NCBI GenBank assembly: GCA_963734495.1
Contig: CAVTHK010000013.1
Coordinates: forward strand, 192,001 to 256,000
DNA length: 64,000 nt
Direction: 5' to 3'
Source of the DNA: an uncultured Spirochaetota bacterium
GTDB taxonomy: Bacteria > Spirochaetota > Spirochaetia > SZUA-6 > CAVTHK01
A program made the translations under genes and the position numbers. The notes below the pieces were generated by a model. The model was not told the DNA's origin, did not search any database, and saw only the letters and a program-made list of their open reading frames with translations. The stretch's first letter is position 1, and each line of letters starts with the position of its first letter. Below, in pieces: positions 1-64,000 of the stretch.

Positions 1-107
1 GAGAAGCTGGGCCGCACGGGCACCGAGCGCTTGCCGGCGCCGATGCCGTCGACGGAGAGGATCGTCGGGCTCAAGTAGGTCGCGGCTGAGCTGATCCCCT
101 CGATCAT
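1..107 (-). CDS. Hypothetical protein, 5' part only (runs off the window edge)
   Basis: ATG at 107 preceded by a GGAGG-type RBS; open frame MIEGISSAATYLSPTILSVDGIGAGKRSVPVRPSF to the edge. Confidence 0.55.
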   Translation of the reverse strand, partial: MIEGISSAATYLSPTILSVDGIGAGKRSVPVRPSF

Positions 108-225
108 CGCTCCCTCCGCTTTGATTATCGGAGGGCGCACAAGAGCGAATGAGTCAGGCCGGGCGGCGCGGTCCGCTGCGAACGGACGACCGCTCGAATC
201 GATCAGCCGGGCTGCCGACAGGCTC

Positions 226-582
226 CTATCGGTTCCGGCGCTCTTCGCTGGACTTGCACTTGACGCAGAGCAGCGCGTACGGGATGGCCTCGAGCCTCTC
301 CCTGGGAATCTTGTCCCCGCAGGACATGCAGATCCCGTACTTGCCGTTCTTCATGCGCGCCAGGGCCGCGTCTATCCGGTTCAGCCGGGTGACCTCCACG
401 ATCTCCAGCGCCTCGAGGGTGGTGCGATCGATGTCGGAAGCCGCAATATCGGCGAGATCCTTGGGCTCCTTGTCCTCGATGAGCTTGCGGAAGTCCTCGT
501 TCTCCTGGGCAAGATGCTGGAAGATCTCGTCTTTCATCGCGAGGAGCGCCCGCTCCATCTTTTCGACGAATCTCTTGTCCAT
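226..582 (-). CDS. dksA: DksA/TraR family C4 zinc-finger protein
   Basis: DLADIA acidic coiled-coil tip, YGICMSCG...IPRERLEAIPYALLCVKC zinc finger; start chosen at MDKRFVEK. Confidence 0.85.
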   Translation of the reverse strand: MDKRFVEKMERALLAMKDEIFQHLAQENEDFRKLIEDKEPKDLADIAASDIDRTTLEALEIVEVTRLNRIDAALARMKNGKYGICMSCGDKIPRERLEAIPYALLCVKCKSSEERRNR

Positions 583-648
583 CGGTCCCCTGAACGCGCA
601 AAAAAGTTGCACGACAATGGACGATAAGTTCCTAAAAGTCAAGATTGA

Positions 649-677
649 TTGACAAATGGGCCGGGCTTCCCTACTAT
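649..677 (+). promoter_or_regulatory. Sigma70-type promoter for infA
   Basis: TTGACA (649-654), 17 bp spacer, TACTAT (672-677); AGGAGG RBS follows. Confidence 0.75.
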
Positions 678-696
678 CCTACTGTCAGGAGGACAC

Positions 697-915
697 TTGG
701 CAAAAGAAGAAGCGATCGAAGTCGATGGTGTCGTAAAGGAGTCGTTGCCGAATACCATGTTTCGGGTGTCGCTCCAGAACGGGCACCTCATCCTTGCCCA
801 CCTCTCCGGCAAGATGCGCAAGCACTACATCCGCATCGTCCCCGGAGACAAGGTCAGGGTCGCGCTCTCCCCGTACGACCTGACCCGCGGACGGATCATC
901 TACCGCGAGAGGTAG
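697..915 (+). CDS. infA: Translation initiation factor IF-1
   Basis: [10 protein letters not shown]...LPNTMFRV...[20 protein letters not shown]...[16 protein letters not shown] start after AGGAGG. Confidence 0.97.
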
Positions 916-974
916 GTGCTTCGCCCGCGCCCCGCCGAGACCACTGCCGTCCCGCACCGCCCCGAGGAGGAATC

Positions 975-2345
975 ATGAGCGATCCCAAGGCGGCCCTGCA
1001 GTTCTGCCGGGCCCAGCGCGAGCGTTTCGTCGCCGACCTGCGCGAGCTCATCGCCATCCCGTCCGTCTCGACCGATGCCGCCCGAAGCGACGACGTGAGG
1101 CGGGCCGCGGAGTGGCTGGCTGGCCGGCTGCGCGCCATGGGAGCCCGCGGCGTCGACGTCGTCCCCACCGCGGGACACCCCGTCGTGCTGGGCGACCTCC
1201 CGGCCGCGCGGTCCGGCGCACCGACGGTCCTCGTCTACGGGCACTACGACGTCCAGCCAGTCGACCCCGTCGCCGATTGGAAGACACCCCCCTTCGAGGC
1301 CACGGTGCTGGGCGAGAACCTGTACGGCCGCGGAGTGACCGACATGAAGGGCCCCACGTGCGCCGCCCTCTTCGCGATCGAGGCGCTGGTCGCCTCGGGC
1401 GGCGTCCCGGTCAACCTGCGCTTCCTCCTCGAGGGAGAAGAAGAAATCGGCTCGCCCCACCTCGAGCCCGTGGTGACGGCGCACAAGGAGCGCCTGGCCG
1501 CGGACGTCTGCCTCAACCCCGACGCCGGCATGCTCGGGCCCGACTCCCCTACGATCACCTACGGGCTGCGCGGCCTCGCCTACTTCGAGCTTCGCGTGCG
1601 CGGGCCGAAGGTCGACCTCCACTCCGGCCAGTTCGGCGGCGCCGTTCACAACCCGGCCATCGTCCTTGCCGAGCTGATCGCGGGGATGCACGACGCGAAG
1701 GGCCGCATCACGCTTCCGGGCTTCTACGACCGCGTGCGCCCGCTCGGAGCCGAGGAACGGGCCGAGCTCGCGCGCCTTCCCTCGGGCGACGCGGAGATCC
1801 TCGCGCAGTCGGGCGCCCCCGCCCTCTTCGGCGAGCAGGGCTACAGCGCGGTCGAGCGCGTCGGGGCCCGGCCGACGCTCGACGTCAACGGCATGCTTTC
1901 CGGCTTTACGGGCGAAGGCTCGAAGACGGTGCTGCCCGCGACCGCGATGGCGAAGATCTCGACGCGCCTGGTCCCCGACCAGGACCCGAAAGAGGTCAAA
2001 GCCCAGCTCGAGAAGTATCTAAAGAAGAAGGCCCCCCCGACCGTCACGTGGGAGCTCAAGGACCTGGCGGGCACCGACGCCGCGATCACGCGGCGCGATT
2101 CGCCCGCGGTCTCCGCGATGAGCCGCGCGATGGAAGAGGTGTGGGGAAAGCGTCCGCTGTTCGAGCGGGCCGGCGGCTCGATCGCCGTGGTCGCGATGCT
2201 TCAGAAGAAGCTCGCGATGGAGTCGCTGCTCATGGGCTGCAGCCTCCCGGACGATGCCATGCACTCGCCGAACGAGAAGCTTCACCTTCCCACATGGCAC
2301 AAGTGCACCGAGGCCTTCGTCCGTTTCTTCTGCAACCTGGCCTGA
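975..2345 (+). CDS. M20 family dipeptidase (ArgE/DapE-like)
   Basis: YGHYDVQP, GRGVTDMKG, EGEEEIGS, DLHSG, HSPNEK motifs; GAGGAGG RBS. Confidence 0.9.
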   Translation: MSDPKAALQFCRAQRERFVADLRELIAIPSVSTDAARSDDVRRAAEWLAGRLRAMGARGVDVVPTAGHPVVLGDLPAARSGAPTVLVYGHYDVQPVDPVADWKTPPFEATVLGENLYGRGVTDMKGPTCAALFAIEALVASGGVPVNLRFLLEGEEEIGSPHLEPVVTAHKERLAADVCLNPDAGMLGPDSPTITYGLRGLAYFELRVRGPKVDLHSGQFGGAVHNPAIVLAELIAGMHDAKGRITLPGFYDRVRPLGAEERAELARLPSGDAEILAQSGAPALFGEQGYSAVERVGARPTLDVNGMLSGFTGEGSKTVLPATAMAKISTRLVPDQDPKEVKAQLEKYLKKKAPPTVTWELKDLAGTDAAITRRDSPAVSAMSRAMEEVWGKRPLFERAGGSIAVVAMLQKKLAMESLLMGCSLPDDAMHSPNEKLHLPTWHKCTEAFVRFFCNLA

Positions 2346-2894
2346 TCAGGGTTTCTTCGGCTCGCGGAGCGCCGCCCACGTCGCGCCGCTTCCTCCCATG
2401 TCGCGGTCGGCCGGCCCGAAGGCTCCCGTGTGGGGCGAGCGCTCGAGGTACGCCCGCACGAGGCGCTGCAGCACCGGCTCGCCCTGCGAGTGCTTGCCCT
2501 TGCCGTGGATGATGAGCACTTTGCGCAGCCCCGAGCGCCGCGACGCCGAGACGAACCGCTCGACGGCCGGGATGACCTCTTCGGCCCGCAGGCCGTGCAG
2601 GTCGAGGGCGGCCTGGGGCTTCATCCGCCGCAGCTCCGCGGCCCGCTCCGCGCGCTCGACGTGCGGGGAGCCGTAGCCCTCCTCGCGCCCGGCCTGCTCC
2701 TTTGGCGGGTGGCGCTCCAGCCACTCCGCGAGCGCGCGGGAGGCGCGGCTTCCCCCGCCCGCCTTGCGGCCGGCGTCGCGGGGCGCCTCCGGCTGCGCCT
2801 CGCTCTGCGCCTCGCGCTCCGCGCGGCGGCGCTCCTCCCATTCGTGCAGGATCTCTTCGAAGCCCACGCTCGATGTATAGGTGCGCGCCGCCAT
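2346..2894 (-). CDS. Smr domain (small MutS-related) endonuclease
   Basis: LDLHGL...IIHGKGKHS...GGSGATW motifs in the C-terminal part of ORF 2346..4430; start approximate. Confidence 0.85.
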   Translation of the reverse strand: MAARTYTSSVGFEEILHEWEERRRAEREAQSEAQPEAPRDAGRKAGGGSRASRALAEWLERHPPKEQAGREEGYGSPHVERAERAAELRRMKPQAALDLHGLRAEEVIPAVERFVSASRRSGLRKVLIIHGKGKHSQGEPVLQRLVRAYLERSPHTGAFGPADRDMGGSGATWAALREPKKP

Positions 2895-2899
2895 CAAGG

Positions 2900-3845
2900 T
2901 CAAGGCGCCGACGGATCCAGCAACAGCTCGCCCTTGATCCAGCCCTCGACCTGCAAGCCTGTCTCGACCAGCACGTGGGCCGAGGCGCGGCGCGCGGGTG
3001 CGCAGGCTGGTGCCCTGCGGCAGCGTCATCCACACCTGGGCCTGCTCCAGGGGCACGCGGCGCAGCGGCGCGCTCTCGGCCGAGACCACGGCGAGCGGGG
3101 CACGCGCCTCCGCCTCGGTGTAGACCAGGAGCCCCGCGGCCGAGGCCGCGGCGAGGGCCAGCAGGGCGAACGCGATGAACGACGAGCCGCGGCCGCGCGA
3201 CCTGCGGGCCAGCAGGAGGCCGAGGGCGACAAGGGCCGCGTCGGCGAGGACGACGGCCGCGGCGAACAGCGCCTGGGGAGAGAGCGTGCCGCGCGGAAGG
3301 ACCTGGGAGTCGAGCCCGTATTCCGCGCTGAGGAGAGCGAAGGTCCCTCGGTACTCGGCGCTGCCCGGCTCGTGCCGGATGGACCGCAGCAGCGCGGCCA
3401 TCGCCTGGGCCCTGCGGCCGAGGGCGTAGCTGCAGAGCGCGCGGTCGTAGGCGAGCGCGGCGTTGCTGCCCGCCGCGCGCTCGGCGTCGCCGAACAGGCG
3501 CTCCGCCTGCGCGTATTTTCCGGCCGTAAAGGCCTCGACCCCCGCCGTGACCGCGGCCCGCTGGTCGGCGGAGAGCGAGAGCAGCAGCGGCAGGCAGCAC
3601 ACCATCGAGGCCGCGAGCCAGCGCCGGCCCCGAAGCGCCAGCAGCGCGAGCGCGGCCAGCCCCGGCAGCAGGCCGAGATAGGACAGGGGCTCGCGCCAGG
3701 CGCGGCCGCGCGACGACGCCTCGACCTGGGGAAGGTCCTTGAGGTTCAAGGTATGCTCCCCGATCCGGACGGGGGTGCCTTCGCGGGCCGACACGCTCGC
3801 GGCGGACCAGAGCAGCAGCGCCAGCACGGCTGCGGCAGCCTTCAC
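2900..3845 (-). CDS. BatD/BatE-like TPR and SH3-like membrane protein (frameshift near 2990)
   Basis: Signal peptide, TPR (YDRALCSY), TM helices; the C-terminus VLVETGLQVEGWIKGELL lies in another frame ending TGA at 2900. Confidence 0.65.
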
Positions 3846-4441
3846 CAGTCGTTCCCCTTTTCCGGAGCCGGCTGCCGCGGAGCGGACTGCCACGCGTGCG
3901 TCTCCTTCTGCCGCGCGATGTCGAGGATCTCGCTCGTGCGCCGATCGATCCTCTGCGCGGAAGCGGTCGAGATCTCGCGCTGCGCGGCGCCTGCGTGCAT
4001 CTTGCGCAGCGCGAGCTCCAGGTTCACCTTGGCGTCCACGTCGCCGGGCTTCTGCCGCAGCGCCTCGACGTAGCTGTTCGCCGCGTCCTCGAAACGCCCC
4101 TGCTCGTACTCCAGCGCGCCGAGGTTGAACTGCGCGCGGAAGAGGAGCTCCCTGCCCTGCCCTTCGAGGGCGCGCGTGATCGTGTCGCGCGCCGCGGCCG
4201 GCTCCCCGAGCGAGGCGTAGACGTTGCCGAGGTCGTACTCCACGTAAGGCGCGGCCGCGCGCGACGCTTTCTCGAAGGCGGCGAGGTACGCGACCGTCGC
4301 CCGGCCGTACTCGCCGTTGCGGGCGCTCAGGTTGCCCCGCAGCACCAGGAGGTCTGCGCTGCCGGCGGGGCGGCCGCCCCGCGGCGCGCACGAGGCCAGC
4401 ATGAGCGCGAGGGCGAGCGCGGCAACCCATCGCGGCGTCAC
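3842..4441 (-). CDS. BatC-like TPR lipoprotein
   Basis: LASC lipobox; TPR motifs YDLGNVY, FNLG, DAKVNLELAL. Confidence 0.8.
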   Translation of the reverse strand: MTPRWVAALALALMLASCAPRGGRPAGSADLLVLRGNLSARNGEYGRATVAYLAAFEKASRAAAPYVEYDLGNVYASLGEPAAARDTITRALEGQGRELLFRAQFNLGALEYEQGRFEDAANSYVEALRQKPGDVDAKVNLELALRKMHAGAAQREISTASAQRIDRRTSEILDIARQKETHAWQSAPRQPAPEKGNDW

Positions 4442-5427
4442 GACATCTGCCTCCCGCGGAGGATCCGCACCAGCCGCGCGAGCACGAGCAGCGCCAGCGC
4501 CAACGAGAGGAACAGCCGGTAGAGGGGCCGCTGCTCCGCCCTCACCCCCTGCGTCCAGTCCTTCTCGCCCAGCCCCTTGAGCAGCGGGAGCAGGTCGCGG
4601 GCGACGCGCGCGGTCTCTCCCGAGCGGTAGACCCGGCCCCCGCTCGCGGCGGCGATCTGCTCGAGCTGCCGGAGGTCGAGCCGGCTCACGACGGGCCGAC
4701 CCGACCGGTCGAACACCGTGCGGCCGTCCGGCAGCACGAGCGTCGCCCCGGCCTCGGTGCCGATCGCGATCGCCAGGATCGGCACGCCGGCGTCGCGCGC
4801 GTCGCGCGCCGCGCGGACGGCGTCGCCGCTGAGGCTCTCGCCGTCTGAGAGGAGGAAGATCGCGCGGTACCGGCCAGGGTCGTGCAGGCTCGCGAGCGCG
4901 GCCCGGATGCCGGCCTCGACGTCCGACCCGGTCGAGGTCGACAGGTCCGGCCCCGCGGCGGAGAGCACCAGGGCGAGGGCCTCGGGGTCTTCGGTGAGCG
5001 GCAGCAGGCGGTACCCTTCGCCCTTGAACGCGACGACGGCGAAGCGCGAGGCCGGCAGCGCGGCGGAGAGGCGCTCCACCGCGGCCGTCGCGCTCGCGAG
5101 CCTGCTCGGCGGCTCGTCCGCCGCGAGCATGCTGCGCGACACGTCGAGCAGGTACACGACGTCGAGACCGGCGCGCTCGTCGACCGCCAGGCGCTTCCCG
5201 CCGCGCGGACCCGCGAGCGCCACGACCGCGAGCACGACGAACGCGACGGCGAAGGCGCCGGCGAAGAAGCTCTTGACCACCCAGACGTTGTAGAGGCCGG
5301 CGAAGCGCCTGCCGCCCGCGAGCGCGCGCAGGGGAGCGCGATCCGCGCGGAACCGCGCCATGAGCAGAAACGCGAAGGCCGGGGCGAGGATCAGCAGCCA
5401 GAGGGCCGACGGGTTGTCGAGCTTCAT
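4438..5427 (-). CDS. BatB-like VWA domain protein
   Basis: MIDAS motif DVSRSM, LPLTED, LLSDGE; N-terminal TM segments. Confidence 0.85.
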   Translation of the reverse strand: MKLDNPSALWLLILAPAFAFLLMARFRADRAPLRALAGGRRFAGLYNVWVVKSFFAGAFAVAFVVLAVVALAGPRGGKRLAVDERAGLDVVYLLDVSRSMLAADEPPSRLASATAAVERLSAALPASRFAVVAFKGEGYRLLPLTEDPEALALVLSAAGPDLSTSTGSDVEAGIRAALASLHDPGRYRAIFLLSDGESLSGDAVRAARDARDAGVPILAIAIGTEAGATLVLPDGRTVFDRSGRPVVSRLDLRQLEQIAAASGGRVYRSGETARVARDLLPLLKGLGEKDWTQGVRAEQRPLYRLFLSLALALLVLARLVRILRGRQMS

Positions 5428-5470
5428 CGGAGGACCCTCACGGGGCGCGGGCCCTGCGGTGCCGCGCGCA

Positions 5471-6472
5471 TCAGAACAGCTCCTTGAGCAGGGCCTTGCC
5501 CGCGGCCAGCCGCAGCAGGACGAGCAGCAGCCCGGCGAGCAGGAACCCCTCGTACAGAGGCGTCCGGACCACCGTGATCTTGACGCGCTTTTCCGTCTTC
5601 TCGTAGGAGTCGATCGCCTCGAAGATCGCGGCCAGCACTCCCGGGCTGCTCGCGTGAAAGAAGCTGCCGCCCGACGTGCGGGCGATCCGCCGGAGCAGCG
5701 CCTCGTCGAAGCGCCCCCGGTAGGTCCCGCGGACGGTGCGGCCCGTCTGCGGGTCGGTGTAGACGAGGGGCGCCTCGCCCTCGCGGCCGATCGCCACGGT
5801 GTGGATGCGGATGCCGAGCCGGGCGGCGGCCGCGGCTGCGTCGTCGGGCCCCACCTCGCCGGCGTTGTTCTCGCCGTCGGTGAGCAGGATGATGACCTTG
5901 CCGGTCGCGGGGCTGCGGGCGAGGTGCAGGCTCGCCAGCGCGATGCCCATGCCGATGGCCGTGCCTTCGCCAGGGCTCTCGATGCGGAGGGATTCCACCG
6001 CGTCCAGGAGCAGCGCGTAGTCGACGGTGGGCGGAACGCGCAGCACCGCCTCGTCCGCGAACGTCACCAGGCCGATCGGGTCGTTCTCGCGGCCGCGCAC
6101 GAAGGCACGGATCACGGCCTTGGCCGCTTCGAACCGGTTGTCGGGCTTGAAGTCCTGCGCGAGCATGCTCGGCGACTCGTCGAGCACGATCATGATGTCG
6201 AAGCCGCGCGAGAGGTAGCTCTTTTCCCTGGCCACCCGCTGGGGCCCGGCGAGGGCGATCACGAGCAGGGCGCACCCGACCCAGAACGCGGCCTCCGCCA
6301 GCGCGAGCGCGACCGCGGCGGGCTGAAGGCCGGGGGCAAAGCTCTCGCCCCGCCAGACCCGCCAGGCGAACGGGATGCGGCCGCCGCGGCGCGGGCTGAA
6401 ATGGATCAGCCAGACGAGCGGCGGGATCAGGAGCAGGAGGGCGAGCGCGGCGGGGTGCTCAAGCGTTCCCAC
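5471..6472 (-). CDS. BatA-like VWA domain protein
   Basis: DESPSMLAQDF, GTAIGMGI, LLTDGENNAG. Confidence 0.88.
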   Translation of the reverse strand: MGTLEHPAALALLLLIPPLVWLIHFSPRRGGRIPFAWRVWRGESFAPGLQPAAVALALAEAAFWVGCALLVIALAGPQRVAREKSYLSRGFDIMIVLDESPSMLAQDFKPDNRFEAAKAVIRAFVRGRENDPIGLVTFADEAVLRVPPTVDYALLLDAVESLRIESPGEGTAIGMGIALASLHLARSPATGKVIILLTDGENNAGEVGPDDAAAAAARLGIRIHTVAIGREGEAPLVYTDPQTGRTVRGTYRGRFDEALLRRIARTSGGSFFHASSPGVLAAIFEAIDSYEKTEKRVKITVVRTPLYEGFLLAGLLLVLLRLAAGKALLKELF

Positions 6473-7385
6473 TGGAGGCCTCCTCGAGCCGCCGCGAGCA
6501 CGCTTCGGCGCTCTCCACAGCCGCGAGCAGCTCCGCGGGGTCGGCGGCGAGACCGCCGAACTTGACCCAGTCGCCCCTCGCGAACAGGCGCGCGAGCCCG
6601 TCGGCCGCCTCGCGCTCTTCGCCAGACGGGGCCAGGACCCGCAGTCTCTCGCCCAGCTCGCGCGTCGTGGAGGTCGTGGCGGCCAGCCCGTGCCTCCGCT
6701 CGAGATAGGTCCGCAGCGCGGAGGTGAGCTCGATGTAGAACTCGCGGCCCGCGAGACGGGCCGCGCGGAGGCGCAGCCGCTTCAGGGCGCGCTGCAGGCG
6801 GCTCCACGGGAGCGCGAGACGCCGGGTGCGGCCCACCCGCCGGCCCAGGCGGACCGCCCTCACCGCCAGCCACGCGGCGAGGATGGGGCCGCCGATCGCC
6901 AGGGCTGCCGCGGTCGCGAGGCGGAGGGCGGTGCCGGGCACGAAGAGCTGCTCGCGCGGGGGGGCCGGCCGATCCGCTTTCTTCTCCTCGAGGATCGAGG
7001 CGGTCTGGATGCGCAGGTCCTCGAGGGCGACTGCGCCGAGATCGAGCCGCGGCACCCGCGTCGGGCCGGGAGCGAACGAGACGAGCTCGATGCGGACGTC
7101 CCACTCGCCGCCGCCGAGAGGCGCGACCCTCACGCGCTGCACGTCGAGCCACGGGGCCGACGGCATCTTCGCGGGGGCGCGCAGCTCGACGGTCTTCGCG
7201 CCTGCGCCGACCCGCACGCGCACGCGCAGCTCCACGGGGTCGCCGACGTAGAATCGCAGCGGCGCGGTCCCCGATTCGAGGACGGTGTAGCCGGGCTGCG
7301 CGGCCCCCTGTCCCGCGGCGAGCAGCGAGAGCAGCGCCGCAAGGGCGAGGGCGGCGGGGAGCCGCCGGAGGCGATGCCGGCTCAT
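6459..7385 (-). CDS. Membrane protein of the MoxR/Bat operon
   Basis: Signal peptide, one TM helix, LRTYLERR...TTREL...DWVKFG C-terminal motif; typical position after DUF58. Confidence 0.7.
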   Translation of the reverse strand: MSRHRLRRLPAALALAALLSLLAAGQGAAQPGYTVLESGTAPLRFYVGDPVELRVRVRVGAGAKTVELRAPAKMPSAPWLDVQRVRVAPLGGGEWDVRIELVSFAPGPTRVPRLDLGAVALEDLRIQTASILEEKKADRPAPPREQLFVPGTALRLATAAALAIGGPILAAWLAVRAVRLGRRVGRTRRLALPWSRLQRALKRLRLRAARLAGREFYIELTSALRTYLERRHGLAATTSTTRELGERLRVLAPSGEEREAADGLARLFARGDWVKFGGLAADPAELLAAVESAEACSRRLEEASSGNA

Positions 7386-8311
7386 CGGCGCTTCCTCCGG
7401 CGCTTGAAGAACTCGTCGAGCCTGAGGCCCGGGTCGTCGGAGGTGCCGATCTCGAGCGTCTCGACCCCGCACCGGCGGCATCGTGCGTTCCATTCCGCAA
7501 GCCGGTCGAGGGCGAACCTCTGCCAGCCGAGCCTGAATGAGCGCGAGCCGAATGCGGACAGCGTCGCCCCGCTCTCGGGGTCTTCGAGAGCGACGAGGCC
7601 CACGTCGGGAAAGTCCGCGTCCGCGGAGTCGGTGACCCGGACCGCGATCACGTCGTGCCGGCGGGCGAGGAGGGCCAACTCATGCCAGTAGCCTTCAGTT
7701 TTGAAGTCCGAGAGGATGACGCAGATGCCGCGCCTCTTGAGCGACTGCCCGATGGTGCGCAGGGCCAGCGCGAGGTCCGAGCCGCGTCCCGCCGCCGCAA
7801 AGCCGGCATAATCGTTGAGCAGCCTGTGGATGTGCTTGCGCCCCTTGCCGGGCGCGACCCACTTCTCGATGCGGTCGGAGTAGAGCACGGCGCCCACGCG
7901 GTCGTTGTTCGCGACCGCGGAGAGCGCCAGCGTGGCGAACGCGAGGAGCGCCGTCTCGTCCTTGCCGGTGTCGCCCGAGCCCGCGTACATCGAGGCGGAG
8001 ACGTCGGCGGCGAGGAACAGCGAGAGCTCCCGCTCTTCGCGGAACGTCTTGGTGTACGGGCTGCCCATGCGGGAGGTCACGTTCCAGTCGATGAGGCGCA
8101 CATCGTCGCCAGGGGAGTAGTCGCGCACTTCGTCGAACTCGATGCCCTGGCCGCGGAACACGCTGCGGTAGCCGCCGGCGAGGAGGCTTTCGACGAGGCG
8201 CACGCTCGAGAGCTGGATCGCGCGGAGCCTCCGGGCGAGGAGCAGCCGGTCGGGGCTCTCGTCGCGGCGGCCGCTCCTGCGCGGGCCCGCGCGCTCTCGC
8301 TTGCGGAACAC
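7382..8311 (-). CDS. DUF58 domain protein
   Basis: GQGIEFDEVRDYSPGDDVRLIDWNVTSR, FREEREL, ILSDF. Confidence 0.9.
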   Translation of the reverse strand: MFRKRERAGPRRSGRRDESPDRLLLARRLRAIQLSSVRLVESLLAGGYRSVFRGQGIEFDEVRDYSPGDDVRLIDWNVTSRMGSPYTKTFREERELSLFLAADVSASMYAGSGDTGKDETALLAFATLALSAVANNDRVGAVLYSDRIEKWVAPGKGRKHIHRLLNDYAGFAAAGRGSDLALALRTIGQSLKRRGICVILSDFKTEGYWHELALLARRHDVIAVRVTDSADADFPDVGLVALEDPESGATLSAFGSRSFRLGWQRFALDRLAEWNARCRRCGVETLEIGTSDDPGLRLDEFFKRRRKRR

Positions 8312-8324
8312 GGCCGCCCCCGGC

Positions 8325-9359
8325 TCACGGCACCGCGACGCGGGCGAGCAGCTCGCGCACGATGTCGTCGGCGGCCAGGCGCTCGCTCTCCGCCTCGTAG
8401 CTGAGGATCAGCCGGTGACGCAGCACCGCGGGAGCGACGGCCTTGACGTCCTCGGGGATGACGAAGCCCCGGCCTTCGAGCAGCGCCCGGGTGCGCGCGA
8501 GCCGGTAGGTGTAGATCGAAGCGCGCGGCGAGGCGCCGTACTCGATGTAGCGGAGCAGGTCCGCCCTGCTCTCCGCCTTGCCCTCCGGCCTGCTTTCCGG
8601 CCCGCCTGCGCCCCCGCCCGCGCCGGCGGGACGCGTGGCCACGACGAGCCGCACGATGTATTCCTCGACGCGCTCGTCGACGTGGATCTGCTCCGCGAGC
8701 CGCTGCACCTCGGCGAGCGCCTTGCGGTCAAAGGCGCGCTCGACCGGGATCGGCCTCTCGTTGCCGACCAGGCGCACGATCCGCACTTCCTCGTCGAAGG
8801 CGGGATAGCGCACGAGCAGCTTGGTCATGAAGCGGTCGAGCTGCGCCTCGGGCAGCGGGTAGGTCCCCTCGTGCTCGATGGGGTTCTGCGTGGCCAGCAC
8901 GAAGAACGGCGGGTCCAGGGGGTAGGTCGCATCGCCGAGGGTGACCTGGCGCTCCTGCATCGCCTCGAGCAGCGCCGACTGCACCTTGGCCGGGGCGCGG
9001 TTGATCTCGTCGGCGAGGATGATGTTGGCGAAGACCGGGCCCTTGCGCGGCGCGAACCGGCCGGTGGCCTGGTTGAAGACCATGGTGCCCACGAGGTCCG
9101 CGGGCAGGAGGTCGGGGGTGAACTGGATCCGGCGGAAGACCCCGTCCATCACCTCGGCCAGGGTCCGGATGGCCAGCGTCTTGGCGAGCCCCGGCACGCC
9201 TTCGACGAGAACGTGCCCGCCGCAGACGATGGCCATGAGCAGGCCCTCGATCATCTCGCGCTGCCCGACGACCCGGCGCTCGACCTGCTCGATCGCGCCC
9301 GCGAACAGCGCGGCGGCGGCCCTGACGTCCTGCTCGTCCAACTGCCCGGCTCGCTCCAT
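8325..9359 (-). CDS. moxR: MoxR family AAA+ ATPase
   Basis: EGVPGLAKT, RIQFTPDLLPAD, DEINRAPAKVQSALLEAMQE, ATQNPIE, GASPRA. Confidence 0.93.
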   Translation of the reverse strand: MERAGQLDEQDVRAAAALFAGAIEQVERRVVGQREMIEGLLMAIVCGGHVLVEGVPGLAKTLAIRTLAEVMDGVFRRIQFTPDLLPADLVGTMVFNQATGRFAPRKGPVFANIILADEINRAPAKVQSALLEAMQERQVTLGDATYPLDPPFFVLATQNPIEHEGTYPLPEAQLDRFMTKLLVRYPAFDEEVRIVRLVGNERPIPVERAFDRKALAEVQRLAEQIHVDERVEEYIVRLVVATRPAGAGGGAGGPESRPEGKAESRADLLRYIEYGASPRASIYTYRLARTRALLEGRGFVIPEDVKAVAPAVLRHRLILSYEAESERLAADDIVRELLARVAVP

Positions 9360-9479
9360 GAACGTAACTGTATAGCCGATCGGCGGAAGCCGCGGCAAGG
9401 ACGCGCGCGGCCGCCGCCGACGCCCGCGCCCCCTTGACTCGTGGTAATACCGGGTATCATCCTCACGACAGGGGGAAGA

Positions 9480-10400
9480 ATGGCGTCCCGCCACGGGAGG
9501 CTGCTCATCGCAGCCGCGGCGGTCCTGGCCGTCGCGGCGGGCTGTGCGCGGTCCGCGGCCACCGACAACAGGATCCGCGTCGCGGTGACGATCGCTCCGC
9601 ACGGCTACTTCGTGCAGAGGATCGCGGGCGCCCGCGTGTCCGTCCAGGTCCTCGTTCCTCCGGGACAGGACCCGCACACCTACGACATCACGCCTCAGGC
9701 CCTCAGGGAGCTGTCGCGCTCCCGGCTCTACTTCACGGCCGGGCTGGAGATCGAGAACACCCTGGCTCCCCGGGTCGCGAAGATAGGGAACATCCGGATC
9801 GTGGATACGCTGAAGGTTCTCGGGCCGTCCCTGTTCGCTGCAGCGCCGCAGGGCGCGCAAGCCGGTCAAGCCCCCGGCGGTCCGCAGGCCGGCTCGCAAG
9901 CGGCTTCCGCGGAAGGCGTCGATCCTCACGTCTGGCTCAGCCCGACGCTGGCCGCGCGTCAGGCCGAGACCATGCGCGATGCCCTCGTCTCCGTCGATCC
10001 CGCGGGCAAGGCCGACTACGAGCGCGGCTGCGACGGGCTTGTCGCGGACCTGCGCGCCGCGCGCGAGCGCATCGCCGCGCTCCTCGCCCCGCACCGGGGC
10101 GCGCGGCTCTACGTCTTTCACCCCGCGTGGGGCTATTTTGCCCGCGAGTTCGGCCTCGAGCAGGTGGCGATCGAGGTCGAAGGCAAGGAACCGACGGCCA
10201 GACAGCTCGCGGACCTGGTCCGCACCGCGCGGCAGGAGCGCGTCCGGGTGGTGTTCGCCGAGCCGCAGTTCAGCACCGCGAGCGCGCAATCCGTGGCGCG
10301 GGCAATCGGCGCCCGGGTCGCGCTCATCGACGATCTCTCGCCCGACTACCTCACCAACCTCGACCGCGCCGCCGCCGAGATCGCGGCGGCGCTTCGTTAG
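9480..10400 (+). CDS. Zn/Mn ABC transporter substrate-binding lipoprotein (ZnuA/TroA family)
   Basis: Lipobox AAGC, DPHTYD, DPHVWLSP, FHPAWGYF. Confidence 0.9.
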   Translation: MASRHGRLLIAAAAVLAVAAGCARSAATDNRIRVAVTIAPHGYFVQRIAGARVSVQVLVPPGQDPHTYDITPQALRELSRSRLYFTAGLEIENTLAPRVAKIGNIRIVDTLKVLGPSLFAAAPQGAQAGQAPGGPQAGSQAASAEGVDPHVWLSPTLAARQAETMRDALVSVDPAGKADYERGCDGLVADLRAARERIAALLAPHRGARLYVFHPAWGYFAREFGLEQVAIEVEGKEPTARQLADLVRTARQERVRVVFAEPQFSTASAQSVARAIGARVALIDDLSPDYLTNLDRAAAEIAAALR

Positions 10401-10481
10401 CCGCAGGCCAGTCAGCCGCGCGCGTCCTTGCCCAGCCGCGCGCAGTGCGGGTATGCTGACCGGCGTCCGCGGAGGATTCAA

Positions 10482-11363
10482 GTGAGCGCAACCACGGTGG
10501 AGCTGGTCTGTGATGCGAAGGCTGAGCTGGGCGAAGGCCCCATCTGGGACTACCGCAGGGGCCTGCTGTACTGGCTCGACATCGCGGGCAAGGTCATCCA
10601 CGTCTACGATCCGATGGCGGACCGCGATCGGACGATCGAAGCAGGTCAGGAGGTCGGATGCCTCGCCCTGCGCAGCAATGGGGGCCTGATCTTCGCGGGC
10701 CGCAACGGCTTCGCCGAGGTCGACCTCGAGTCGGGCGCGATCGTCGACGTCCTCGATCCCGAGCGCCACCTGCCGGACAACCGCTTCAACGACGGCAAGT
10801 GCGATGCGCGCGGCAGGTTCTGGGCGGGCACGATGAACACAAAGGGGCAGCAGAACAAGGGCTCGCTCTACTGCCTGTACCCGGACTTCAGGCTCCGCAC
10901 GCTCATCACGGGCGTCAGCATCTCGAACGGCATCGCCTGGTCCGCGGACCAGAAGACCATGTACTACATCGACACTCCGACCCGGGAGGTCGTCGCCTTC
11001 GATTTCGACCCGGACACCGGGGACCTCTCGGGCCGCCGCGTCGTCGTACGCGTGCCGGACGACAGGGGCAAGCCCGACGGGATGACGATGGATACCGAAG
11101 GCATGCTCTGGGTCGCCCTGTACGGCGGCGGCGCCGTCACCCGGTGGGACCCGCAGGACGGAAAGCTGCTCGCGACGATCGAGGTGCCGGCGCCGAGGGT
11201 CACCTCGTGCGCGTTCGCCGGCCTGCGGATGGACGAGCTGTACATCACCACGGCGCGTCAGGGCCTCGACCCCAAGGACGCGGCCGCCTTTCCCCACTCC
11301 GGCGGCCTGTTCCTTGCGCGGCCCGGCGCGCGCGGCACGCACGAGCCGCTGTTCGGCGGCTGA
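10482..11363 (+). CDS. SMP-30/gluconolactonase/LRE family protein
   Basis: LGEGPIWD, RFNDGKCD, SNGIAWS, PDGMTMD. Confidence 0.92.
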   Translation: MSATTVELVCDAKAELGEGPIWDYRRGLLYWLDIAGKVIHVYDPMADRDRTIEAGQEVGCLALRSNGGLIFAGRNGFAEVDLESGAIVDVLDPERHLPDNRFNDGKCDARGRFWAGTMNTKGQQNKGSLYCLYPDFRLRTLITGVSISNGIAWSADQKTMYYIDTPTREVVAFDFDPDTGDLSGRRVVVRVPDDRGKPDGMTMDTEGMLWVALYGGGAVTRWDPQDGKLLATIEVPAPRVTSCAFAGLRMDELYITTARQGLDPKDAAAFPHSGGLFLARPGARGTHEPLFGG

Positions 11364-11389
11364 GCCGGCGCGGCCGGCCCGCGCCCGCT

Positions 11390-12685
11390 TCAGCTCCGGT
11401 AGTCGGCGTTCTCCTTGACGTAGCCGTAGGAGAGGTCCGAGCCGATCGCCGCGACTCTCGTGTCGCCGCCGCCGACCGCGATCTCGATCTCGACCGAGCG
11501 CTCGTGCTCCGGGTAGCCGCGGTCGCCGCTGGTGTACTGGCAATCCTTCATGTAGCGGCTCAGGCGCTCCTCCGTCCCCGGGTCGAGCGCGAAGCTCCCG
11601 CCGCGGTAGACCTGCGCCCCGCCGATGGCGAACGAGAGCTCCGCCGGATCGACAGCGATGTCGTGGTTGCCGAAGTAGTCGCCCAGCGCGCTGAGCACCC
11701 GCCCGACGTTGGGGTCGTTGCCGAACACCGCGGTCTTGACCAGCGGCGAGTTGACCACTGCCTTGGCGGCGCCGAGCGCCTGCTGCCGGCTGAGCCTGCC
11801 GCTCACGGTCACGCGCACGACGTGCTGCGCGCCTTCGCCGTTGCGCACGACGTCCTCGGCGAGCGCGGCACAGACTTCCGCGATCGCCGCGGCAAGGGCG
11901 CCCGGCCTCGCCGGCCCCCGCTTCGCGGAGCTCAGCAGCAGCACGGTGTCGCTCGTGCTCTGGTCGCTGTCCACGGAAATACGGTTGAAGGTGTCCGCGA
12001 CGGCGCGCGACAGATCGTGCCGAAGGTCGTCGCGGGAAGCCTTGACGTCGGTGAGCAGGAACACCAGCAGCGTCGCCATGTTCGGCTCGATCATGCCCGC
12101 TCCCTTGGCGACCCCCACGATCCGTCCCTCGCCCCCGTCCTGCAGGCTCACCGCCGCGGCCCTCACCTTGGGAAAGGCATCGGTCGTCATGATCGCCCGG
12201 GCCACCGGCAGGTACGACTCGCGGCTGAGCCCCTTTACGAGGTGCGGAAGCGTCTTGACCATGTCGTCGACCGGCAGCTTCCAGCCGATGATCCCGGTCG
12301 ATGCGGGCACCAGCTCCTCGGGCTTCACGTCGGTGAGCGCGGCGAGGCTCGAGAGAAGCCGCTCGGCGTCCTCGCGGCCGCCGGCCGTGTTCACGTTCGA
12401 GATCTTGTTGTTCACGAGGACGCCCGCCAGGCGGCGGCCCGCCAGGCGTTCGCGGCCGATGACGACGGGCCAGCCGGCGAAACGGTTGCGCGTGTAGCAG
12501 CCGGCGAACAGCTCCGTGGGCTCGTCGGCGAGGATCAGGGACAGGTTCATGGGAAGCGGCGCAGCGACCTGCCGCTCCGCCGGGTGGAACTCCAGGTGAG
12601 CGGTGGAGACGCGGAAGCCGTCGGGGAGAGCGGCCCGTTTCGCGAGAGCCGCCATGTATGCATCGCGGTCAGCGTATTCTGCCAT
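11390..12685 (-). CDS. argJ: Glutamate N-acetyltransferase / ornithine acetyltransferase
   Basis: STGIIGW, AIMTTD, AKGAGMIEPNMATLL, DPNVGR, DLSYGYVKENADYRS. Confidence 0.92.
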   Translation of the reverse strand: MAEYADRDAYMAALAKRAALPDGFRVSTAHLEFHPAERQVAAPLPMNLSLILADEPTELFAGCYTRNRFAGWPVVIGRERLAGRRLAGVLVNNKISNVNTAGGREDAERLLSSLAALTDVKPEELVPASTGIIGWKLPVDDMVKTLPHLVKGLSRESYLPVARAIMTTDAFPKVRAAAVSLQDGGEGRIVGVAKGAGMIEPNMATLLVFLLTDVKASRDDLRHDLSRAVADTFNRISVDSDQSTSDTVLLLSSAKRGPARPGALAAAIAEVCAALAEDVVRNGEGAQHVVRVTVSGRLSRQQALGAAKAVVNSPLVKTAVFGNDPNVGRVLSALGDYFGNHDIAVDPAELSFAIGGAQVYRGGSFALDPGTEERLSRYMKDCQYTSGDRGYPEHERSVEIEIAVGGGDTRVAAIGSDLSYGYVKENADYRS

Positions 12686-12691
12686 GGCCCT

Positions 12692-13819
12692 TTATAGCGC
12701 GCCGCCGCGATCGCCGTCGAGGAAACGGACGCACACCGCGGTAGGCACTTTGACGACCTCGCCGACGCGCGTGAGCTTCCCGCTGGCCCGATCGATGGCA
12801 AAGGTGAAGACGTCGTCGGTGTCCTGGTTGGCGGCCAGCAGGTAGCGCCCGCTGGGGTCGATCCCGAATCCTCTCGGCGTCCTGCCTCCGGAGGCCGTGT
12901 GCCCGATCGGGGTGAGCTTGCCCGATCCCTGATCGATGCGGTAGCCGGCGATGCTGTCGTGACCGCGGTTCGACCCGTAGAGGAACGCGCCGTCCGGGGT
13001 CACCTGCACGTCCGAGCACGTGCTGTGGCCCGCGAACCCTTCGGGAAGGGTCGAGACCGTCTGCAGGCGCTCAAGAGCGCCGCTGGGCCGCTCGCGGGCG
13101 AAGGCGCTGATCGTCGAGCTCAGCTCGTTGATCAGGTAGGCGTAGCGGCCGCTCGGGTGGAAGGCAAAGGAACGGGGCCCCGCACCCGGCTTTTCCGCGA
13201 CGAGGAGGTCGTCGCGCGCGCGCAGCTTTCCGCGCTTCGCGTCGACCTCGTACACGACGAGCCGGTCGAGGCCGAGGTCGGGCACGAAGAGGAGGCTCCG
13301 GGAGGCGTCAAAGTTGACCGCGTGCGCGTGGGGGCCGCGCTGCCGCACCGGGTCCACGCTCGAGCCATGGTGCTGCACGAAGTCGCTGGCCTCGGCGAGG
13401 CTTCCGTCCGCGTTGACCGGAAACACCGAGACGCTGCCGCTCGCGAAGTTCGCGACGAACACGTGCGAGCCGGCGTCGTGCACGGAGACGTGGCAGGGGT
13501 CGGTGCCGCCCGTGGCCTGCTGATTCAGGAACGTGAGGCCCCCGTCCTTGCCGATCGCGTACGCGCTGACCGCTCCGCTCGCCTGCTCGCGGAACTTCTT
13601 GAACTCGTTCACGCAGTAGAGGAACCGCCCGTCCGGCGAAAAGGCCAGGTACGAGGGGTTGACGATTCCGCGCATCGTGGCCTTCGGGGTGAGCGACCCG
13701 TTGCGAAGGTCCAGAGTGAACAGGTAGATGCCTTCACCTTTGCTCTGAAGGACCTTGCCCGTTCCAAACAGGATGGGCTCCGTGTAGGTGCCAAAGTACA
13801 CCGAAAGTTGATCCGCCAT
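12692..13819 (-). CDS. Lactonase family protein (6-phosphogluconolactonase-like beta-propeller)
   Basis: GTYT, NPSYL, RQRGPHAH, PDLGLD, GAGPR, SNRGHDSI, TPRGF. Confidence 0.9.
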   Translation of the reverse strand: MADQLSVYFGTYTEPILFGTGKVLQSKGEGIYLFTLDLRNGSLTPKATMRGIVNPSYLAFSPDGRFLYCVNEFKKFREQASGAVSAYAIGKDGGLTFLNQQATGGTDPCHVSVHDAGSHVFVANFASGSVSVFPVNADGSLAEASDFVQHHGSSVDPVRQRGPHAHAVNFDASRSLLFVPDLGLDRLVVYEVDAKRGKLRARDDLLVAEKPGAGPRSFAFHPSGRYAYLINELSSTISAFARERPSGALERLQTVSTLPEGFAGHSTCSDVQVTPDGAFLYGSNRGHDSIAGYRIDQGSGKLTPIGHTASGGRTPRGFGIDPSGRYLLAANQDTDDVFTFAIDRASGKLTRVGEVVKVPTAVCVRFLDGDRGGAL

Positions 13820-13977
13820 CGATCCCGTCCCCCTCTCGCGCCGGTCGGAGGACTATAGGCGGAATTGCGCGTCGATTTCAACGCCTCCGATTCGCTATAA
13901 TCCACGCTGAGAACGGTCTCATGCCCGAGGCGCCGGGCGCTTGTGCGAACCCGTCGCGCGGGGGAGGAGGAACGCCG

Positions 13978-14907
13978 ATGAAGTTGGGCACTTCCATATG
14001 GCCCTGGAAATGGGGACCGCCGTATGACGATGCGATCACGCGCATCGCGAGAGCAGGCTTCAAGGCGGTGGAGCTGATCGCGTGGGAGCCCAGGGTCTTC
14101 GACGAGTACTACACGCCGTCGAAGATCAAGGAGCTGAGAAAGCGCATCGCGGACGAAGGGCTGGATCTGTCCGAGTTCGTCTCCACGCCGCGCGACCTGG
14201 CGCACCCGGACAAGAGCAAGCGGCAGGCGTCCGTCGATCACTTCAAGCGCATGGTGGACACCGCCGTCGCTCTCGGCACAAAGATCGTCAACAGCGTGGC
14301 GCCGCACCCGTTCTCGCTCGAGTTCCCGAGGATCACGGATCTGCCGCACGTGCAGGAGTTCCGCGCGAACCTGCCTTCGGGCCTCGACTGGAAACGCAAC
14401 TGGGAGGACTACGTCGGCGCCATGAAGCAGTGCTGCAGAGTCTGTGAGCAGGCCGGGGTGCGCTACGCTCTCGAGTCGCACCCTTACCGCATCATGCGCA
14501 ACGCCGATTCGATGCTGCGGCTGATCGAGCACGTCGGCTCTCCGGCGCTCGGGATGAACCTCGATCCGAGCCACCTGTTTCCGCTCGGGGAGCTTCCCGA
14601 GGTCGTGATCGGCATGCTGGGCGACCGCATCTTCCACTGCCATTTCTCCGACAACGACGGCGTGACCAACGCGCACTGGAGAGTCGGGCGCGGCAAGGTC
14701 GACTGGAAAGCCGTGATGCGGGCGCTCAAGGAGACCGGGTTCAATGGCGTGATCTCGATCGAGCTCGAGGACGCGCCGGGCGGCCGCGACGAGCACGTTC
14801 CGGGAGAAAAGAGATCGGCGGCGACACAGGAGTTCGAGGAAGAGAACAAGGCGTCCATGGAGCACATCAAGCGGATCTGCGCGGAGCTGCAGATCAGGCT
14901 CGAGTAG
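13978..14907 (+). CDS. Sugar phosphate isomerase/epimerase (xylose isomerase-like TIM barrel)
   Basis: ALESHP, NLDPSH, HCHFSDN, GKVDW, ISIELE; GGAGGAGG RBS. Confidence 0.85.
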   Translation: MKLGTSIWPWKWGPPYDDAITRIARAGFKAVELIAWEPRVFDEYYTPSKIKELRKRIADEGLDLSEFVSTPRDLAHPDKSKRQASVDHFKRMVDTAVALGTKIVNSVAPHPFSLEFPRITDLPHVQEFRANLPSGLDWKRNWEDYVGAMKQCCRVCEQAGVRYALESHPYRIMRNADSMLRLIEHVGSPALGMNLDPSHLFPLGELPEVVIGMLGDRIFHCHFSDNDGVTNAHWRVGRGKVDWKAVMRALKETGFNGVISIELEDAPGGRDEHVPGEKRSAATQEFEEENKASMEHIKRICAELQIRLE

Positions 14908-14924
14908 AGCGGCGCGTCGGGGCG

Positions 14925-14974
14925 GTCGCTTTGACCGCCGTCGCTTTGACCGCCGTCGCGCGGCCGGCTATCAT
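14925..14974 (+). promoter_or_regulatory. aroA promoter with a 15 bp tandem duplication spanning the -35
   Basis: GTCGCTTTGACCGCC twice (14925-14954); TTGACC (14946-51), 17 bp, TATCAT (14969-74), 8 nt before ATG. Confidence 0.6.
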
Positions 14975-14982
14975 TACCGACC

Positions 14983-16239
14983 ATGGAAGTCACCATCCGC
15001 CCCGGAACGCTCTCGGGCCGCGTTCGCGTCCCGGCGTCCAAGTCGCACACGATCCGGGCGTTGATCATAGCCGCCCTCGCCGAAGGCGAGTCGCGCGTCA
15101 TCCATCCGCTCGACTCGGCGGACACGCGCTCGTGCCTCGCGTGCTGCCGGGCGCTCGGCGCCGAAATCGGGGAGCGCCCCGGCGAATGGGTCGTGCGCGG
15201 CACGGCAGGCCGGCCGATTGCGCCCGAGAACGTCGTCGACGTGGGCAACTCGGGCACGACCCTCTACATCGCCATGGCCGCCTCGGCGCTGGCCAAAGGC
15301 TTTACGGTGTTCACGGGCGACGAGCAGATCCGGCGGCGGTCCGCGGCAAACCTGCTCGGCGCGCTGCGCGACCTCGGGGCGACGGCGTTCGACACGCGAG
15401 GCAACGGCTGCGCGCCCCTGGTCATCGGCGGCCCCCTCCGCGGCGGCCGCACGGCGATCGCCTGCCCCACCTCGCAGTATCTCTCGGCCCTGCTGCTGGC
15501 GGCCCCGCTCGCCGCTGAAACGAGCGAGATCGAGGTGACGCTGCTGAACGAGCAGCCGTACGTCGAGATGACCCTCGACTGGCTGAAGCGCCAGGGCATC
15601 CGCCTCGAGCGGCGCGGGCTGATGTGGTACCGCGTGCCCGGCGGCCAGGCGTACGGCGCGTTCGAGCGCGCGGTGCCGGGCGACTTTTCCTCGGCCACGT
15701 TCTTCTTCTGCGCGGCGGCGGTCACGGGTTCGTCGGTCACAGTGGAAGGGCTCGACCCCAACGACTCGCAGGGCGACAAGGAAGTGCTCGGCCTGCTCGA
15801 GCAGATGGGATGCCGCGTGAGCTGGAGCGACACCTCGGTCACCGTCGAGGGCGCGGCGCTCAAGGGGATCGAAGCCGACCTCAACGCGATGCCCGACGCC
15901 CTGCCCGCGCTCGCCGTGACCGCCTGCTTTGCCGAGGGGACGACCCGCCTCGGCAATGTCCCGCAGGCGCGGCTCAAGGAGACCGACCGCATCGCGGTGA
16001 TGGCCACGGAGCTCTCCCGCCTCGGCGCCACGGTGCGCGAGGAGCCCGACGGTCTCGTGATCGAAGGCTCGCGACTGCGCGGCGGAAGCGTCGACGGCCA
16101 CGGCGACCATCGCGTCGTCATGGCGCTGGGGATCGCCGGCCTGGGGGCCAAGGGGGGCACGACGGTGAGCACCGCGGAGTCGGCCGCGGTGACCTTCCCC
16201 AGGTTCTTCGATCTGATGGAGGGCCTGCGGGCGCGTTAG
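14983..16239 (+). CDS. aroA: 3-phosphoshikimate 1-carboxyvinyltransferase (EPSP synthase)
   Basis: PASKSHT, GNSGTT, SQYLSALL, GDFSSA, RLKETDRI, DHRVVM. Confidence 0.95.
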   Translation: MEVTIRPGTLSGRVRVPASKSHTIRALIIAALAEGESRVIHPLDSADTRSCLACCRALGAEIGERPGEWVVRGTAGRPIAPENVVDVGNSGTTLYIAMAASALAKGFTVFTGDEQIRRRSAANLLGALRDLGATAFDTRGNGCAPLVIGGPLRGGRTAIACPTSQYLSALLLAAPLAAETSEIEVTLLNEQPYVEMTLDWLKRQGIRLERRGLMWYRVPGGQAYGAFERAVPGDFSSATFFFCAAAVTGSSVTVEGLDPNDSQGDKEVLGLLEQMGCRVSWSDTSVTVEGAALKGIEADLNAMPDALPALAVTACFAEGTTRLGNVPQARLKETDRIAVMATELSRLGATVREEPDGLVIEGSRLRGGSVDGHGDHRVVMALGIAGLGAKGGTTVSTAESAAVTFPRFFDLMEGLRAR

Positions 16240-16282
16240 CCCGATGGCCGGTGAGCCGGTACCTGGCCGCGGGACCCGCGCG

Positions 16283-17020
16283 CTACCAGTCGACCTCGCT
16301 CTGGAAGCGCGAGATCACGCGCGCGAGATCGATCTTGCCCTCGTAGATCGCCTTGCCCGTGATGATGCCGCGCACCAGGGGGTGGCGGCGGCGAGCCACG
16401 GTTTCGACGTGCAGCTCGGATCCGATGCCGCCGGAAAGCAGCGTCGGAAGCCCCGCGGCCTTGGCGACGAGGTTCGTCCTCTCGATGTCGGGACCGGCCA
16501 GGGTCCCGTCCCGGCCGATGCTCGTGTAGATGAGCCGCTGGAGCCCCGCGACGGCGAGCCCCAGCGCCATCTCCTGGTCCCGGCGGTGGGTGTCCTTCTT
16601 CCATCCCTTGATCTTGACGCGGCCGCGCTCGGCGTCTATCCCCGCGGCGAACCGCGGCGCTCCGAAGCGTTGGAGCCACTCGGCGACTGCCTCGGGCTCG
16701 CTCACGAGGACCGTGCCCAGGATCAGTCGGTCGGCGCCGAGCTCGATCACGCGGCGGACGTCCGAGGCGGTGCGGATCCCGCCGCCCACCTCGATGCGGC
16801 AGGCGACGGCGCGGCGGATCGATTCGATCGCGGCGCGGTTGTCCACCTCGCCGCGCGCGGCGTCCAGGTCCACGACGTGGAGCCACGCGGCCCCGGCCTG
16901 CTCGAGCTGCTTCGCCATGTCGGCGGGACGCTCGTCATAGATGCGGCTCGAGCTGTAGCGGCCCTGGAGCAGGCGCACGCATTTGCCGTCGAGCAGGTCG
17001 ATCGCGGGTATGATCAGCAC
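16283..17020 (-). CDS. hisA: ProFAR isomerase
   Basis: IIPAIDLLDGKCVRLLQG, HVVDLD, EVGGGIR, DGTLAG, GKAIYEG. Confidence 0.95.
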   Translation of the reverse strand: MLIIPAIDLLDGKCVRLLQGRYSSSRIYDERPADMAKQLEQAGAAWLHVVDLDAARGEVDNRAAIESIRRAVACRIEVGGGIRTASDVRRVIELGADRLILGTVLVSEPEAVAEWLQRFGAPRFAAGIDAERGRVKIKGWKKDTHRRDQEMALGLAVAGLQRLIYTSIGRDGTLAGPDIERTNLVAKAAGLPTLLSGGIGSELHVETVARRRHPLVRGIITGKAIYEGKIDLARVISRFQSEVDW

Positions 17021-17061
17021 GCCGTTTGACTCCTCGCACCCCGCATACTATCCTCGCGCGC

Positions 17062-18306
17062 GTGGAAGATAAAGCGTCGGTCGAGCGGCTCCAGAAGCGG
17101 CTGCTCCAGCGCCTGCTGAGCTACGTACGGGTCGACACGGCCTCGGACGGGCACCTCGCAGCCCGGCCTACCACGCCCGGCCAGGGGCAGCTCCTGCAGG
17201 CGCTCCAGTCGGAGCTCGCCTCGTTCGGCGGCGTGGACACCGAGCTGCACGAAGGCCGGGTGCTGATCGCGCGCCTCCCCGGCACGCGGCCCGGGGCGCC
17301 CGTCGTCGGCTTCATGGCCCACGTCGACACGGTCGGCGACCCGAGCGGGTCGGGAGTCACGCCGGTGGTGCACGAGCGCTACGACGGCCGCGCGATCGAG
17401 CTGGCCGAGGGCAGGAGGCTGGACCCGGCCGAAGCGACCGATCTCAAGCGCTACGCGGGCGCCACTCTCGTAACGTCAGACGGGCGTACGATCCTCGGGG
17501 CCGACGACAAGGCCGGCGTCGCCGAGCTGATGACCGCGGCCGAGGCGCTGGCGTCGATGCCGGCGCGGGCCAGGGGACCGGTCGAGATGTACTTTACGAC
17601 AGACGAAGAGACCGGCTTCGGGATGCAGGGGTTTCCCAAAGAGAAGGCGCGCTGCGTCTGCTGCTACACGCTCGATGGCGAAGGCGAAGGCGGCATCGAG
17701 GCCGAATGTTTCCACGCCTACAGGGTGCAGGTGCACTTTACCGGCCGCGTCTTCCACCTGGGGAGCGCTCGGGGCAGGCTCGTCAACGCGGTCGAGATGG
17801 CGGCCGCGCTGGTCAGCCTCCTGCGCGGGGCGGAAAGCCCGCAGGCGACCGACCTCCGCCACGGCTACTACTGCCCGTACGAGATCGGCGGAAACGTCGG
17901 CGAGGCGAGCCTCACCATCCTGCTTCGGGACTTCGACGACGCCCAGTGCTCACGGCGCATCGAGGCGATCAGGGCCGCTGCGGCCGCGGTCGAGCGCATG
18001 AATCCCGGCGGCACGACGCGCGTCGAGGTCGAAAAGCAATACGCGAACATGCGCGAGGAGCTGCAGCGCCACCCCGAGGTGCTGCGCCGGCTCGAGGAAG
18101 CGGTGCGCAAGACCGGGATCGAGCCCGAGTACAAGCTGATCCGCGGCGGGACTGACGGCGCGCGGCTCACGGAGATGGGCGTCCCGACTCCCAACATCTT
18201 CGACGGCGGCTACAACTATCATTCGCTTCTCGAGTGGGCGGCTTTGCCCGCGATGGTTCGGGCCACGCAGGTCGTGCTGAACCTTGTCGACCTCTGGGCC
18301 AAGTAG
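17062..18306 (+). CDS. pepT: Peptidase T (tripeptide aminopeptidase)
   Basis: AHVDT, LGADDKAG, DEETG, IRGGTDGARL, PNIFDGGYNYHS. Confidence 0.92.
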   Translation: MEDKASVERLQKRLLQRLLSYVRVDTASDGHLAARPTTPGQGQLLQALQSELASFGGVDTELHEGRVLIARLPGTRPGAPVVGFMAHVDTVGDPSGSGVTPVVHERYDGRAIELAEGRRLDPAEATDLKRYAGATLVTSDGRTILGADDKAGVAELMTAAEALASMPARARGPVEMYFTTDEETGFGMQGFPKEKARCVCCYTLDGEGEGGIEAECFHAYRVQVHFTGRVFHLGSARGRLVNAVEMAAALVSLLRGAESPQATDLRHGYYCPYEIGGNVGEASLTILLRDFDDAQCSRRIEAIRAAAAAVERMNPGGTTRVEVEKQYANMREELQRHPEVLRRLEEAVRKTGIEPEYKLIRGGTDGARLTEMGVPTPNIFDGGYNYHSLLEWAALPAMVRATQVVLNLVDLWAK

Positions 18307-18407
18307 CGCTGCACAGGCCGGTGGGCGGGTCAGGGCCGACGCGCTGCTTCGTTTCATGCGCGAAAGCGCAGTCAGGACGCAGAGGAAAGACCGTGAAGGA
18401 ACGAAAC

Positions 18408-19109
18408 GTGAAAAAGGTTTGCATAATAGGGGCATCCGGAAAGCTTGGCCAGTACATGGTGAGACACGCGCTTGATCGGGGGTACGAGGTCATCGCCGTC
18501 TGTCGGGGGCGTAGTGTGCCCAAGCTGGAAGCCTTCAAGGGACGAATCACGGTTGTCCCCGGAGCGACGAACGACCGCAAAGTGATCAGAGAGGCGGTTG
18601 CTGGATGCTACGGGGTGCTGACCGTGCTGTGGCCCTGGGGAGTTCACCAGTACTCGTCAGGGACGGCGCAGGCGGTGCTCGACTACGCGCCACCTGGTGC
18701 GCGCCTGGTATTCTCCTGCGGTTGGCATATCTCGCGGGACGGCCAGGATGTCTACTCAAAGGGCTTCAAGACGATGGAAAAGGCCGCCAGTTTGCTCGGC
18801 AAGCTGCTGCGCGCATTCGAGATCGAGGACCAGGTGGAAGCGTGTCGACGCGTGTTTGCCAGTGACACGCGGTGGACCGTGGTTCGCGGGAGCGATCTGG
18901 AGGAAGGCGAGAGCCAGGGTCTGCCGGTATGGAGCAGGCATGTTGGCGACCCGATTCTAGAGAGCAACATGACGCGCCGTGTGGACTTCGCGCTGTTCAT
19001 GGTGGCGGCGCTCGAGAACGACGAACTGGTTCACGAGGCTCCGGCGATTGTGGGCTGCCAGACGACTTCGGCACTCGCCGCCAAGGGGCAAGAGCGCGTG
19101 CAGATCTGA
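18408..19109 (+). CDS. NAD(P)-binding oxidoreductase (flavin reductase/BVR-B-like)
   Basis: Rossmann motif IIGASGKLG, WTVVRG; alternative in-frame GTG at 18393. Confidence 0.8.
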   Translation: MKKVCIIGASGKLGQYMVRHALDRGYEVIAVCRGRSVPKLEAFKGRITVVPGATNDRKVIREAVAGCYGVLTVLWPWGVHQYSSGTAQAVLDYAPPGARLVFSCGWHISRDGQDVYSKGFKTMEKAASLLGKLLRAFEIEDQVEACRRVFASDTRWTVVRGSDLEEGESQGLPVWSRHVGDPILESNMTRRVDFALFMVAALENDELVHEAPAIVGCQTTSALAAKGQERVQI

Positions 19110-19208
19110 CCACTACTCGCGTGCACCGAGCATGTGGAACGGAAACCGTGATTGTGCGCCCCAGTGTGCACGTGTCACTCGCATGGCTCCCATAAGGCGC
19201 GTCGTATT

Positions 19209-19823
19209 CTACGGGATGGCTTGCTTCGGAAAGTCACCCTTTGTGATCGCCTGGATTTTGCCGCACACAAACTCCACCCGGTCACTGACCGAAGCCCGTG
19301 GAACTTCGACGACAAGATAGCCCAATCCCGCATAGACCCTGCGCACGTCCTCTCCGAACTGCCGTGCCGATTCGAAGTCCATCTTCCTTTCGTCATCTGT
19401 TGTGTATATCTCCTTCCAGCCACTGAAGAAGAACACGCACCTGTTGTATACGAACCGGCTGGCCGCCCTCTCATAGACCGCCCTGTCGACTTTGAAGAGG
19501 TCAGCATATGCAATGAGATCCGGAATCCCTCTGTCGAAAAGCGTGATCCCTTCTGCTTTCGGGTTGCTTTCGAATGCGTACATCGCCCTCGAAAGCAGCA
19601 ATTGATTGAACAGGCCGGCATCCGACTCCGGAACCCCCTGGCCGCGAATCGAGCGTTGCTCCCTCAGTACCTGCCGAGCCGGATCGTCGACACAGGCGAA
19701 ACCGACGGGCTTCATCCGAGCGAATACAGTGGACTTGCCGGCTCCCATCGCTCCAGTGAATACGAAGAACCTGTCCCGGATCACGCCAATCTCCTCAAAT
19801 CCGTTCGATCGCGAGATGGCCAT
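19209..19823 (-). CDS. P-loop ATPase/kinase (AAA_28, NadR/Ttd14-like), cassette gene
   Basis: FTGAMGAGKST, FDRGIPD, IYTTDDER. Confidence 0.8.
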   Translation of the reverse strand: MAISRSNGFEEIGVIRDRFFVFTGAMGAGKSTVFARMKPVGFACVDDPARQVLREQRSIRGQGVPESDAGLFNQLLLSRAMYAFESNPKAEGITLFDRGIPDLIAYADLFKVDRAVYERAASRFVYNRCVFFFSGWKEIYTTDDERKMDFESARQFGEDVRRVYAGLGYLVVEVPRASVSDRVEFVCGKIQAITKGDFPKQAIP

Positions 19824-19915
19824 GCGGCGGCGGAGCCGCGCATCCCGTGAGCGAATTCCCCTTCGGACGGCCAGAGGGATCTACTCTCCGCGCGATCAGT
19901 GGTCTACCAAACGCA

Positions 19916-20026
19916 GCCCGACATGGAGTTGAGCTGCGCCGCCGCGCGTACCGCGCCGCAGTGTACGCCACATGGCCGACGGTGGTAGGCGCGGCTTAAG
20001 TCGTCAGCTCCAACGATTTGATACTT
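19916..20026 (-). repeat. attC-like site (both cores degenerate)
   Basis: Plus strand GCCCGACATGGAGTTGAGCTGCGCCGCCG...TTAAGTCGTCAGCTCCAACGATTTG, homologous to 24838-24951. Confidence 0.75.
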
Positions 20027-20053
20027 ATGCTCATCAAGCGATGGTGGCAATGC

Positions 20054-20962
20054 TCAGTTGAAGCCAGGAATGTCAAGAAAACCGCCGAATACCCACCCGC
20101 CGATGCCGTCGGGTCTGCGGACGGGGTACCACCAATCGTTCATGCCACCTATGTGCTGTTGGAGCTCCGGTCGGCCAACAATCTCTATGGTGTCGCCCTG
20201 ATTGAGGTAACCTACTATCCCGCCGTCAAGGCCAGGCATATTCCGGATCCGTACTTGTGAATCGCTCAGGATTGCCGAGACAGGCCTTGTGGGCCCTTCC
20301 GGAAGACGAGGCCACATTCGCCAACGAATCTCTGTGGTTGCGCGCACCTTGTAGCGTGTCCATGGACTGCCAGTATTGGTGTTCGTGTACTCGATCCTCT
20401 TTACGATCGCGAGGCCGCCGCCGAGGGCGCGGGCGAACCGGTAATCGTTCAGGTCGTCGGGCAAGAGAAGGTCCGTGCGTGTGACTCGACCATCCTTGAT
20501 TTCATACTTTGCGAATCCATATCGGTCGACGAGATTGTCCGACCGCCGTCCGTCCTGGATGGTGACGGCGATGGTGTTGCTGTTCATCCAGGCCCAATCG
20601 CCCTGACGGTTACCACCGCCAATATCCACGCCGGCCGCGACGTCAATGACTGTGAAAACACGGTAGGGAGAGGTCCCTGTATCTGCAAAGAGGTACCGAT
20701 CGTCGGGGGACCAACTGAGGAATCCAACGCCGTAGAAGTACTTGACCGGAACGAACACCTCCGATCCTCCACGATTGAGGTAAATGCCGGTGTGGTCGTT
20801 GTCCACGCCTTTGATGTCAGCGATGATCACTGAGTAGCTACGGCCATCGTTGGAAGAGTATCGCTTGGCATTTCTGACGACGGCAGTTACGTAGGTCGGC
20901 ACCTGAGCGTGGACGGTGACGGACACAGCCAGGAATGACGCGAAAGCAGCGGCGAGCCTCAT
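20054..20962 (-). CDS. Secreted protein with a C-terminal SH3b domain, cassette gene
   Basis: Signal peptide; VRIRNMPG...LNQGDTIEIV...WWYPV...GWVFGGFL. Confidence 0.75.
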   Translation of the reverse strand: MRLAAAFASFLAVSVTVHAQVPTYVTAVVRNAKRYSSNDGRSYSVIIADIKGVDNDHTGIYLNRGGSEVFVPVKYFYGVGFLSWSPDDRYLFADTGTSPYRVFTVIDVAAGVDIGGGNRQGDWAWMNSNTIAVTIQDGRRSDNLVDRYGFAKYEIKDGRVTRTDLLLPDDLNDYRFARALGGGLAIVKRIEYTNTNTGSPWTRYKVRATTEIRWRMWPRLPEGPTRPVSAILSDSQVRIRNMPGLDGGIVGYLNQGDTIEIVGRPELQQHIGGMNDWWYPVRRPDGIGGWVFGGFLDIPGFN

Positions 20963-21104
20963 CCTTGCCTCCCGCGATCAATCACTGCGGATGGTAGTAC
21001 GCATTCGGCTGCGACGCAATGCTTTCCGGAGCACGCGGAGCACGCACTGACGCGCAGAGTCTCAATCGACACCGCCGTTCATCGAAGGAGCTAGTCCCAA
21101 CACG

Positions 21105-21219
21105 GCATAATATAGAGTTCAGTAGAGCCGCCGCATCAAACCGGCCCCATCTGGAATTCCCAATTGCATTTTCCGATCCAGACGACCCTCAAGGCGACTA
21201 CCGCAACGATTAGTTGTGT
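21105..21219 (-). repeat. attC-like site
   Basis: GCATAATATAGAGTTCAGTAGAGCCGCCG...AAGGCGACTACCGCAACGATTAGTTGTGT. Confidence 0.75.
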
Positions 21220-21251
21220 TCAATTGATTGTGATCTGCAACCTTGGGAAAG

Positions 21252-21809
21252 CTATTTCCCTTCATTTGAATAATGGAGAACAACAACCCCTGACTTGAAG
21301 ACCTTCGTGTCAACCAATGTAAGATTGATTCTCTCATTCAGATTATCGAATAGCCGCTTGCCCTTTCCGACAACAATCGGCTGAATTGCGAGCCAGTATT
21401 CGTCGATCAGGCCGCGGCGCATGAATTCCTGGCTAATGCTTATTCCACCTAACGAGATGTTCTTGCCAGGCTGCTGTTTCAACTGAATGACTTCGTCCAC
21501 CATGTTGTCTTTAGCTAATCTAGTATTGTTCCAGGCGGCCTTCTGAAGAGTCCGAGAAAAGACTATCTTTGGAACAGCATTAATCCTGTCAGCGAAATCA
21601 AGCTCACTCTTGGTGGCGTTTGGATCCTGGTGCGCATGGGGCCAGTAGCTTTCCATAAGCTGGTAGGTCACTCGTCCAAAGAGGGCAACGTCTGTGTCGT
21701 CGAGTAGACCACTGAAAAACTCGTGCAGTTCGTCGTCCGCGGCAACGGCCACCGTGTGATCAGCGAAACCATCGAGACTTAGGTTTATTGCTAAGGTCAG
21801 TTTCCTCAT
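21252..21809 (-). CDS. Dihydrofolate reductase-fold (RibD C-terminal) family protein, cassette gene
   Basis: SLDGF, LFGRVTY, KIVFSRTL, GLIDEY, PIVVGKGKRLF, SGVVVLHY. Confidence 0.85.
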   Translation of the reverse strand: MRKLTLAINLSLDGFADHTVAVAADDELHEFFSGLLDDTDVALFGRVTYQLMESYWPHAHQDPNATKSELDFADRINAVPKIVFSRTLQKAAWNNTRLAKDNMVDEVIQLKQQPGKNISLGGISISQEFMRRGLIDEYWLAIQPIVVGKGKRLFDNLNERINLTLVDTKVFKSGVVVLHYSNEGK

Positions 21810-21995
21810 GCACACCTCCAGCATTGGGCCCTACCTTGCAGTTCTTTTCACTGGCGCGGCCAAAAATATGCTCCAGTCCAATCTAAGAAATGCGAGCAAT
21901 CGAGGCAAACTTTGGTGATGTGAAGTTGACTGTCTGATGGCCCGTCTCCTTCTTGAGGCCAAACAAGCGTTGGAAGACGATAGCGTTTCATAGGC

Positions 21996-22102
21996 GCATA
22001 ACATAGAGTTTAGCTGCGCCGCCGCAAGCTCCCGCGCATCCAGTGTATACCAGGCCCGCTGACCGTGCCGGCGTGGCATAAGGCGTCAGCGATTTGGTAG
22101 AC
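21996..22102 (-). repeat. attC-like site with an internal deletion
   Basis: GCATAACATAGAGTTTAGCTGCGCCGCCG...TAAGGCGTCAGC[TCCAAC missing]GATTTGGTAGAC. Confidence 0.75.
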
Positions 22103-22196
22103 AGCCATCGAACACGCGCGTGGCATGTGTGATTGGGGATTGGTTCGGTCAGAGCGCATCCACGTTGGTGTGGCGTGAGTTGGAGCACACGACGCT

Positions 22197-22973
22197 TCAG
22201 CCCCCCTTTCTGGCGTGGATCAAGACGCAGACGTAGGATCGCAGCACTGATCCCCCGCTGTCGTCGATCGTACGTCGGATAACGTCAGCCATCTTGCTCT
22301 GCCGATCGAGCCCGAGGTTCCTGTAATCGGAATACGTTCTGAACAGGCCGATGTACTCCTCGGCAGAGTAGTGTTGCTGCCAGGGGTACTCTCGCAGTTG
22401 GCACGGTTCGAATAGCTTGCAAGCGCGCAATTCGTTCACCCAGCGGTCGATATCGCCCCTCGTTTGGGATTGGGTGATTCTTCCGCCGGTTTCATGCTCG
22501 AGCTTGTCGTTCAGGATAGCGAGCGGGCCTTCAAGAAAAGGGGTGAAGTTGTACAGCAGCGCGAGACTGCCCTTCTGTGACAGCAACCGGACGGTGTTCG
22601 TGAGCCGAACCATCGGGTCTATCCAGTGGAAGGCCTGCGCCGAGAAGACCAAGTCATAGTGGCCGGCGGGCGCCTCGAAAGACTCAAAAGCACCCGCTGA
22701 TATGCTGACAGCCGGCCAACGCCGGCAATTGGCAGCTGCAAGGGCTGCAAGCCGCTCCCCCAGCTCGATAGCGTGGATTCGATAGCCCATAGTCGCCAAG
22801 GGAACCGTTGCCTGCCCTGTTCCGCAGCCGACCTCCAGTAGGAGCGAAGATGGCCCTAACTCGGACAGTGCGACCATGTCACGTAGAGCGGCGGTAGGGT
22901 AACTCGGTCGGTAGGTGTCGTAATCCGCCGCTGCATCGTCGAAGACCACGCGAACGGATCGGTCGAAATCCAA
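22197..22973 (-). CDS. Class I SAM-dependent methyltransferase, cassette gene
   Basis: YDTYRPSYP, LEVGCGTGQAT, AQAFHWID. Confidence 0.88.
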   Translation of the reverse strand: MDFDRSVRVVFDDAAADYDTYRPSYPTAALRDMVALSELGPSSLLLEVGCGTGQATVPLATMGYRIHAIELGERLAALAAANCRRWPAVSISAGAFESFEAPAGHYDLVFSAQAFHWIDPMVRLTNTVRLLSQKGSLALLYNFTPFLEGPLAILNDKLEHETGGRITQSQTRGDIDRWVNELRACKLFEPCQLREYPWQQHYSAEEYIGLFRTYSDYRNLGLDRQSKMADVIRRTIDDSGGSVLRSYVCVLIHARKGG

Positions 22974-23012
22974 GGCTACACCTCTCGAGGCGGGCTGTAA
23001 TTGGCTAGTTTA

Positions 23013-23036
23013 GTCAGCTCTAACGATTTGGACCGC
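23013..23036 (-). repeat. attC remnant (one arm only)
   Basis: GTCAGCTCTAACGATTTG matches the right arm of the other repeats (GTCAGCTCCAACGATTTG). Confidence 0.6.
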
Positions 23037-23094
23037 ACCGGTACTCCACCCGAGCCTCGGCGTGTGTTGCGGGACCTCCCGTTGCTGACTGATC

Positions 23095-23427
23095 CTACTT
23101 GTCCGAACGGCCGGACAGGGTCATCAGTTTCCTCACCTCTGTCGCGCTAGATCCAGCAATCAAGAGAGACCGCACCAGTAGGTCGAGGCTCACGGTCGGG
23201 TCGGCCGCCTCCATCTTCGCCACTCGCGACTGACTGGATCCGACCATTTTCGCGAGCTGGCTTTGCGACATGTTACGTTTCAGCCGCTGCCGGCGCAGTC
23301 TGTCTGCCAGCTCGAGCTTGATTTCGACATAGGCGGCCTCCTGCGGGGACAACTGCAGGAACTCGGCCGTAGTGCCTACTCTCCAGCCCTTGGAGGCAAG
23401 TCGTTTCTTCTTGCTCTCACGCATCAT
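23095..23427 (-). CDS. XRE/HTH antitoxin (HigA-like)
   Basis: MSQSQLAKMVGSSQSRVAKME HTH; overlaps the toxin stop. Confidence 0.85.
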   Translation of the reverse strand: MMRESKKKRLASKGWRVGTTAEFLQLSPQEAAYVEIKLELADRLRRQRLKRNMSQSQLAKMVGSSQSRVAKMEAADPTVSLDLLVRSLLIAGSSATEVRKLMTLSGRSDK

Positions 23428-23740
23428 CGTACTCCCGAAAGCGTTTCCGGCACGTTTCCATGATCGCTGCGGGGATAGCCTGGGTCTTCTTGCTGAACAC
23501 CTCGGCTATGACTATTGCGTCCCGGTCGATCCGATAGACGATTCGCCACGCCCCGCCGGTATCCCGTATGCGCAATTCGTAACACCGCGGCCCCAGTGTA
23601 GGCAGAGGTCTGGAAAACGGCATGCTGAGCAGCTCGCCTCGCTGTAGCCGTCGCAAGAGGAACCCCGCCTCCAACCGGCCCTTTTCAGAAAGAGGCGGCG
23701 TCCCCACCTGGCCGTGGAGCCATACCAACGGCTTATCCAA
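23417..23740 (-). CDS. RelE/ParE family toxin (HigB/Gp49-like)
   Basis: DKPLVWLHG, CYELRIRD, WRIVYRID, EVFSKKT; TTG start at 23740 chosen because 23749 overlaps the -10. Confidence 0.85.
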   Translation of the reverse strand: MDKPLVWLHGQVGTPPLSEKGRLEAGFLLRRLQRGELLSMPFSRPLPTLGPRCYELRIRDTGGAWRIVYRIDRDAIVIAEVFSKKTQAIPAAIMETCRKRFREYDDA

Positions 23741-23747
23741 TAGCCAC

Positions 23748-23776
23748 AATGTATGTCAGGCCTGACATATTGTCAA
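23748..23776 (-). promoter_or_regulatory. TA operon promoter with a palindromic operator
   Basis: TTGACA, 17 bp, TACATT on the minus strand; perfect 18 bp palindrome TATGTCAGGCCTGACATA (23752-23769) covers the spacer. Confidence 0.8.
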
Positions 23777-23835
23777 GAGGCGTCCAACGGGGGCGCAGAC
23801 GACGCGGCTTCGTACGAACGACCTGATCTTGCGCG

Positions 23836-23949
23836 GTACAACATAGAGTTGAGTCGCGCCGCCGAGTAGCTCCCGCTCCCTCAGTGTACTGCAGCCCGGG
23901 CGGCCGTGCCAGCGACGGTTAAGGCGAAAGCTCCAACGATTTGCTAGGC
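23836..23949 (-). repeat. attC-like site
   Basis: GTACAACATAGAGTTGAGTCGCGCCGCCG...TTAAGGCGAAAGCTCCAACGATTTGCTAGGC. Confidence 0.8.
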
Positions 23950-24050
23950 GCACGAGCCATCACCTGAGCCTTGCTGCAAACAGAGCTTGAATCAGTTGTC
24001 AGGAATGATTGGATTTTCCCCACTTTCTGAGTCGCCCGGTAATCCCCTCA

Positions 24051-24797
24051 TCACCGCGGCATCAGCGCAAACACACCCCAGCCCAGGTATTCACGCGTGT
24101 AAGCGGCGTAGCGCTCGGGTTCCGAGGTCAGTTTGGCTCGAACATCTTTCGCGAACTCGTCGTCGGGATTGGCTTCAAGCCATCGGCGCATGGTGAGCCA
24201 TTTGGCCGCCTCGTATCTGTCCCAGCCGTCTTGGTCAGCCAGAACCATTTCAACGACGTCGTAGCCAAGATGGTCGAAAGACGCGAGAAGTTCAGGAAGC
24301 ACGAGAAAGTCGGAGATTGAGTTGGCAAGACACCCCTTGGCAACATCTTTCGTCGGCGGTAACTGCCGCCAGTAGGGCTCGCCGATGAGGATGATCCCTC
24401 CGGTGCGCAGGCTCCGCGCCAGAAGCTCGATAGTCCCGACGACTCCCCCGGCGATCCAAGTCGCACCGACACAGGCTGCCACACTGACCTTCTCGTCAGA
24501 GACATAGCCGGCAGCATCGCCATGGATGAACTTGACTTGATCGGCGACGCCGAGTTCTTTAGCACGGAGCTTCGCTTGCTCGGTGAACAACTGGCTCATG
24601 TCGACGCCGATGCCGATCACGCCGTGATCGCGTGCCCAGGTGCACAGCATCTCCCCCGAACCGCTGCCGAGGTCGAGCACTCGGGCCCCCGATTCCAGAC
24701 GCAGCGCCGCGCCGAGAGTGGCGAGCTTTTCGGGTGTGATCGGGTTGTGGATGCGGTGAGCACTCTCAGTGATGTTGAATATCCGTGGAATATCCAA
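24051..24797 (-). CDS. yjhP: SAM-dependent methyltransferase, YjhP-like, cassette gene
   Basis: MDIPRIF...HRIHNP...LDLGSGSGEMLCTWARDHG...WDRYEAAKWLTMRRWLEANPDD, recalled as closely resembling E. coli YjhP. Confidence 0.8.
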   Translation of the reverse strand: MDIPRIFNITESAHRIHNPITPEKLATLGAALRLESGARVLDLGSGSGEMLCTWARDHGVIGIGVDMSQLFTEQAKLRAKELGVADQVKFIHGDAAGYVSDEKVSVAACVGATWIAGGVVGTIELLARSLRTGGIILIGEPYWRQLPPTKDVAKGCLANSISDFLVLPELLASFDHLGYDVVEMVLADQDGWDRYEAAKWLTMRRWLEANPDDEFAKDVRAKLTSEPERYAAYTREYLGWGVFALMPR

Positions 24798-24837
24798 TGC
24801 AGAAGATCTCCCTTTGGGTGTGAATAGATTCAGTTGC

Positions 24838-24951
24838 GCCTAACATAGAGTTGATAGCGCCGCCGAGTACCTACCCAGCTCACAGTATAGTCGAGCCTCA
24901 CCGACCGTGCCAGTCGGCCTCTTAGGCGTCTACTCCAACGATTCGTTGGAC
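24838..24951 (-). repeat. attC site (canonical)
   Basis: Minus strand GTCCAAC-GAATC-GTTGGAGT ... AACTCTAT-GTTAGGC fits RYYYAAC...GTTRRRY; 114 bp; starts 13 nt after the antitoxin stop. Confidence 0.88.
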
Positions 24952-24964
24952 AGCGCGTTCGCGG

Positions 24965-25255
24965 CTACCCGCTCGACCGCCTGGAGCTTTCGGGTTCTGC
25001 CCGAGCGCGCCTCCAGAACTCCTCGTGTGTTTCGCCGCGTCCCGCTATGATGTTCCCGCGCGACCGCTTCAGCAGCGAGCGAAACCGTGGCGACCGAGAT
25101 AGCAGGATACCCTCCAGATCGTCGTCGTCCGCTGGTGCAACAATCACAGCAACCGCTCGCCCCTTGCGGGTTATCACAACGGGCCCGGAAGCCTCCGCCT
25201 CCTGCAAGTAGGCACTGAGTTTGGCCTTTATCTCGGCCAAGGAAGCGACCCTCAT
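24965..25255 (-). CDS. Phd/YefM family antitoxin
   Basis: MRVASLAEIKAKLSAYL...GPVVITRKGRAVAV. Confidence 0.88.
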   Translation of the reverse strand: MRVASLAEIKAKLSAYLQEAEASGPVVITRKGRAVAVIVAPADDDDLEGILLSRSPRFRSLLKRSRGNIIAGRGETHEEFWRRARAEPESSRRSSG

Positions 25256-25578
25256 AGCATGAACTCCTTTCCGCCAAAATAGAGCCGGTTGCCCTCTTTC
25301 ACGCCTATGGCTAGGACCCAAACCTGGCGCCGGTCCACGATGACCTCGTAAAAGACGCGGAAGCGATTCCTCGGGCCACAGCGTAGCTCCCACGTCGCGC
25401 CGAACGGGCCAGGAGAGCGTTCGAGCGGTTTCCGGTTGCGGGTAACCGCCTCCGGCGTGAACGATAGCTGCTCCCCAATCGTGTCGCTGAGCAGGCGAAA
25501 ATGAGAGCGGCCAAGTGCACGGACATGCTCATGCACCTCGGGTGCATACAGTAACGCGTACTTCTGCCTGCTAGCCAC
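25252..25578 (-). CDS. RelE/ParE family toxin
   Basis: TRNRKPL, WELRCG, FRVFYEV, LAIGVKEGNRL; stop overlaps the antitoxin start. Confidence 0.82.
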   Translation of the reverse strand: MASRQKYALLYAPEVHEHVRALGRSHFRLLSDTIGEQLSFTPEAVTRNRKPLERSPGPFGATWELRCGPRNRFRVFYEVIVDRRQVWVLAIGVKEGNRLYFGGKEFML

Positions 25579-25586
25579 AGACCATA

Positions 25587-25614
25587 ATTATAGTCATCTC
25601 GCCGCAAAGGTCAA
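25587..25614 (-). promoter_or_regulatory. Promoter of the RelE-Phd cassette
   Basis: TTGACC, 16 bp, TATAAT on the minus strand, 8 nt before GTG. Confidence 0.7.
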
Positions 25615-25757
25615 GCGGCGGGAACTACGATTGGTCCCGGAAGGCCGCAGGAAGCGCGCCACGGCTGCCGAGCCGCAGCCGTCGTGCGTCCGCCCGAACG
25701 TGAAGGCGGCCGGTTATCGATGTGTCATTGGCGAATTGGGCGCGATCTAGTTTCAAA

Positions 25758-25799
25758 GCGCTGTCCGACAATCATATTCTGCAGTTTTGTGCCTGGCAA
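25758..25799 (-). promoter_or_regulatory. Candidate array promoter (Pc-like) and first-cassette crossover site (attI-like)
   Basis: TTGCCA, 17 bp, TATGAT (25799-25771) followed by GTCGGACAGCGC, complementary (11/12) to the first cassette's end GCGCTGTCCAAC. Confidence 0.55.
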
Positions 25800-25974
25800 G
25801 AATGCGCAATCGCCCGGAGGATCGCTGGTTCGTGTTGAGGCGGCGCGAACTGTCTCTTTGGAGTGTTGGGTGGTTGCTGCAATATCGCCTCAAGCGGTGG
25901 GTTATCGTCGCGTCGCTTGGGCGGGCGAGGCAGGTCGCGCTCGCGGCAACCATAGCGCCCCGCGAGCGCGGCAG

Positions 25975-27513
25975 CTAGCCCGCGTTCCAGAACGGGTGCT
26001 CCTGCCCGTGCCGGCGGTGCTGCAGCGCCTCCAGCACGTCGTCCTTGCGCAGCGTCTCGCTGCCGGCAAGGTCCGCGATCGTGCGCGCCACCTTGAGCAC
26101 CGAATGGCAGGCGCGCGACGACAGGTGCATGGTGCGCGCGGCCGTCACGAACTTTTCGGACACCTCGTCGTCCAGCTCGCAGTAGCGCGCGATCCGGCCC
26201 GGCGGGATCTCTGCGTTCCAGCGGAAGCCTTCGCCCTGGTAGCGGCGGCCCTGCATCGCCGCGGCGCGCGCCACGCGCTCGCGCACGGCAGCGCTGCCCT
26301 CCCCCGGCTTCCCGATCATCGTGCGCAAGGTCTCCGGCGCGACCGGGACGCGGATGTCGATGCGATCGAGGAGCGCTCCTCCGAGCCGCTTCCAGTAGCA
26401 GCGCACCTCTTCGGTCGAGCAGATGCAGACCTTTTCCGGGAGGCCGAGCTTGCCGCAGGGGCACGCATTAGCGGCGAGGACGAGCTGAAACGCGGCAGGG
26501 TAGCGGATCGAGGCGCCCGCGCGCACGACCGTGACCCAGCCGTCCTCAGCCGGCTCGCGCAGGCTCTGCAGCAGCGCCTGCCGGAACTCGAGGACCTCGT
26601 CGAGAAAGAGCACGCCGCGGTGCGCGAGGGAGACCTCGCCCGGCCGCACGAGGCGGCCCCCGCCGACGATGCCTTCGGCCGACGCGGTGTGGTGAGGCAT
26701 GCGGAAGGGCCTGCGCGTGATCAGCCCGCCCCCCGCGGGCAGCATGCCGGCGAGCGAGTGGATGCGGGTCACCTCGAGGCTCTCGTCACGGTCGAGCGGA
26801 GGCAGCAGCGTCGCAAGGCGGCGGGCGGCCATGGTCTTGCCGCTTCCGGGAGGACCGCAGAGGAACAGGTTGTGCCTGCCGGCCGCGGCGACCTCGAGGG
26901 CGCGCTTGAGGCGGCCGCTGCCGCGGATGTCGGAGAGGTCGCCGTACAGCTCCTCGAGCGGCGGCTCGGGCGCGGGCCGCGGCGGGGCGGCGGCCGCGAG
27001 CGCGCCGCTGCGCAGACCGCGCGCGCCCTCGGCGAGCGACGCGATCCCGCAGACGCGCCCCAGCCCGAGGCACAGCGCCTCCCGCAGATTGGGCGTCGGC
27101 ACGAGGAAGTGCGTGAGGCCGGCCTTGAGCCCGGTCGCAACAGCCGAGAGCACGCCGGTGACCGGCCGCACCTCGCCCGAGAGGTTGAGCTCGCCGAGCA
27201 CCATCACGCGCTCGAGCGCCCCGGGCGGGACCTGCTCGGACGCGGCCAGGACCGCGAAGGCGATCGCGAGGTCGAAGGAGGCCCCTTCCTTTCGGATGCC
27301 GGCGGGCGCGAGGTTCACGAGCACGCGCTCGCGCGGGAACTCGAAGCCGCTGTTGCGGATCGCGACGCGGACGCGCTCGCGCGACTCCTTTACGGCGCAG
27401 TCCGGCAGGCCGACGATGTCGATGCCGGGGACGCCGCGCCGGAGGTCCACCTCGACGCGCACGACCTCCCCGTCGATGCCGACCGGGGCATGGCACGCAA
27501 CCGAAGCGAGCAT
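25975..27513 (-). CDS. comM: YifB/ComM family Mg-chelatase-like AAA ATPase
   Basis: IVGLPD, KESRERV, NLAPAGIRKEG, GPPGSGKTM, RMPHHTAS, PGEVSLAHRGVLFLDE. Confidence 0.93.
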   Translation of the reverse strand: MLASVACHAPVGIDGEVVRVEVDLRRGVPGIDIVGLPDCAVKESRERVRVAIRNSGFEFPRERVLVNLAPAGIRKEGASFDLAIAFAVLAASEQVPPGALERVMVLGELNLSGEVRPVTGVLSAVATGLKAGLTHFLVPTPNLREALCLGLGRVCGIASLAEGARGLRSGALAAAAPPRPAPEPPLEELYGDLSDIRGSGRLKRALEVAAAGRHNLFLCGPPGSGKTMAARRLATLLPPLDRDESLEVTRIHSLAGMLPAGGGLITRRPFRMPHHTASAEGIVGGGRLVRPGEVSLAHRGVLFLDEVLEFRQALLQSLREPAEDGWVTVVRAGASIRYPAAFQLVLAANACPCGKLGLPEKVCICSTEEVRCYWKRLGGALLDRIDIRVPVAPETLRTMIGKPGEGSAAVRERVARAAAMQGRRYQGEGFRWNAEIPPGRIARYCELDDEVSEKFVTAARTMHLSSRACHSVLKVARTIADLAGSETLRKDDVLEALQHRRHGQEHPFWNAG

Positions 27514-27576
27514 CGTGCCCTCCCGAGGGAGGAGTCAACGGGCCCGCGGGTCGCGCTGCCTTGCGAGTCGCGTCGC

Positions 27577-28989
<1,413 letters not shown>

Positions 28990-29036
28990 CTTTTTCTCCT
29001 TGAGAGGCGGGCGCAGCCCGCCGCGCGGCGCCCGGT

Positions 29037-30328
29037 CTAGAACAGGACCGCCATCGGGTTTTCGATCATTTCCTTGAGATCCGCGAGGAAGGCCGCCCCC
29101 ACCGCTCCGTCGACCACCCTGTGGTCGCATGAGAGCGTCGCTTTCATCAGGGAGCGCGCGACGATCGCGCCGTCGGCCGCGACCACCGGAACCTTCGCCA
29201 CCTTGCCGAGCGCGAGGATCGCGGAGCCGGGAGGGTTGATGATCGCCGTGAACTCCTCGATGCCGAAGGAGCCGAGGTTGCTGATCGAGAACGTCGCTCC
29301 CGTGTACTCTTCGGGGGTGAGCTTGTTCGCGCGCGCCTTCTCGACGAGCGCGGAGAGCTCGGCGTCGATCTCGAGGATCCCCTTGGCCGCGCAGTTGCGC
29401 ACGACGGGCGTGATCAGCCCGTCGGGCAGGGCCACGGCCAGCCCGATGTCGATGCTGCCGAAGCGGCGGATCGTGTCGCCCTGCCAGCTCGCGTTCACCG
29501 CGGGGTGGCGGCGCAGCGCCTCGGCCGCCAGCTTGTGCATGAAGGCGTTGAACGAAACCTTCTCCTTGCGCCGCTCGTTCAGCCGGGCGCGAGCCGCCAT
29601 CAGGCCGTCCATCTCGAAGGAGACCTTCAGATAATAGTGGGGAGCCTGGAACTTGCTCTCGACCAGCCGCTGAGCGATGACCTTGCGCTTGCCGGTGACC
29701 GGCACGATCTCGTCGGCCGGGGCGACGCCCGCGGCCGCCGCCGGGCGGGCGTACGCGCCGGCCCCCGGCTGCGCCGGCGCGCCTGCCGCGCCTGCTGCCG
29801 GAGCCGCCGCGCCGGCGCCCTCGACGTCGCGGCGCACGACGCGGCCCGCTGGCCCCGAGCCGTGCACGGCGGCGATGTCCACGCCGCGCTCCTTTGCGAG
29901 GCGCCTGCGCCAGCGGCGACGCGCGCACGATGCCCGGAGGGAGCCGCGGCCGCGACCGCCGTGGGAGCCGCAGGCGAGGCGCCGGCCATCGCATCCATCG
30001 GCAGGCGCGCCGCAGCGGCAGGGGCCGCAGCCGGCGCTTTCGCCGTTCCCTGCGGCTTGGTCTGCGCGAGGAGCGACGAGATGTCCTCGCCCGGCTTGCC
30101 CACGATGGCGATGGGGTCCGCGACCTTGGCCTGACTCCCCGCCGGCACGAGCACCTTCAGCAGGGTGCCTTCATTTTGAGATTCATACTCCATCGTCGCC
30201 TTGTCGGTCTCGACCTCGCAGAGCAGGTCGCCGACGGCGAGCGTGTCCCCTTCGTTCTTGTTCCAGCGGACGATCGTGCCTTCCTGCATCGTCGGCGAGA
30301 GGGCGATCATCAGGACTTTTTCTGCCAT
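29037..30328 (-). CDS. pdhC: Dihydrolipoamide acetyltransferase (E2), apparent frameshifts at about 29905-29935
   Basis: Lipoyl motif EVETDKATME, E3-binding RASPLA/GSGPAGRV and catalytic SCDHRVVDG are spread over three frames. Confidence 0.88.
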
Positions 30329-30388
30329 TCGCGCTTCTCCTCTCCGCACAGTCCACGGTCCCGCCCGCTCGGCGGCCAGCGCGCGCCC

Positions 30389-30456
30389 CGAGGCCCCGCC
30401 CGCCGGGCGGCCAGGCGGCCGCGCGCGCGAGGCCCCGCCCGCGGGGCGGCCAGGCG
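30389..30456. repeat. Intergenic direct repeat, 29 bp x2
   Basis: CGAGGCCCCGCCCGC(C/G)GGGCGGCCAGGCG at 30389 and 30428. Confidence 0.7.
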
Positions 30457-30475
30457 CGCGCCCGGGGCCGCTCGC

Positions 30476-31456
30476 CTACTCCAGGTACATGACCCGGCGG
30501 ACCGCGTCGACGATCCTGGACACCGAAGGCTGAGCCGCCAGCTCGAGGCCGTGGTTGTAGGGCATCGGCACGTCCTCCGAAGCCACCAGCTCGACCTGGG
30601 CGTCGAGCGAGTCAAAGCAGTTCTTCGAAACCAGCCAGGCGACGTGCGAGCCCACGCTCGCCACGGGCCAGGACTCCTCCACGACGACGCAGCGGCTGGT
30701 CTTGCGCACCGACTCGTAGAGCGCGTTCTCGTCGAGGGGCCGCAGGGAGCGCAGGTCGACGACCTCCGCCTCGATGCCCTGGCCCGCAAGCTGGTCCGCG
30801 GCCTCGAGGATGGTGCGGACGGGCTTGGAGTAGCCGACGATGGTGACGTCGCGGCCCGGCCGCTTCACGTCGGCGGCGCCCAGCGGGACCAGGTGCTCGC
30901 CGTCGGGCACCTCGCCCTTGACGCCGTACATCATCTCGGACTCGAGAAAGATGACGGGGTTGTCGTCGCGGATGGCGGACTTGAGCAGTCCCTTGCCGTC
31001 GGCGGGCGTGGCGGGGGCCACGACCTTGAGACCGGGGACGTGGGCGAAGAACGACTGCAGGGCCTGCGAGTGCTGCGACGCCAGGAACTCCGCGGGCCCG
31101 TTGGGACCGCGGATCACCATTGGGACCGTGAACTGCCCGCCCGACATGTAGCGCATCTTCGCGGCGTTGTTGATCACCTGGTCGAGGGCAAGAAGACCAA
31201 AATTGAAGGTCATCCACTCGACGATGGGCCTCACGCCGGCCATCGCCGCGCCCACGCCCAGGCCCGTGAACCCGAGCTCGGTGATCGGGGTGTCGAGCAC
31301 GCGCTTCGGGCCGTACTTGGCCAGCAGGCCCTTGCTCACCTTGTACGCGCCGTCGTATTCGGCGACCTCCTCGCCGATGAGGCAGACCCTCTCGTCGCGC
31401 GCCATCTCCTCGTCGATCGCCTGGTTGAGCGCCTCGCGGAACGTCATTACAGCCAT
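30476..31456 (-). CDS. pdhB: Pyruvate dehydrogenase E1 beta subunit
   Basis: GEEVAEYDGAYKVS, DTPITE, QHSQ, DLRSLRPLD. Confidence 0.95.
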   Translation of the reverse strand: MAVMTFREALNQAIDEEMARDERVCLIGEEVAEYDGAYKVSKGLLAKYGPKRVLDTPITELGFTGLGVGAAMAGVRPIVEWMTFNFGLLALDQVINNAAKMRYMSGGQFTVPMVIRGPNGPAEFLASQHSQALQSFFAHVPGLKVVAPATPADGKGLLKSAIRDDNPVIFLESEMMYGVKGEVPDGEHLVPLGAADVKRPGRDVTIVGYSKPVRTILEAADQLAGQGIEAEVVDLRSLRPLDENALYESVRKTSRCVVVEESWPVASVGSHVAWLVSKNCFDSLDAQVELVASEDVPMPYNHGLELAAQPSVSRIVDAVRRVMYLE

Positions 31457-31475
31457 CGCACTCGTCCTCCGGTCT

Positions 31476-32480
31476 TCACGCCAGCACGTCCTGCCACAGC
31501 GCGTCCGGCGCGGGCTCGGGGCTCTCCTCGGCGAACGCGGCGGCCTCGTCGCCCGCCCGCTTCGCCTGCTCGTCCAGCTTGCGGTACTCGTCGTCGCTCA
31601 GCACCCCCGCCTCCTCCATGATGGACTGCAGCAGCAGGATGGGGTCCTGCTTGCGGTAGTCCTCCACCTCGTCGCGCGTGCGGTACGTGGCGGGGTCGCT
31701 CATGCTGTGCCCGCGGTAGCGGTAGGTCCTCACTTCGAGGAACACCGGCGTCCCCTCCTTGGCGATGCGGACCGCGGCCTTGACCTCCTCGTAGACGGTG
31801 AGCACGTTCATCCCGTCCACCTGCTTGCCGGGGATGTCGTAGGCGGAGCCCATCTGCGAGAAGTCGTGCACCGAGGACACCCTGTCGAATCGCGTGCCCA
31901 TGCCGTACTGGTTGTTCTCGCAGATGTAGACGATCGGCAGGTTCCAGACCTTGGCCTGGTTGAGGCTCTCGTGGAACGATCCCTGGTGGATGGCGCCGTC
32001 GCCGAAGAAGCACAGGACGACGCCGTCCTCCTCGCGGTAGCGGACGGCGAAGGCGACGCCCGTGGCCACCGGGATCTGCGAGCCGACGATCCCGTTGCCG
32101 CCGAACATGTGCCGGCCGGCGTCGAACATGTGCATCGAGCCGCCCTTGCCGCGGGAGCAGCCGGACGCCTTGCCGTACAGCTCGGCCATGATCGCCTTGG
32201 GGTCCATCCCGCAGGCGAGGGCGTGGCCGTGGTCGCGGTAGCCGGTCAGCACGTAGTCCTTGCGCAGGTCCAGCGCCGCGATCGAGCCGACGGCGACCGC
32301 CTCCTGGCCGTTGTAGAGGTGGCAGAAGCCGCCGATCTTGCGGATGCCGTACATCTGGCCGGCCTTCTCCTCGAAGCGGCGGATGAGCAGCATGTCCGCC
32401 AGCAGCTTGTGCAGAAAGGCCGGCTGGTAGCCCGGGCTGGAGGCGGGCCTCACCGCCTTGCGGGTGCTGCTCGCGCTCAT
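31476..32480 (-). CDS. pdhA: Pyruvate dehydrogenase E1 alpha subunit
   Basis: GFCHLYNGQEA, GKGGSMH, TPP motif GDGA...ENN, YRYRGHSMSDP. Confidence 0.95.
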   Translation of the reverse strand: MSASSTRKAVRPASSPGYQPAFLHKLLADMLLIRRFEEKAGQMYGIRKIGGFCHLYNGQEAVAVGSIAALDLRKDYVLTGYRDHGHALACGMDPKAIMAELYGKASGCSRGKGGSMHMFDAGRHMFGGNGIVGSQIPVATGVAFAVRYREEDGVVLCFFGDGAIHQGSFHESLNQAKVWNLPIVYICENNQYGMGTRFDRVSSVHDFSQMGSAYDIPGKQVDGMNVLTVYEEVKAAVRIAKEGTPVFLEVRTYRYRGHSMSDPATYRTRDEVEDYRKQDPILLLQSIMEEAGVLSDDEYRKLDEQAKRAGDEAAAFAEESPEPAPDALWQDVLA

Positions 32481-32929
32481 GAGCGGTCCTCCTTGCCAAG
32501 CAAGGCGCTTTCCCTTCGGTGCTTCATCGTGTCAAAGATAGACACCTGCTCGATCAAAGTCTCCAGCACGACAAAGTCCGTCTTCTCGTTCACCCGCCAG
32601 AACACCTCGAGGCGCCGCCCGATCGCCTCCAGCACCTCGCTCTTGAGCTGCGGGTTGTCCACGACCGAGATCGCTCCCTTGACGGTCACGATGCGGTTGA
32701 GGTCCGGGGTCTGGAACATCCACTCGACGCCGGGCTGAGACTCGATGTGCTTGATCTTGCGAAAGCCGGGCGAAGTCACCGCATACAGGCACCCCGGGCG
32801 GCCCCGCACCTGGGCAGGCGTCATCCATCGCATCGCCGGCCGGCCGTCCGGGTCCGTGGTCGCGAGAATGCCCACCTGCGCCGTGTCTATGATCGCGTCG
32901 AGGGCGCCCAGGATTTCTGTTTTGGTCAT
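32477..32929 (-). CDS. Pyridoxamine 5'-phosphate oxidase-like (split-barrel FMN-binding) protein
   Basis: GILATTDPDGRP.MRWM, S..FRKIKHIESQP.VEW; stop overlaps the pdhA start. Confidence 0.75.
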   Translation of the reverse strand: MTKTEILGALDAIIDTAQVGILATTDPDGRPAMRWMTPAQVRGRPGCLYAVTSPGFRKIKHIESQPGVEWMFQTPDLNRIVTVKGAISVVDNPQLKSEVLEAIGRRLEVFWRVNEKTDFVVLETLIEQVSIFDTMKHRRESALLGKEDRS

Positions 32930-33017
32930 GGGTCGAGGCTCCTCCAGGCGGCTCCTAATGTAACAGAGCCGCGCGCAAGGGACAAATCCTTGCGTGGTCA
33001 GAAGTAGCTTGCCGGGG

Positions 33018-33052
33018 AAAAAAAGAGACGGCCCCCCGTTGGGCCGTCTCTT
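33018..33052 (-). terminator. Rho-independent terminator after ferredoxin
   Basis: 12 bp stem AAGAGACGGCCC/GGGCCGTCTCTT followed by a T-tract on the minus strand. Confidence 0.8.
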
Positions 33053-33074
33053 CGAATGCGCACGATCCCCTGCT

Positions 33075-33260
33075 TCAGGAGGCCTTGATCGCCTCCACGG
33101 GACAATCGGTCGCCGCGTCCTTGACCGCCTTCTCGTGCTCGGGCGGGACGTTCGGGCTGATCACCTCGGCCACGTCGCTGCCCATCTTGAAAACCTCGGG
33201 CACGCTATCGACGCACAGGCCGCAGGCAGTGCACAGGTCGTTGTCGATCGATACCTTCAT
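33075..33260 (-). CDS. fdx: Monocluster ferredoxin (4Fe-4S type)
   Basis: CTACGLC...PEVF...CPVEAI; GAGGAG RBS. Confidence 0.92.
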   Translation of the reverse strand: MKVSIDNDLCTACGLCVDSVPEVFKMGSDVAEVISPNVPPEHEKAVKDAATDCPVEAIKAS

Positions 33261-33341
33261 ATCCGGCTCCTCGTTTGTTGATGCAGTGGCCGCCCCTCAA
33301 GAGAAAGGCCGCGGTCACAGGCGTTTTGCGTTGACGGGCGG

Positions 33342-33371
33342 AGTGTAGACTGCCCCTTCCCGGGGTGTCAA
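33342..33371 (-). promoter_or_regulatory. Ferredoxin promoter
   Basis: TTGACA, 18 bp, TACACT on the minus strand. Confidence 0.65.
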
Positions 33372-33397
33372 TCCGCCGCAGACTCTCAAGGGCGCTC

Positions 33398-34211
33398 TGG
33401 GGGGGAAAGCCTTCCCCCTGGCCTCCGCCCTGCCTGGCCGCGCCAACCGCCGAAGCCCGCCCCTCAGCGCGGGCGCAGGGCTCCGGCCACCCCCTTCTCC
33501 TGGGGGCGCCTCCCGGCGCCCCCAAGCCCCCGAATGGCTGCGGCGGTCACTGGCTGTCACGTGCATGGCCCCCGCGACGGCACGGCCTCAAACCGGCTCG
33601 AGAAACGCCGGCACGCGCTCGCCGACCGCTTCGAAGGCCACGCACGTTGTCGCTCGGAACGCACCGGCGCGTCCGCGTACAGTGGAGTGCGCAGAGCATC
33701 GGGAGTGGGTGGGAATTCATCTTGTGGGGAGCGCTGCAAGCCCGCAAGACCGGCTACGCAACCACGAACGGTAATCGCCCCCTGCCGTCGCCACCCGAGG
33801 CGGACAGAGCACAGTCACATACGATCCACCTTGACTTTTTCGCGGAAACGCGGCTGCCATCCTCCTGGACGCGGCGGACCGCTTCCGGGGTGGCGGCCCA
33901 CTGAGCCTGATCGCCCTGTCGGCCCGCGATGGCCACGCTTCCGCGGAAACGCGCACGTACGGCCTCCGCCGCCTGCTCGGGCTGCTCGACCTCCACGTAG
34001 AGGGGGGCACTTGCACGGCTTTCCGCGACGCCCGGCTACTGGCCACAGTCTCCTGCCGTCAGCGCTACCCACAAAATGAAAGCGCTCCCATCGGGAGTCT
34101 CGTGCTTGACTTGAGCTGCTGCGGGGGTTTGGGGGCGAGGCCCCCGACGAAGGGGGTGGCCGGAGCCCCGCGCCAGCGGGGCGAAGGCCAGGGGGAAGGC
34201 TTTCCCCCCCA
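33398..34211. repeat. Nested inverted repeats (REP/MITE-like)
   Basis: 33398-33532 versus 34122-34211 share perfect inverted 27 bp and 20 bp blocks; inner 21 bp inverted pair 33716-33736 / 34060-34080 (19/21). Confidence 0.8.
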
Positions 34212-34308
34212 TGGTCCTTGCCCCGCCTGACGGACATCCCCGGTGAGTACGCCGGGCCAAAGCGCCTGTACGTCCATGTACGCGCTACCCCCGGACCATC
34301 CCTGGTCC

Positions 34309-34337
34309 TTGAACACGACCGGATCGATCATTATAAT
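34309..34337 (+). promoter_or_regulatory. Promoter of the nqr-like operon
   Basis: TTGAAC, 17 bp, TATAAT. Confidence 0.75.
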
Positions 34338-34463
34338 CAATCGTCACTACAATCACAATTAAGTCGGGGGCTCGGTCACGTCGGCCGGGAGGCGGTCTGT
34401 CGCCGTCAGCGCCATCGCCGATGGGCAGTCCTCCAGGACGCGCCTCGGAAACGGAGCGATCGG

Positions 34464-35432
34464 GTGTACGAGAGGTTCTTCCAGAAGCAGGTGATCATGC
34501 GCCGAGTTCTGCTCGCGCTTGCGCCGATCTACCTGTTCGCTTTCTACATGTACGGGTGGCGGCTGCTGCTTCTCGGCGTCGTCGTGTTCGCGGCCGGCAT
34601 CGGCCTGGAGTACGCGTTCGAGAGCCGGCGCGGCAAGAAGATCTCCGAAGCCGTCCTCGTCACCTGCAGCCTCTTCCTGCTCTCGCTGCCGCCGCAGACA
34701 CCGCTCTGGGTGGCGCTGATCGGCATTGCGTTCGGCGTCGTGTTCGGCAAAGAGGTCTACGGGGGATTCGGGCGCAACATCTTCAACCCGGCGATCTCCG
34801 GCCGGCTCTTCATCTATATCGCGTTCCCGAGCTTCCTGCAGGCCGGCTACCTGATCCCGGGGCGCTTCGGCTTCGCCGCCACCGACGCCATCACCACGGC
34901 GACGCCGCTCGCGATGATCCGCGGCGGCGAGACCGCCGACCTCCTGAGCCTCTTTCTCGGGTTCCGCGCCGGCGCGATGGGCGAGAGCTCGATCCTGCTC
35001 ATACTCGCCGCCGCCGTCTACCTGATCGCCACCAGGACGGCCAACTGGCGGATCATCGCGACGGAGCTCGCGTCGTCCGCCGCGTTCTCGTTCGCCTTCG
35101 ACCTCCTCAAGCTCCCCGGAGCGCTTTCCGCGCTGCCCTCGCTGCTCTCCGGAAGCGTGATCATGGTGGGCGTCTTCTATGCCACGGATCCCGTCTCGGC
35201 GCCGAAGAAGCCCGGGGCGCAGTACATCTACGGCGCTCTCATCGGCGCCGTCTCGATGGTGATCCAGAACTTCTCGCTGTTCCCGGTCGGCACGAGCTTC
35301 GCGGTCATCGTGGGCAACACGTTCGCCTCCCTGCTCGACGAGCTGATCGGAGCCGCGAAGCCGGCGGCAAAGACAGCGAAGAAGGCCGCGCCCGGTCCGG
35401 CGGCGCTTCCCGCCGGGGAGGGTCGGTCATGA
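34464..35432 (+). CDS. nqrB: NqrB/RnfD family membrane subunit
   Basis: FGKEVYGGFGRNIFNPA, FMN-attachment motif DAITTATPL, ATDPVSAP. Confidence 0.85.
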   Translation: MYERFFQKQVIMRRVLLALAPIYLFAFYMYGWRLLLLGVVVFAAGIGLEYAFESRRGKKISEAVLVTCSLFLLSLPPQTPLWVALIGIAFGVVFGKEVYGGFGRNIFNPAISGRLFIYIAFPSFLQAGYLIPGRFGFAATDAITTATPLAMIRGGETADLLSLFLGFRAGAMGESSILLILAAAVYLIATRTANWRIIATELASSAAFSFAFDLLKLPGALSALPSLLSGSVIMVGVFYATDPVSAPKKPGAQYIYGALIGAVSMVIQNFSLFPVGTSFAVIVGNTFASLLDELIGAAKPAAKTAKKAAPGPAALPAGEGRS

Positions 35433-36031
35433 ACCGCGAGGGGCTCGCGTACACCGTACTGGTGACCTTTGTCGTTTCATTCGTCTTCGTGGGGCTGCTC
35501 GCATTCGCCAACGAGCTCACCAGGGACAAGGCGGAGGCCAACTCGCTTATCATGGAGCGGAGGGCGGTCCTCAACGCCCTGGGCGTCCCCTACTCGAGCG
35601 ACGCCGAGGTCCTCGACGTCTACAAGCGGGAGGTCGAGCAGGTCCATCTCGGGGGCCTCGCGATCGAGCGCGCGATCGTCGACGGCAGGGTCGTCGAGGC
35701 CGCGCGGTTCTCCGGCCCGGGCCTCTGGGGCACGATCACCGGCGTGATCGGCGTGACGCCCGACCTCTCGGAGATCGTCGGCCTGGACATCATCTCGCAG
35801 AGCGAGACGCCGGGCCTGGGCGGCAGGATCGGCGAGAGCTGGTGGAAGGCGCAGTTCCAGGGCGAGAAGATTCCCGCGGGCCGCATCGACGTGGCCGCGG
35901 GCTCCGGGCGCGGCGACAAGGACAAGGCCAACGGGAAGGTGGACGCTGTCACCGGTGCCACGATCACTTCCCGCGCGATGGAGAGCATCATCAACCGGAC
36001 CCTCGAGGCCCTCAAGGAGGCCGCACGATGA
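35429..36031 (+). CDS. nqrC: NqrC/RnfG family FMN-binding subunit
   Basis: GPGLWGTI, SETPGLGG, VDAVTGATITS. Confidence 0.85.
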   Translation: MNREGLAYTVLVTFVVSFVFVGLLAFANELTRDKAEANSLIMERRAVLNALGVPYSSDAEVLDVYKREVEQVHLGGLAIERAIVDGRVVEAARFSGPGLWGTITGVIGVTPDLSEIVGLDIISQSETPGLGGRIGESWWKAQFQGEKIPAGRIDVAAGSGRGDKDKANGKVDAVTGATITSRAMESIINRTLEALKEAAR

Positions 36032-36633
36032 AGAAGTTCCTCACGGTCCTCAAGGAGGGCCTCTGGACCAACAACCCCATCTTCATCCAGATCCTCGGAA
36101 TCTGCTCGACGCTCGCCGTCACCAACAACATGCTGAATACGGTCATCATGGGGGCCGGGGTCACCTTCAGCACGGCGTTCACGAGCCTGACGGTCTCGCT
36201 CATGCGCAACATCATCCCGCGCAAAGTGCGCATGATGGTGCAGGTGCTGCTCGCCGCGTTCTACGTGATCATCGTGGACATCACGCTCAAGGCCTACCTG
36301 CCCGACGTGAGCAGGGCGCTCGGGCCCTACGTCGGCCTCATCATCACCAACTGCATCCTCATGGGCCGGGCGGAAGCCTACGCGCAGGCCAACCCTCCGC
36401 TCATCTCCTTCTGGGACGGCGTCACCAACGGGGTCGGCTACTCGGCGGTGCTCATCGTGATCTCGTTCGTCCGGGAGCTGCTCGGCTTTGGAACCCTGTT
36501 CAACGCGCGCGTGCTGCCCGAGGCCTTCCCGACCTGGACGATCATGGTGATGGCCCCGAGCGCCTTCTTCCTGGTGGCGAGCCTGCTGTGGATCGCCAAG
36601 ATCGTCATGCTGCGCAAGGAGGCCGCGAAATGA
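36028..36633 (+). CDS. nqrD: NqrD subunit
   Basis: NNPIFIQILGICSTLAVT, VGLIITNCILMGRAE. Confidence 0.88.
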   Translation: MKKFLTVLKEGLWTNNPIFIQILGICSTLAVTNNMLNTVIMGAGVTFSTAFTSLTVSLMRNIIPRKVRMMVQVLLAAFYVIIVDITLKAYLPDVSRALGPYVGLIITNCILMGRAEAYAQANPPLISFWDGVTNGVGYSAVLIVISFVRELLGFGTLFNARVLPEAFPTWTIMVMAPSAFFLVASLLWIAKIVMLRKEAAK

Positions 36634-37226
36634 CGGCGCCCGACGTCGCCCCGCTCTCGCTGTTCTTCGCATCGGTCTTTACGAGCAACATCCTGCTTTC
36701 GAACTTCCTCGGGATGTGCTCCTTTATCTCGATCTCCAAGGACATCAGGAGCTCGAACGGCCTCGGGATCGCCGTGACCATCGTGCTCGTCATCACCGCC
36801 GTGATCAGCTGGCTGCTGCTCTACTACGTGATGATCCCGCTCAAGATCGAGTACCTCTCTCTGGTCGTCTTTATCATCGCGATCGCCGCGGCCGTGCAGA
36901 TGCTCGAGATGATCATCGAGCGGATCTCGCCGCCGCTGTACATGGCGCTCGGGATCTTCCTGCCCCTGATCACGGTCAACTGCGCCATCCTCGGCGGCGT
37001 GCTGTTCATGCAGATCCGCAACTACAACCTGCTGCAGACCGCCGTGTTCGCGCTCGGCTCCGGGCTCGGCTGGTGGATGGCCATCGTGGCGCTCGCGGCG
37101 ATCCGCGCCAGGGTGGAGAAGGCGCCCGTGCCCGCGGGCCTCAAGGGGACCGGCATCACGCTGATCACGATCGGAATGATGGCGATGGGCTTTATCGGCT
37201 TCTCCGGGATGATCCGCGTCCAGTAG
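36630..37226 (+). CDS. nqrE: NqrE subunit
   Basis: FLGMCSF, LGIFLPLITVNCAILG. Confidence 0.88.
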   Translation: MTAPDVAPLSLFFASVFTSNILLSNFLGMCSFISISKDIRSSNGLGIAVTIVLVITAVISWLLLYYVMIPLKIEYLSLVVFIIAIAAAVQMLEMIIERISPPLYMALGIFLPLITVNCAILGGVLFMQIRNYNLLQTAVFALGSGLGWWMAIVALAAIRARVEKAPVPAGLKGTGITLITIGMMAMGFIGFSGMIRVQ

Positions 37227-37240
37227 GAGGTGAGAGAGCC

Positions 37241-38368
37241 ATGCCTGTGTTTCTGACAGCGCCCCTCGCCGTCGCCGGCATCGGCGCCGTCCTGGCGGCG
37301 ATCATCGCGCTGCTCGACTCGGTCGTGAACAACTACGGCGAGGTCAGGATCGACATCAACTCGGGGAAGAAGGAGCTCGCCGCGAGAGGAGGCCCGACCC
37401 TCCTGCGCCTGCTGGCCGACAACGGGATCTTCCTGCCGTCGGCGTGCGGCGGCCGGGGCGCCTGCGGCGTCTGCAAGTGCAAGGTCACGACCGACGTGGG
37501 GCCGGTTCTTGCGACCGAGGTCCCCTATCTCAGCCCCAAGGAGATCGAGCAGCAGATCCGCCTCGCCTGCCAGGTCAAGGTCAAGAAGGACGTGGCGATC
37601 CGGGTGCCCGAGGACGTCTTCTACGTCAAGCAGTGCCGGGGCACGGTCGAAGCGCTCGAGGACGTGACCTACGACATCAAGCGCCTGCGGATCCGGCTCG
37701 ACGACCCGAAGCAGATCGAGTTCGAGGCAGGGCAGTACGCGCAGCTCGTCGCGCCGCCGTACGACAACGTGAAGGACTACATCCAGCGGGCGTACTCGAT
37801 GTCGAGCGCCCCCTCCGAGGCGCGCTCCGAAGGCGCTCTCGAGTTCTACATCCGACTCGTGCCCGGAGGCGCCCTCACGAGCTACGTCTTCAAGCACCTC
37901 AGGCCGCGCCAGAAGATCGAGCTCACGGCCCCGTACGGGGAGTTCCGCATGCGCGGCACCGACGCGATCAAGCTCGGCGTCGCGGGCGGATCCGGCATGG
38001 CGCCCCTCAAGTCGATCATACTCGACATGCTCGAGAAGGGCGGGACGGACAAGGAGCTCTGGTATTTCTTTGGCGCCCGCGCCGTGAGGGACCTATACTA
38101 CGTCGAAGAGCTCGAGGCGATCGCCAAGAAGTGGCCGAGCTTCCACTTCGTCCCCGCGCTCTCCGAGCCGCTCCCGGAGGACAAGTGGAAGGGCGAGACC
38201 GGCCTGATCACGGACGTCCTGGACAAGTACCTCGAGACGGTGATAGGGAAGACCCGACCCAAGGAGGGCTATCTCTGCGGCAGCCCCGGGATGATCGACG
38301 CGTGCATCAAGGTCATGAAGAAGCACGGGGTGACCGACCACAGGATATTCTACGACAAGTTCGCGTGA
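37241..38368 (+). CDS. nqrF: NqrF-like 2Fe-2S/FAD/NADH-binding subunit
   Basis: N-terminal TM, SACGGRGACGVC, RLACQ, RAYSMSS, GGSGMAP, YLCGSPGM. Confidence 0.88.
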   Translation: MPVFLTAPLAVAGIGAVLAAIIALLDSVVNNYGEVRIDINSGKKELAARGGPTLLRLLADNGIFLPSACGGRGACGVCKCKVTTDVGPVLATEVPYLSPKEIEQQIRLACQVKVKKDVAIRVPEDVFYVKQCRGTVEALEDVTYDIKRLRIRLDDPKQIEFEAGQYAQLVAPPYDNVKDYIQRAYSMSSAPSEARSEGALEFYIRLVPGGALTSYVFKHLRPRQKIELTAPYGEFRMRGTDAIKLGVAGGSGMAPLKSIILDMLEKGGTDKELWYFFGARAVRDLYYVEELEAIAKKWPSFHFVPALSEPLPEDKWKGETGLITDVLDKYLETVIGKTRPKEGYLCGSPGMIDACIKVMKKHGVTDHRIFYDKFA

Positions 38369-38381
38369 GGGGGCGGCCCGC

Positions 38382-38831
38382 ATGAAGATGACGCCGGACC
38401 TGCGCAGGGCGCAGGCGAACATGACCCCGGGAGCGATCAGCGCATCGGGCTTTCTCGGGCACGACACGCGCCCGCTCGGGGACATCATCCAGGCGGACGA
38501 AGAGGCGATGGCGGCGCAAGGGATCACGTTCGAGGAAACGGCCGCCAAGATGCGCTACCTCTTGGACGAGGGGCGCAAGGGGCTCGGCGAGCCGATCACC
38601 GTCTCCCGGAACTGGCTGGTGCGCATCGACGAGGCGCGCGGCGTGATCGCCTCGCCGTTCGGAGGCGGCACCGTCCCCAAGCTGAACGCGCAGGTGTACC
38701 GCGTCGACCGCGACGTGAGCGTCACCTACAGCGCGCTGTCGGTCGTGCTCTGCGAGCGGCACCACTTTCTGCAGGGCAAGGGCTCGCCCTACCGGCTCGA
38801 GCCGACGGTGCTCAAGGCGGTTCTCTATTGA
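38382..38831 (+). CDS. Hypothetical protein
   Basis: 149 aa ORF with host-like codon usage, 13 nt after nqrF; ERHHFLQGKGSPYRLEP. Confidence 0.7.
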   Translation: MKMTPDLRRAQANMTPGAISASGFLGHDTRPLGDIIQADEEAMAAQGITFEETAAKMRYLLDEGRKGLGEPITVSRNWLVRIDEARGVIASPFGGGTVPKLNAQVYRVDRDVSVTYSALSVVLCERHHFLQGKGSPYRLEPTVLKAVLY

Positions 38832-38942
38832 TCGGGCGCGCAGCGGTGGCCGTCGCGGGACCGCGGGATCCTGCCGGGCTGCACCGGGTTGAGGATTCGC
38901 GCGCGTGATGCTAAGCTCACCTCCCGGGAGGGTATCATCGCC

Positions 38943-39905
38943 ATGCACCTGAGCCGCAGCGGGGTCACGCTGGTGCTGCTTCTGACGTGCTTTGCAGCAC
39001 GAGCCGAATCATACAAGCTTTCGGTCTATTACGAGGGCCCGCCCGCGGTCGCGAGAGACATCGAGCGAGCCTTCGAGACGTTTCGCGGTGACGTGCTCTC
39101 CATCGTTCCCTTTTCCGCAGACACCGAGGCGGATATGGACGCCGTGGCAGCCAAGGCGGACGTCGTCTGGGGAGGAGGCGAAGCGCTGCATGGCCGCCTG
39201 CAGGCTGCGGGCCGCGTGCGACCGTATCGCTCGTCCGAGCTGGGTTCGATAGCGGCGCCCTACTGGAAGGCCTCGCCTTTCGACGTCGTGTCGGGCCTCG
39301 AATGCATGGTCATAGCCTACGCCCCGGACCGGCTCGCGGGAGCCGCGCCCCCGGCGCGCTGGCGCGACCTCCTGGACCCGCGCTGGCGGGGACGCGTGGC
39401 GATGCGCAACCCGGCATCCGGCCCGGATTCGCTCGCCTCGGCCTCGGCGATCCTGCATTCCTTTGAATGGTCCTGGTTCGAGTCGCTTGCCGCGCAGCGG
39501 CCCCTGATCGCGCCCACCGACGACGATGCGCTCGCGCGGCTTATTTCGGGCGACGCGCTGGTGGCCGTGGTGCCCTACCACGCCGTCACCCGGGCTCGCG
39601 CCTCGCTCGCCGTGGTATGGCCCACCGACGGGGCGATCGTCACACCGCGCCCCATCGCCATCCTCCAGCAGGACAAGCGGCCGCAGATGATGACGGGCTT
39701 CGCGGAGCAGCTCGTGGACTTCGTTCTCTCGGTCGAGGGACAGACCATCGGGCGGCGGAACGGCCTCTACCCGACGCGCGTGGACGTCCTGCCCCCGCCG
39801 GGAGCTCCCGCCGTCACGCTGCCTGCCAGCGGCGAACCGGCGTGGCTGGAAGCACAGCCCGCCGACCTCGGCGACCGTCTGCGCCGCCTGTTCGGCAGCC
39901 TCTGA
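38943..39905 (+). CDS. Fe3+/AfuA-like ABC substrate-binding protein
   Basis: Signal peptide, ADVVWGG, WRDLLDPRWRG, VVWPTDG, DFVLSVEGQ. Confidence 0.75.
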   Translation: MHLSRSGVTLVLLLTCFAARAESYKLSVYYEGPPAVARDIERAFETFRGDVLSIVPFSADTEADMDAVAAKADVVWGGGEALHGRLQAAGRVRPYRSSELGSIAAPYWKASPFDVVSGLECMVIAYAPDRLAGAAPPARWRDLLDPRWRGRVAMRNPASGPDSLASASAILHSFEWSWFESLAAQRPLIAPTDDDALARLISGDALVAVVPYHAVTRARASLAVVWPTDGAIVTPRPIAILQQDKRPQMMTGFAEQLVDFVLSVEGQTIGRRNGLYPTRVDVLPPPGAPAVTLPASGEPAWLEAQPADLGDRLRRLFGSL

Positions 39906-39939
39906 GGCCGGCCCCGCGCGGCCGCCCGCGCCGGGACCG

Positions 39940-40794
39940 TCAATCCGCCTTCGTGTCCCCCCGCGCGTAATCCGCGAGCCTCGCGATCTCGGCCGGCCAT
40001 CGATCCTCGTCCGGCGTTTCGAGGATCAGGGGGATCCCGTCCGTGCGCGGGTCGCTCATCAGGCAGCGGAACGCCCCCCAGCCGATCTCGCCGTCTCCGA
40101 GCGGCGCGTGGCGGTCCACGCGGCTGCCGAGAGCGGTCTGCGAGTCGTTGAGGTGCATGCCCCTGAGGCGGCGCAGGCCGACGATGCGGTCCAGCTCCGA
40201 CAGGATTCGCTCGCAGCCCGCGCGCAGGTCGTAGCCGCCGGCAAAGGCGTGCGCGGTGTCGAGGCAGATGCCGATCCGATCCCCGTGTACCACACGCTCG
40301 AGCAGGCGGGCCAACTGCTCGAACGTCCGTCCGACGTTGGTGCCCTGGCCCGCGGTGATCTCCACGACCGCGGTCACGCCCTCGGTCCGATCGAGCCCGA
40401 AGTCGATCGATTCGGCGACGAGATCCAGGCACGCCTCGTCGCTCATCAGCCCCTTGTGGGCGCCCGGGTGAAAGTTCAGCATCGTGAGGCCCAGCTCTTC
40501 GCAGCGGCGCAGCTCGTCGACGAAGGCTTCGCGCGATTTCGCGAGGATCTTCGAGTCCGGAGCGCCGAGGTTGATCAGGTAGCTGTCGTGCGGGAGGATG
40601 CTTTCCGGACCGTAGCCGGCTTCGCTGCAATTGCCGCGAAACGCCGCGATCGTCTTCGCGCTCAGCGGCGACGAGCGCCAGGCGAGCTGGTTGCGGGTGA
40701 ACAGCGCGAACCCCGTGGCTCCGATAGCGCGGGCGCGCAGAGGCGCGTTCTCGACGCCGCCTTCGGTCGACACGTGCGGCCCGATGAGCTTCAC
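39940..40794 (-). CDS. nfo: Endonuclease IV
   Basis: GPHVS, PHDSYLINLG, NFHPG, CLDTAHAF, HLNDS, DRH, ILETP. Confidence 0.95.
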   Translation of the reverse strand: MKLIGPHVSTEGGVENAPLRARAIGATGFALFTRNQLAWRSSPLSAKTIAAFRGNCSEAGYGPESILPHDSYLINLGAPDSKILAKSREAFVDELRRCEELGLTMLNFHPGAHKGLMSDEACLDLVAESIDFGLDRTEGVTAVVEITAGQGTNVGRTFEQLARLLERVVHGDRIGICLDTAHAFAGGYDLRAGCERILSELDRIVGLRRLRGMHLNDSQTALGSRVDRHAPLGDGEIGWGAFRCLMSDPRTDGIPLILETPDEDRWPAEIARLADYARGDTKAD

Positions 40795-40802
40795 GAGCGC
40801 GC

Positions 40803-40831
40803 ATCATGAGCGGCGGCACTTCGGGAGTCAA
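40803..40831 (-). promoter_or_regulatory. nfo promoter (leaderless-type)
   Basis: TTGACT, 17 bp, CATGAT, 8 nt before GTG, no RBS. Confidence 0.55.
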
Positions 40832-40848
40832 GCGTGCGGGACGGAAGG

Positions 40849-40985
40849 AAAAAAAGAGAGAGGGGAAAGGCAAAAAAGCGGGGGTAGTAACACTACCCCC
40901 ATTTGCTGCAGCAAGGGAAACCGGGCAAGGAAAGGAGGTGAAACTTGCCCGCAGGGGAAAACCTTCAGGCTCCCCTCTCTCTTCA
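40849..40985 (-). ncRNA. Candidate structured small RNA with an anti-SD loop
   Basis: 13 bp closing stem, internal 8 bp and 9 bp hairpins, CACCTCCTTT in a loop, two U-tracts on the minus strand; not matched to a known family. Confidence 0.5.
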
Positions 40986-41018
40986 ACTGGACAAACAACC
41001 GAGTGATGGGAAGGTTAC

Positions 41019-41067
41019 AAAAGGAAAGGGCCGCGCCCTCCGACGGTCGGTCGAGAGGGTGCGGCCC
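41019..41067 (-). terminator. Terminator of the 41092..41787 gene
   Basis: GGGCCGCACCCTC...GAGGGCGCGGCCC followed by TTTCCTTTT on the minus strand. Confidence 0.7.
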
Positions 41068-41091
41068 CGCGTCCGCGGAAGCAGGGTTCGC

Positions 41092-41787
41092 TTACTCCAG
41101 CTTGGTGACCTTCAAATTGTCAAACGCGACCGCCAGGCTGTTGGTCCTCAACCCGATGTACTTGCCCGACTTGAGGGGGATGTCCGCCTTGAAGCGGTAG
41201 AAGAAGTTCAGGTCGAGCGGATCGTAGACCCGGATCTCCCCGGCATTGGTGTCGACGACGATCTTGACCGGAATCGTGATATTGAAAGCCTCGGGTCTCA
41301 TGTAGCTCGCCGGCAGCGGCAGGTTGTTGCCCGCCTTCATGATGTCACGCGGCGGGTACAGCCCCATCTGCGTGGGTCCCGTGCTCGCGTAGGCCTGGGC
41401 GAAGACGCCCGGCCCGTAGGCCGCTTTGTCCCAGGTGAGCCACAGCAGGCCCGAAGTCCCATCGCCCCAGCTGCGCCCCTTGCTCGGGTCCGAGGCCATG
41501 ATGTGGAAGCCGAACCCGCCGTAGTCGTCCTGGAAGCCGTCGACGTACTGGATGTCGAACTCGTACTGCATGACGCCCGACTGCTCGCAGGGGATGTTCA
41601 GGACCGACATCGTTTCCTTGGTGTCGGTCTGGTAGAGTTTGCCATCCTTGATCTGCCAATTGCCGGCCGCCACTATCCAGCCCGCGGGGAGCGGCCCGCT
41701 CGAGAAGCTGTTGATCAGCACGGTCTGACCCGAAACCATGCCGGCTGCCAGCAGGAAGGCCAATAGCCATACGAAGAGCCTTTTCAT
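41092..41787 (-). CDS. Secreted beta-sandwich (ConA-like) protein
   Basis: Signal peptide; GNWQIKDGKLYQ, GKYIGLRT...FDNLKV; GGAGGA RBS. Confidence 0.7.
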   Translation of the reverse strand: MKRLFVWLLAFLLAAGMVSGQTVLINSFSSGPLPAGWIVAAGNWQIKDGKLYQTDTKETMSVLNIPCEQSGVMQYEFDIQYVDGFQDDYGGFGFHIMASDPSKGRSWGDGTSGLLWLTWDKAAYGPGVFAQAYASTGPTQMGLYPPRDIMKAGNNLPLPASYMRPEAFNITIPVKIVVDTNAGEIRVYDPLDLNFFYRFKADIPLKSGKYIGLRTNSLAVAFDNLKVTKLE

Positions 41788-41853
41788 CGATCCATCCTCC
41801 CGTCCGACTGAGTTGGTTTATCCTGAATCCGGGTCATTATGGACCCGCCATTT

Positions 41854-42459
41854 TCAGCCGTCAAGTTTTTTTTGCTTGTGGAGCAAGCCGATCAGGTAGG
41901 TCTCGGTCGATGCCTTGCGGCTCGCGGGGGGCTTGAACGCCCGGGCCTTCTCGTAGCTCCCTCTCATCAGGTCGAGAAGCCGCCGCTCCTCGCCTCCCTG
42001 CAGGATCTTCACCACCAGGTGGCCGCCCGGGGCGAGATGCGAGTCGGCGAGCTCGATCGCCCGCTCGGCGAGCGCCGCGGACGACGCCACGTCGGAGAGC
42101 CGCGTGCCGGTCGTCGACGGCGCCGCGTCGCTCAGCACCGTGTCGAACGGGCCGCGTTCCGCGAGCTGCGGACCGAGCGCGGAGGCGAGGATGTCGCCCT
42201 TGAGAAATGTCAGGCGGGCACCTCCTTCGCGCGTGACCGACGGGTCGAGATCCTGGAGGTCCACCGCCGTCACCGTCGCGGACCACTGCGTGAGCACGTA
42301 GCGGCACCAGCTTCCGGGCGCGGCCCCCAGGTCCAGCACGCGGCCCCCGCGCCGCACCACCGCAAATCGTCTCTGGATCTCCTCGAGCTTGAACACCGAT
42401 CGCGCCGGATAGCCGGCCTCGCGCGCCTTGCGCGTGTAGTGGTCCGCCCAACGGTTCAT
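41854..42459 (-). CDS. rlmE: 23S rRNA 2'-O-methyltransferase RlmE/FtsJ
   Basis: YPARSVFKLEEI, DLGAAPGSW, VLSDAAP, KPPASRKAS.ETY. Confidence 0.92.
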   Translation of the reverse strand: MNRWADHYTRKAREAGYPARSVFKLEEIQRRFAVVRRGGRVLDLGAAPGSWCRYVLTQWSATVTAVDLQDLDPSVTREGGARLTFLKGDILASALGPQLAERGPFDTVLSDAAPSTTGTRLSDVASSAALAERAIELADSHLAPGGHLVVKILQGGEERRLLDLMRGSYEKARAFKPPASRKASTETYLIGLLHKQKKLDG

Positions 42460-42542
42460 ATCGCCCATCATACACGTGCGGGCCGCGGCCGCAAACGGCA
42501 GCGGGCCGCTCCGGCCTTTCCGGGGCGCGTCGGGTGCGATTG

Positions 42543-42572
42543 TTGACAGGTGCGCGGCGCGGGCCGTACTTT
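42543..42572 (+). promoter_or_regulatory. Rhomboid gene promoter (leaderless-type)
   Basis: TTGACA, 18 bp, TACTTT, 7 nt before ATG. Confidence 0.6.
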
Positions 42573-42579
42573 AGAACAA

Positions 42580-43191
42580 ATGAACCGTGTCCGCAGGCCG
42601 TTGCCCTACCATTTCTACAATGCGACTCTCGGGCTCGTCATCGCGTGCGTCGTGGTGTTTCTCCTGACGATGACGTCGCGCAGCGCGTTCGCCTACCTCA
42701 GCCTGATCCCGCAGCTCGTGACGCAGGCGGGGTACGTCTGGCAGCTCGTGACGTACATGTTCGTGCATGCGAGCTTCGGCCACATCCTGTTCAACATGCT
42801 CGGCCTGTACATGTTCGGGATCCCGCTCGAGCGCGAGATGGGCAGCTCGGAGTTCCTGGTCTACTACTTCACCACCGGGATCGGCGTCGGCATCGTCTGC
42901 TTGCTGCTCGGGATCAACGTCGTTGGTGCTTCGGGCGCGATCTACGCGCTGCTGCTCGGCTTTGCCACTTACTTCCCGCACTCGCGGATCTTTCTCTTCG
43001 GGCTCCTGCCCCTGCAGGCGCCCATCGCGGTCCTCGTGTTCGCCGCGATGTCCGTCTTCTTCCAGTTCACGGGCCTGCAGGGCGGCGTTGCGCACTTCGC
43101 CCACCTGGCCGGCATCGGGTTCGGTTACCTGTATTTCCTCCTTCGCCTCCGCATCAACCCGGTCCGCGTGTTTCTCGAGCAAAGCCGCTGA
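42580..43191 (+). CDS. Rhomboid family intramembrane serine protease
   Basis: WQLVTYMFVH, HILFNM, GASG, AHFAHLAG. Confidence 0.92.
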   Translation: MNRVRRPLPYHFYNATLGLVIACVVVFLLTMTSRSAFAYLSLIPQLVTQAGYVWQLVTYMFVHASFGHILFNMLGLYMFGIPLEREMGSSEFLVYYFTTGIGVGIVCLLLGINVVGASGAIYALLLGFATYFPHSRIFLFGLLPLQAPIAVLVFAAMSVFFQFTGLQGGVAHFAHLAGIGFGYLYFLLRLRINPVRVFLEQSR

Positions 43192-43225
43192 GCGCTCGCG
43201 CTCCCCGCCTGCCGATAATCGAAGC

Positions 43226-43885
43226 GTGAGTCGATGGATCAGGCCTCTCGCCGTCCTGCTGGCGCTGCTCGCGGCGGCGCCGGCGGGCGCCTCGGGTCCC
43301 CTGCTCGAGGTCCCGGTCTGGACCGAGATCGAGCCCCCGCTCTCCATTGTTCCCGAGTCCCCGGAAGCGCTCCGCCTGCGCCTGCTCGAGCAGGCCCGCG
43401 CCGTCATCGGCGCGATGATCTACGGCTACCGATTCGTCTACACGCCGTCCGACCGGGCGCGCGGCGTTGCCGACAGGTTCGAGATCACGCCTCTCGGCGA
43501 GGTCCGGTGGGGCGACCCGCGCCTCTCCGTGGCGTGGCTCCTCAGGCAGAAGGACCGGGTATCGGGCCGGATCGCCTACGAGCTCGCCGATTTCCAGAGC
43601 GCCCGGCGCCGCGCCTGGGGCACGAACACGCTCCCGACCGCCACCGGCCGCGGCGAGCAGTCGCTGTTTGCGGGACCGGATGCGCGCCAGGAGTCCCTCA
43701 CGCGGGCGATCGAGCAGGCCATCCGCGACTACGCCCGCGGCCGGATGGATAACAAGCCGCGCGAGCTCAGGGGCGAGGTGGTGATCTGGGAGCCGCCGTA
43801 CACGGTGTTCGGCGCCGGCACCTACCTGACCACCGTCAAGGTGAAGCTCAGGATAGAGGAAGCGGTCCCATACCGGGTGTTCTGA
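43226..43885 (+). CDS. Secreted hypothetical protein
   Basis: Signal peptide after GTG; MIYGYRFVYTPSDRARGVAD; host-like codon usage. Confidence 0.7.
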   Translation: MSRWIRPLAVLLALLAAAPAGASGPLLEVPVWTEIEPPLSIVPESPEALRLRLLEQARAVIGAMIYGYRFVYTPSDRARGVADRFEITPLGEVRWGDPRLSVAWLLRQKDRVSGRIAYELADFQSARRRAWGTNTLPTATGRGEQSLFAGPDARQESLTRAIEQAIRDYARGRMDNKPRELRGEVVIWEPPYTVFGAGTYLTTVKVKLRIEEAVPYRVF

Positions 43886-44030
43886 ACGCCGCGGCCCGTC
43901 GCGGCGGGACGGCCGCCGCCGGCTGCTGCGCGCCGGCAGTTGTGCGTCCCGCCCCACCGCTGCGCGTTTCGAGCACGCCGCGTTCTCGAGGCAGCCCCCT
44001 TCCTTCGTTGGCGTTCTCTGGCTCGCGCAA

Positions 44031-44089
44031 CCGTCGTTCCCGTTCCCGTCGTTCCCGTTCTTGACGATCGGGCGGGGAGCGTATACGGT
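44031..44089 (+). promoter_or_regulatory. Putative purA promoter preceded by a 15 bp tandem duplication
   Basis: CCGTCGTTCCCGTTC twice (44031-44060), then TTGACG and a weak -10 (TACGGT at 17 bp). Confidence 0.45.
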
Positions 44090-44150
44090 GGCCGTTGGTT
44101 CGAGCAGCGCGGGCCTCTTGAGATCCCTCCGCACCGAGGAGAAGTCGTAA

Positions 44151-45428
44151 TTGAAAGTCACCGCAATCGTCGGCGCCAACTGGGGTGATGAGGGAAAGGG
44201 CAAGATCACCGACTACCTCGCCTCGGAATCCTCCTTCGTGGTCCGTTTCCAGGGTGGGAAGAACGCCGGCCACACGATCATCAACGAGTACGGGAAGTTC
44301 GCGCTGCACCTGCTGCCTTCGGGAGTCTTCTACCCGAACGTGACCAACGTCCTCGGCCCCGGAATCGCGCTCGACGTCGAGGCCTTCCTCAAGGAACGCG
44401 AGGAGCTCCTGCGCCGGGGCGTTCCCGAGCCCAAGCTCAGGGTTTCCGACCGCGCCCAGGTGGTGATGCCGTACCACATCCTGTTCGACAAGTACGAAGA
44501 AGAACGGCTCGCCGACCGCAAGTTCGGCTCGACCCGGAGCGGCATCGCGCCTTTCTACGCCGACAAGTACCTCAAGATCGGCATCCAGACCGCGGACCTC
44601 TTCGACGAGGCGCGCCTGCGCGCCCGGCTCGAAACCGCGCTGCCGGTCAAGAACGCGCTGCTCGAGCACCTGTATCACCAGCCGCTCATCGAACTGAAGA
44701 CCCTGCTCGCGCAGCTCCTCGAATGGGGACGGGGGATCAAGCCGTTCCTCTGCGACACCACCGACCTTCTGCTCGGCGGCCTCGCGCGCGGGGAGCACGT
44801 CCTCCTCGAGGGCCAGCTGGGCGCACTGCGCGATCCGGACCATGGCATCTACCCCTACCCCACCTCCTCGTCGACGCTGGCGGGGTTCGGCGCCGTCGGC
44901 GCCGGGGTGCCGCCTCACGCCATCGAGCGTGTGATCGCGGTCACCAAGTCGTACTCCACCTGTGTCGGCGAGGGCCCGTTCGTGACCGAGATCTTCGGGG
45001 AGCAGGCGACGGAGCTGCGCAACCGCGGGGGCGACGCCGGCGAGTACGGCGCCACGACCGGCCGTCCGCGGAGGATGGGCTGGTTCGACGCGGTCGCGAC
45101 CCGCTACGGATGCCGCGTGCAGGGGGCCACCGAGGTCGCCCTGACGATGCTCGACGTGCTCGGGTACATGGAGTCGATCCCCATCTGCACGTCGTACAGG
45201 ATCGACGGGCGCGCCACCAACCGTTTCCCGGTGCCGGCCGAGCTGGACAGGGCCGAGCCGGTCCTGGAGCAGATGAAGGGCTGGAGGCAGGACGTCAGCG
45301 GCGTGCGGCGCTTCGAGGACCTCCCCGGCGAGGCTCGCGACTACGTGGCCACTCTGGAGCAGCTCATCGAGACTCCGATCCGATGGATCTCGGTGGGACC
45401 GAGGCGCGACGCGATCATCAGGAAGTAG
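44151..45428 (+). CDS. purA: Adenylosuccinate synthetase
   Basis: GANWGDEGKGK, GGKNAGHT, GIYPYPTSS, EYGATTGRPRRMGWFD. Confidence 0.96.
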   Translation: MKVTAIVGANWGDEGKGKITDYLASESSFVVRFQGGKNAGHTIINEYGKFALHLLPSGVFYPNVTNVLGPGIALDVEAFLKEREELLRRGVPEPKLRVSDRAQVVMPYHILFDKYEEERLADRKFGSTRSGIAPFYADKYLKIGIQTADLFDEARLRARLETALPVKNALLEHLYHQPLIELKTLLAQLLEWGRGIKPFLCDTTDLLLGGLARGEHVLLEGQLGALRDPDHGIYPYPTSSSTLAGFGAVGAGVPPHAIERVIAVTKSYSTCVGEGPFVTEIFGEQATELRNRGGDAGEYGATTGRPRRMGWFDAVATRYGCRVQGATEVALTMLDVLGYMESIPICTSYRIDGRATNRFPVPAELDRAEPVLEQMKGWRQDVSGVRRFEDLPGEARDYVATLEQLIETPIRWISVGPRRDAIIRK

Positions 45429-45434
45429 GCATCG

Positions 45435-46718
45435 ATGGCCAACGGCTCCCGCAACGGCAGGAACGGTCACCAGACCAGGCTCGAGCGCTTCCAGGACGTC
45501 AAGCCGGTCAGCCGGCTGGCCTATGCGCTCATGGTGGTTCCTGTCCGTCCCCTGGTGCTCAAGATCTTCCGAATCCGCGTGGTCAACCGGGAGGTGGCGC
45601 CCTACAACAAGCCGGCGATCGTGCTCTGCAACCACGTGGCGCTCTTCGACCCGATCTGGCTCTACGCGGCCGTGCGCGGGTCGATCCACTTCGTCACCAC
45701 GGAGGACGTCTTCCGAAGGCCCATCATCGGGCTGCTGCTCCACCTCCTCGGCTGCTTTCCCAAACGCAAGGCGGTCCAGGACTTCAGCTCCCTCAAGAAC
45801 ATCATCCGCGTGCTCAAAAAGGGGCGCCCCATCGCCGTCTTCCCGGAGGGCATCCGCACGTGGGACGGGCTGCTCGCTCCGATCGCGCCCGGCGTCGCGA
45901 CCCTGATTCAGAAGATGAAGGTCCCGGTCATCACCTGCCGCCAGGAAGGGGCGTACGTGAGCCATCCGCGGTGGGCGCGCAGGTGGCGACAGTATCCGGT
46001 GACCTTCACCTTCAAGAAGCTCTACGAGCCGGAGACGATCCCGGACGACACCGAGCGGATCCTCGACGACATCCGCAAAGGGATCACGGTCGACGACTAC
46101 TCGCTGCCCGTGGACGAGACCCGCTACCGGCGCAGCGGCCTCGCGGTCGACGTGACGAGGCTGCTCTACCGCTGCCCCGTCTGCCGGACCTATGAGGGAC
46201 TGAAGGTCGTGCGGCCGCACGGATCCAACCGCATCGAGTGCGTGAGCTGCTTCTCCTCCTGGCGCCTCTCGGTCTCCAATCACCTGATCCCGCTCGACGA
46301 AAGCGGCCGGGCCCTCGACGAGCGGATCCCGCTGCACGCGGTCTACCGCCAGATCCGGGAGTTCCCGCTCGTGCCGCAGGCGGGCAGCAGGCTCCTCCGC
46401 CTGCAGCCCGGGGAGACGCTGTACCTCAGGAGCCGTCCCCACTTCCTCAGGCGCGAGGACGTGTTCCCGCGCATACGCACGCTGTCCATAGGCAGGATCT
46501 ACCTGACGGACCGGCGCCTGATCTTCCGCAACCGCTACCGCCTGATCCTCGACGCCCCCCTCGGCGACATCAAGGGGCTCTCGACGGAGGCCGGCAACCG
46601 CTTCAACTTCGTGTACGGCGGCAGAGTGTACAACGTGATGTTCCGCTACGAGAGCATCCTCAAGTGGTTCGACACGATCAGCCGCCTCTCGGGCGCCTCG
46701 GTCCCCGGCATCATTTAG
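45435..46718 (+). CDS. Lysophospholipid acyltransferase (PlsC-like) with a C-terminal extension
   Basis: NHVALFD (HxxxxD), VFPEG; later CPVC...CVSC and [12 protein letters not shown]. Confidence 0.85.
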
Positions 46719-46813
46719 GAGCCCGAGCCGCCCTGCTCCGGCTTGCGCGGCGCGGAGACCAGCGCCTACAATCGGAAGGGTGCGCGGCGCCGGCGGCGCG
46801 CACGGAGGGGCTC

Positions 46814-49469
<2,656 letters not shown>

Positions 49470-49563
49470 AGGCCGGGGCGCGGGGCCCGGCGACGCGGGG
49501 CCCGCCGACCCGGCGCGGAGCCCTCGTGTTATATTCGCGCCCGGGAGGAGACGGGAGGAGACG

Positions 49564-50368
49564 ATGGAGCTGAACCTCTCGGGACGGAACGCGATCGTCA
49601 CCGGCGGGTCCGCCGGCATCGGGCTGGCCTGCGCGCGCGCCCTCGCTGCCGAGGGAGTCAGCGTGGCCATCGCAGCCCGCGACCCCCAACGGCTCGCCCG
49701 CGCCGCCGCGGAGGTCGAAGCCGCAGCACGCGCGCGGCGCGAGGGCGCTCGCGATCGCAGCCGACCTGAGCGTCGCCGACGACGTCGAACGCATCGTAAA
49801 GACCGCGAGCGAACGCCTCGGGCCGGTCACCGTCCTGATCAACAACGCCGGCTCCGCGGTCGCCGGGCGCTTTCTGGAGCTGGCGGACCAGGCGTTTCTC
49901 GATGCGTGGAACCTGAAGCTGCTGGGATACATCCGCATGGTCCGGGCGCTGGTGCCCTCCATGGCCGCGCGCCGCGACGGCCGCATCGTCAACATCATAG
50001 GCGGGGCGGCGCGCAGCCCTTCACCTTCATTCCTTCCGGGCGGCACGGCCAACGCCGCGCTGCTGAACTTTACGCGCGGCATCGCCGCCGAGCTCGCCCG
50101 CCAGGGCATCCGCATCAACGCGATCTCGCCGGGCTCCACGGCGACCGAGCGCGCGGAGCGCCTCGCGGCGCAGACCGCGGCGGCCCGCGGCGTCAGCGTC
50201 GACGAGGAGCGCGCCGAGCGCGCGAAGGAGATGCCGATCGGACGGCTCGTCGCCCCCGAGGAGATCGCGGCGATGGCGGTGTTCCTCGTCTCGGACCTGG
50301 CCGGCGCGATCGCAGGGGCCGAGGTGGTGATCGACGGCGGGCGCTCCGCGGGCGCCGCGGGCCGGTAG
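49564..50368 (+). CDS. Short-chain dehydrogenase/reductase (frameshift near 49735)
   Basis: VTGGSAGIG in one frame; [18 protein letters not shown] in the next. Confidence 0.85.
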
Positions 50369-50417
50369 CGCCGCGTCTGTGGACGGCGGGCCCGCCCGCG
50401 TGTATCTTGAGGCGCAC

Positions 50418-51071
50418 GTGATCCGCTGCCTCGTGCTCGACCACGACGACACGGCCGTCGACAGCACGGCCACCATCCACTACCCCGCGCACCGCGAATG
50501 CATGGCTCGCCTGAGGCCGGCCCTCGAGCCGGTGACGCTCGAGCAGTGGTACCTCAAGAACTTCGATCCCGGGATCGCGCACTACCTCGAAGAGGATCTC
50601 GGCATGAGCCGCGAGGAGCTCGAGACCGAGCTTGCGATCTGGCGCAGCCACACGGCCGCGAGGGAGCCGCACTTCTACCCCGGCATCGTCGACGTGCTGC
50701 GCGCCTTCCGCACGCGGGGCGGCCTGGTCGCCGTCGTCTCGCACTCGGAGGCGGCCACGATCGAGCGCCACTACCGCGCCGCGGGCTTCATGCCGGACGA
50801 CGTCTACGGCTGGGTCGACGACGCGGACAAGCGCAAGCCGAGCCCCTGGCCCGTCGACCGCATCCGCGAGCGCCACGGCCTCGCGCCCGGCGAAGTCGTG
50901 GTCGTCGACGACCTCAAGCCCGGGGTCCTGATGGCCGCGAGAGCAGGAGTCCGCGCGGCGGCCGCCGGCTGGGCCCACAGCATCCCGCAGATCGAGGCCT
51001 GGATGCGCGAGCACTGCGAGGCCTACCTCGCCACGGTCGGGGACCTCGAGCGCTTTCTCCTCGGAAGCTGA
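50418..51071 (+). CDS. HAD family hydrolase
   Basis: LDHDDT, KPSP, VVDD motifs. Confidence 0.82.
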   Translation: MIRCLVLDHDDTAVDSTATIHYPAHRECMARLRPALEPVTLEQWYLKNFDPGIAHYLEEDLGMSREELETELAIWRSHTAAREPHFYPGIVDVLRAFRTRGGLVAVVSHSEAATIERHYRAAGFMPDDVYGWVDDADKRKPSPWPVDRIRERHGLAPGEVVVVDDLKPGVLMAARAGVRAAAAGWAHSIPQIEAWMREHCEAYLATVGDLERFLLGS

Positions 51072-51137
51072 CTTGAAATTTGAAGGCACCCGCGCCGCGA
51101 CTCGCGCGGCTTCGGGCGCCAGCGCGCCCGCGGCGGG

Positions 51138-51857
51138 TCAGAGCGCGAGGAGCGCCGCCGCTTCGGCCGTCCACAGCCCGCGCAGGGTCTCGACCTGCAG
51201 CGCCTCGGCGAGCTCCGCGACGAAGCGCCTGCGGGACATCTGCACCGCGCCGAGGCTCGCCAGGTGCCGCGTCGGGGCCTGGCAGTCGATCATGGCGAAG
51301 CCCTTGGCCCTGACCCACTCCACGAGATGGAAGAGCGCCACCTTGGACGCGTTGGGCTCGAGCGAGAACATCGACTCGCCGCAGAAGACGCGGCCGAGCG
51401 ACAGGCCGTACAGGCCCCCGACCAGCGCGCCGTCGCGCGAGACCGAGACGCTGTGCACGTAGCCGGCCTCGTGGAGTCGCGTGTAGGCCTCGACGAACTT
51501 CGGCGTGATCCAGGTGCCTTCCTGGCCCGGCCGCGGCACCGACGAGCAGCCTCGGATCACGCCCGCGAAGTCGACGTCGAAGGCAACGCGGAAGCGCCGC
51601 TGGCGGACCACCCGCTGGAGCCGCTCGGTCGCGCGGTAGTCCTCGGGATAGAGCACCATCCGCGGGTCGGGCGAAAACCACATGAGGGGCGGCTGATCGA
51701 ACCAGGGGAAGATGCCGCGCGAGTAGGCCTCCAGCAGCACCGGCTCGCTCAGGTCGCCGCCGATCGCGACCAGGCCGTGCCGGTCCGGCCGCAGGTTAGC
51801 GGGAAAGAAGGGCGGGCTCGCGGGATCGACAATATGGGGCAGGACGTACAGCCGCAT
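51138..51857 (-). CDS. aat: Leucyl/phenylalanyl-tRNA--protein transferase
   Basis: [38 protein letters not shown]. Confidence 0.95.
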
Positions 51858-51903
51858 TCCCTCGCACCCGTCCGCGCGGCCGCGGCCGCCGGAGCGAAGC
51901 CCG

Positions 51904-52617
51904 CTACCGGCTGTCGCGCCGCTTGACCATCTCGGACCGCCAGGCGCGCAGCTCGGCCATCGTGGGCCGCACGCCCGACTTGATCCGCTCGCGCAGCCGC
52001 TCGAGCATCGGCTCCTCGGCGCGCTGGACCGCGCGGCACGCGTCGGCCAGCTCGGCGGCGGCCGCGCCGCGGGATCAGCAGCGCCCCGTGCTGGTCGGCG
52101 AACAGCAGGTCGCCGGGCCGCACGACGAGGCCGCCGACGGTCACCGGGCAGGCCGCGGCCTCGATGTGCACGTTGGCGTGCGACACGAGCACGCAGCGCG
52201 CCAGGTAGCCGAAGCCGAGCGCCGCCACCTCGTCGAGGTCGCGCACGCCGCCGCTGGTGATCGTGCCGATGCAGCCGAGGGCGAGGTGAGTGGTCACCTG
52301 CACCTCGCCCCAGAACGAGCCCACGGGGTCGGCGTCGAGGTCCTCGATGACCGCGATGGTCGGGCCCTCGGCGGAGCGGACGTGCTCGTAGTAGGCAAAG
52401 GAGAGCTCCTTCTGCTCGTCGGTCGGCAGCGTGGAGGCGCGGATCTTTGCCGTGACCGCGTAGCCGACGAACGGCCGCTCCGGCTTGAGCACCGCGCGGA
52501 TCTCCGAGCGCATGAAGCCCTCGGCCTTGGGCCGCAGCCCGAAGCGCTGGATCGCGTTGCTGACGGTCGGCGAGTCGAACTGCCGCAGCTCCTCGAGCTG
52601 CGCCGTGCTGAGCTTTG

Positions 52618-52621
<4 letters not shown>
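51904..52621 (-). CDS. RraA/HMG aldolase family protein (frameshift near 52070)
   Basis: [33 protein letters not shown]-terminus in another frame. Confidence 0.8.
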
Positions 52622-55060
<2,439 letters not shown>

Positions 55061-55066
55061 GCGGCG

Positions 55067-55095
55067 ATAATAGCGGCGGGGATGGGGGATGACAA
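55067..55095 (-). promoter_or_regulatory. leuS promoter (leaderless-type)
   Basis: TTGTCA, 17 bp, TATTAT, 6 nt before ATG, no RBS. Confidence 0.6.
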
Positions 55096-55165
55096 CCCGC
55101 AGGGACCCTGCTATGATCCGGCCTTCCGCGCGGGGGCTGTACCAGGCCTCCCGCGGCGGCAACCC

Positions 55166-56206
55166 ATGACCCCTGTCGAACGTTTTCACAGGACCGCACG
55201 TTTTGAGCCCGTAGACCGCCTGCCGCTTATGGAGTGGGCGCCCTGGCGCGAGGACACCCTCAGCCGGTGGTACACCGAGGGGCTCCCTCGGGAGATCCAC
55301 GACGCGCGGGAAATCTGCGGGCAGCTCGGGCTCGACGGCCACAGGCGGCTGCGGCTCTTCGCGCGCGGCGCCGCCTGCCCGCCTCCCCCGCCTCACGGGG
55401 CGCTGGTCGACGGGGCAGACGCCTACCGCGCGCTCCGCGGCCACCTCTACCCGCGCCCGCGCCTGCGCACCCACCCGGCCGCGCCGGATCTCGGCGCCTG
55501 GGCCCGCGAGCACGAGGAGGGCGCGAGCCTCGTTTCCCTCACGCTCGACGGCTTCTGCTGGTACCCGCGAACCCTGCTCGGAGCCGAGCGTCACTTCTAC
55601 GCCTTTCACGACGACCCCGCCCTGCTGCACGCGATGAACGGCGATCTCGCCGACTACGTCGAGTGGGCGATCGACCAAGTGTGCCGCCTCGTGACGCCCG
55701 ACTTCGTCGTCTTCACCGAGGTCCTCGCCCACGGCCCGGGCCGGGTGATCTCTCGCGAGCTGTTCGACGAGTTCCTGGCGCCCTACTATCGCCGCGTGCT
55801 GCCCGCCCTCGCGGGCCGCGGGATCGTGACGCTGGTGGCCGCCGACGGCGAGCTTTCGACCGCGGCTCCCTGGTTCGAGGAGGTGGGCGTCGGCGGCGCC
55901 GCCACGCTGGAGCGGAGCGCGGGCGCGGACCCGCTCGCTCTCCGCGCCGCGCGCCCGCGCTTCCTGCTGATGGGGGGAGTGGACGCGAGCCTGCTGTGCC
56001 GCGGCGCAGAGATGCCGGGCCTGCAGGCGGAGCTCGAGCGGCTGCTCCCGGTCATGCGGTCCGGCGGCTTCTTCCCCTGCCTCGACTGCAGCGCGCCGGC
56101 CGCGATCTCCCTCGCACGGTACCGATCCTACGTGGCGCTCCTCGGAGGGTACTGCGGCCAGGCGGGCGCGGCGGATCCCGCCGCCGGGACCGTCGCCTCG
56201 CCGTAG
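55166..56206 (+). CDS. Uroporphyrinogen decarboxylase/methyltransferase (URO-D) superfamily protein
   Basis: MTPVERF...[34 protein letters not shown]. Confidence 0.75.
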
Positions 56207-56238
56207 GCTCCGGCAGGCCGCCCGCGCCCGCGCAGGCC

Positions 56239-56673
56239 CTACCGCTTCTTCAGCGCGTCGCGGATCTCGGTGAGGATGCGCACCTCGTCGCTCGGCTTCG
56301 CCGGCGCGGCCGGCTTTGCCTCTTCCTTGCGCTTGAGCACGTTGATCCCCTTGATCAGGATGAACACCGAGAACGCCACGATCACGAAGCTCACGACTTT
56401 GTTGACGAACATGCCGTAGTTCAGTGTGACCGCTCCGGCCTGCTGCGCGACCGCGAGGCTCACGTAGGGTCCCGGCGTCGCTCCGGGTTTCAGCACGACG
56501 AACAGGTTCGAGAAGTCGATGTTCCCGAGCAGCAGCCCGATCGGCGGCATGATCACGTCGGCCACCAGCGACGACACGATCGCGCCGAAAGCGGCACCGA
56601 TGATGATGCCGACGGCCATGTCCACGACGTTTCCCTTGACGGCGAACTCCTTGAACTCCTTGACAAGACCCAT
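56239..56673 (-). CDS. mscL: Large-conductance mechanosensitive channel
   Basis: [30 protein letters not shown]. Confidence 0.96.
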
Positions 56674-56831
56674 GCAGCCCTCCGTTCTATTATTCGTTGC
56701 GCGCCCAGTCTACCACAGGCGGCCCGGGCGGGCGTAGGGCGAGCGAGCGAGGCTCGCCCCGCGCGGCCGCGCGTGCTTATCTTGGCTTGGAAGCCGCTTG
56801 TGGCGCGGCGCGCGCCCTGCAGGGGGTGGTC

Positions 56832-57473
56832 ATGGAGATCGGTATCATCGGCTCGGGCACCGTGGGACAGCACCTCGCCCTGGGGTTCCAGAGGCTCCGC
56901 CACCGCGTGACCATAGGCACGCGCACGCCGGAGAAGCTCCGCGAGTGGATCGCGGGCCAGGCCAAAGGCATCCAGGCCGCGAGCCCCGCCGAAGCGGCCG
57001 GCGCCGAGCTGCTTGTCGTGGCGACCGCGTGGTCCGGCACAGAGGCCGCGCTCCGCTCCGCCGGGATCGAGCGCTTCGCCGGCAAGGTCGTCATCGACGT
57101 CACGAACCCGCTCGTCTTCGACGGCCAGGGAGGGCCTCCCAGGCTTGCCCTCGGCTACCCGCTGTCGGGGGGGGCCGCGGTCCAGAAGTGGCTGCGCGGC
57201 GCGAGGGTCGTCAAGTGCTTCAACATCATCACCGCCGGCTACATGACGGACGCGGCACAAGCGACGAGCGATCCCGACATGTTCCTCGCGGGCGACGACC
57301 CGGCGGCCAAGCAGACAGTCGCGGAGATCGCCCGCGCGTGGGGCTGGTCGGTGCACGACGTCGGCGGCATCGAGATGTCCTACCTTCTCGAGGCGCTCGG
57401 CATGCTCTGGATCGTGTACGGCTTCCAGCACGGCCACTGGACCCACATCTTCAAGCTCATGAACAAAAAATGA
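56832..57473 (+). CDS. NADP oxidoreductase (F420-dependent family)
   Basis: GIIGSGTVG, VIDVTNPL, VVKCFN, AGDD. Confidence 0.85.
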   Translation: MEIGIIGSGTVGQHLALGFQRLRHRVTIGTRTPEKLREWIAGQAKGIQAASPAEAAGAELLVVATAWSGTEAALRSAGIERFAGKVVIDVTNPLVFDGQGGPPRLALGYPLSGGAAVQKWLRGARVVKCFNIITAGYMTDAAQATSDPDMFLAGDDPAAKQTVAEIARAWGWSVHDVGGIEMSYLLEALGMLWIVYGFQHGHWTHIFKLMNKK

Positions 57474-57518
57474 AGGTGGCCCGGCCGCTCGGATGCGGCG
57501 GCTCGCCGCCCCCGCGGG

Positions 57519-58613
57519 CTACTCCCGCAGCTTCCGGATGACCGCCGTCCCCGCCTCGCGCGTGCCCGCGCCGCCGCCGACGTCGACCGTCAGCGCGGAA
57601 CCGTCGGCGAGCGCGGAGGCCACGGCTGCCTCGATCGCGGCCGCGGCGCCGGCGGCGCCGGTGTCGCCGTGACGATCCGCGAGCCACGACAGCATCATGG
57701 CCGCCGACAGAATCGTGGCCGCCGGGTTCGCGCGGTTGCGGCCGGCGATGTCCGGCGCCGAGCCGTGGGCCGGCTGGAAGAGCCCGTGCGCGTCGCCCAC
57801 GTCCGCGGACGGCGCCATGCCGAGGCCCCCGACGGTCGCGGCCGAGAGGTCGGAGATGATGTCGCCGAACATGTTCTCCGCCACGACCACGTCGAAGTCC
57901 CAGGGCCTCAGCACCTGGTACGCGGTCATGGCGTCCACATAGGCGTAATCGCGGCCGATCTCGGGCCAGGCCGCCGCCGTGTCGTCGAAGACCTTTCGGA
58001 AGAAGGCATACGAGCGGAGGACGTTCGACTTGTCGACGCAGGTGACCTGGCTGCGGCCGTCGCGGGGGCGGCCCTTGCGGGTGCGCGCGAGGCGGAAGGC
58101 CGCCTCGACGATCTTGCGCGTCCCTTCCCTCGTGACGACGAGGCTGTCGACCACGACCTCGTCGCGCACGGCGCACCCGCCGCCGCGGGAGGCGTAAAGC
58201 CCTTCGACGTTCTCGCGGACGACGACGTAGTCGATGCCGCGGCCCGCGTCGCGCAGGGGCGAGGCCACCCCGGGCAGCAGCTTCACGGGCCGGATGCCCG
58301 CGTACAGGTCGAGCCCGAAGCGCAGGCGGAACATGGCGTCGCCCGCGACCTCGGTGCCGTCGGGGTGCCGCACCTCGGGCAGCCCGATCGCGCCGAGCAG
58401 GATGGCGTCGGCGTCGCCGCAGGCGGTGTACACCGACTCGGGCAGGGTCACGCCCGTCCGCCTGAAGAGATCCGCGCTCGCCTCGAAGCGTTCGAGCTCG
58501 AGCGTCACGCCCCTGCGGGGAGCGACGGCTTCCAGAACGCGCACCGCCTCCCCGATGACTTCGGGCCCGATCCCGTCGCCCGGGACCACGGCGACCTTGT
58601 AGCTGCGGCTCAC
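57519..58613 (-). CDS. Isocitrate/isopropylmalate/tartrate dehydrogenase family protein
   Basis: GDGIGPEV, VRENVEG, DKSNVL, NMFGDIISD, HGSAPDIAG; substrate not assignable. Confidence 0.88.
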   Translation of the reverse strand: MSRSYKVAVVPGDGIGPEVIGEAVRVLEAVAPRRGVTLELERFEASADLFRRTGVTLPESVYTACGDADAILLGAIGLPEVRHPDGTEVAGDAMFRLRFGLDLYAGIRPVKLLPGVASPLRDAGRGIDYVVVRENVEGLYASRGGGCAVRDEVVVDSLVVTREGTRKIVEAAFRLARTRKGRPRDGRSQVTCVDKSNVLRSYAFFRKVFDDTAAAWPEIGRDYAYVDAMTAYQVLRPWDFDVVVAENMFGDIISDLSAATVGGLGMAPSADVGDAHGLFQPAHGSAPDIAGRNRANPAATILSAAMMLSWLADRHGDTGAAGAAAAIEAAVASALADGSALTVDVGGGAGTREAGTAVIRKLRE

Positions 58614-58729
58614 TGATCCTGCCTCCCGGCGTGACCCTACCCCGCCGCGCGCAGCACGTCTACCGGCGGTCAGGTTGACGGCGGCGCCCTCTGATGACTA
58701 ACCTTCCCGCGGTTGCGCAGGGAGGTCCC

Positions 58730-59140
58730 ATGCCTTTCGGCTCCGTCAACTACCTTGCGGTCGTGGTCGGCACGCTCTTCAACATGGTACTCGGCTTCCT
58801 CTGGTACGGCCCGATCCTCGGCAAGGCCTGGCTCGCCGAGATGGAAAAGGCGGGGCGCAAGCGCGAGGACATGAAGGGCTCCGGCGGGATGTACGCTCTT
58901 ACTCTGATCGTCGCTTTCGTCTCGTCGCTGGCGATGGCCCTGATCATCAAGGCGGCGGGAGCCTCGACCGCGGGCGGAGGCGTGCTCTGGGGCGCGGTCG
59001 TGTGGATCGGAGTCGGCGCGGCAACGGCGCTCACCAGCACCACGTTCGAAGGAAGGCGCGTCGCCCTCTGGCTCATCGGGAGCCTCTACTACCTGGTCGT
59101 CTTCGCCGTGCAGGGCGCACTGTACGCGCTGTGGCCGTGA
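58730..59140 (+). CDS. DUF1761 family membrane protein
   Basis: NYLAVVV...GFLWYGPILGKAW, four TM helices; GGAGG RBS. Confidence 0.8.
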   Translation: MPFGSVNYLAVVVGTLFNMVLGFLWYGPILGKAWLAEMEKAGRKREDMKGSGGMYALTLIVAFVSSLAMALIIKAAGASTAGGGVLWGAVVWIGVGAATALTSTTFEGRRVALWLIGSLYYLVVFAVQGALYALWP

Positions 59141-59165
59141 CGAGCTCACCACGGAGGTGCACGGA

Positions 59166-60045
59166 ATGCCGCGCATAGCGAATCCTTACGGCGACGTTTC
59201 GCAGGCTCGATTCCGGCTCAAGGGCAACCTGCACGCCCACACGACCCTGAGCGACGGCATGCTCGAGCCGCAACAGGTCATCGACGCGTACGCCGAGCGG
59301 GGCTACGGGTTTCTCGCGATCACCGACCACGACCGCCTCGCGGATGCCCGCGCTCTCGAGACCTGGGCGGACCGGGGGATGGTGCTCATACCCGGCAACG
59401 AGATCAGCGCCGGCGGCTGCCATATCCTGCACGTGAACGCGGCGCAGCTCGTCGCTCCGCATCCCGACAGGCAGAAAGTGATCGAGGAGATCCGCCGCAC
59501 CGGAGGCTTCGCCGTCGTCAACCATCCCAACTGGCAGACGCGCTTCGACCACTGCCCGATCGCGGACATGGAGCGCTGGCAGGGCTACGCGGGCCTGGAG
59601 ATCTACAACGGCGTGATCCTGCGTCATCCGGGCAGCCCCTATGCGACGGGCAAGTGGGACATGCTTCTGAGCGCGGGCAGGCGCGTGTGGGGGTTCGCCA
59701 ACGACGACTTCCCACGCCCCCGAGGACCTGGCGCTCGGTTGGAACGTCGCGTTCTGCGGCGAGCGCTCTGCCGCGGGAGTCGCCGCGGCCCTGTCGCGGG
59801 GTGCCTTCTACGCTTCGACCGGCGTCGTCATCACGGACATCGGCGTGAACGGCCTCTCCATCACGGTGCGGACCGAGAACGCGAGCAAGGTCGCCGCCCT
59901 GGTCGACTACGGCCGCCGGATCGCTCAGAGCCGCGGCCCCGCGATCACCGTGGAGGTCCCGCCCGGCGTCCGCTACGTGCGCTTCGAGTGCTGGGGCGGC
60001 GGGGAACAGCAGGCCTGGACTCAGCCGTTCTTCGTCGAGGCCTGA
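59166..60045 (+). CDS. PHP-fold metallohydrolase (CehA/McbA-like; frameshift near 59711)
   Basis: KGNLHAHTTLSDG, AITDHD, NHP; the DDFH motif is broken by an extra C; C-terminus YVRFEC...AWTQP in another frame. Confidence 0.8.
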
Positions 60046-60698
60046 CCCGGCGCATCGCGCACGTCGTCGAGCGAAACCGCGGCCAGTGACGGGAACGCGC
60101 GGTCGGCGAGCCTGCCGATGCGCGGGTCCTGCATGCTCGGCACGACGAAACACGACATGCCGGCCGCTTTCGCGGCGCGCACTCCGTGCAGGCTGTCCTC
60201 GAACACCAGGCAGCGCTCCGGCGCCGCGCCCAGAAGCCGGGCCGCGGCGAGAAAGACGTCCGGAGCAGGCTTGCCCGCGCGCACGCTCTCGCTCGATACG
60301 ACCGCCTGGAAGAGCCCGGCCCACCCCGCGCGGGCGAGCACGCTGCGGATCGCCTCCTCGGGCGAGCCGGAGGCCACGGCCAGCGGGTAGTGCGGCGCGA
60401 GGGCCCGGATCAGGGCGTCGGCGCCGTCGAGCGCGGGCACCGGCCTCGAAAAGGCCTGCAGCAGGAAGCGGCGCATCATCCCGCCGCACTCGTCGTCGCT
60501 GCGGCCGGACACGCCGAGCTCGCGCCGGATCGTCGCTCCCACGTCGTGGGCGTTCTGCCCCTTGTACTTGAGCGCGATCTCGGGCCTGTACGCGGAGCCG
60601 AGAGCCGCGAACAACCGCTCCTCGGCCTCCCGCCAGACGGGACCGCTCGCCACGAGCGTGTCGTCCATGTCGAAGATGACGGCCGCCTTGTCGTTCAT
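60021..60698 (-). CDS. HAD family phosphatase
   Basis: FDMDDTL, VASGS, GKPAPD, VFEDS. Confidence 0.88.
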   Translation of the reverse strand: MNDKAAVIFDMDDTLVASGPVWREAEERLFAALGSAYRPEIALKYKGQNAHDVGATIRRELGVSGRSDDECGGMMRRFLLQAFSRPVPALDGADALIRALAPHYPLAVASGSPEEAIRSVLARAGWAGLFQAVVSSESVRAGKPAPDVFLAAARLLGAAPERCLVFEDSLHGVRAAKAAGMSCFVVPSMQDPRIGRLADRAFPSLAAVSLDDVRDAPGQASTKNG

Positions 60699-60755
60699 CG
60701 GTGGCCGCACATTGCAGAGCGCGCCGGCCGCGGTCAAGCGACCCGCGCGGAAACG

Positions 60756-60783
60756 TTGACAATGCAGCGGAGACCAGTATAGT
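60756..60783 (+). promoter_or_regulatory. Promoter of the sulfatase/ABC locus
   Basis: TTGACA, 16 bp, TATAGT. Confidence 0.65.
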
Positions 60784-60800
60784 TGGCCTCGGAGTGCCCC

Positions 60801-62219
60801 GTGAGCAAGCGTCCTAATCTGCTGTACGTCCTCGCGGATCAGCTCCGATTCCAGTCGGTCGGCTGCAACGGGGACCGCAGGGCGCAGACACCCGGCATCG
60901 ACCGCCTCGCCTCACAGGGCGTGAGCTTCGTCAACGCCGTCTCGAGCACGCCGGTCTGCGCCGCCTACCGCGCTTCGCTGTTCACCGGCAAGTACACCAC
61001 GAGCACCGGAATGGTGATCAATGAGCTGCGCATCAGCCCGCAGCATCGCTGCCTGGGCCACGTGGTCACCGAGGCCGGCTACCAGACTGCCTACATCGGC
61101 AAGTGGCACCTCTGGGCGAACCAGCTCGGCAATCACCTCGACCCGAAGAACTCGTTCACGCCCCGCGGCCCGTACAGGCTCGGCTTCGACGGCTTCTGGG
61201 CCTCCTACGGCTTCCATCACGAGTACTGGGACGCCTACTACCACACCGAGAGCCCGGAGAAGATCGTGATCCCCGGCTACGAGCCGGACGGGCAGACGGA
61301 CCTGGCGATCCGCTGGCTGCGGGAGCAGCGGGACCCGGCGTCCCCGTTCTGCATGGTCCTCTCCTACGGGACGCCGCACGACCCCTGGGGCAGCGACAAC
61401 GTGCCGGAGGAATACTGGCGGAGGTTCGCCGCGGCCGACTTCACTTATCCTCCCAACTACCTGCCGGTGAACGACGACCCTTACGCGGACGCGTGGGCCA
61501 GGTTCAAGCCGGGCGAGCGGGAGAAGCTTCCGGACTGGATGCGCGGCTACTACGCCATGGCCGCGAATCTCGACTGGAACATCGGGCGGCTGCTCGCCGC
61601 CGTGGACGAGATGGGCCTGGCGGGCGACACGATCCTCGTCTTCACCTCGGACCACGGCGAGATGTTCGGCGCGCACGGCAGGCGCGCCAAGAACATCTTC
61701 TACGAGGAGGCGGCGCGCGTGCCGTTCCTGCTGCGCTGGCCGGGCCGCGTGGCGGCGGGCAGCGTCTGCGACGCGTGCCTGGGCACGGTGGACATCCTTC
61801 CGACGCTGCTCGGGTTGGCGGGGCTGGAAGTGCCGCGCGAAGTCGAGGGCATGGACCTGAGCCTGCGCGCGCAGGGCCGGCCGGGTCCCGAGCCCGACGC
61901 GGCGTTCCTCCAGAACACCGGCGCCTGCGCGGCGTGGGAGGACGGCCACGAGTGGCGCGCGCTCCGCGACAAGCGGTACACGTACGCGAAGTACCGGGTC
62001 GACGGCCGCGAGCTTCTGTTCGACAACGCCGCCGATCCTCTGCAGATGCGTGACCTGGCAGGCGAGAGGGCGCACGCGGCGACCCTGGAGCGTTTCCGCC
62101 GGCTGCTGGCTTCGAGGATGGAGGCGCTGAACGACACGTTCCCCGCGAGCACCTGGTACAGGGACCACTGGATCGAGGACCGCGTCATCAGGCGGACGGC
62201 GACGGTGAATCCCGTCTGA
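60801..62219 (+). CDS. Sulfatase (formylglycine-dependent)
   Basis: PNLLYVLADQ, CAAYRASLFTG, GKWHL, TPHDP, FTSDHGE. Confidence 0.92.
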   Translation: MSKRPNLLYVLADQLRFQSVGCNGDRRAQTPGIDRLASQGVSFVNAVSSTPVCAAYRASLFTGKYTTSTGMVINELRISPQHRCLGHVVTEAGYQTAYIGKWHLWANQLGNHLDPKNSFTPRGPYRLGFDGFWASYGFHHEYWDAYYHTESPEKIVIPGYEPDGQTDLAIRWLREQRDPASPFCMVLSYGTPHDPWGSDNVPEEYWRRFAAADFTYPPNYLPVNDDPYADAWARFKPGEREKLPDWMRGYYAMAANLDWNIGRLLAAVDEMGLAGDTILVFTSDHGEMFGAHGRRAKNIFYEEAARVPFLLRWPGRVAAGSVCDACLGTVDILPTLLGLAGLEVPREVEGMDLSLRAQGRPGPEPDAAFLQNTGACAAWEDGHEWRALRDKRYTYAKYRVDGRELLFDNAADPLQMRDLAGERAHAATLERFRRLLASRMEALNDTFPASTWYRDHWIEDRVIRRTATVNPV

Positions 62220-62271
62220 CGCGCACGAGCGTCCGTTGGACGCAAGGCATAGACCGGAGAGGAGGAGTACC

Positions 62272-63526
62272 GTGAAACGCAACGCAATCATCCGTGCTGG
62301 CGCTGCTGGTGGCCGCGACGCTCGCATTCGCGGGCGCGCAGTCCGAAGGCAAAGCTGCGGGCAAGGTGACGCAGATCAAGTACTGGGCGCTGTTCGGAGG
62401 GTCGGACAGCGAGATCATGGAGCTCATGGTCAAGAGCGCCAACGCGGCGATGCCGAAGATCCAGACAGAGGTCACATTCGTGACCCAGAACTACTACCCG
62501 CAGCTCTCGGCCGCGATCGCGGGCGGCACACCGCCCGACGTGGCGATCTCCCACACGCGCAACATCCCGGCCATGGCCTCGGAGCAGCTTCTCTACACCT
62601 GGGACGAGGCGCTCGCGAAAAAGGGCATCAGCGAGAAGGACTTCGTCCCGATCGCCTGGAACGGCGGCTCGATCGGCGGAAAGCGCTACGGCGTGCCGCT
62701 GGACGTGATCGTGGGGCTGGTCAACTTTTACAACACCGATCTCTACAGCAAAGCCGGGCTCAAGGATGAGCCGAAGAACGCGGCGGAGTTCGTCTCCTTC
62801 TCGCAGAAGATCAAGGAGGCGACGGGAGTGTGGGGGACCAACGTGCCCCTGACCGGCATCCTGCTGTACCGCTACTGGTTCAGCGGCATGTACCAGGACG
62901 GCGGGACGCTGCTCACCGCGGATCTCAAGAAGGCCGCCTTCAACAGCCCCTCGGGCATCAAGAGCCTCCAGTTCTGGTCCGACGCGGTCTACAAGAACAA
63001 GATCAGCTCGGAGAAGCCCATGGGCGAAGGCGAAGGGTTCCGCTTCGGGAAGCTCGGCATGCAGCTCGACGGCGTCTGGAACATCAACGGGTTCCGCCAG
63101 CAGCAGAACCTCAAGTGGGACATCTTCCCCAACACCGCGCTCTTCAAGCCGGGCAACCGGGCCTATTTCGCCAACTCCCACAACTTCATCCTGCCCAGGC
63201 CCAGGAACGTCGACGCCGCCCGGCGCGACGCCGCCATGACCTTCGTCCTGTGGATGAGCGAGAACAGCTATCCCTGGGGTGAGAAGGCCGGCATGCTCGT
63301 GGCCCGCAAGAAAGTCCAGGACGACCCGAAGTACCAGGCCTACCCCTACATGAAGGCGCTGATCACGCAGGCCAACGACGCGACCTATCCCCCGAACGTC
63401 AAGGCGACCAACGAGGTGCAGGACGCGATCTTCAAGCAGCTCGAGTTCGTGATGGCGCAGAAGAAGAGCGTCCAGCAGGGCCTCGCCGACGGCGAGTCCG
63501 AGGTCAACAAGATCCTGGCGCAGTAG
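62272..63526 (+). CDS. Carbohydrate ABC transporter substrate-binding protein (frameshift near 62293)
   Basis: GGAGGAG RBS and GTG AAA CGC are out of frame with the rest of the signal peptide; AGGTPPDV, YGVPLD, FYNTDL. Confidence 0.85.
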
Positions 63527-63592
63527 CATTCCTGTGGCGGGCCGGGTACGCGCCCGGCCCGCCGCTTCATGTCGAGGATCGGGGAGGTGTCC

Positions 63593-64000
63593 GTGGCCGC
63601 GAGACAGGGCTTGAGCGTTCGCAGCGACAGCGTCGCGGCGTATCTCTTTCTCCTTCCCTACGCCCTGCTCTTCATCCCCTTCCGGATCTACCCGGTGTTC
63701 TCGGGCCTCGCCCTCAGCCTCTACAAGCGCGACATCCTCGGCCTCGAGAACCAGTTCATCGGCCTGGCCAACTTCGCGAAGGCGCTGTCGGACAACGTGT
63801 TCTGGACGTCGCTCTGGAACACGATCCGCTACACCCTGATCAGCACGCCGATCATGGTCCCCGCCGGGCTGCTCCTGGCCCTGGGCCTCTCCCGCAGGTC
63901 GGGGAGCAGCACGATCTTCCGCGTCGTATTCTTCATGCCGCGCGTGGTGTCGGTGGCGGTCGCGACCCTGGTGTGGCGGTGGATCTACCAGGCCGAGTTC
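63593..64000 (+). CDS. Carbohydrate ABC transporter permease (partial)
   Basis: GGAGG RBS; AYLFLLP, FIGLANF, FWTSLWNT, FRVVFFMP. Confidence 0.85.
   Translation, partial: MAARQGLSVRSDSVAAYLFLLPYALLFIPFRIYPVFSGLALSLYKRDILGLENQFIGLANFAKALSDNVFWTSLWNTIRYTLISTPIMVPAGLLLALGLSRRSGSSTIFRVVFFMPRVVSVAVATLVWRWIYQAEF

Follow-up and report, generated by a model that had tools for sequence, protein, structure and literature searches.

What kind of element occupies the intergenic DNA upstream of nfo in this uncultured spirochaete, and what might it do? To our knowledge, very few regulatory RNAs are known in the Spirochaetota, and we know of none in its uncultured soil and freshwater lineages. An original prediction, made from the DNA letters, proposed a novel small RNA (sRNA) displaying an anti-Shine-Dalgarno (anti-SD) loop at this locus. 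As judged from its sequence features, the stretch is a free-standing, previously undescribed sRNA gene on the minus strand. Positions refer to the window, which is the whole stretch of 64,000 nucleotides (nt) that was analysed, and the locus is laid out as follows.

41787-41092, minus strand: upstream gene
41025..41075, minus strand: terminator region of the upstream gene, with a terminator-like hairpin at 41041-41025 (terminator scan)
41014..41019, minus strand: -35-like box TGTAAC of the putative sRNA promoter (motif upstream of 52 of 57 distinct instances)
40994..40997, minus strand: -10-like box TGTT, exactly 16 nt past TGTAAC
40871..40988, minus strand: predicted sRNA of ~115 nt (covariance-model match 40983-40871)
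40973..40977, minus strand: 5' strand of helix P1, GAGGG, pairing with 40917-40913
40959..40972, minus strand: P2, a weak, variable hairpin, GAGCC-UGAA-GGUUU
40922..40951, minus strand: hairpin P3, 8 bp here and 7 bp as modelled (arms 40951-40944 with 40929-40922)
40943-40930, minus strand: P3 loop of 14 nt, UUUCACCUCCUUUC, the anti-SD element and 16S-tail copy
40913..40917, minus strand: 3' strand of helix P1, CCCUU, pairing with 40977-40973
40914-40903, minus strand: 12-bp palindrome TTGCTGCAGCAA
40901..40912, minus strand: single-stranded linker GCUGCAGCAAAU
40872..40900, minus strand: intrinsic terminator (hairpin 40900-40880, U-tract 40877-40872)
40849..40866, minus strand: 3' arm of a 13-bp long-range stem (40866-40854) and second T-run (40855-40849)
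40803..40831, minus strand: sigma-70-like nfo promoter TTGACT-17-CATGAT, a promoter-like site 3' of the sRNA element
40794-39940, minus strand: nfo coding sequence with a GTG start at 40794 (PF01261 match, E = 5e-59)

A check of the sequence located every feature of the original prediction where it had been placed, including the TGTAAC at 41019-41014, the 8-bp loop hairpin, the palindrome, the terminator-like hairpin with its U-tract, the second U-tract and the direct repeat, whose copies GGTTTTCCCCTGC and GGTTTCCCTTGC lie on either side of the loop hairpin. The unit had also been described as free-standing, bracketed by the terminator of the upstream gene and by nfo's own promoter. Both limits were recovered (41041-41025 and 40831-40803), a longer GC-rich inverted repeat is visible within the upstream-gene terminator region (41025..41075), and the element has a promoter-like motif and a terminator of its own. 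The downstream gene varies from family to family, being nfo in family f1 and a different gene in f2, with nfo found there only in the two genomes of genus g1; the sRNA is therefore not an nfo leader. The minus strand was assigned because of the promoter motif, the terminator with its U-run and the way the element is oriented to rRNA genes, and a hairpin followed by a U-run exists on this strand alone. By usual promoter geometry, transcription would start at ~40989-40985. The plus strand is purine-skewed over 40800-40949 (AT skew of 0.58-0.59 and GC skew of ~0.29-0.30). A small protein on that strand was considered, as AAGGAGGTGAAAC-TTG resembles an SD sequence and start codon, and was rejected: the frame past the TTG is unconserved, reaching a stop after 7 codons in one relative and running antisense into the neighboring gene here. 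A search of metatranscriptome runs returned 10 runs, each with 5-10% of the sampled words. Contigs from four runs in two studies cover only 41069-41815 (the neighboring gene) and a 35-nt piece at 40564-40598, and the gap at 40637-41038 is uninformative either way because these runs are assembled contigs.

BLAST searches with the intergenic DNA found matches in 24 of 41 genomes (40 plus the organism's own), and 22 of these 24 genomes are from other families of the same order. A covariance model, R1, matched 56 of the 92 genomes of this Spirochaetota order, in seven of its eight families (f1, 1/1; f2, 23/25; f3, 2/5; f4, 2/2; f5, 7/8; f6, 15/21; f8, 5/5), with no R1 match in the 24 genomes of family f7. 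Carriers hold a single copy, except for two f4 genomes with two copies each. The own genome contains just one match (R1, 64.5 bits, E ~1e-11; a further model, R2, 80.1 bits), and a repeat or mobile element was rejected because a single copy does not make a repeat family. Searches did not find the sRNA in 5 of the 10 genomes of genus g20, one of which is a single contig; because it was found neither in these nor in f7, the gene is, on this pattern, dispensable. The exact motif AAGTTTN{1,3}ACCTCCTTTCCTTG was also sought in a collection of 185,579 species, where it matched 42 DNA stretches, all 42 with spirochaete titles.

The proposed novelty withstood comparison with known RNA families: Rfam 15 gave no match at gathering score in the whole window, and 39 related loci matched only rRNA and tRNA families, with none for the sRNA itself. 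The best sub-threshold scores over 40600-41300, given with their gathering scores, were ylbH (23.2/50), mir-9201 (20.5/95.5) and sRNA154 (18.9/88). The locus resembles the ylbH leader (RF00516) in having a hairpin after an A-run and then a purine-rich, AGGAGG-type segment, whereas the match lies on the plus strand, falls short of the gathering score (23.2 bits; threshold 50) and has no gene following it on that strand. The locus is not a member of that family. In the open-access literature, no description was found of this sRNA or of a TGTAAC-N16-TGTT sigma promoter in spirochaetes.

Both strands fold better than chance (z = -4.61, minus strand; z = -5.04, plus strand), with no shuffle out of 200 matching the fold on either. 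Comparison of homologs, which had been proposed as a check of the structure, bore it out: among 54 distinct sequences, 98.6% of the cells in three helices are paired and 19 of the 22 pairs have double changes, these counts being taken from a model-fitted alignment of related genomes that are not independent. None of 500 shuffles equaled the sRNA's pairing and double-change values, and slid controls paired at 42-54%. P1 is the family-wide closing helix, with 5 bp and double changes in 5/5 pairs across the 54 sequences. In P3, 100% of the cells are paired and 5/7 pairs have double changes; in the terminator helix (helix 3) the values are 98.9% and 9/10. P2 as a universal helix was rejected, since only 31 of the 54 sequences have, in its segment, a hairpin with 4 bp or more at -2 kcal/mol or lower. 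The linker has relatives ending in ...AAAGCAGCA in families f6 and f8, and the palindrome TTGCTGCAGCAA is found only in f1 and f4. At the 3' end, the hairpin at 40900-40880 is followed by CTTTTTTG and was scored by the scan as 10 pairs, 6 of them GC, with a loop of 3. Its stem sequence, GGGGAUAG...CUAUCCCC, is conserved among relatives, and the whole is a GC-rich hairpin with a U-run, conserved with covariation, as in Rho-independent terminators.

The 13-bp stem originally taken to close the structure is perfect and lies where it was placed (40983-40971 with 40866-40854), but it is not the closing stem of the family, being genus-specific and reaching with its 3' arm beyond the terminator U-tract. 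It occurs in the window and in genome G001 only and is absent from other families; it has no covariation because both arms are identical in the two. Together with the second T-run, it may act as a back-up terminator or processing stem for read-through transcripts.

The anti-SD loop, central to the original prediction, proved constant in its core throughout the 54 sequences and is predicted to be exposed in most of them. The P3 loop displays the core CCUCCUUUCC. The own genome's 16S 3' end reads ...GGAUCACCUCCUUUCU, and 12 consecutive nt, UCACCUCCUUUC, are identical between this tail and the loop; the copy differs from the tail in lying within a closed 14-nt hairpin loop of the sRNA, with flanks that vary among families. 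The loop core CCUCCUUU is constant in 54 of 54 sequences and is predicted to be unpaired with a median probability of 0.997 (above 0.8 in 50 of the 54). Extended to CCUCCUUU(C/U)C, the constant core is exactly the part of the 16S tail that pairs with mRNA. Outside it, identity with the tail varies, with UUUUCCUCC in f5, UUUUACCUCC in f3 and f4, and UUUGACCUCC in one f6 member.

Rfam scans of the 39 related loci place the sRNA downstream of 23S and/or 5S rRNA genes in 10 and after a tRNA gene in 4 more, on the same strand in each case. Placement after rRNA or tRNA genes is found in f3, f4, f6 and f8, and in many lineages the sRNA gene sits at the end of an rRNA operon. In f1 and f2 the sRNA is far from rRNA genes and its loop is unchanged.

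That the TGTAAC box could be an ECF-type -35 element had been offered as a weak guess, and it gained substance when the same TGTAAC-N16/17-TGTT motif was found to precede a conserved ECF sigma gene. TGTAAC-N16-TGTT[TA/N] lies upstream of 52 of the 57 distinct sRNA instances. The N16 motif occurs once in the own genome, against 0.38 expected, and the only two TGTAAC-N15-17-TGTT sites there are those of the sRNA and of the ECF sigma gene, the latter at C3:232372, 4 nt upstream of the gene's ATG; the sigma gene spans C3:232403-232921. The encoded protein matches Pfam Sigma70_r2, Sigma70_r4 and Sigma70_ECF, as well as TIGR02937 (89 bits, cut-off 42.9), and the gene sits in a conserved operon of ECF sigma factor, zinc-finger anti-sigma factor and exported protein. 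Orthologs are present in 88 of 92 genomes; at 25 of 30 ortholog loci, TGTAAC-N16/17-TGTT precedes the gene, with the ATG 29-34 nt from the first base of the motif. At the sigma loci of f7, the TGTAAC motif was found in 7 of 8 under a looser pattern; when the output was read by eye, 6 of the 8 fitted TGTAAC-N16/17-TGTT, one had N15 and the eighth had TGCT for TGTT. Counts of the motif per genome are low (three in G009, three in G028 and two in G016), and in each genome these sites include those of both the sRNA and the sigma gene. Based on the motif common to both genes, an alternative ECF-type sigma factor probably transcribes the sRNA from the TGTAAC-N16-TGTT promoter. The mRNA of the sigma gene itself appears to be leaderless, because its ATG lies only 3-8 nt past its own -10-like box, and its translation would then need no SD sequence.

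Targets for an anti-SD loop are plausible since the organism uses canonical SD sequences: GGAGG peaks 9-14 nt upstream of candidate ATGs, with 121 at -10 against a background of ~15. The own genome contains no match of at least 12 consecutive bases to the 15-nt complement of the loop, other than the sRNA gene and two 16S genes. GGAAAGGAGGTG has a few copies per genome in sRNA-carrying families, and most of the extra copies in relatives lack a start codon after them. Of 15 fetched sites, only 2 have a start codon 3-15 nt past GGAGG that opens a usable ORF, taken as one of 40 codons or more or one still open where the fetched piece ends. In relatives, only 3 of 20 sites have a start codon 2-15 nt further on that begins an ORF of 50 codons or more, a count that left out ten loci holding the sRNA gene itself; in a check of 14 loci with such sites, none had an sRNA copy. 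At the ribosome-binding site of the anti-sigma gene, no conserved complementarity to the loop was found in 23 loci, where the longest shared run was 4-10 nt and mostly 4-7. A loop matching all strong SDs offers little specificity. As for cofactors, the own genome (83% complete) encodes CsrA, and a search for Hfq (PF17209) gave no match there; as a control, this search was positive in 5 of 14 reference genomes.

We somewhat favor the view that this is an ECF-sigma-dependent, trans-acting anti-SD sRNA that lowers the translation of a set of mRNAs. The RNA of ~115 nt would fold into the short closing helix P1, the variable arm P2, the hairpin P3 and a terminal intrinsic terminator, and its transcription would be driven from TGTAAC-N16-TGTT by an ECF-type sigma factor. 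By analogy with known anti-SD sRNAs, the loop would pair in trans with the SD regions (GGAGG preceded by GAAA) of its mRNAs, and this pairing would block 30S binding and reduce their translation for as long as the sigma factor is active. Because the exposed loop copies the 16S tail and the promoter matches that of a stress sigma factor, the sRNA would, under stress, probably turn off the translation of particular mRNAs. It is unlikely, in our estimate, that the sigma factor and the sRNA form a wider switch for translational reprogramming. In such a switch, the active sigma factor would cause a free copy of the anti-SD tail to be made, strong SDs would be masked across the transcriptome, and translation would shift to leaderless or SD-less mRNAs, including the message of the sigma factor itself.

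Instead of pairing with mRNA, the hairpin might be a decoy of the 16S 3' tail that binds and titrates a protein or enzyme whose usual ligand is the tail; examples would be an RNase, a small-subunit protein or a factor that matures the 16S 3' end. We consider this rather unlikely, and the most credible of the alternatives. The 12-nt identity with the 16S 3' end exceeds the CCUCC core, the placement right behind 23S-5S rRNA genes at 10 of the 39 scanned loci suggests a link with ribosome production, and searches for the complement in the own genome, for GGAAAGGAGGTG sites and at the anti-sigma site revealed no specific mRNA target. However, identity outside the mRNA-pairing part varies among f5, f3/f4 and the one f6 member, the part that stays constant is exactly what pairs with mRNA, the mimic is held in a closed loop and not at a free 3' end, and the promoter is of the stress-sigma type and not of the rRNA type. 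Adjacency to rRNA or tRNA operons in 14 of the 39 loci, together with a loop predicted to be unpaired, could also be read as a sponge or rRNA-maturation helper in which the loop pairs with some other purine-rich RNA, e.g. a precursor-rRNA spacer or a GGAGG-containing sRNA. Such a role is quite unlikely given that f1 and f2 keep the same loop far from rRNA genes, and that the own genome has no complementary partner of at least 12 nt outside the sRNA gene and the 16S genes.

Two further readings concern the locus itself. A cis-acting minus-strand leader or attenuator of nfo might be imagined, as the element immediately precedes nfo on that strand and includes a terminator, and as the 13-bp stem and second U-run could act on read-through transcripts. 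It is very improbable, since nfo follows only in the two g1 genomes and another gene does so in f2, the sRNA follows rRNA or tRNA genes in f3, f4, f6 and f8, and nfo is preceded, past the element, by a promoter-like site of its own. The original prediction had offered a GGA-rich plus-strand RNA acting as a CsrA sponge, and we rate this lowest of all. The plus strand is indeed rich in purines, its fold is as good as that of the minus strand (z = -5.04), CsrA is encoded in the genome, and the faint ylbH match (23.2 bits, E = 0.011) is on this strand. Yet that match falls well short of the gathering score of 50, the plus-strand hairpin is preceded by an A-run with no T-run after it, and the promoter motif, U-run terminator and orientation to rRNA genes all define the minus strand, on which the RNA has a single GGA as counted on the sequence, whereas CsrB/RsmZ-type sponges have numerous GGA motifs in loops of the transcribed strand.

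Returning to a trans-acting anti-SD sRNA, there are precedents for both its promoter and its loop. In enterobacteria, MicA and RybB are sigma-E-dependent sRNAs that repress the translation of abundant mRNAs; the seeds of sigma-E sRNAs, located at the 5' end or at other positions, are specific for their targets and do not copy the anti-SD, and these sRNAs are Hfq-dependent. PMC4102768 describes MicL as an sRNA of the envelope-stress ECF sigma-E regulon that represses translation of an abundant mRNA. Sigma dependence would be the point in common with these three, as suggested for the spirochaete sRNA by a promoter motif that also precedes an ECF sigma gene. The sRNA is unrelated to them in sequence and structure, and whereas they depend on Hfq, the own genome, at 83% completeness, yielded none. 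The cuckoo/alpha-r14 sRNAs of alpha-proteobacteria (NfeR1 and the RSs0680/CcsR group) are, according to PMC4615179 and PMC10746234, trans-acting RNAs with anti-SD hairpin loops, in which the anti-SD motif is the sole strongly conserved sequence while the stems vary through compensatory changes; the loops of NfeR1 pair with the ribosome-binding site and block translation, silencing ntrB. PMC4615179 defines these sRNAs by two to four hairpins side by side, every one of which carries the CCUCCUCCC motif in its loop. The spirochaete sRNA likewise has an anti-SD motif in a hairpin loop on covarying stems, but it has one anti-SD hairpin with the core CCUCCUUUCC, which follows the 16S tail and is set in a P1/P2/P3 fold, instead of 2-4 with CCUCCUCCC, and it belongs to another phylum and has another type of promoter. 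It is most likely, by analogy, a spirochaete counterpart of both the enterobacterial sigma-E-dependent sRNAs and the alpha-proteobacterial sRNAs with anti-SD loops.

The locus provides a well-supported sRNA family, a probable ECF sigma factor as its regulator and a testable mode of action, all derived from sequence alone. Both the covariance model and the promoter motif are ready for use in annotating spirochaete genomes. If the proposed mode of action is true, a distant phylum would have evolved, independently, the coupling of an envelope-stress sigma factor to an sRNA that silences translation, and the case would be extreme in that the seed nearly duplicates the anti-SD tail of the ribosome itself.

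The element is a predicted minus-strand sRNA of ~115 nt (roughly 40988-40871). Every feature listed in the original prediction was recovered, and these are given below together with the helices of the family fold, in which P1 is the closing helix, P2 a variable arm and P3 the hairpin bearing the anti-Shine-Dalgarno (anti-SD) loop.

Features of the sRNA locus (window positions)
40795-41091: spacer of 297 bp containing the element, flanked by two minus-strand genes
41787-41092, minus strand: gene upstream of the spacer, encoding a 231-aa protein with a signal-peptide-like start
40794-39940, minus strand: nfo, downstream of the spacer (PF01261, E = 5e-59)
41019-41014: TGTAAC
40983-40971 with 40866-40854: perfect 13-bp stem, with a second T-run 3' of it
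40977-40973 with 40917-40913: P1
40951-40944 with 40929-40922: 8-bp hairpin, minus-strand loop UUUCACCUCCUUUC; P3 of the family, loop 40943-40930
40914-40903: palindrome TTGCTGCAGCAA
40912-40901: linker
40900-40880: GC hairpin of the terminator, followed by a U-tract (40877-40872)
Two occurrences in the spacer: direct repeat GGTTT(T)CCC(C/T)TGC

The spacer has a G+C content of 51-58%, versus 67.8% for the genome, and its plus strand is purine-rich. Folding z-scores were -4.61 for the minus strand and -5.04 for the plus strand, with 0 of 200 shuffles folding as well in either case; the hairpin and U-run read as a terminator on the minus strand only. The element occurs once in the 5.38-Mb genome, which rules out a repeat family. 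No match to the 231-aa upstream protein was found in Pfam or NCBIfam. Within the neighborhood of the element, metatranscriptome contigs cover this neighboring gene only (41092-41787, minus strand; four soil runs from two studies, ~90-97% identity), indicating that close relatives of the gene are present in those RNA libraries. On the other side, nfo has a GTG start without a recognizable Shine-Dalgarno sequence, and a sigma-70-like TTGACT-17-CATGAT ends only 9 nt 5' of the start codon (segment 40794-40831, minus strand), such that nfo may have a leaderless or almost leaderless mRNA.

An alignment of 54 distinct sequences supports three helices: P1, P3 and the terminator. In this model-fitted alignment, whose related genomes are not independent, 98.6% of cells pair across all helices and double changes occur in 19 of 22 pairs. 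These comprise all five pairs of P1 (e.g., GAGGC/GCCUC, GAGAC/GUCUC and GAGGG/CCCUU), five pairs of the 7-bp P3, in which 100% of cells pair, and nine pairs of the 10-bp terminator. None of 500 column shuffles reached the observed pairing and double-change values, and sliding the partners by 1-3 columns left only 42-54% pairing. P2, between P1 and P3, is variable: a hairpin forms there in just 31 of the 54 sequences. A semi-conserved CGGAA(U) or UGGAU motif that resembles a GGA protein-binding motif lies in or beside the P2 arm in families f2, f6, f8 and part of f5 of the order (the window's genome belongs to f1); the corresponding segment of the window's copy, 40972-40952, does not contain it. 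The 13-bp stem, proposed originally as the closing stem, exists as described, but is distinct from the family's P1: the 5' arm shares positions with P1, the 3' arm is located beyond the terminator, and the stem is found, in identical form, solely in the window and the only other genome of the genus. Its formation would require a read-through transcript, where, with a U-run of its own, it might serve as a back-up terminator.

BLAST searches with the spacer as query covered the window's own genome and 40 more; 24 of these 41 matched, 22 of which represent other families of the order. In most relatives the match is a ~30-nt block, 96-100% identical, spanning the loop hairpin. Scanning one genome per species across 185,579 species for an exact motif gave 42 matching DNA stretches, all in records titled Spirochaetota, Spirochaetia, Spirochaetales or Spirochaetaceae metagenome-assembled genomes. 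A covariance model built from ten sequences matched 56 of the 92 genomes of the order, many of them incomplete, so that absence is read as 'not found' except in closed genomes. By family, matches were obtained in 1/1 (f1), 23/25 (f2), 2/5 (f3), 2/2 (f4), 7/8 (f5), 15/21 (f6), 0/24 (f7) and 5/5 (f8) genomes, always as a single copy save for two f4 genomes with two copies each. A second model, built from the 54 distinct sequences and run with laxer filters, again gave no match in f7 (24 genomes, many of them closed) or in five genomes of genus g20, one of which is a single contig. Among 151 sampled genomes of the class, 11 matched, eight of them outside the order. By inspection, four of these eight (loci L111, L113, L114 and L118) have CCUCCUUU in a hairpin loop, L111 with the promoter motif as well and L114 with two CCUCCUUUU motifs; the remaining four are mainly terminator matches. 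L118, from another Spirochaetia family, encodes a different small RNA (1501-1626, plus strand) 3' of a TTGACA-type, sigma-70-like promoter, with two hairpins whose loops are both UUUC(U)ACCUCCUUUCC, the second also serving as terminator. RNAs with anti-SD loops seem to be recurrent in Spirochaetia.

The genes around the sRNA differ between families. In f1 (the window and genome G001), it lies between an exported-protein gene and nfo, and in f2 it is internal, 5' of another conserved gene; this lack of a conserved downstream gene speaks against a leader acting in cis. Rfam scans of 39 related loci place the RNA directly downstream of 23S and/or 5S rRNA genes on its own strand in 10 cases, usually at 50-180 nt from the 5S gene (once ~1 kb), and downstream of a same-strand tRNA gene in four more, one of which has a 16S gene before the tRNA gene. 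Many more copies lie 100-300 nt or less from a contig end, as expected beside unassembled rRNA operons, which proves nothing by itself. In several relatives (L012-L017), the 5S gene runs straight into 5-7 T, suggesting that the rRNA operon stops 5' of the sRNA promoter and that the sRNA is a separate transcription unit.

That putative promoter is conserved. TGTAAC-N16-TGTT, with exactly 16 variable nt, precedes 52 of 57 distinct sRNA instances; of the five others, two are truncated at a contig end and three carry N17 or a variant. P1 starts ~10-12 nt past TGTT, which would place the RNA start just 5' of P1. The window's own genome has one TGTAAC-N16-TGTT[TA] site versus 0.38 expected, and relaxed spacing adds a single TGTAAC site (C3:232372, N17) with an ATG 4 nt past TGTT. 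This ATG opens a 173-aa ECF sigma factor with Sigma70_r2, Sigma70_r4_2 and Sigma70_ECF matches and 89 bits on TIGR02937 (cut-off 42.9); its nearest named model is ECF family GFO_1088/PG0214, at a score below that model's own cut-off. Orthologs occur in 88 of 92 genomes of the order, including f7. Of 30 ortholog loci, 25 have TGTAAC-N16/17-TGTT, and the distance from its first base to the ATG is 29-34 nt. A looser pattern places the TGTAAC motif 5' of the gene at seven of eight f7 loci; six of the eight fit N16/17, one has N15 and the eighth has TGCT for TGTT. Five other genomes have 2-11 sites of the motif versus 1-8 of a reversed control, hence no enrichment in number; yet the motif precedes the sigma gene in all five and the sRNA in all four carriers. 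These are the only two sites in G016 and two of three in G009 and G028. Since ECF sigma genes are commonly autoregulated, the simplest reading of the shared motif is that it is the sigma factor's own promoter, and that the small regulon of this factor would include the sRNA as a conserved member.

The neighbors of the sigma gene in relatives are cysS on its 5' side and, on its 3' side, genes for a membrane anti-sigma factor (HxxxCxxC) and a small exported protein of ~170 aa without a family match. This operon (C3:232372-233625 in the own genome, L167:1973-3625; orthologous loci L168-L197) is conserved throughout the order, also in the family without the sRNA. The sigma ATG lies 3-8 nt past its -10-like box, a distance so short that the sigma mRNA is probably leaderless.

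The loop core, CCUCCUUU(C/U)C, is invariant in seven families and has a median predicted unpaired probability of 0.997 (> 0.8 in 50 of 54 sequences). Its 5' flank varies: UUUCA in f1, f2, f6 and f8, UUUU in f5, UUUUA in f3 and f4, and UUUGA in a single member of f6. The window's copy shares 12 nt, UCACCUCCUUUC, with the 3' end of the 16S rRNA of its own genome, ...GGAUCACCUCCUUUCU. Canonical Shine-Dalgarno sequences are in use in this organism: counts of GGAGG are highest 9-14 nt upstream of candidate ATG starts (121 at -10 versus a background of ~15), and an SD core precedes 21% of first candidate starts versus 5% in a control window. The RNA might instead mimic the 16S tail as a decoy for a protein that binds this tail; this is the main rival, and we consider it improbable, given that the constant part is only the mRNA-pairing portion of the tail. 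The most likely explanation, held with moderate confidence, is an anti-SD sRNA that acts in trans and depends on the ECF sigma factor. Transcribed under this factor, an abundant RNA showing CCUCCUUUCC in an open loop would pair in trans with GGAGG that has GAAA on its 5' side, in competition with 30S subunits. No specific mRNA target emerged from the own genome, the relatives' loci or the anti-sigma ribosome-binding site. CsrA is present in the window's genome; Hfq was not found in this 83% complete assembly. At one relative's locus (L162; G082:C3:142850-143850), a GGAAAGGAGGTG site lies 5' of an ORF that opens like what we take to be glycine reductase selenoprotein A; the ORF stops after 41 codons at an in-frame TGA, as would be compatible with selenocysteine.

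As for the novelty originally proposed, Rfam yielded no family match in the window or related loci. With Rfam 15, nothing in the whole window reached gathering thresholds, and the best of the weak matches in the spacer was a plus-strand ylbH leader (23.2 bits; gathering score, 50). Enterobacteria have ECF-dependent sRNAs that repress abundant envelope proteins. MicL is reported as one of these (PMC4102768). Alpha-proteobacterial cuckoo/alpha-r14 sRNAs with CCUCCUCCC in hairpin loops are a precedent for the anti-SD loop, and one of them, NfeR1, silences ntrB by pairing its anti-SD loops with the ribosome-binding site (PMC4615179, PMC10746234). Searches of the open-access literature turned up neither this kind of RNA nor this sigma promoter in spirochaetes. 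Anti-SD-loop and sigma-linked sRNAs are known kinds; new are the sRNA family itself with its fold and a seed that resembles the 16S tail, its frequent position after rRNA operons and, as judged from sequence, its putative coupling to a probably leaderless ECF sigma gene.
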